Notes: generated from the sequence alone by a model not told the origin. DNA of 24,418 nucleotides from Clostridia bacterium (GCA_017419325.1 JAFOLN010000173.1:1-24418), one strand, 5' to 3'; shown: positions 1 to 24,418, counted from the stretch's first letter. Numbers and translations: made by a program.

Positions 1-162
1 GCGGGCGTTACCGTTACGGAGTGCTTAAAGAAGCTTAATTATTCAACGGACCGCATAGCCATAGAATTTAACGGCGACATACTGCCAAAGGCGAAGTACG
101 GCGACACCCTGCTTTCCGACGGCGACAAAATAGAGATAGTTCATTTCGTGGGAGGCGGATAA
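1..162 (+). CDS. thiS: Sulfur carrier protein ThiS (5'-truncated by window edge)
   Basis: Frame 1 reads AGVTVTECLKKLNYSTDRIAIEFNGDILPK...DGDKIEIVHFVGGG*. It has the C-terminal GG and IEIVxFVGGG motif and lies 1 nt before thiF. It is missing from the supplied ORF track. Confidence 0.93.
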   Translation, partial: AGVTVTECLKKLNYSTDRIAIEFNGDILPKAKYGDTLLSDGDKIEIVHFVGGG

Positions 163-163
163 A

Positions 164-793
164 ATGACGCCCACGAAGGAAGAACTCATCGCCGCCGCCG
201 ACAGCCGCTTTACGCGGGAGATACACGAAAAGCTTCTTTCCGCCCGGGTGGCGATAGCGGGTCTCGGGGGACTCGGCTCCAACGCCGCCGTTATGCTTGC
301 GCGCTGCAACGTGGGTCATATGCTGCTTGTGGATTTCGACACGGTTGACATAACCAACTTAAACCGCCAGGCATACGGCATAAAGCATATAGGACATAAA
401 AAGACCGACGCGCTCGTATCCATAATAAAGGAGATAAATCCATACCTTGAGCTTAAGACGTACTTCGGGCGCGTGACTCCCGAAAACGCGGCGGAGCTTT
501 TCGGGGATTATCCCATAGTGTGCGAGGCTTTCGACAAGGCAAACGAGAAGGCGATGCTCATAAACACGCTGCTTGAAAACTGCCCGCGCACCCGCATCGT
601 GTCGGGCTCCGGCCTTGCGGGCTACGGCGACAGCAACGAGATAAAAACGGTAAGACGCTTCAAAAATCTTTACGTCTGCGGCGACGACAAAAGCGACGTT
701 GACGACGGCATAGGCCTTATGGCGCCGAGAGTTGCCATAACCTCGGGGCATGAGGCGAATATGATAGTAAGAATGATATTAGGAGAAGAATAA
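164..793 (+). CDS. thiF: ThiS adenylyltransferase ThiF (short family-2 type)
   Basis: GLGGLGS nucleotide-binding loop, [13 protein letters not shown] motif and VCEAFD; lies between thiS and thiG. Confidence 0.9.
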
Positions 794-806
794 AGGAGAG
801 ATAACA

Positions 807-1580
807 ATGGCAAAAGACGACAAGCTTATACTGGGCGGACGTGAATTTACGTCGAGATTTATCTTAGGCTCGGGCAAATACAACCCCGAGCTTATAAATG
901 CGGCCGTGGAGCACGCGGGCACTCAGATGATAACGCTGGCAGTGCGCCGCGCGAACAGCAAGGGCGACGGCAACATAATAGAGCATATCCCGAAGGGCGT
1001 AACGCTCCTTCCCAACACCTCCGGCGCAAGAAACGCGGAGGAGGCCGTTCGCATTGCGCGCCTTGCGCGTGAGCTGGGCTGCGGCGACTTCGTAAAGATA
1101 GAAGTAATACACGACTCGAAGTACCTTCTGCCCGACAACTACGAGACCATAAAGGCAACGGAGATCCTCGCAAAGGAGGGCTTCCTCGTTATGCCCTATA
1201 TGTACCCCGATCTGAACGCCGCGAGAGCCTTAAAGGACGCGGGCGCGGTATCCGTTATGCCGCTTGCGGCTCCCATCGGCTCGAACAAGGGCCTTGCGAC
1301 GAAGGAATTCATACAGATACTTGTGGACGAAATAGACCTGCCCATCATCGTTGACGCGGGCATAGGCCGTCCCAGCCAGGCATGCGAGGCCATGGAGATG
1401 GGCGCAGCCGCAATAATGGCCAACACCGCGATAGCAACGGCGGGCGACATCCCCGCGATGGCGGGCGCGTTCAAGGCCGCAATAGAAGCGGGACGCGCGG
1501 CTTACCTGTCGGGTCTCGGCAGAGTAGTGCAGAGAGGCGCTGTTGCGTCCTCGCCGCTTACGGGATTTTTAGAGGAATAA
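807..1580 (+). CDS. thiG: Thiazole synthase ThiG
   Basis: Motifs [21 protein letters not shown] (Schiff-base Lys), [12 protein letters not shown] and DAGIG; RBS AAGGAG. Confidence 0.96.
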
Positions 1581-1593
1581 GGAGCGATTGACC

Positions 1594-2748
1594 ATGGAAA
1601 AGAGAACGAATCATATGGAATATATGCCCGGCATGGAGATAATCGAGTCGGACATCGCCGACAAGGTAATAGCGGCAATGGAAAGCTATGACTATACGCA
1701 GTACAAGGCCTCGGACGTGCTTCGCGCCCTGTCAAAGGAGAGCCTTTACCCCGAGGATTTCGCGGCGCTGCTTTCACCCGCGGCCGAGCCCTTCCTTGAG
1801 AAGATGGCCGCCCGCGCCCGCGAGGAGACAAGAAAGCACTTCGGAAACGCCGTATATCTTTTCACGCCCATATATATCTCAAACTACTGCGAGAACTACT
1901 GCATCTACTGCGGCTTTAACTGCAAAAACAAGATAAAGCGCGCAAAGCTCGACTTCGAGGCGATAGAGCGGGAGATGGCGGCCATTGCAAAGACGGGCCT
2001 TGAGGAGATACTCATTTTAACGGGCGAGAGCCGCAAGATGAGCGACGTAAAATACATCGGAGAGGCATGCCGCATAGCCCATAAGTATTTCAAGAACGTG
2101 GGCATCGAGGTATATCCCATGAACACCGACGAATACGCGTACCTCCATGAATGCGGAGCCGACTTCGTTACCGTGTTCCAGGAGACGTACAACTCCGACA
2201 AATACGAAAAGCTCCACCTGGCAGGTCATAAGCGCGTGTTCCCGTACCGCATAAACGCGCAGGAGCGCGCCATCCGCGGCGGCATGCGCGGAGTGGCCTT
2301 CGCGGCGCTGTTGGGCCTTGACGACTTCAGAAAGGACGCCTTCGCTACGGGCATGCACGCATACCTTATTCAGAGAAAGTATCCCCATGCGGAGATATCC
2401 TTCTCCTGTCCGCGCCTTCGCCCCATCGTGAACAACGACAAGATAAATCCGAAGGACGTTCATGAGCGCCAGCTTCTTCAGATAATGTGCGCTTACCGCA
2501 TATTCATGCCCTTCGCCGGCATGACCATATCGACCCGCGAACGCGCCGAATTCAGAGACCACGTTATAGGTCTTGCGGCAACGAAGATCTCCGCGGGCGT
2601 AAGCACCGGCATAGGCGAGCACTCAAACGACGAGGCTCAGGGCGACGACCAGTTCGAGATAGCCGACGGCAGAAACGTGGACGAGGTATTCGCGCGCATC
2701 CGCGAGATGGGGCTTCAGCCCGTTATGAACGACTATGTCCTCGTTTAA
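1594..2748 (+). CDS. thiH: 2-iminoacetate synthase ThiH (radical SAM tyrosine lyase)
   Basis: CxxxCxxC motif in SNYCENYCIYCGF, plus FQETY, ISTRE and DEQ/DDQFEI-type C-terminus. ATG 1594 is preferred over TTG 1588 because of spacing from AAGGAG at 1579-1584. Confidence 0.93.
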   Translation: MEKRTNHMEYMPGMEIIESDIADKVIAAMESYDYTQYKASDVLRALSKESLYPEDFAALLSPAAEPFLEKMAARAREETRKHFGNAVYLFTPIYISNYCENYCIYCGFNCKNKIKRAKLDFEAIEREMAAIAKTGLEEILILTGESRKMSDVKYIGEACRIAHKYFKNVGIEVYPMNTDEYAYLHECGADFVTVFQETYNSDKYEKLHLAGHKRVFPYRINAQERAIRGGMRGVAFAALLGLDDFRKDAFATGMHAYLIQRKYPHAEISFSCPRLRPIVNNDKINPKDVHERQLLQIMCAYRIFMPFAGMTISTRERAEFRDHVIGLAATKISAGVSTGIGEHSNDEAQGDDQFEIADGRNVDEVFARIREMGLQPVMNDYVLV

Positions 2749-3295
2749 GCTTATAGCCATAACGAACAGGACGCAGTGCGATGACCTGTGCGCCCAGATA
2801 AGGCGCATAGCCGCCTTAAAGCGGCCCGATATGCTCATCCTTCGGGAGAAGGATATGCCGGAGGACGAATATGAGGCGCTTGCGCGTGAGGTTATCGCCG
2901 TATGCGACGAGGCGGGCATAGAATGCGTGCTTCATACGTTCGTGGGCGCGGCGCGGCGGCTCGGGCATAAAAAGATTCATCTGCCCATGCCCGTGCTGAG
3001 GGAAAACCCGGATATTTCAAAGGAGTTTTCGCTTGTGGGCGCGTCAACGCATGATTTTTCGGAGGCGCGTGAGGCGGAAAGCCTCGGCGCGTCGTATATC
3101 ACCGCAAGCAACGTGTTCGAGACCGACTGCAAGCCCGGAATGCCCGAAAAGGGCACGGCGTGGCTTACGAAAATGTGCGAATGCGTAAAGCTCCCCGTGT
3201 ACGCCCTGGGCGGCGTAAACAAAAAAACGCTGGATGAAATAAAAGCGACGCCCGCGGCGGGAGCCTGCATGATGTCGGGCTATATGAAAATGTAG
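2735..3295 (+). CDS. tenI: TenI-like / short thiamine-phosphate-synthase-fold protein
   Basis: TIM-barrel motifs LREKD, ASTH, VFETDCK (TenI signature), PVYALGG. It lacks the ThiE ND and HxGQxD motifs and overlaps the thiH stop. Confidence 0.65.
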   Translation: MSSFKLIAITNRTQCDDLCAQIRRIAALKRPDMLILREKDMPEDEYEALAREVIAVCDEAGIECVLHTFVGAARRLGHKKIHLPMPVLRENPDISKEFSLVGASTHDFSEAREAESLGASYITASNVFETDCKPGMPEKGTAWLTKMCECVKLPVYALGGVNKKTLDEIKATPAAGACMMSGYMKM

Positions 3296-3319
3296 CCGTT
3301 CTTCATGGGAAATTGACTG

Positions 3320-3348
3320 TTGCGTTTTCCATAGGGCTGTGATATGTT
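3320..3348 (+). promoter_or_regulatory. sigmaA-type promoter TTGCGT-N17-TATGTT with extended -10 TG
   Basis: -35 at 3320-3325, TG at 3340-3341, -10 at 3343-3348. The predicted start (~3355) coincides with the 5' end of a long hairpin. Confidence 0.55.
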
Positions 3349-3354
3349 ATCCAT

Positions 3355-3437
3355 ATAAGCCGTCGCTTTTTTCGTTAAAACTGCCCGATAACTCATTCAG
3401 TCGGGGATTAACTTGCGAACCCGCGGCGGCTTTTCTT
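3355..3437 (+). ncRNA. Candidate unclassified small RNA (~80 nt rod-like hairpin ending in a U-rich tract)
   Basis: Nested helices AAGCCGTCGC/GCGGCGGCTT, GTTAA/TTAAC and CCCGAT/GTCGGG. There is a promoter upstream, a TTTTCTT tail, and no ORF with an RBS before the next terminator. Confidence 0.45.
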
Positions 3438-3461
3438 CGGATATAGTGCATAATTGAGCAT

Positions 3462-3501
3462 AAAAAAACAGGGCTGAAAGCCTCGGCTTTCAGCCCTGTT
3501 T
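3462..3501. terminator. Bidirectional-type intrinsic terminator
   Basis: AAACAGGGCTGAAAGC-CTCG-GCTTTCAGCCCTGTTT perfect 16-bp stem with an upstream A-tract; it ends the minus-strand hydratase transcript. Confidence 0.88.
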
Positions 3502-3513
3502 ATGTGTTTATCC

Positions 3514-4293
3514 TTACTTATTTTTAAACTGCGGCTCGCGTCTTTCGAGGAAAGCGCGCATGCCCTCCTTTGCGTCGTCGGAGGAATATGCTATGGCGAG
3601 AGCGTTCGCCTGCATCTGGGATGCCGCCGCCTGTCCCGTGGTCACGTCCGAGAGCATGACCTGTTTTGCAAGTCCCATGGCGATGGGCGCGTTCTTTGAA
3701 AGAAGCTCCGCCTCTTCAAGCGCCTTCTCCATTACCTTATCCGCGGGCACGATAAAATTAACAAGCCCAATGCGCTCCGCCTCGGCCGCGTCCACGTTGC
3801 GACCCGTGAGGAGTATCTCCTTTGCGCGTCCGAAGCCCACGAGGCGCGAAAGCCTCTGCGTGCCGCCGTAGCCGGGGATAATGCCCACCTTCGTCTCCGG
3901 CAGGCCGAATATCGCCTTATCCGACGCTATGCGTATGTCGCAGGCCATGGCAAGCTCAAGCCCGCCGCCGAAGGCGTAGCCGTTAAGGGCGCAGATGTAT
4001 ACCTTCTGTGAGTTCTCGATGTCGCGGCACACCTCAAGGCCCATAGCCGAGCAGGCCCGCTCCTCCACGACGGAGAAGCTTAAAAGCATATTAAGGTCGG
4101 CTCCCGCGGCGAACGCCTTGCCCTCGGCCGTAATTATAACGGAGCGAAGCTCCCGGTCGGTCTCAAGCTCCTTAACGATGCCGTGAAGCTCCGCCATAAG
4201 CTCATTCGTTATCTGATTTCTCACCTCGGGGCGGCAAAAGGTTATAACAGCCGTGCGTCCCTGCTTTTTAAGCGTCATGTACTCATATGCCAT
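3514..4293 (-). CDS. Enoyl-CoA hydratase / crotonase family protein
   Basis: AFAAGADL oxyanion motif and GYAFGGGLELAMACDIRIA...FGLPETKVGIIPGYGGTQRL with both catalytic Glu present. Confidence 0.92.
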   Translation of the reverse strand: MAYEYMTLKKQGRTAVITFCRPEVRNQITNELMAELHGIVKELETDRELRSVIITAEGKAFAAGADLNMLLSFSVVEERACSAMGLEVCRDIENSQKVYICALNGYAFGGGLELAMACDIRIASDKAIFGLPETKVGIIPGYGGTQRLSRLVGFGRAKEILLTGRNVDAAEAERIGLVNFIVPADKVMEKALEEAELLSKNAPIAMGLAKQVMLSDVTTGQAAASQMQANALAIAYSSDDAKEGMRAFLERREPQFKNK

Positions 4294-4321
4294 TTTTCTG
4301 CCTTCTTTCTATATTATTTTA

Positions 4322-4816
4322 TTAAACCTCAAGCTCCATTATATAGTCGTCCATATAGAAACCGCCGCCGATGTCGGTCTTTACGCTGTCTATGGTCTTA
4401 AAGCCCAGCGCGGTGTATACGTCCTTTGCGAAGTTATACTTATTCACCGTAAGATAAATGGCGCGAAGCTGCTTTTCTTTGCAGATATCCTTATATTTAT
4501 CCACGGCCATGCGGGATATCTTTCGTCCCCGCGCCTCCTTTTTAACGTAAAGCTTGCTTAAAAAGAGCCTGTCGCCGTGAACGGCTATGCCGGAGTAGCC
4601 CACGTATTCGCCGTCCCACTTAAAAAGATAATATGTATACCCCTCGCTCGCCCTCTGGCGCTTCATGGCGTCGTAGGACTGGAATTTGTCAAGCATATAT
4701 AAGACCTGCTCCCGCCCTATGATGGGGGTGAAATGCTCGTGCCATATCTCCTTTGCGAGGGCGGCCGCCGTTTTCAGCTGTTCGTCGGACAGTACCTCCT
4801 CTATATATAAGCCCAT
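4322..4816 (-). CDS. GNAT family N-acetyltransferase
   Basis: LSKLYVKKEARGRKIS acetyl-CoA motif A and LTVNKYN...VYTALGF; RBS AGGAGG. Confidence 0.88.
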   Translation of the reverse strand: MGLYIEEVLSDEQLKTAAALAKEIWHEHFTPIIGREQVLYMLDKFQSYDAMKRQRASEGYTYYLFKWDGEYVGYSGIAVHGDRLFLSKLYVKKEARGRKISRMAVDKYKDICKEKQLRAIYLTVNKYNFAKDVYTALGFKTIDSVKTDIGGGFYMDDYIMELEV

Positions 4817-4902
4817 TTATAACTCCTCCTTTAAAAAAGCTCCCCGTGGCTTTATCCGAATATTCCTCCAAAGCTTACATTTAATATGATAATGTGCTTA
4901 TA

Positions 4903-4931
4903 ATTATACAAAAAGCGAGGGCGCTTTTCAA
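4903..4931 (-). promoter_or_regulatory. sigmaA promoter TTGAAA-N17-TATAAT for the GNAT-hydratase operon
   Basis: On the minus strand, -35 maps to 4931-4926 and a perfect TATAAT to 4908-4903, with a 17-nt spacer. Confidence 0.75.
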
Positions 4932-4940
4932 TTCTTATAA

Positions 4941-5651
<711 letters not shown>

Positions 5652-5671
5652 GAGCTTTAAGGAGGTTTTTT

Positions 5672-6946
5672 ATGACTATACTTATAAAAAAGGCGCGGGT
5701 CATTGACCCGACGCAGAAGCTTGACCGCATTTCCGATATACTTATAGGGGACGGAAAAATAAAGAAGCTGGCGCTTTCGATAAACGAAAAGGCGGACACC
5801 GTGATAGACGGCGCCGACTGCATCGCCGCGCCCGGCTTTATAGATATGCACGTTCATTTCCGCGATCCCGGATTTGAATACAAGGAGGATATCATAACGG
5901 GCGCGAGGGCGGCCTTAAAGGGCGGCTTTACGTCGGTAGCCTGCATGGCGAACACGAAGCCCGTCTGCGATACGCCCGAGGTCGTAAAATATATAAAGGA
6001 CAAGGCGCTTGAGACCCATGTGAACGTATATCCCGTGGCGGCCATGACGAAGGGGCTTAGGGGCGAGGAGATGACCGACATAAAAGCCCTTAAGGCGGCG
6101 GGAGCCATCGCCGTGTCGGACGACGGCCGCCCCGTTGAGAACTCAAAGATGATGCTCGACGTGTTAAGAAGCGCGGACGACAACAACATCCTCTCCATAG
6201 CCCACAGCGAGGACTTAAGCCTTGTGGACGGCGGCGTTATAAACGAGGGACGCGTATCGTCCGAGTTCGGCCTTCGCGGCATGTCCCGCATGGCGGAATA
6301 TATGGCGGTGGCGCGGGACGTTATGCTCTCCATACCGAAGAAAAACAGGCTCCATATAGCCCACGTAAGCTGCAGGGAATCCGTTGAGGCCATACGCTGG
6401 GCGAAGACGCTTAACCCCAACATAACGTGCGAGACCGCGCCGCATTACGTTTCCCTTACGGAGAACAACGTGATGAAGCTGGGCGTAAACGCAAAGATGA
6501 ACCCGCCGCTTCGCACCCAGGAGGATGTGGACGCGGTGATAGAGGGCTTAAGGGACGGCACGATAGACGCGATAGCGACGGATCACGCGCCCCATTCCGA
6601 GGAGGACAAGGGCGAGCTTTCAAAGGGCGCTTTCGGCATCGTGGGCCTTGAAACGGCGCTGCCCGTATGCTATACGTATCTCGTTGCGGCGGGGAAGATG
6701 AGCATAAGAAAGCTTATCCGCTTAATGAGCACGAATCCCGCGGCAATCCTCGGCATAGAGGGCGGAAGCCTCACCACGGGAAGCCGCGCCGACATCGTGA
6801 TATTCGACACGGAGGAGCACAGGGTGAACCGTGCGAATTTCGCGTCAAAATCGAAAAACACTCCCTTCGACGGCATGACGCTTCGCGGCCGCGTGCTGTG
6901 CACCATATCGAACGGAGAGCTTGTATATAAAAGTGAAATGATATAG
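5672..6946 (+). CDS. pyrC: Dihydroorotase (long, type I)
   Basis: PGFIDMHVHFRDPG, SDDG, HSED, HIAHVS, KMNPPLR and IATDHAPH; ATG 5672 behind AAGGAGG. Confidence 0.95.
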   Translation: MTILIKKARVIDPTQKLDRISDILIGDGKIKKLALSINEKADTVIDGADCIAAPGFIDMHVHFRDPGFEYKEDIITGARAALKGGFTSVACMANTKPVCDTPEVVKYIKDKALETHVNVYPVAAMTKGLRGEEMTDIKALKAAGAIAVSDDGRPVENSKMMLDVLRSADDNNILSIAHSEDLSLVDGGVINEGRVSSEFGLRGMSRMAEYMAVARDVMLSIPKKNRLHIAHVSCRESVEAIRWAKTLNPNITCETAPHYVSLTENNVMKLGVNAKMNPPLRTQEDVDAVIEGLRDGTIDAIATDHAPHSEEDKGELSKGAFGIVGLETALPVCYTYLVAAGKMSIRKLIRLMSTNPAAILGIEGGSLTTGSRADIVIFDTEEHRVNRANFASKSKNTPFDGMTLRGRVLCTISNGELVYKSEMI

Positions 6947-6954
6947 GAGGAAAT

Positions 6955-7869
6955 ATGTCGATAGATGTCCTTATTAAAAAGATAAAAGAGAAAAACAACC
7001 CCACGGTGGCGGGGCTCGACCCTCTTCTTTCGTATGTGCCGGAGCACATAACGACAGAGTGCTTTAAAAAGTACGGCGAGACGCTTGAGGGAGCATCCAA
7101 GGCCATATACCGCTTCAACACCGCGCTAATTGACGAGCTTTCCGACGTGGTGGCGGCGGTGAAGCTCCAGTCGGCATATTACGAGCTTTACGGCTGGCGC
7201 GGCGTTAAAGTGCTCGATGAGACCGTAAGATACGCAAAAGACAAGGGACTTTACGTCATCGTTGACGTAAAGCGAAACGACATAGGCTCCACCGCGAAGG
7301 CTTACGCGGGCGCGTACCTTTCGGGCGCGGACGTGGGCGGCAAGCTTATACCCGCGTTCGGCGCGGATTCGATAACCGTAAACGGCTATCTCGGCACCGA
7401 CGGCATAACCCCCTTTACGGAGGCGTGCCGCGAACATAAAAAGAGCATTTTCGTGCTTGTAAAAACGTCGAACCCCTCATCCGGCGAGCTTCAGGACAAA
7501 AAGATAGGCGAAAGCCCCGTATATGAGGTGATGGCCGACATGGTAAACGGCTGGGGCGAAGGGCTTATCGGCGAATACGGCTATTCCTGTGTGGGCGCGG
7601 TCGTGGGAGCGACGTACCCCGAGATGCAGAAGGTGTTAAGAAAGCGTATGCCGAAGGCGTACTTCCTCGTGCCGGGCTACGGCGCGCAGGGCGCGGGTGC
7701 GGCCGACGTTGTGAACGCCTTCAATGAGGACGGCCTCGGCGCGGTGATAAATTCGTCGAGAGCCATAATGTGCGCATATAAAAAGACGGGCGACTCTGTA
7801 AACTTCGCCCGCGCGGCAAGAGACGAGGCCGTGCGCATGAGAGATGAGATAACGGCGGCGCTGGGCTGA
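6955..7869 (+). CDS. pyrF: Orotidine-5'-phosphate decarboxylase (long subfamily)
   Basis: DVKRNDIGST catalytic DxKxxD, VKTSNPSS, GAVVGATYP, LVPGYGAQG and NSSR. Confidence 0.95.
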   Translation: MSIDVLIKKIKEKNNPTVAGLDPLLSYVPEHITTECFKKYGETLEGASKAIYRFNTALIDELSDVVAAVKLQSAYYELYGWRGVKVLDETVRYAKDKGLYVIVDVKRNDIGSTAKAYAGAYLSGADVGGKLIPAFGADSITVNGYLGTDGITPFTEACREHKKSIFVLVKTSNPSSGELQDKKIGESPVYEVMADMVNGWGEGLIGEYGYSCVGAVVGATYPEMQKVLRKRMPKAYFLVPGYGAQGAGAADVVNAFNEDGLGAVINSSRAIMCAYKKTGDSVNFARAARDEAVRMRDEITAALG

Positions 7870-7917
7870 AAGCCCTTCGCCAATCAAGTATAAATGATAT
7901 AAAGGAGTGTAAACGGT

Positions 7918-8991
7918 ATGCAGGCGGTTTTAGTGCTTGAAAGCGGAGAAAGATTTTACGGCCGTTCGTTCGGCGCGGAGGCAAACGCTGCGGGTGAGCT
8001 TGTCTTCTATTCCGCAATGGCGGGATATCAGGAGGTATTATGCGACCCCGCGCATCAGAATAAGCTTGTTATAATGACGTACCCCATGGTGGGCAGCTAC
8101 GGCGTGAACGAGCAGGACGGCACGGATTTCTGCGCAACGGGCCTTATAGTCAAGGAATACGTGGACTATCCCAGCAACTTCCGTTCGGAGGGTACGCTTT
8201 CCGAGCTGATGAAGGAGAAGGGCGTAGTCGGCATAGAGGGAATAGATACGCGCGCGCTGGTAAAGAGGCTGAGAAACGGCGACCGCATCCGCGCCGCGCT
8301 TATTGCAACGGACGACAAGATCGATTTTGAAGAGGTGGGCTTCATCCTTGAATGCACGCCCCTCGATTTCGGCGTGCTTGGCATGACGGGCGACTTCCCC
8401 GAGGTATACAGACCCGAGGGGGAGACGAAGTGCCGCATTGCGCTTTACGATTTCGGCACGAAGAAAAGCGTTATAAACGCCTTCACGTCGCAGGGCGCTG
8501 AGGTCACCGTATATCCGCCGAGAAGCGACGTTGACAATATCGCCCGCATGAACTTTGACGCGCTCATAATAGCGGGCGGCGCGGGCGAGCTTGAGGACAG
8601 CATAAAGAAGTATACCGAGAGGGTGAAGGCTCTCATCGCCCTGGGGCTTCCCACGCTGGGCGTCGACATGGGTCATCTCATGATTGCGGCGGCGCTGGGC
8701 GGAAAGATAAAGCAGATGGACAAGGCGCACAGAAGCGCGTCCTGCACCGTGCGCGACATTAAGGCGTCCCGCGTTTATCCCACGCAGCAGAGCCACGTAT
8801 ACGAGGTGTGCGCGGACGCGCTCCCCGAGGGCGCAGAGGTCTCCTTCGTATGTCAGAACGACGGCTGCGTTGAAGGACTTGATTACCCCGAAAAGAATAT
8901 AAAGACCGTGCAGTTCTATCCCGACGGCTACCCGAAGGAATACGGCACCGGTTATGTATACAGCGAATTTTTAGACTCGCTCAAAGGTTAG
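7918..8991 (+). CDS. carA: Carbamoyl-phosphate synthetase small subunit, glutaminase active site degenerate
   Basis: N-terminal GELVF...GYQEVLCDP...TYPMVGSYG and GIDTRALVKRLR identify CarA, and it lies directly before carB. The catalytic motifs read GVDMGHL and QFYPD instead of GICLGHQ and QF/YHPE. Confidence 0.9.
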   Translation: MQAVLVLESGERFYGRSFGAEANAAGELVFYSAMAGYQEVLCDPAHQNKLVIMTYPMVGSYGVNEQDGTDFCATGLIVKEYVDYPSNFRSEGTLSELMKEKGVVGIEGIDTRALVKRLRNGDRIRAALIATDDKIDFEEVGFILECTPLDFGVLGMTGDFPEVYRPEGETKCRIALYDFGTKKSVINAFTSQGAEVTVYPPRSDVDNIARMNFDALIIAGGAGELEDSIKKYTERVKALIALGLPTLGVDMGHLMIAAALGGKIKQMDKAHRSASCTVRDIKASRVYPTQQSHVYEVCADALPEGAEVSFVCQNDGCVEGLDYPEKNIKTVQFYPDGYPKEYGTGYVYSEFLDSLKG

Positions 8992-9003
8992 GAGGAAAGT
9001 AAA

Positions 9004-12000
9004 ATGCCACTTCGCAAGGAACTTAAAAAAGTACTCGTTATCGGCTCCGGACCGATAATCATAGGACAGGCGGCGGAATTCGACTACGCCGGCACGCAGG
9101 CCTGCAAGGCGCTTAAAGAGGACGGCATATGCGTTGTTCTGGTAAACTCCAATCCGGCGACCATAATGACCGACAAGCATATGGCGGACAAGATATACCT
9201 TGAGCCGCTCAACATAGACGTTTTAAAGAGGATAATAGAGATAGAAAGACCCGACGCCGTGCTCTCGAACCTGGGCGGTCAGATGGGACTTAACTTAAGC
9301 ATAGAGCTTGCCGAAAGCGGATTTTTGGACGAATACGGCGTGAAGCTCCTCGGAGCAAAGGTGGACACCATAAGAAAGGCGGAGGACCGTCAGGCGTTCA
9401 AGGACACCATGGAGGAGATAGGCGAGCCCTGCATCGCGTCTAAGGTCGTAACGACCATCGAGGACGCGGTGGACTTCGCAAAGGAAATAGACTACCCCGT
9501 TATAGTGCGCCCCGCGTATACCATGGGCGGCACCGGCGGCGGCCGCGCGAACGACGAGGCGCAGCTTCGTGAGATAGCCGAGGTGGGCATCCGCTCCAGC
9601 CGCGTGGGTCAGATACTCATAGAGAAGTGCGTGGCCGGATGGAAGGAGATAGAGTATGAGGTAATGCGCGACAGCGCGGGCAACGCCATTTCCATATGCA
9701 ACATGGAAAACGTGGACCCCGTAGGCGTCCACACGGGCGACAGCATAGTTGTGGCTCCGACTCAGACGCTCTCCGCCATGGAGTGCGCGCGCCTTCGCGC
9801 CTCGGCTCTGAAGATAGTATGCGCGCTGGGCGTTGAGGGCGGCTGCAACGTGCAGTTCGCCGTTGACCCCGACAGCTTTGACTATGCCGTAATAGAGGTA
9901 AATCCGCGAGTATCGCGCTCAAGCGCCCTTGCGTCAAAGGCTACGGGCTATCCGATAGCAAGAGTTGCGTCGAAGATCGCCATAGGCTACAATCTTGACG
10001 AGATAAAGAACTCCGTAACGGGCACCACCTTCGCATCGAGCGAGCCGTCCATCGACTATATCGTACTTAAATTCCCCAAGTGGCCCTTCGACAAGTTCGT
10101 ATACGGCGACAGAACGCTGGGCACGCAGATGAAGGCCACGGGCGAGGTAATGTGCATAGCCGACAGCTTCGAGGCGGCGCTCATGAAGGCCGTTCGCTGC
10201 ATAGAGCTGAAGCTTGACCGCATGTACATGCCCCACATTGAGGAGATGGAGCTTCCCGAGATAATAGAAGGCATAAAGAAGTGCAACGACGAGCGCATTT
10301 TCTACATCTGCGCGGCACTGCGGCGCGGCGTGACCATCGATGAGATATACGACCTTACGAAGATGGACAGATGGTTCGTTCATAAGCTTCAGGGCCTTAT
10401 CAACATGGAATACATGCTTGAAAACGAGCTTCTTACCCCCGGCGTTTACCGCGAGGCAAAGAAGATGGGCTTTTTGGACAGCACCATAGAAAACCTTTCG
10501 GGCGAGAAGATAAAGGCTCCCATAAAGCCCGTATACAAGATGGTCGACACCTGCGCGGGCGAGATAGAGGCGAAGACGCCGTACTACTATTCCACCTACG
10601 ACGAGGACAACGAGGCGCGCCCCTCCGACAAGAAGAAGATACTCGTTTTCGGCTCCGGCCCCATAAGAATAGGCCAGGGCATAGAGTTCGACTACTGCTC
10701 CGTACACTGCGTATGGGCTCTTAAGAACCTGGGCTACGAGACGATAATCGCAAACAACAACCCCGAGACCGTATCCACCGACTTCGACACCTCCGACAGG
10801 CTCTATTTCGAGCCTTTGACCCGCGAGGACGTGCTCTCCATACTTGAAACGGAGAAGCCCGACGGCGCGATAGTGCAGTTCGGCGGTCAGACGGCCATAA
10901 ACCTTGTACAGCATATAAAGGACTCCGGCGTAAAGATTCTCGGCACCCAGCCCGACATGATAGACGCGGCGGAGGACAGAGAGATATTCGACGGCGTGCT
11001 TGAAAGATGCGGCATACCGAGACCGAAGAGCGCAAGCGTATTCAAGCTGGACGAGGCGCTCGCGGCGGCGAACGACATAGGCTACCCCGTGCTTGTGCGC
11101 CCCTCCTATGTTCTCGGCGGCAAGGGCATGGTAATCGCGTATAACGACGACGACGTGAAGGAATTCATGGGCATCATAAACCGCGAGGTTCAGGAGCACC
11201 CCATACTCATCGACAAGTACATGATGGGCAAGGAGGTAGAGGTAGACGCCATAAGCGACGGCAAGGACATCCTCATCCCCGGCATAATGGAGCATCTTGA
11301 GCGCGCGGGCGTTCACTCCGGCGACTCCATCTCCGTATATCCGGCGTACAGCCTGTCGGACGAGACGAAGAAGACCATAGTTGAATATACGGCCCGCCTC
11401 GCAAAGGAGCTTAAGGTGCTCGGCCTTCTTAACATCCAGTACGTCGTATATGACGGCAAGGTATACGTTATAGAAGTAAACCCGCGTTCGTCGCGCACGG
11501 TGCCTTACATCTCGAAGGTAACGAACATCCCGATGATAGAGCTTGCGACGCGCTGCATCTTAGGCGAGCCGTTAAAGAGCCTCGGATTCGGCACGGGCAT
11601 ATATAAGGAGAGCGACTATGTTGCCGTAAAGGTTCCCGTATTCTCCTTTGAGAAGCTCCACGACGTTGACACCCAGCTCGGCCCCGAGATGAAGTCCACG
11701 GGCGAGGTTTTAGGCCTTGCGCGCACCTTTGACGAGGCGCTCCTTAAGGGCCTTACCGCCAGCGGATATAAGCTCAACAGAACGGGCGGCGTGCTCTTCT
11801 CCATAAGGGATCAGGATAAGCCGGAGCTTTCCGCGCTGGCGCGCAAGTTCGTCGATATGGGCTTCTCCATATACGGCACGGGCGGCACCGCAAGGTTCCT
11901 CCGTCAGAACGGCATAGACGCCACCAGCGTAAAGAAGATAAGCGAGGACAAGGACGATAACGTTTTGAACTTCATTGAAAGCGGCAAGGTAAACTACGTT

Positions 12001-12180
12001 ATAAGCACCTCTACCCACGGCAGACAGCCCCAGAGAGAGGGCGTTCGCATCCGCCGCAAGTCGGTAGAGCGCGGCGTCGTATGCCTCACCTCCTTCGATA
12101 CGGCCAACGCCGTTGTGGAGTGCCTGCACCTTGACAAGAAGGCGCATGAGCTTGAAATGGTGAATATAGCTGATATATAA
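9004..12180 (+). CDS. carB: Carbamoyl-phosphate synthetase large subunit
   Basis: 1058 aa with duplicated ATP-grasp halves (GSGPIIIGQAAEFDY and GSGPIRIGQGIEFDY), GVHTGDS/GVHSGDS, EVNPR twice, and a C-terminal MGS-like domain. Confidence 0.98.
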   Translation: MPLRKELKKVLVIGSGPIIIGQAAEFDYAGTQACKALKEDGICVVLVNSNPATIMTDKHMADKIYLEPLNIDVLKRIIEIERPDAVLSNLGGQMGLNLSIELAESGFLDEYGVKLLGAKVDTIRKAEDRQAFKDTMEEIGEPCIASKVVTTIEDAVDFAKEIDYPVIVRPAYTMGGTGGGRANDEAQLREIAEVGIRSSRVGQILIEKCVAGWKEIEYEVMRDSAGNAISICNMENVDPVGVHTGDSIVVAPTQTLSAMECARLRASALKIVCALGVEGGCNVQFAVDPDSFDYAVIEVNPRVSRSSALASKATGYPIARVASKIAIGYNLDEIKNSVTGTTFASSEPSIDYIVLKFPKWPFDKFVYGDRTLGTQMKATGEVMCIADSFEAALMKAVRCIELKLDRMYMPHIEEMELPEIIEGIKKCNDERIFYICAALRRGVTIDEIYDLTKMDRWFVHKLQGLINMEYMLENELLTPGVYREAKKMGFLDSTIENLSGEKIKAPIKPVYKMVDTCAGEIEAKTPYYYSTYDEDNEARPSDKKKILVFGSGPIRIGQGIEFDYCSVHCVWALKNLGYETIIANNNPETVSTDFDTSDRLYFEPLTREDVLSILETEKPDGAIVQFGGQTAINLVQHIKDSGVKILGTQPDMIDAAEDREIFDGVLERCGIPRPKSASVFKLDEALAAANDIGYPVLVRPSYVLGGKGMVIAYNDDDVKEFMGIINREVQEHPILIDKYMMGKEVEVDAISDGKDILIPGIMEHLERAGVHSGDSISVYPAYSLSDETKKTIVEYTARLAKELKVLGLLNIQYVVYDGKVYVIEVNPRSSRTVPYISKVTNIPMIELATRCILGEPLKSLGFGTGIYKESDYVAVKVPVFSFEKLHDVDTQLGPEMKSTGEVLGLARTFDEALLKGLTASGYKLNRTGGVLFSIRDQDKPELSALARKFVDMGFSIYGTGGTARFLRQNGIDATSVKKISEDKDDNVLNFIESGKVNYVISTSTHGRQPQREGVRIRRKSVERGVVCLTSFDTANAVVECLHLDKKAHELEMVNIADI

Positions 12181-12183
12181 GAT

Positions 12184-12211
12184 AAAAAATGCGGGCCGTG
12201 AAAAGCCCGCA
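12184..12211. terminator. Hairpin 1 of carB/rnfB convergent gap
   Basis: AAAAAA-TGCGGGC-CGTGAAAA-GCCCGCA; the A-tract gives a U-tract on the minus strand only. Confidence 0.55.
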
Positions 12212-12237
12212 CGCCTCCCTTAAAGGGATTATTTAAG

Positions 12238-12276
12238 AAAAAAGACAGCGCGGCAAATCCGTTGCTGTCTTTTTTC
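12238..12276. terminator. Bidirectional terminator 2 of carB/rnfB gap
   Basis: A-tract-GACAGC..CGG-CAAAT-CCG..GCTGTC-T-tract. Confidence 0.8.
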
Positions 12277-12285
12277 TATAGGGAC

Positions 12286-12319
12286 AAAAAAGGCGTGACC
12301 CACGGGGTCACGCCTTTTT
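12286..12319. terminator. Bidirectional terminator 3 of carB/rnfB gap
   Basis: AAAAAAGGCGTGACCC-ACG-GGGTCACGCCTTTTT perfect stem with flanking tracts. Confidence 0.88.
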
Positions 12320-12329
12320 ATTTCAGCCG

Positions 12330-13196
12330 TTAATTTTTCGGCGTCACCGATACTGGCTCGTTTTCCTTATTGAAGAAAACTGCCTTATCGGTGTCGATCT
12401 TTATTATCTTCTTCGGGCACTTCTCAACGCACTTGCCGCACTCGATGCACTTTTCGTAATCGATCTTTGCAAGGTTGTCGGTGACGGTTATCGCGCCTGT
12501 GGGGCATACCTTCGTGCACATGCGGCAGCCGATGCAGCCGGCAGTGCACTTTTCCTTCATGGCCGCGCCCTTGTCGTGGGAGTGGCACATTACGAAGATG
12601 CTGCTGTCGTAGGGCACCATCTCGATTATCTTCTTGGGGCACGCGTCGCGGCACATACCGCAGGCCACGCACTTTTCCTTGTCAACGACAGCCACGCCGT
12701 CCTGAATGCTTATCGCGCCGAACTTGCACACCTTTGCGCAGGTGCCGAGTCCTATGCAGCCGAATTCGCAGTACTTCGTGCCGTTGCCGAATCTCATTGC
12801 CGATACGCAGTCGGTAACGCCGTCGTACTCATACTTAAGACGGGCCGCTATGTTGTTCTTGCCGGAGCAGACTACGCGCGCGCCGTAGCGAACGGCGTTC
12901 TCCGCGGGAGCCATGCCCATTATTTCCGCTATGCGGTCATACGTCTCGTTCGACGAAACGGGGCAGGCGTTGGGCTTCGCCTTGCCTTCAACGATAGCCG
13001 AAGCCAGCGCGTTGCAGCCTGCAAAGCCGCAGCCGCCGCAGTTCGCGCCGGGGAGCGTATCTGCTATCTCGCCTATACGCTCGTCGGTATCAACGGCGAA
13101 CGCCTTCGACGCTATGCCAAGGATTATACCGAAGATAAGTCCGAGTATTGCAAGCGTTCCTACGGCGTATACGATACTCATAACATCAATATTCAT
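12330..13196 (-). CDS. rnfB: Rnf complex subunit B (polyferredoxin)
   Basis: N-terminal TM helix, LPGANCGGCGFAGC, and multiple CxxCxxCxxxCP clusters. Confidence 0.95.
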   Translation of the reverse strand: MNIDVMSIVYAVGTLAILGLIFGIILGIASKAFAVDTDERIGEIADTLPGANCGGCGFAGCNALASAIVEGKAKPNACPVSSNETYDRIAEIMGMAPAENAVRYGARVVCSGKNNIAARLKYEYDGVTDCVSAMRFGNGTKYCEFGCIGLGTCAKVCKFGAISIQDGVAVVDKEKCVACGMCRDACPKKIIEMVPYDSSIFVMCHSHDKGAAMKEKCTAGCIGCRMCTKVCPTGAITVTDNLAKIDYEKCIECGKCVEKCPKKIIKIDTDKAVFFNKENEPVSVTPKN

Positions 13197-13208
13197 TATA
13201 CACGCCTC

Positions 13209-13793
13209 CTATACGACCTTGAGACCCGAGAATCCCATGAAAGCGATGGCCATAAGCGACGCGCTTACGAGCGCGATGGGCAGACCCTCGAAGCTCTTCG
13301 GGATATCGGAGTATTCAAGTCTTTCACGCACGGATGCAAACAGCACGATGGCCAGCGTAAAGCCTACCGCAGCCGTGAATCCGTATACGATGGATTCGAT
13401 AAAGTTGTAGTCGTTCTGTATGTTCAGAAGCGCAACGCCCAGTACGGCGCAGTTCGTCGTTACGAGCGGCAGGTAAATACCGAGCGACGAGTAGAGCGCG
13501 GGCATCATCTTCTGGAGCGCCATCTCTATGAACTGAACGAGGGACGCGATTACAAGGATGAACACGACGGTCTGCATAAATCCAAGCCCGAAAACGTCAA
13601 GGATAAAATGCTGTATGAGCCACGTTATCGCGGAGGCGATAGTCATGGTGAAGGTTACCGCCATGCCCATGCCGGAGGCCGTCTCGACCTTTTTGGAAAC
13701 GCCTAAGAACGGGCAGCAGCCGAGGAACTTATTGAATATAAAGTTCTCGACGAGAACCGCGCCGAGGGCAATCTGGAATAATGAAGTCAGCAT
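13209..13793 (-). CDS. rnfA: Rnf complex subunit A
   Basis: [16 protein letters not shown] and [12 protein letters not shown]; TAATG overlap with rnfE. Confidence 0.95.
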
Positions 13794-14419
13794 TATGCGT
13801 TACCCTCCTTCTTTTCCTTCTTTTTTCTCTGTATAAGCTGTATTACGGCAACGATTATACCCAGCACCAAGAATCCGCCGGGAGCCATGCCGATTATCGA
13901 CGCCGGCTGGAACGCGGAGCCGAATACCTCGTGACCTAAGAACGTGCCTGCGCCGAATATCTCACGCACCGTTGCTATGATGAACAGCGCGAAGGTAAAT
14001 CCGAGGCCCATGGTGAGTCCGTCGAAGAAGGACGCGCCCACCGTTCTCTTGGAAGCGAACGCCTCCGCACGGCCGAGTATGATACAGTTTACAACGATAA
14101 GCGGTATGAAAAGACCCAGCGACTTTGAAAGCGAGGGACCGTACGCCTTTAAAATCAGGTCTATCATCGTAACGAATCCCGCGATTATTACGATATAAGC
14201 CGCTATTCTTATCTTTTTCGGGATCACCTTTCTCAAAAGAGAGATGACCACGTTCGAGGCAATGAGTACGACCATTGCCGAAACGCCCATACCGAGTCCG
14301 TTTTCAACGCTGGAGGTTGTTGCCAGCGTGGGACATATGCCGAGCGTCTGCATGAGCACCGGGTTGTTTGTGATTATGCCCGATTTGAACATTTCGCCTA
14401 TTTTAAAATTTTTAGCCAT
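13793..14419 (-). CDS. rnfE: Rnf complex subunit E
   Basis: [16 protein letters not shown] and [19 protein letters not shown]. Confidence 0.95.
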
Positions 14420-14435
14420 ATCCTGCGCCTCCTCC

Positions 14436-15038
14436 CTAATTTACTTGCGCCGCAACCTGTGCGGCAACCTCAACTGCCAGGTTTACACCGGTGGTCACAG
14501 CCGTTGACGATATCGTAGCGCCGGAGATCGCGCGTATCTCGGACGGGCCGGGCTGCGCGTTCTTTATAACGGCGATGGGCGCTTTGTTTCCGTCAAACTG
14601 CGTTATGAAGTCCTCTTCGGTAACGCGGGTGCCCAGTCCGGGGGTCTCCGAATTGGTGGAGAGCACGCGCACGCTCTTTACGGTGCCGTCGGGGAGCACG
14701 CCGACCATAAGATCGATGGCGCCGCCGAAGCCGTTGGGCGAGGAAGCCACGGCAAAGCCCATAAGCTCGCCGTCCGCGCCGTATGCGGCGTAAACGGAGG
14801 AGATGCGCTTTTTGTCAACGTCTGCGGGGACCGCAAGCTCGGTAGTTTCGGTGGAGTCGGGATAAATGCTTGCGATAGCGTTGTCTATCTCAAGCTGTGC
14901 CTGATATGCTATCTGATCCTTCGTGATGGAGTTTACAAAGCCGAGCACAAGCGCAACGCAGAAGGTTATAATGAAAAGGATTATGCCCAGTTTTGCGATG
15001 CTGTCGTTTTTCTTTTTCGTTTTAACGGCCTGGCTCAT
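14436..15038 (-). CDS. rnfG: Rnf complex subunit G
   Basis: N-terminal anchor, GFGGAI, ETPGLG, and ISGATISS covalent-FMN motif. Confidence 0.94.
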   Translation of the reverse strand: MSQAVKTKKKNDSIAKLGIILFIITFCVALVLGFVNSITKDQIAYQAQLEIDNAIASIYPDSTETTELAVPADVDKKRISSVYAAYGADGELMGFAVASSPNGFGGAIDLMVGVLPDGTVKSVRVLSTNSETPGLGTRVTEEDFITQFDGNKAPIAVIKNAQPGPSEIRAISGATISSTAVTTGVNLAVEVAAQVAAQVN

Positions 15039-16009
15039 TTTTTATCCCCCTCTCCGAACGCCTTCGGCTTCGTATGGGTGTCTATGAGCCATACGCAGGC
15101 GTTCATAAGAAGAATGGAATAAGATACGCCCTCGGGGTATGAGCCGAAATATCTTATAAATACCGTAAGCAGACCGCAGCCTACTCCGAATATTATCTGT
15201 CCTTTTTTAGTTACGGGAGAAGTTGCGTAGTCGGTCGCCATGAATATCGCGCCCAGCATAAGGCCGCCGCTTAAAACGTGAGAGAGCATGAATTCGAGAT
15301 TGTTGTTGCCCTTCGCGAATATAAACGTAAGAACTGCGACCGTCAGTATGTATGCAAGGGGTATGCGCACGGTTATTACCTTGCGGATAACGAGGTACGC
15401 GCCGCCTATAAGCAGGCACAGGGCGCTCGTCTCGCCGATGCATCCTCCCACATCGCCTATAAACAGGTTAAAGAGTCCCGCATCGGGTATATTGCCCGCC
15501 TTTAAAGCTACGAGCGGGGTAGCGGTCGCTATCGCGTCCGTTGCCGGAGTTGCGAAAAGCGGCAGCACCGTATGCGGAGCCGTCCACGTAGTCATTATGA
15601 CTGCCCATGAAAAGAGGAACGCTCTTGCAGCCAGCGCCGGGTTCATGAAGTTCTGTCCCAGACCGCCGAAGAACTGCTTTACGACGATTATCGCGAACGC
15701 ACCGCCGACTATTCCGATCCACAGCGGCGCGGCCACAGGCAGGTTGTATGCAAGGAGAATACCCGTGACTACCGCGGATAAGTCTCCTATTGTGTTGTAG
15801 CCTTTTTTCGTTATCTTGTTATATGCCCATTCCGACACAAGGCAGGAAGCCACCGTTATGATAATGTGCATAAGGGCGCGGGGGCCGAAGAAATATACTC
15901 CGACAACGCCTGCGGGCACGAGCGCGATGATAACGTCGCGCATTATCTTTGTTACGGTCTCATCCGACCTCATATGCGGCGATGATGACATGACATAGCT
16001 TGTATTCAA
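15035..16009 (-). CDS. rnfD: Rnf complex subunit D
   Basis: SSSPH, KQFFGGLGQNFMNPA, ATATPL (FMN Thr), GCIGETS and FMATDY; TTG start. Confidence 0.95.
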   Translation of the reverse strand: MNTSYVMSSSPHMRSDETVTKIMRDVIIALVPAGVVGVYFFGPRALMHIIITVASCLVSEWAYNKITKKGYNTIGDLSAVVTGILLAYNLPVAAPLWIGIVGGAFAIIVVKQFFGGLGQNFMNPALAARAFLFSWAVIMTTWTAPHTVLPLFATPATDAIATATPLVALKAGNIPDAGLFNLFIGDVGGCIGETSALCLLIGGAYLVIRKVITVRIPLAYILTVAVLTFIFAKGNNNLEFMLSHVLSGGLMLGAIFMATDYATSPVTKKGQIIFGVGCGLLTVFIRYFGSYPEGVSYSILLMNACVWLIDTHTKPKAFGEGDKK

Positions 16010-16088
16010 ATACTCACGCCTCCTACTGATTATTTATACGGGCGAAAAAGCGCTCCGTATATAACGGCAATCTGTGAAACATGAAAGA

Positions 16089-17453
16089 TCAAGACGCCTT
16101 TTTTTCCTCGGCTTCTTTTTTTGCCTTTGCCTCTTCTGCGCGGCGGCGGCGGATTTCCCCAACCTTTGCCTTCGCGTCGCGTATGTTCTGAACGAGGTAT
16201 TTCTTGCCCGGACATGTGAAGCTGCACGTTCCGCACTCTATGCACGACATAACGTCGAACTTTTCCAGCTTTTCGTAATCCTTCTTTTCGGCATACATGG
16301 AAAGCATTACGGGAAGCAGGTTCATGGGGCAGGCGTTTATGCACTTGCCGCATCTTATGCAGAAGGTGCGTTCGGGCTTCTCAACGCTCTTTTTCGTAAG
16401 GCAGAGTATGCCCGAGGTGGTCTTTACAACGGGAATGTCCGTGCGGTACTGAGCCGCGCCCATCATGGGGCCGCCCATTATGACCTTGGCGGGCTCTTCC
16501 TTGAAGCCGCCGCACTTTTCAAGCACATAATCGAAGGTGGAGCCGATGCGCACTCTTACGTTGGCCGTCGAGAACACGGCGTCGCCCGTTACCGTGACGA
16601 TACGCTCGAAAAGAGGCTTTCTTCTCTGTATCATCTCGTAGATGGCGTATACGGTGCCCGCGTTCATGATTATCGCGCCCACCTCGCTGGGAAGCTTGCC
16701 GGTAGGGATAACGCGGCCCGATACTGCGTATACGAGCTGCTTTTCGCCGCCCTGCGGGTACTTCGTTTTAAGCGGCACTATCTCGATATCGCTGCGGTTT
16801 TTCACCATTTCCTGATATCTGTCGATAACGTCCTGCTTGTTGTCCTCCACGGCGAAGTATATTTTCGAGTCGAATATCTTCGTTATGGCGGTAAGACCGT
16901 CGATTATCTCGTTGGGGTACTCCATCATAAGGCGGTAGTCGTTCGTAAGATACGGCTCGCACTCCGCCGCGTTTATGATTACGTAATCGATCTTCGTTTC
17001 CGCGCAGGAGATTATCTTCGACGACGTGGGGAAGCCCGCGCCGCCCATGCCGACAATGCCGCCCTCGCGTATGAGCGAGATGAGCGTGTCGCGGTCAAGC
17101 TCGCCCAGACGGTCGTTGAACGAAAAATCCTCAAACGGCTCGTCCTGGTGATCGTTCTCAATGATGACCGACATGACCTCAACGCCCCGCGGATTGGGAC
17201 ACGGCTTTATCTCAAGCACAGTACCCGAAACGCTTGAGTGTACCGGAGATGAAATAAACGCTTTTGAATCGCCTATTTTCTGTCCCATTTTTACATGGTC
17301 TCCCACTGCCACCAGCGGCTCGCACGGCGCACCGATGTGCTGAGACAGCGGGATGATCACCTTATCAGGCGCGTCGATAGTCACGATAGCCTTGTCCTTT
17401 GAAAGCTCTTTGAAATCGTGAGGATGTGCGCCACCTTTAAAGGTTCTTTTCAA
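16089..17453 (-). CDS. rnfC: Rnf complex subunit C
   Basis: PLSQHIGAP, GMGGAGFPT, NAAECEPYLTND, KYPQGGEKQL, and two CxxCxxCxxxCP motifs; TTG start behind GAGGTG. Confidence 0.96.
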   Translation of the reverse strand: MKRTFKGGAHPHDFKELSKDKAIVTIDAPDKVIIPLSQHIGAPCEPLVAVGDHVKMGQKIGDSKAFISSPVHSSVSGTVLEIKPCPNPRGVEVMSVIIENDHQDEPFEDFSFNDRLGELDRDTLISLIREGGIVGMGGAGFPTSSKIISCAETKIDYVIINAAECEPYLTNDYRLMMEYPNEIIDGLTAITKIFDSKIYFAVEDNKQDVIDRYQEMVKNRSDIEIVPLKTKYPQGGEKQLVYAVSGRVIPTGKLPSEVGAIIMNAGTVYAIYEMIQRRKPLFERIVTVTGDAVFSTANVRVRIGSTFDYVLEKCGGFKEEPAKVIMGGPMMGAAQYRTDIPVVKTTSGILCLTKKSVEKPERTFCIRCGKCINACPMNLLPVMLSMYAEKKDYEKLEKFDVMSCIECGTCSFTCPGKKYLVQNIRDAKAKVGEIRRRRAEEAKAKKEAEEKKAS

Positions 17454-17521
17454 TTCAAATCACCTCTCATCCTAAACTTTTACATTATGATACTGAGTAT
17501 ATCACAACTATAGCTTTTAAA

Positions 17522-17550
17522 ATTGTATCACCCTTGAGGCGTAAATTCAA
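17522..17550 (-). promoter_or_regulatory. sigmaA promoter TTGAAT-N17-TACAAT (extended -10) for rnf operon
   Basis: On the minus strand, -35 is at 17550-17545 and TGa-TACAAT has its -10 at 17527-17522, about 70 nt upstream of rnfC. Confidence 0.72.
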
Positions 17551-17634
17551 TTACTTATATATAAGTATTTTGTGACATTCTTGTGCTCAATTAGTCAATA
17601 ATCCGAAAAAAACACAGCGTATATTGTCAAAAAA

Positions 17635-17666
17635 CGCAAAAAAAGAGGGAAGTCCCTCTTTTTGCG
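17635..17666 (-). terminator. Terminator after HtrA-like gene
   Basis: AAAAAAAGAGGG-AAGT-CCCTCTTTTT, 7 nt beyond the stop codon. Confidence 0.8.
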
Positions 17667-17672
17667 CCCACG

Positions 17673-18845
17673 TTATCCGTTTTCCTCCAGCATAAGCCGT
17701 ACCCGAAGCCTTAATGACACGCCGCCGCGCCACACGTCGAGCGTTACCTCGTCTCCCGCGCGGAAGCGCTCCTTTTCGTGGTTAAGCTCGCTCATGCCGG
17801 AGACGGCCCTGCCGTTTATCCCCGTTATAACGTCGCCCTCCTTGAGCCCCGCCCCCGCCGCGTAGCCGCCGGGGCTTACGAAATCCACATACACGCCCGC
17901 GGGCACGCCGTAAAAGTCGGAGGCGCTCTTTGAGATGTCGTGACCCGATATGCCGATGACCGGGCGGCTTTTAACGTGCCCCGCTTCTATAAGGTCCTCG
18001 ATGATGGGCTTTGCCGTGTTTATCGGTATGGCGAATCCCAGCCCCTCCGCGTCGGAGGAGGCTATCTTAACCGAATTTATGCCGATGACCTTGCCGTACT
18101 GGTTTATGAGCGGCCCGCCGGAATTGCCCAGGTTTATGGACGCGTCCGTCTGTATAAGCGTCATGATGCGGTCGTTTATCGTAAGATCGCGGTTCACGGC
18201 GGAGATTATGCCCGCCGTGACGGTGCCGGAAAGCTCAAGCCCCATGGGGTTCCCTATGGCCACCGCAAGGTCGCCCTCCTCCACGGCGTCGGAGTTTCCG
18301 AACTCGGCGCAGGTGAGGCCTTTCGCCTCTATCTTAAGCACGGCGAGATCGCTTTTTCGGTCGCGCCCCACCACGCTTGCCGTAAACTCCCGCCCGTCGT
18401 AAAGCACAACGGAGGGGTCAAAGGAATCCTCCACCACGTGAGCGTTCGTTACAATGTATCCGTCGGGCGTCATTATGATGCCCGTGCCCGTGTTGCGCCC
18501 GACAAGCGTCGTGCCCCTGTAAAGGCTCGACACCACGCCGACGACGGCGGGCTTGTTCTCCTTTATTATTTCCTTTATGGAAAGCGCCGCCGCGTCCGTG
18601 TCAGAAGCCTCCGCAGTCACACCGTCGGAAGACGCGGAAGCGGCCTCCTCCTGTGCCGCCGCCGTGCCGTCATGGCGGGCGATGATGTCGGGGAGGGGGA
18701 GAAGCCCCGCGCTCCCGAAAAAGAACACCGCCGCAAGAGCCAGCGCCGCCGCGGACAAGGCCGCCGCCCGCCTGAGAATTACGCCCCGCCTGTGCTCTCT
18801 GAACACATCCCGCGCCGAAGAACCCGCATTTTTTCGCTCCGACAT
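17673..18845 (-). CDS. HtrA/DegP-family membrane-anchored serine protease (trypsin + one PDZ)
   Basis: Triad motifs TNAHVV, SDLAVLK and QTDASINLGNSGGPL, an N-terminal hydrophobic helix and a C-terminal PDZ. ATG 18845 lies behind GGAGGTG. Confidence 0.93.
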   Translation of the reverse strand: MSERKNAGSSARDVFREHRRGVILRRAAALSAAALALAAVFFFGSAGLLPLPDIIARHDGTAAAQEEAASASSDGVTAEASDTDAAALSIKEIIKENKPAVVGVVSSLYRGTTLVGRNTGTGIIMTPDGYIVTNAHVVEDSFDPSVVLYDGREFTASVVGRDRKSDLAVLKIEAKGLTCAEFGNSDAVEEGDLAVAIGNPMGLELSGTVTAGIISAVNRDLTINDRIMTLIQTDASINLGNSGGPLINQYGKVIGINSVKIASSDAEGLGFAIPINTAKPIIEDLIEAGHVKSRPVIGISGHDISKSASDFYGVPAGVYVDFVSPGGYAAGAGLKEGDVITGINGRAVSGMSELNHEKERFRAGDEVTLDVWRGGVSLRLRVRLMLEENG

Positions 18846-18867
18846 AGAAACCACCTCCGATAAGCAT

Positions 18868-18897
18868 TATTGTTCCCGCGGCCGGGCGCCGTTATGC
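18868..18897 (-). promoter_or_regulatory. sigmaF-type (forespore) promoter GCATA-N15-GGGAACAATA
   Basis: Matches the consensus GYATA-N15-GGnnAnAnT and ends ~10 nt before the RBS of the protease gene. Confidence 0.6.
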
Positions 18898-18994
18898 AGA
18901 GCCGCATAACTTCCTTCGTAAAACCATACATATTAAAAAGAACATCCGTGCGCACCCTGTATTTTGTGCGTTTCGCCAAAAAGATAAGCCGTTA

Positions 18995-19023
18995 TTGCAA
19001 AGCGCAGGGCTTAATGATATGCT
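18995..19023 (+). promoter_or_regulatory. sigmaA-type promoter TTGCAA-N17-TATGCT (extended -10) for pyrK-pyrD
   Basis: -35 at 18995-19000, TGa-TATGCT with -10 at 19018-19023. Confidence 0.6.
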
Positions 19024-19076
19024 TATTAAGGCAAAAAGCATAATTGGCTTTATTTGTGAAGGGAGTTATCCGTTTA

Positions 19077-19838
19077 ATGTCAAAAGCAACGTATAATGCA
19101 GAGATCGCCGCGAAGCGGTGGCATGCAGGAAACATCTACGAAATAATAATAGAATGCGAGCCCCTTGCGAGGGAATCGCAGGCGGGCCAGTTCCTGCAGG
19201 TGGCCTGCGGCGACGACACCTTTTTAAGGCGTCCCATAAGCATACATAATGTGGACGGCTCGCGCGTGAGCATGATATTTGAAGTAAAAGGACGCGGCAC
19301 CAGATATCTTTCGCAGCTTAAAACGGGCGACTGCATAAATGTGCTGGGCCCGCTGGGCAACGGCTTTGACACCGACATAGAGGGCGATGTGCTGCTTATC
19401 GGCGGGGGACTCGGAGTGTTCCCGCTCTATATGGTGGCAAAGGCGAAGGGCAAGTCCTGCGACGCGGTGCTGGGCTATAAGTCGGCACGCGACCTTGTAA
19501 GCCACGACAGATTCTCCGCCGTATGCCGCGAGGTGGTCATAACGACCGACGACGGCTCATACGGTATACAGGGCACGGCGGTTGCGGCGGCCCACAGCCT
19601 TGTTGTAAATCATCACTACAAGGCGATATGCGCCTGCGGCCCGCTTCCCATGCTCAAGGCGGTACACGCGCTTGCGTGCAAGTACAACATCCCGGCGTGG
19701 ATTTCACTTGAGGAGCGCATGGCCTGCGGCTTCGGCGTCTGCCTTGCCTGCGCCGTAAAGAGCGCCGACGACGATGTGGATTATCTCCACGTATGCAAGC
19801 ACGGCCCCGTTTTCAATTCCAAGGAGGTAATCCTGTGA
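19077..19838 (+). CDS. pyrK: Dihydroorotate dehydrogenase electron transfer subunit
   Basis: LRRPISI, LGPLGNGF, GGGLGVFP, CGPLPM and EERMACGFGVCLAC...C [2Fe-2S] motif; ATG 19077 behind GGAG. Confidence 0.93.
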   Translation: MSKATYNAEIAAKRWHAGNIYEIIIECEPLARESQAGQFLQVACGDDTFLRRPISIHNVDGSRVSMIFEVKGRGTRYLSQLKTGDCINVLGPLGNGFDTDIEGDVLLIGGGLGVFPLYMVAKAKGKSCDAVLGYKSARDLVSHDRFSAVCREVVITTDDGSYGIQGTAVAAAHSLVVNHHYKAICACGPLPMLKAVHALACKYNIPAWISLEERMACGFGVCLACAVKSADDDVDYLHVCKHGPVFNSKEVIL

Positions 19839-20752
19839 ATAAATTAAGTACAGCCGTAAATATAGCCGGAGTGGAGTTTAAGAACCCCATCGTCACGGCT
19901 TCTGGCACGTTCGGCTTCGGCCGCGAATTTTCGGAATTTTTCGATTTGTCCCAGCTGGGCGCCGTATCCGTGAAGGGTCTTACCTTAAAGCCCAAGGCGG
20001 GCAACCCGCCTCCGAGAGCCGCCGAAACGGCCTCGGGCATGCTCAATTCCGTGGGACTTCAGAACCCCGGCGTGGAGAGCTTCGTAAAAGACGAGCTGCC
20101 CTTCCTTCGCGGCTTCGACGTGAAGGTAATCGCCAACATGGCGGGCACCACGGTGGAGGAATACGAAGAGATGGCGCGCATCCTTTCCGACGCGGACGTA
20201 GACATGCTGGAGGTGAACATCTCATGCCCCAACGTAAAGGAGGGCGGCGTAGCCTTCGGAGTGGACGAAAAGGCGGTATATGAGGTGACGAGCCGCGTTA
20301 AGGCGGTATCGAAGAAGCCCGTTATCATAAAGCTTTCGCCCAACGTGACCGACATAAAGAAAATCGCAAAGGCGGCAGAGGACGGCGGCGCGGACGCGCT
20401 GTCCCTTATAAATACGCTCCTCGGCATGCGCATAGACATAAAGACGCGCAGACCCATACTTAAGAACAACACCGGCGGCCTTTCGGGCCCCGCGGTATTC
20501 CCCATAGCGGTGCGCATGGTTCACGACGTCTACGAGACGGTGAGCCTTCCCATAATCGGCATGGGCGGCGTTTCCCGCGGCGAGGACGCGGCGGAGCTCA
20601 TGATGGCGGGCGCGTCGGCGGTAGCCGTGGGCAGCGCGGCGCTTGTAAATCCGCTTGCGCCCATCGAGATAAAGCGCGGCCTTGAAAAGTTCATGGAGGA
20701 CAACGGCATAAAGGACGTGACTGAGCTTACGGGCTCGGCGAAAATGTGGTAA
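19835..20752 (+). CDS. pyrD: Dihydroorotate dehydrogenase class 1B catalytic subunit
   Basis: NPIVTASGTFG, NSVGLQNPG, EVNISCPNV (catalytic Cys), KLSPNV and GGLSGPA. GTG start overlaps the pyrK stop (GTGA), RBS AAGGAGG. Confidence 0.95.
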   Translation: MNKLSTAVNIAGVEFKNPIVTASGTFGFGREFSEFFDLSQLGAVSVKGLTLKPKAGNPPPRAAETASGMLNSVGLQNPGVESFVKDELPFLRGFDVKVIANMAGTTVEEYEEMARILSDADVDMLEVNISCPNVKEGGVAFGVDEKAVYEVTSRVKAVSKKPVIIKLSPNVTDIKKIAKAAEDGGADALSLINTLLGMRIDIKTRRPILKNNTGGLSGPAVFPIAVRMVHDVYETVSLPIIGMGGVSRGEDAAELMMAGASAVAVGSAALVNPLAPIEIKRGLEKFMEDNGIKDVTELTGSAKMW

Positions 20753-20764
20753 CGGGAGGCGCAT

Positions 20765-21385
20765 ATGACAAGGATATATCTTATACGCCACGCGGAGGCC
20801 TCCGGCAATACAGCGCAGAGGTTCCACGGCCATTTCGACAGCGACCTTACGCCGAAGGGACGGCTCCAGCTTGAGCGCCTCGGCGACCGCTTCAAGAATA
20901 TCGTGATAGACGCGGCCTACTCCTCCGACCTTAAAAGGGCATACGAAACGGCCAGAGCCGTGGTGGGGGACAGAGGCATTGATATAATCCGGGACAGGCA
21001 GCTAAGAGAGATAGACGGCGGCGAGTGGGAAGACCTTGAATGGAGCGAGATTTTCGAGAACAGGAAAGCGGAGTTTGAACGCTTCAATGCCGCGCCCGAC
21101 GTTGTAAACATTCCCGGCGGGGAGAACGCGACGGAGCTTCAGACGAGGATAAAGAACAGGATTTTCGATATTGTAAAGGCTCATCCCGGCGCGTCAGTAT
21201 GCGTAACGAGCCACGCCATAGCAATAAAGACCTTTCTTTGCTACGTCCACAACATCCCGATTCGCGACATGGGCTTTCGCGTGTGGTGCAAGAACACGGC
21301 GGTCACGGCAATGGACATATCCCCGGACGGCCGCGTAAAGCTGCTCAGGGAGAACGACGTGAGCCATCTTATAGGAATGGAATAA
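20765..21385 (+). CDS. Histidine phosphatase (phosphoglycerate-mutase-like) family protein
   Basis: YLIRHAEA, YSSDLKRAYETA, LREIDGGEWE, PGGE and VTSHA. Confidence 0.88.
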   Translation: MTRIYLIRHAEASGNTAQRFHGHFDSDLTPKGRLQLERLGDRFKNIVIDAAYSSDLKRAYETARAVVGDRGIDIIRDRQLREIDGGEWEDLEWSEIFENRKAEFERFNAAPDVVNIPGGENATELQTRIKNRIFDIVKAHPGASVCVTSHAIAIKTFLCYVHNIPIRDMGFRVWCKNTAVTAMDISPDGRVKLLRENDVSHLIGME

Positions 21386-21426
21386 AGTTTTTTTCGGACA
21401 GTTTGTACTTTTTATCGGAAAGCGAG

Positions 21427-21455
21427 TTGACGCTTTTCGATAGGTGTAGTAAAAT
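21427..21455 (+). promoter_or_regulatory. sigmaA promoter TTGACG-N17-TAAAAT
   Basis: Near-consensus elements about 50 nt upstream of the DUF1292-like gene. Confidence 0.7.
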
Positions 21456-21506
21456 ATGAGTGTAAACAGATGATGCTTCGGCCGTTTTTTTCGGGAGGTA
21501 TGAATA

Positions 21507-21821
21507 ATGAGCGACGATTACGGCAATGATTTTATTACGCTGATAGATGAAAACGGCGAAGAGGCCGAGTATGAGCATCTTGATACGCTGGATTTCAACG
21601 GCAGCACGTATTTCGCCATGGTGAAGGCCGACCTGGGCGAGGAGGACATACTGGCTCAGGAGGATCTGCTTCTTATACTGAAGCTGACCACGGACGAAAA
21701 CGGCGACGAGATACTTGCCACCATCGAGGACGACGAGGAGTACGGCGAGGTGCTGTCGCTGTTCGAGGAAAGTCTGGCCGATTATTATGAACTCGAAGAC
21801 CATTTCGAGATAGAGCATTAA
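21507..21821 (+). CDS. DUF1292-like small acidic protein
   Basis: ITLIDENGEEAEYEHLD...YFAM...LATIEDDEEY..V...FEE pattern typical of DUF1292; RBS GGAGG. Confidence 0.75.
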   Translation: MSDDYGNDFITLIDENGEEAEYEHLDTLDFNGSTYFAMVKADLGEEDILAQEDLLLILKLTTDENGDEILATIEDDEEYGEVLSLFEESLADYYELEDHFEIEH

Positions 21822-21830
21822 AACTTAATA

Positions 21831-22020
21831 AATCCCTGCCTGGCGCGTGATAGTCGTCATATTTTTGAACCTACACTTCAAAAATACGGGATTCCGGCTC
21901 TGTCGGTAAGATGTAGACCTCCCGCTTACGCGGACGAAGGGAACATGACGACCGCAGGAGGATACCCACCTGCAATTAGCAGGGTCAAAGAAATGATGAT
22001 TACACGGCGTGGCGGGGTAT
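21831..22020 (+). ncRNA. ssrS: 6S RNA
   Basis: ~190 nt rod: CCCTGCC/GGCGGGG, TAGTCGTCAT/ATGATGATTA and TTGAACC/GGGTCAA pair, with a central bubble. The Firmicute-type 3' motif ACCCACCTGC...GCAGGGTCAAA is present, and a terminator follows. Confidence 0.8.
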
Positions 22021-22028
22021 AATTTGAG

Positions 22029-22063
22029 AAAAAGCGATGAAGCGCAAGTTTCGTCGCTTTTTT
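22029..22063 (+). terminator. Terminator after 6S RNA
   Basis: AAAAAGCGATGAAG-CGCAAG-TTTCGTCGCTTTTTT. Confidence 0.8.
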
Positions 22064-22086
22064 GCGCCTTCGGGGCGGGGGATAAG

Positions 22087-22120
22087 AAAAAACAGCCCCG
22101 ACTTATGTCGGAGCTGCTTT
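22087..22120 (-). terminator. Terminator after rpsT
   Basis: AAAAAA-CAGCCCCGAC-TTAT-GTCGGAGCTG. Confidence 0.75.
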
Positions 22121-22133
22121 GATTCGCAATTAT

Positions 22134-22406
22134 TTACGCATTTGCGGTTGCGGCATTGACCTTGGCGGCCAGCTGAGACTTCTTTCTGGCAGCCGTGTTC
22201 TTGTGGAGAATGCCCTTCGTAACAGACTGGTCAATCTTCTTGACCGTTCCTCTGTAAGCTTCATGTATTGCATCAATGTTGCCCTCGGCAACAGTTGCAT
22301 CAAACTTCTTGAGCGTAGTCTTGAGATTAGATTTGAGGATCTGATTCTGGAGCGTCTTCTTTTTGGCAACTAAAACTCTCTTCTTGGCTGATTTAATATT
22401 CGGCAA
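22134..22406 (-). CDS. rpsT: 30S ribosomal protein S20
   Basis: (M)PNIKSAKKR...KGILHKNTAARKKSQL; TTG start at 22406 behind GGAGGTG. Confidence 0.97.
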   Translation of the reverse strand: MPNIKSAKKRVLVAKKKTLQNQILKSNLKTTLKKFDATVAEGNIDAIHEAYRGTVKKIDQSVTKGILHKNTAARKKSQLAAKVNAATANA

Positions 22407-22450
22407 AAAATCCACCTCCATTCTCTAAGTATCATTAATCAGTAATTGAT

Positions 22451-22479
22451 ATTGTATCAAAACACTTGCGAAAAATCAA
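22451..22479 (-). promoter_or_regulatory. sigmaA promoter TTGATT-N17-TACAAT (extended -10) for rpsT
   Basis: On the minus strand, -35 is at 22479-22474 and -10 at 22456-22451. Confidence 0.72.
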
Positions 22480-22626
22480 GAGAAATTTTCATATTATTAT
22501 GATTTTTTTAAGACCCGTCTTTGTGCAGAGGGACAAAGACCGTCCGGGGCATATTTTATCACAGAAAAGCTATATTTGTCCCGCGCTTTACAAAGAATAA
22601 TGAAAAAAAGCAAAGGAGCGTAATAT

Positions 22627-23487
22627 ATGGATACGGCGCGGACGGATCTGGCGCTTGAGGCGCACGAGTCACTTGCGGCAGCGGGGGAGGATATGGAGGG
22701 CGTGACATACAGTGAACAGCGGGGCGACGGCTATGACGTAAAGCGGGTCATAGTTCAAAACGGGCGGGGCGCTGAGCGCATCGGGAAGCCCGCGGGCACG
22801 TATGTGACCATAGAAGCGCCGGGACTCAGGCGCGACTCAGCGTCGCTTTACAGAAAGGTTTCGGGCGCGATAACGGGGGAGCTTTCAAAAATGCTCTCGC
22901 TTTCCCCGGGCGACGCCGTCATGGTGATAGGCCTCGGCAACCGCCGCATAACGCCCGACGCCCTTGGGCCGCGCACGGCGGACAAGGTGCTTGCGACGCG
23001 CCATCTCGTGACGGACGGGGAGCTTGGGGGCGCGTTCAGAAGCGTCTGTGTCCTTTCCTTGGGGGTGCTGGGGCTTACGGGCATTGACACCACGGAGCTT
23101 ACACGGGTGCTCACAGGGGCGATAAAGCCCGCTCTGGTGGTGGTTGTGGACGCGCTCGCGGCGCGCTCGGCGGGGAGGCTCGCCTCCACGTTCCAGCTTT
23201 CCGACACGGGCGTGGCTCCGGGGAGCGGCGTGGGCGGCACTGCGCGGGAGATATCCCGCGCCTCCCTTGGCGTAAGCGTCATATCAATAGGCGTACCCAC
23301 GGTCATGGACGCCTCGGCGGTGATGCGCGGCGATGACGGCGGTGAGAACGCCTCCGGGCTTTTCGTTACGCCCAACAATATAGACGTGCTTATAGAGGCG
23401 GCGTCATCGATGATCGCGCTGGGGCTTAACTGCGCGCTCCATCCCGCGCTGTCGCCCGATGAGATAGAGTCGCTTATGAGCAATTAG
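22627..23487 (+). CDS. gpr: Germination protease GPR (SASP-degrading endopeptidase)
   Basis: RTDLALEA, GKPAGTYVTIE, GLGNRRITPDALGP, VDALAARS and SIGVPTV; divergent from rpsT as in endospore formers. Confidence 0.9.
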   Translation: MDTARTDLALEAHESLAAAGEDMEGVTYSEQRGDGYDVKRVIVQNGRGAERIGKPAGTYVTIEAPGLRRDSASLYRKVSGAITGELSKMLSLSPGDAVMVIGLGNRRITPDALGPRTADKVLATRHLVTDGELGGAFRSVCVLSLGVLGLTGIDTTELTRVLTGAIKPALVVVVDALAARSAGRLASTFQLSDTGVAPGSGVGGTAREISRASLGVSVISIGVPTVMDASAVMRGDDGGENASGLFVTPNNIDVLIEAASSMIALGLNCALHPALSPDEIESLMSN

Positions 23488-23546
23488 GCGGCATTAAAAA
23501 AACATTCATATTTTATTCTTTAAATATTTATTTTTTCTCCAAGGTG

Positions 23547-23555
23547 TGCTATAAT
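23547..23555 (+). promoter_or_regulatory. Extended -10 promoter (TGcTATAAT) for mscL
   Basis: Perfect TATAAT at 23550-23555 preceded by TGn; the -35 is weak. Confidence 0.55.
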
Positions 23556-23584
23556 TTTAAAAAAAGTAAAGGAGAGAGGAAAAA

Positions 23585-24034
23585 TTGTTTAAAGAATTTA
23601 AAGAATTCATTATGCGCGGCAACGTAATGGATATGGCAGTCGGCGTTATGGTCGGCGCGGCATTCCAGAAGATCGTTACCTCGTTGGTGGAAGATATCAT
23701 AACCCCGCTTCTCAGCCCCATCACGGGCGGCATCTCGTTTGCAGATCTCGGCGTAGTTATAAGTCCTGCCGTTATGGACGGCGAAGAGGTGATAAAGCCC
23801 GAGGTCGTTTTCGGCTACGGTGCTTTCATCCAGTCGATTATCGACTTTATCCTCGTGGCGCTGTGTATTTTCCTTATCGTCAAGGCTATCAACAAGTTAA
23901 GGAACCGCGTGGACGGCGAAAAGCGCGCCGCGGAGGAAGCAGCAGCAAAGGCTGCCGCGGAAGCGGAGGCTGCAAAGCTTACCCGCGATCAGGAGCTCCT
24001 CACCGAGATTCGCGACCTCTTAAAGAAGCAGTAA
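23585..24034 (+). CDS. mscL: Large-conductance mechanosensitive channel
   Basis: FKEFKEFIMRGNVMDMAVGV, YGAFIQSIIDF and LLTEIRDLLK; TTG start behind GGAGAGG. Confidence 0.96.
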   Translation: MFKEFKEFIMRGNVMDMAVGVMVGAAFQKIVTSLVEDIITPLLSPITGGISFADLGVVISPAVMDGEEVIKPEVVFGYGAFIQSIIDFILVALCIFLIVKAINKLRNRVDGEKRAAEEAAAKAAAEAEAAKLTRDQELLTEIRDLLKKQ

Positions 24035-24050
24035 CAAAGCTTTATATGCT

Positions 24051-24088
24051 AAAAAAAGCGCACGAAGGCATGCTTTCGTGCGCTTTTT
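24051..24088. terminator. Bidirectional terminator after mscL
   Basis: AAAAAAAGCGCACGAA...TTCGTGCGCTTTTT. Confidence 0.85.
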
Positions 24089-24213
24089 GTCTGAATTTTG
24101 GGATTTGCTTCATAATGGCGGGGTCAAAAGAACTTTGCCGCCGACAGCATAGGGACTGTGACGGAAAATGAAATCCCCCGGATGTGCCGGGGGATGATTG
24201 AGGTTTTACGGAT

Positions 24214-24418
24214 TTATTTTATGGGTATGCTGTCGCATTTAGGCATGGCGCCATCTCCCAGCCAGAAGAGTCTTGAGCTGTCTGTACCCGAAATGTCGGC
24301 CGTGCCGGGCTTTGTCAATTGAGTCACTTTGGTCATCCTGCCGTTCTTGTCGTAGGCGGCCACCCAGATGGGAGCGTCGGGGGACACATCCCCTGACACC
24401 GCCACGGTCCCGTCGGAA
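24214..24418 (-). CDS. C-terminal end of a probable secreted/cell-surface protein (5'-truncated by window edge)
   Basis: The frame is open to the window edge: SDGTVAVSG...IWVAAYDKNGRM...RLFWLGDGAMPKCDSIPIK*. The AAYDxxGR...F.W...M.P pattern resembles the terminal beta-domain of clostridial surface proteins (recalled, not searched). Confidence 0.5.
   Translation of the reverse strand, partial: SDGTVAVSGDVSPDAPIWVAAYDKNGRMTKVTQLTKPGTADISGTDSSRLFWLGDGAMPKCDSIPIK

Follow-up and report, generated by a model that had tools for sequence, protein, structure and literature searches.

The window, by which we mean the whole stretch of 24,418 nucleotides that was analysed (Clostridia bacterium, GCA_017419325.1 JAFOLN010000173.1:1-24418), contains a co-directional block made up of a PyrR leader, pyrR, pyrC, pyrF, carA and carB. 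The features that are relevant to this block are the following:

4959-4987, plus strand: promoter-like site upstream of the pyr leader (consensus scan 9/12; pattern match only)
4994-5106, plus strand: PyrR binding site/attenuator leader (Rfam RF00515, 63.3 bits for a gathering score of 54)
5074-5098, plus strand: intrinsic terminator hairpin followed by a T-run, inside the leader (terminator scan)
5124-5651, plus strand: pyrR, regulator/uracil phosphoribosyltransferase (NCBIfam NF003549, 212 bits from residue 55 of the long ORF)
5642-6946, plus strand: pyrC, dihydroorotase (Pfam PF01979 and PF12890; TIGR00857, 399 bits)
6955-7869, plus strand: pyrF, OMP decarboxylase, subfamily 2 (TIGR02127, 251.7 bits)
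7918-8991, plus strand: carA, with the catalytic triad changed to Asp250/Tyr334/Asp336 (ORF, profile searches, alignment, dN/dS and model)
8665-8667, plus strand: GAC codon of Asp250, at the position of the E. coli CarA nucleophile Cys269 (alignment and model)
8917-8925, plus strand: Tyr334-Pro335-Asp336, replacing His353-Pro-Glu355 (alignment)
9004-12180, plus strand: carB, intact large subunit of 1058 aa and presumed partner of carA (TIGR01369, 1456 bits)
12189-12268, no strand assigned: terminator-like hairpins between the convergent carB and rnfB (pattern match only)
19044-20752, plus strand: pyrK and pyrD (Pfam PF10418 and PF01180)

The real start of pyrR was read from the sequence as the ATG at 5124, which follows a GGGAGG site, and not as the TTG at 4965 of the listed ORF. 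The pyrK and pyrD genes are set apart from carB by an rnf-htrA block in the window and directly follow carB in a relative.

The carA gene encodes a full-length CarA homologue of 357 aa and is open throughout. An AAAGGAG ribosome-binding site lies 8 nt 5' of it, and the 12 nt that separate it from carB contain a ribosome-binding site; the two are separate genes, with a stop codon between them. This arrangement had already been described from the sequence alone, and the ORF, the profile searches and the preserved ammonia gate of CarB (see below) agree with that description. Pfam searches recovered both the small-chain domain PF00988 (CPSase_sm_chain; 135 bits over residues 5-127, and 137.9 bits in the genome search) and the class I glutamine amidotransferase domain PF00117 (96.5 bits). 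The protein scores above the cut-off of NF009475 (291.8 versus 221 bits) and below that of the equivalog TIGR01368 (270.1 versus 307.35 bits), the description of which specifies a 'glutamine-hydrolyzing' enzyme.

HMMER was used to match the residues of this pyr-operon CarA with those of three chains of E. coli CarA, 1cs0_B, 1c30_B and 1t36_B. The nucleophile motif GIC269LGHQ of E. coli reads GVD250MGHL, H353-P-E355 reads Y334-P-D336, the oxyanion loop SNGPGDP reads AGGAGEL (from 8572), TDPSY reads CDPAH (Ser47 to Ala45) and QNHGF reads QSHVY; further changes are Gln273 to Leu254, Asn311 to Ser292 and Gly313 to Val294. We take Ser47, the SNGPGDP loop, Gln273, Asn311 and Gly313 to be glutamine-binding or oxyanion residues in E. 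coli CarA. The Cys-His-Glu triad and other canonical active-site residues have therefore been lost from this protein, and the replacements proposed by the sequence-only reading for the triad, the oxyanion loop, Ser47 and QNHGF were all recovered in the alignment, as was the retention of the scaffold motifs GYQE, TYP, SNFR, GIDTRAL and CVEGL. The segment that follows the old His-Pro-Glu motif, canonically G-P-x-D, has become K-E-Y-G; conservation drops in this same segment in CarAs devoid of the triad in general. Class I amidotransferases depend on a Cys nucleophile, and it seems probable, as part of the explanation favored below, that this small subunit is unable to hydrolyse glutamine.

Structure prediction indicates that the CarA fold has been retained. 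The AlphaFold model (88 homologues) has a mean pLDDT of 94.5 and a pTM of 0.92, and Foldseek aligns it with E. coli CarA over the full length (TM 0.89-0.90, the latter value to 1cs0_B; 27-28% identity in the structural alignment) and with the N-terminal part of human CPS1 (TM 0.81-0.86). Asp250 is placed by the model at the strand-to-helix elbow, between a strand at 246-250 and a helix at 251-259. The possibility that Asp250 acts as a new nucleophile was thought unlikely, the His base being absent and Gly being the commonest residue at that position in other triad-less CarAs.

A search of 5.8 billion proteins recovered one identical sequence and relatives at 83, 81, 74 and 67% identity, beyond which the next matches do not exceed 41%. 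The D/Y/D state and the other substitutions are identical in the five members of this clade (67-100% identity), all of which have an open reading frame. Two congeners (G001 and G002) carry the D/Y/D gene in the same operon, and the relative at 67% identity (JGI) has the order pyrR-pyrC-pyrF-carA-carB-pyrK-pyrD. The source organism is known solely from metagenome-assembled genomes, and the named members found are metagenome-assembled genomes labelled 'Clostridia bacterium' or 'Christensenellales bacterium'; G002 is a sheep duodenum genome.

The gene is kept under purifying selection. Its dN/dS ratios, calculated by the Nei-Gojobori method, are 0.11-0.17 within the genus (dS 0.7-0.9), 0.10-0.13 against the 67% relative, at which dS is saturated, and 0.12-0.22 for the dead glutamine amidotransferase (GATase) domain alone; the corresponding values are 0.08-0.11 for canonical carA and 0.03-0.06 for both carB genes. 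The protein evolves about 1.7 times faster than canonical CarA (dN 0.10-0.12 versus 0.05-0.07). It had been anticipated from the sequence that the D/Y/D state would be clade-wide with dN/dS below 1, and that selection rather than decay would account for losses concentrated on catalytic positions in a preserved fold. Both expectations hold: the state is found in the five members and in the two congeners, with ratios of 0.10-0.17, and the model combines a pLDDT of 94.5 with a TM of 0.90 to the E. coli protein.

Independent gut metagenome runs provided contigs that span parts of carA, including 8917-8925, with 0-10 differences; for the stretch, the comparison with run contigs is based on two DNA runs. 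The Asp250 codon (8665) is covered by none of the run contigs listed, and neither insertions nor deletions were reported along the stretch in the metagenome run contigs. A contig of 225 nt from an RNA library, which may contain DNA, is identical to 7918-8142 and offers thin evidence that the gene is transcribed. The stretch was found in several ruminant and other animal gut metagenome runs belonging to different studies.

The origin of this carA may be approached through two genomes from other families of the order (G032 and G033). Both have orthologous pyr operons, in which CarB is 68-69% identical to that of the window and CarA is canonical (Cys/His/Glu); the ancestor of the triad-less gene was thus an ordinary carA of the pyr operon. 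A long stem branch (1.02 substitutions per site) leads to the clade, within which the gene is constrained again. Of 122 positions with at least 85% conservation across 166 canonical CarAs, all five members depart from the canonical state at 46, and roughly 16 of these 46 are insertion columns where canonical sequences have a gap. Canonical residues were kept at 29 of 47 such positions in the N-terminal domain versus 25 of 65 in the GATase domain, and the residues that replaced them are mostly invariant within the clade.

The large subunit encoded downstream keeps Glu217 and, in the alignment to E. coli CarB, the residues of the ammonia gate (Cys232/Ala251/Ala314; PMC8674909). The first 480 residues of CarB were compared between 26 partners of canonical CarA and 8 sequences whose CarA is dead or missing. 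At positions 35, 261, 262, 320 and 346, the 26 canonical partners show little or no variation; the residues are changed in the partners of the D/Y/D proteins and in at least two other lineages with a dead CarA or an orphan CarB. These sequence comparisons make the five positions candidates for co-variation with the state of CarA. Residues 261-265 presumably belong to the tunnel and subunit interface, which we consider as a lead only.

The source assembly (388 contigs, 97% complete) encodes a second CarA, on contig C207, that bears the motifs GICLGHQ, SNGPGDP and QFHPE and lies after purF and before the start of a carB gene. The last 510 bp of C207 match, at 96% identity, the beginning of contig C20, where the remainder of that carB is found; therefore, the two contigs represent a single carB locus divided by strain variation, and the existence of a third carB was ruled out. 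The locus is whole in G001, where it consists of glnA, an ANTAR response regulator gene, purF, carA, a carB::dapF fusion (1349 aa) and nadE. The genes of this cluster are tightly packed or overlapping, and the canonical carA overlaps its own carB. The purF-carA-carB part of the cluster is seen in the source genome (G000), and G000, G001 and G002 all have the canonical carA-carB::dapF locus. The DapF part of the fusion keeps MCGN and ACGTG, which we take to be its two catalytic-cysteine motifs, and is apparently intact. A contaminant origin of the canonical gene was ruled out by the presence of both loci in G001 and G002, with 89-96% protein identity, and is also countered by the GC content of contigs C43 and C207, which matches that of the genome.

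The sequence-only reading had considered that a canonical carA elsewhere in the genome might encode the real partner of the pyr-operon CarB. Such a gene does exist on C207 but, since it is followed by a carB of its own, its product is not needed as a partner for the pyr-operon large subunit, and there are two synthetases rather than one. For the same reason, the idea of an organism that depends purely on ammonia had to be replaced by that of a two-enzyme system. The genome also has OTCase-type and ATCase-type carbamoyltransferase genes (one of which lies close to argG), two ammonium transporter genes, and both meso-diaminopimelate dehydrogenase (Ddh) and LL-diaminopimelate aminotransferase (DapL). 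The gene neighbourhood of the canonical locus suggests that it could be under nitrogen control; no Rfam match to nitrogen-related RNA elements was found at this locus.

The triad-less CarA proved not to be a unique case in a census of the order, in which 151 genomes at least 90% complete were searched with PF00988, 100 further CarA regions were added and the triad was read from an alignment (the second copies G034:C10 and G089:C90 were left out of the triad reading). The Cys is absent in 39 of 130 CarA homologues, most of which have Gly at this position and a few Asp, Ser, Asn or Arg. In the 111 CarA-bearing genomes that were classified (109 sampled ones, to which G015 and G032 were added), CarA is solely canonical in 77, solely triad-less in 23 and of both kinds in 11; the triad-less form is consequently present in 34 genomes. 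Several genomic contexts are represented. G035 (97% complete) has one dead CarA adjoining its sole carB::dapF; G011 (99%) combines an argD-argF-carA-carB::dapF cluster whose CarA is dead with a pyr operon, pyrC-carB-pyrK-pyrD, that lacks carA; and in G040 (98%) an orphan carB accompanies a full pyr operon whose CarA shows the Cys-to-Gly change.

The order-level tree contains 19 maximal clades made up purely of dead sequences and requires at least 11 state changes; the triad losses were thus repeated and independent. A tree of 297 homologues shows 27 changes, with low support at the large clade and a resolution too poor for an exact count of the losses. The Cys is also absent from most of the 150 best representatives of 50%-identity clusters (out of 1.84 billion proteins), a list biased by the use of a dead sequence as the query. 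No description of a triad-less bacterial CarA was found in a full-text literature search. Among those seen in this analysis, the active site of the pyr-operon CarA of the window is the most thoroughly rebuilt, with an Asp at the elbow, and the case adds the coexistence with a canonical glnA-linked enzyme, the Ddh/DapL duality and the candidate co-varying positions of CarB.

The system may be compared with several better known synthetases. Like E. coli CarA (EC 6.3.5.5; PDB 1jdb, 1cs0; C269S mutant 1c30/1c3o), the pyr-operon CarA has a two-domain architecture (TM 0.90) with a largely conserved N-terminal domain, and its gene is located immediately upstream of carB. It differs from the E. coli protein in the replacement of the triad and several active-site residues, in its score below the TIGR01368 cut-off and in its low identity (27-28%), so that it resembles a natural counterpart of the engineered C269S mutant with far wider changes. 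The vertebrate mitochondrial CPS1 (EC 6.3.4.16; PDB 5dot/5dou) similarly has an inactive glutaminase module beside the synthetase: it keeps a glutaminase-like domain in which the catalytic Cys was replaced, uses ammonia from solution, and this ammonia has been proposed to enter by a path that bypasses the old site (PMC4655335). Nevertheless, CPS1 is a single fused polypeptide that needs N-acetylglutamate, whereas CarA and CarB are separate subunits; human CPS1 has a Ser at the Cys position, and all three triad residues are changed here; and the bacterial enzyme belongs to pyrimidine synthesis and lost its triad independently. We regard the pyr-operon pair as a carbamoyl-phosphate synthetase that arose independently in bacteria, whose subunits are separate and whose glutaminase module is inactive.

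A bacterial parallel is provided by Bacteroides thetaiotaomicron, another gut anaerobe with two synthetases. According to the model of Liu et al. 2021 (PMC8121099), Ddh and CarB2 serve in the presence of ammonium, and DapLF and CarAB in its absence. These authors state that all eubacterial synthetases found to date are glutamine-dependent and offer the orphan CarB2 as the first exception, on genetic evidence only (PMC8121099). As in that species, the canonical enzyme is here tied to nitrogen-assimilation genes and to DapL/DapF, and the Ddh/DapL duality is common to B. thetaiotaomicron and G000. However, CarB2 has no small subunit, whereas a dead one is kept under selection here, and the evidence is genetic in B. 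thetaiotaomicron and comparative only in our case; carB genes resembling the orphan carB2 exist in the relatives G011 (in the pyr operon) and G040 (as a second carB). The dual system of Bacillus (PyrAA/PyrAB for pyrimidines, CarA/CarB for arginine) also has one enzyme inside a PyrR-attenuated pyr operon, but its two small subunits are both regarded as active glutaminases, and its division is by pathway (general knowledge and PMC8121099). Contrary to Bacillus, the pyr-operon CarA is glutaminase-dead here and the other copy accompanies glnA/purF instead of arg genes.

Several scenarios may explain these observations. The one that we favor, and regard as fairly likely, is that the pyr-operon CarA is the non-catalytic subunit of a PyrR-controlled synthetase that uses ammonia, next to a glutamine-dependent enzyme encoded beside glutamine synthetase. 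It is put forward as the most likely reading because of the need of class I amidotransferases for their Cys, the ammonia activity of the E. coli large subunit, the precedent of CPS1 and the present data, with independent comparative support from the 23 genomes of the order that have triad-less CarA alone, from G035 and from G011; the occurrence of the sequence in ruminant and other animal guts also speaks in its favor. The folded CarA, without hydrolysing glutamine, would pair with the CarB encoded 12 nt downstream, and both would form a PyrR-attenuated synthetase dedicated to pyrimidines that takes free ammonia in vivo instead of ammonia derived from glutamine; the small subunit would have been retained for the assembly, stability or kinetics of CarB. 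The canonical CarA-CarB::DapF would be used under ammonia scarcity, or where glutamine acts as the nitrogen currency, so that the two synthetases would split labour according to nitrogen status. The pyrimidine pathway of this organism would then probably run on free ammonia. As reported in a later article, the isolated large subunit of E. coli forms carbamoyl phosphate from ammonia (Trotta et al. 1971, in PMC8121099).

Alternatively, the remodelled pocket could have a new job, either regulatory, as a sensor of a ligand or metal, or in the delivery of nitrogen from a source other than glutamine, by which it would modulate or feed CarB; this reading may coexist with the use of ammonia. The sequence-only reading had likewise suggested that Asp250 could indicate a new site for a ligand. 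The putative pocket would comprise Asp250, Ser273, Ser275, Cys276, Thr277, Ser292, Tyr334 and Asp336 plus the retained His253 and His293. The substituted residues, for instance those in HRSASCTVRD, are invariant in the five members (67-100% identity), the dead domain has a dN/dS of only 0.12-0.22, and 18 of 21 positions in the old active-site neighbourhood are invariant versus 179 of 336 elsewhere (one-sided Fisher p = 0.003, for five related sequences and positions preselected from prior knowledge). Such conservation could point to a new function instead of a passive scaffold. Yet, buried core or interface residues can stay conserved for structure alone, and the other triad-less lineages mostly have Gly at the nucleophile and a highly variable residue at the His position, so that the triad-less class has no common new site. 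We therefore hold a new job of the pocket to be unlikely, and a similarly low probability is given to its more specific form, in which the rebuilt pocket would be a new site for ammonia entry or gating, effector or metal regulation, or an alternative nitrogen donor, matched by the changes at positions 261, 262 and 346 of CarB.

Somewhat less probable still is that canonical CarA feeds both large subunits and that the triad-less protein is a competing, stabilising or vestigial one without any role in nitrogen supply. The canonical protein could in principle also serve the pyr-operon CarB, and each of the three D/Y/D-bearing genomes of the genus encodes it. Nevertheless, the canonical carA overlaps its own carB within one cluster, while the pyr-operon carA and carB are only 12 nt apart with a ribosome-binding site in between; the two CarA proteins are just 32-34% identical; the pyr-operon CarB departs from the partners of canonical CarA at positions 261, 262 and 346, which vary little or not at all in those partners; and 23 genomes of the order lack any canonical CarA. 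Finally, a gene decaying toward loss could be suspected from the evolution of CarA at about 1.7 times the canonical rate and from the complete disappearance of the pyr-operon carA in some relatives (G011). This hypothesis, and that of an assembly or sequencing artefact, are close to refuted: the frame is open in all five members, the dN/dS of 0.10-0.17 remains low even at saturated dS, the model is confidently folded, and several studies yielded the same sequence in assemblies and runs that are independent of one another. Pseudogenisation and faulty assembly were ruled out by the dN/dS ratios, the clade-wide conservation and the independent runs.

The usual description of bacterial carbamoyl-phosphate synthetases is that they depend on glutamine. 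In one order of gut and rumen Clostridia, a sizeable fraction of the genomes encodes small subunits that appear unable to split glutamine, and many of these genomes have no other CarA. If free ammonia is used, the pathway reconstructions for gut and rumen genomes would need to be corrected, the nitrogen economics of pyrimidine and arginine synthesis would change in ammonia-rich habitats, and these lineages would constitute natural independent replicates of the vertebrate transition from CPS II to CPS I. If the pocket is functional, pseudo-glutaminase subunits would provide gut anaerobes with a switchable pair of synthetases tuned to nitrogen status. Genomes with both a dead and a live CarA offer a clean test system for these questions. 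Automatic annotation labels the triad-less proteins simply as CarA.

Five residues of the carbamoyl-phosphate synthetase large subunit, CarB, are candidates for covariation with the state of the small subunit, CarA. Positions 35, 261, 262, 320 and 346 are fully or almost fully conserved across 26 partners of canonical CarA, and they are substituted in several lineages in which the CarA partner has lost its Cys-His-Glu triad or is absent. These positions are candidate sites of co-adaptation. The region of CarB that was compared and the elements further downstream in the window are as follows:

9004-10443, forward strand, compared CarB region, holding the five residues
12330-18854, reverse strand, Rnf cluster and HtrA-type protease, between carB and pyrK-pyrD
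19044-20752, forward strand, pyrK-pyrD, beyond the Rnf/HtrA block
21830-22022, forward strand, 6S RNA (Rfam RF00013, 71.1 bits)

Among the 151 genomes of the order in the sample (at least 90% complete), the N-terminal domain of CarA was unmatched in 42. Four genomes carry a highly divergent group of second CarA copies (loci L145-L148, on G148:C121, G005:C67, G134:C37 and G119:C31), which match PF00988 with only 83-87 bits, have Gly, Leu and Cys at the triad positions and cluster in the tree with other triad-less copies. In G011, a genome of the same order that is 99% complete, the pyr operon reads pyrC-carB-pyrK-pyrD and lacks carA; its sole CarA, encoded in the arg cluster, is triad-less too.

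L046:5307-8480, reverse strand, pyr-operon carB without carA, G011

The CarB encoded behind the canonical CarA bears a diaminopimelate epimerase domain (PF01678, 210 bits) fused to its C-terminus, the whole protein having about 1349 aa. The fusion is found in the congeneric genome G001, in loci L042 and L044 and on contig C20 of the window's own genome.

L040:1610-5659, reverse strand, carB::dapF, G001

In G001, the fused domain retains both catalytic cysteine motifs, and the gene lies within a tightly packed cluster of glnA, an ANTAR regulator, purF, carA, carB::dapF and nadE. In the window's metagenome-assembled genome, the contig ends C207:3137-3646 and C20:1-510 overlap with 96% identity, which points to strain heterogeneity as the reason why the canonical carA-carB locus is divided between both contigs.

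In the genome whose triad-less CarA is 67% identical to that of the window, pyrK-pyrD directly follow carB, and an insertion or rearrangement between them is therefore suggested in the window. Of the intervening Rnf genes, those for RnfB and for two membrane subunits of the Rnf-Nqr type were confirmed; the remaining ORFs of the cluster are assumed to be Rnf. At the other end of the operon, the mechanically called pyrR ORF starts at TTG 4965 and reads across the PyrR leader and its terminator (4965-5123); the true start is ATG 5124.
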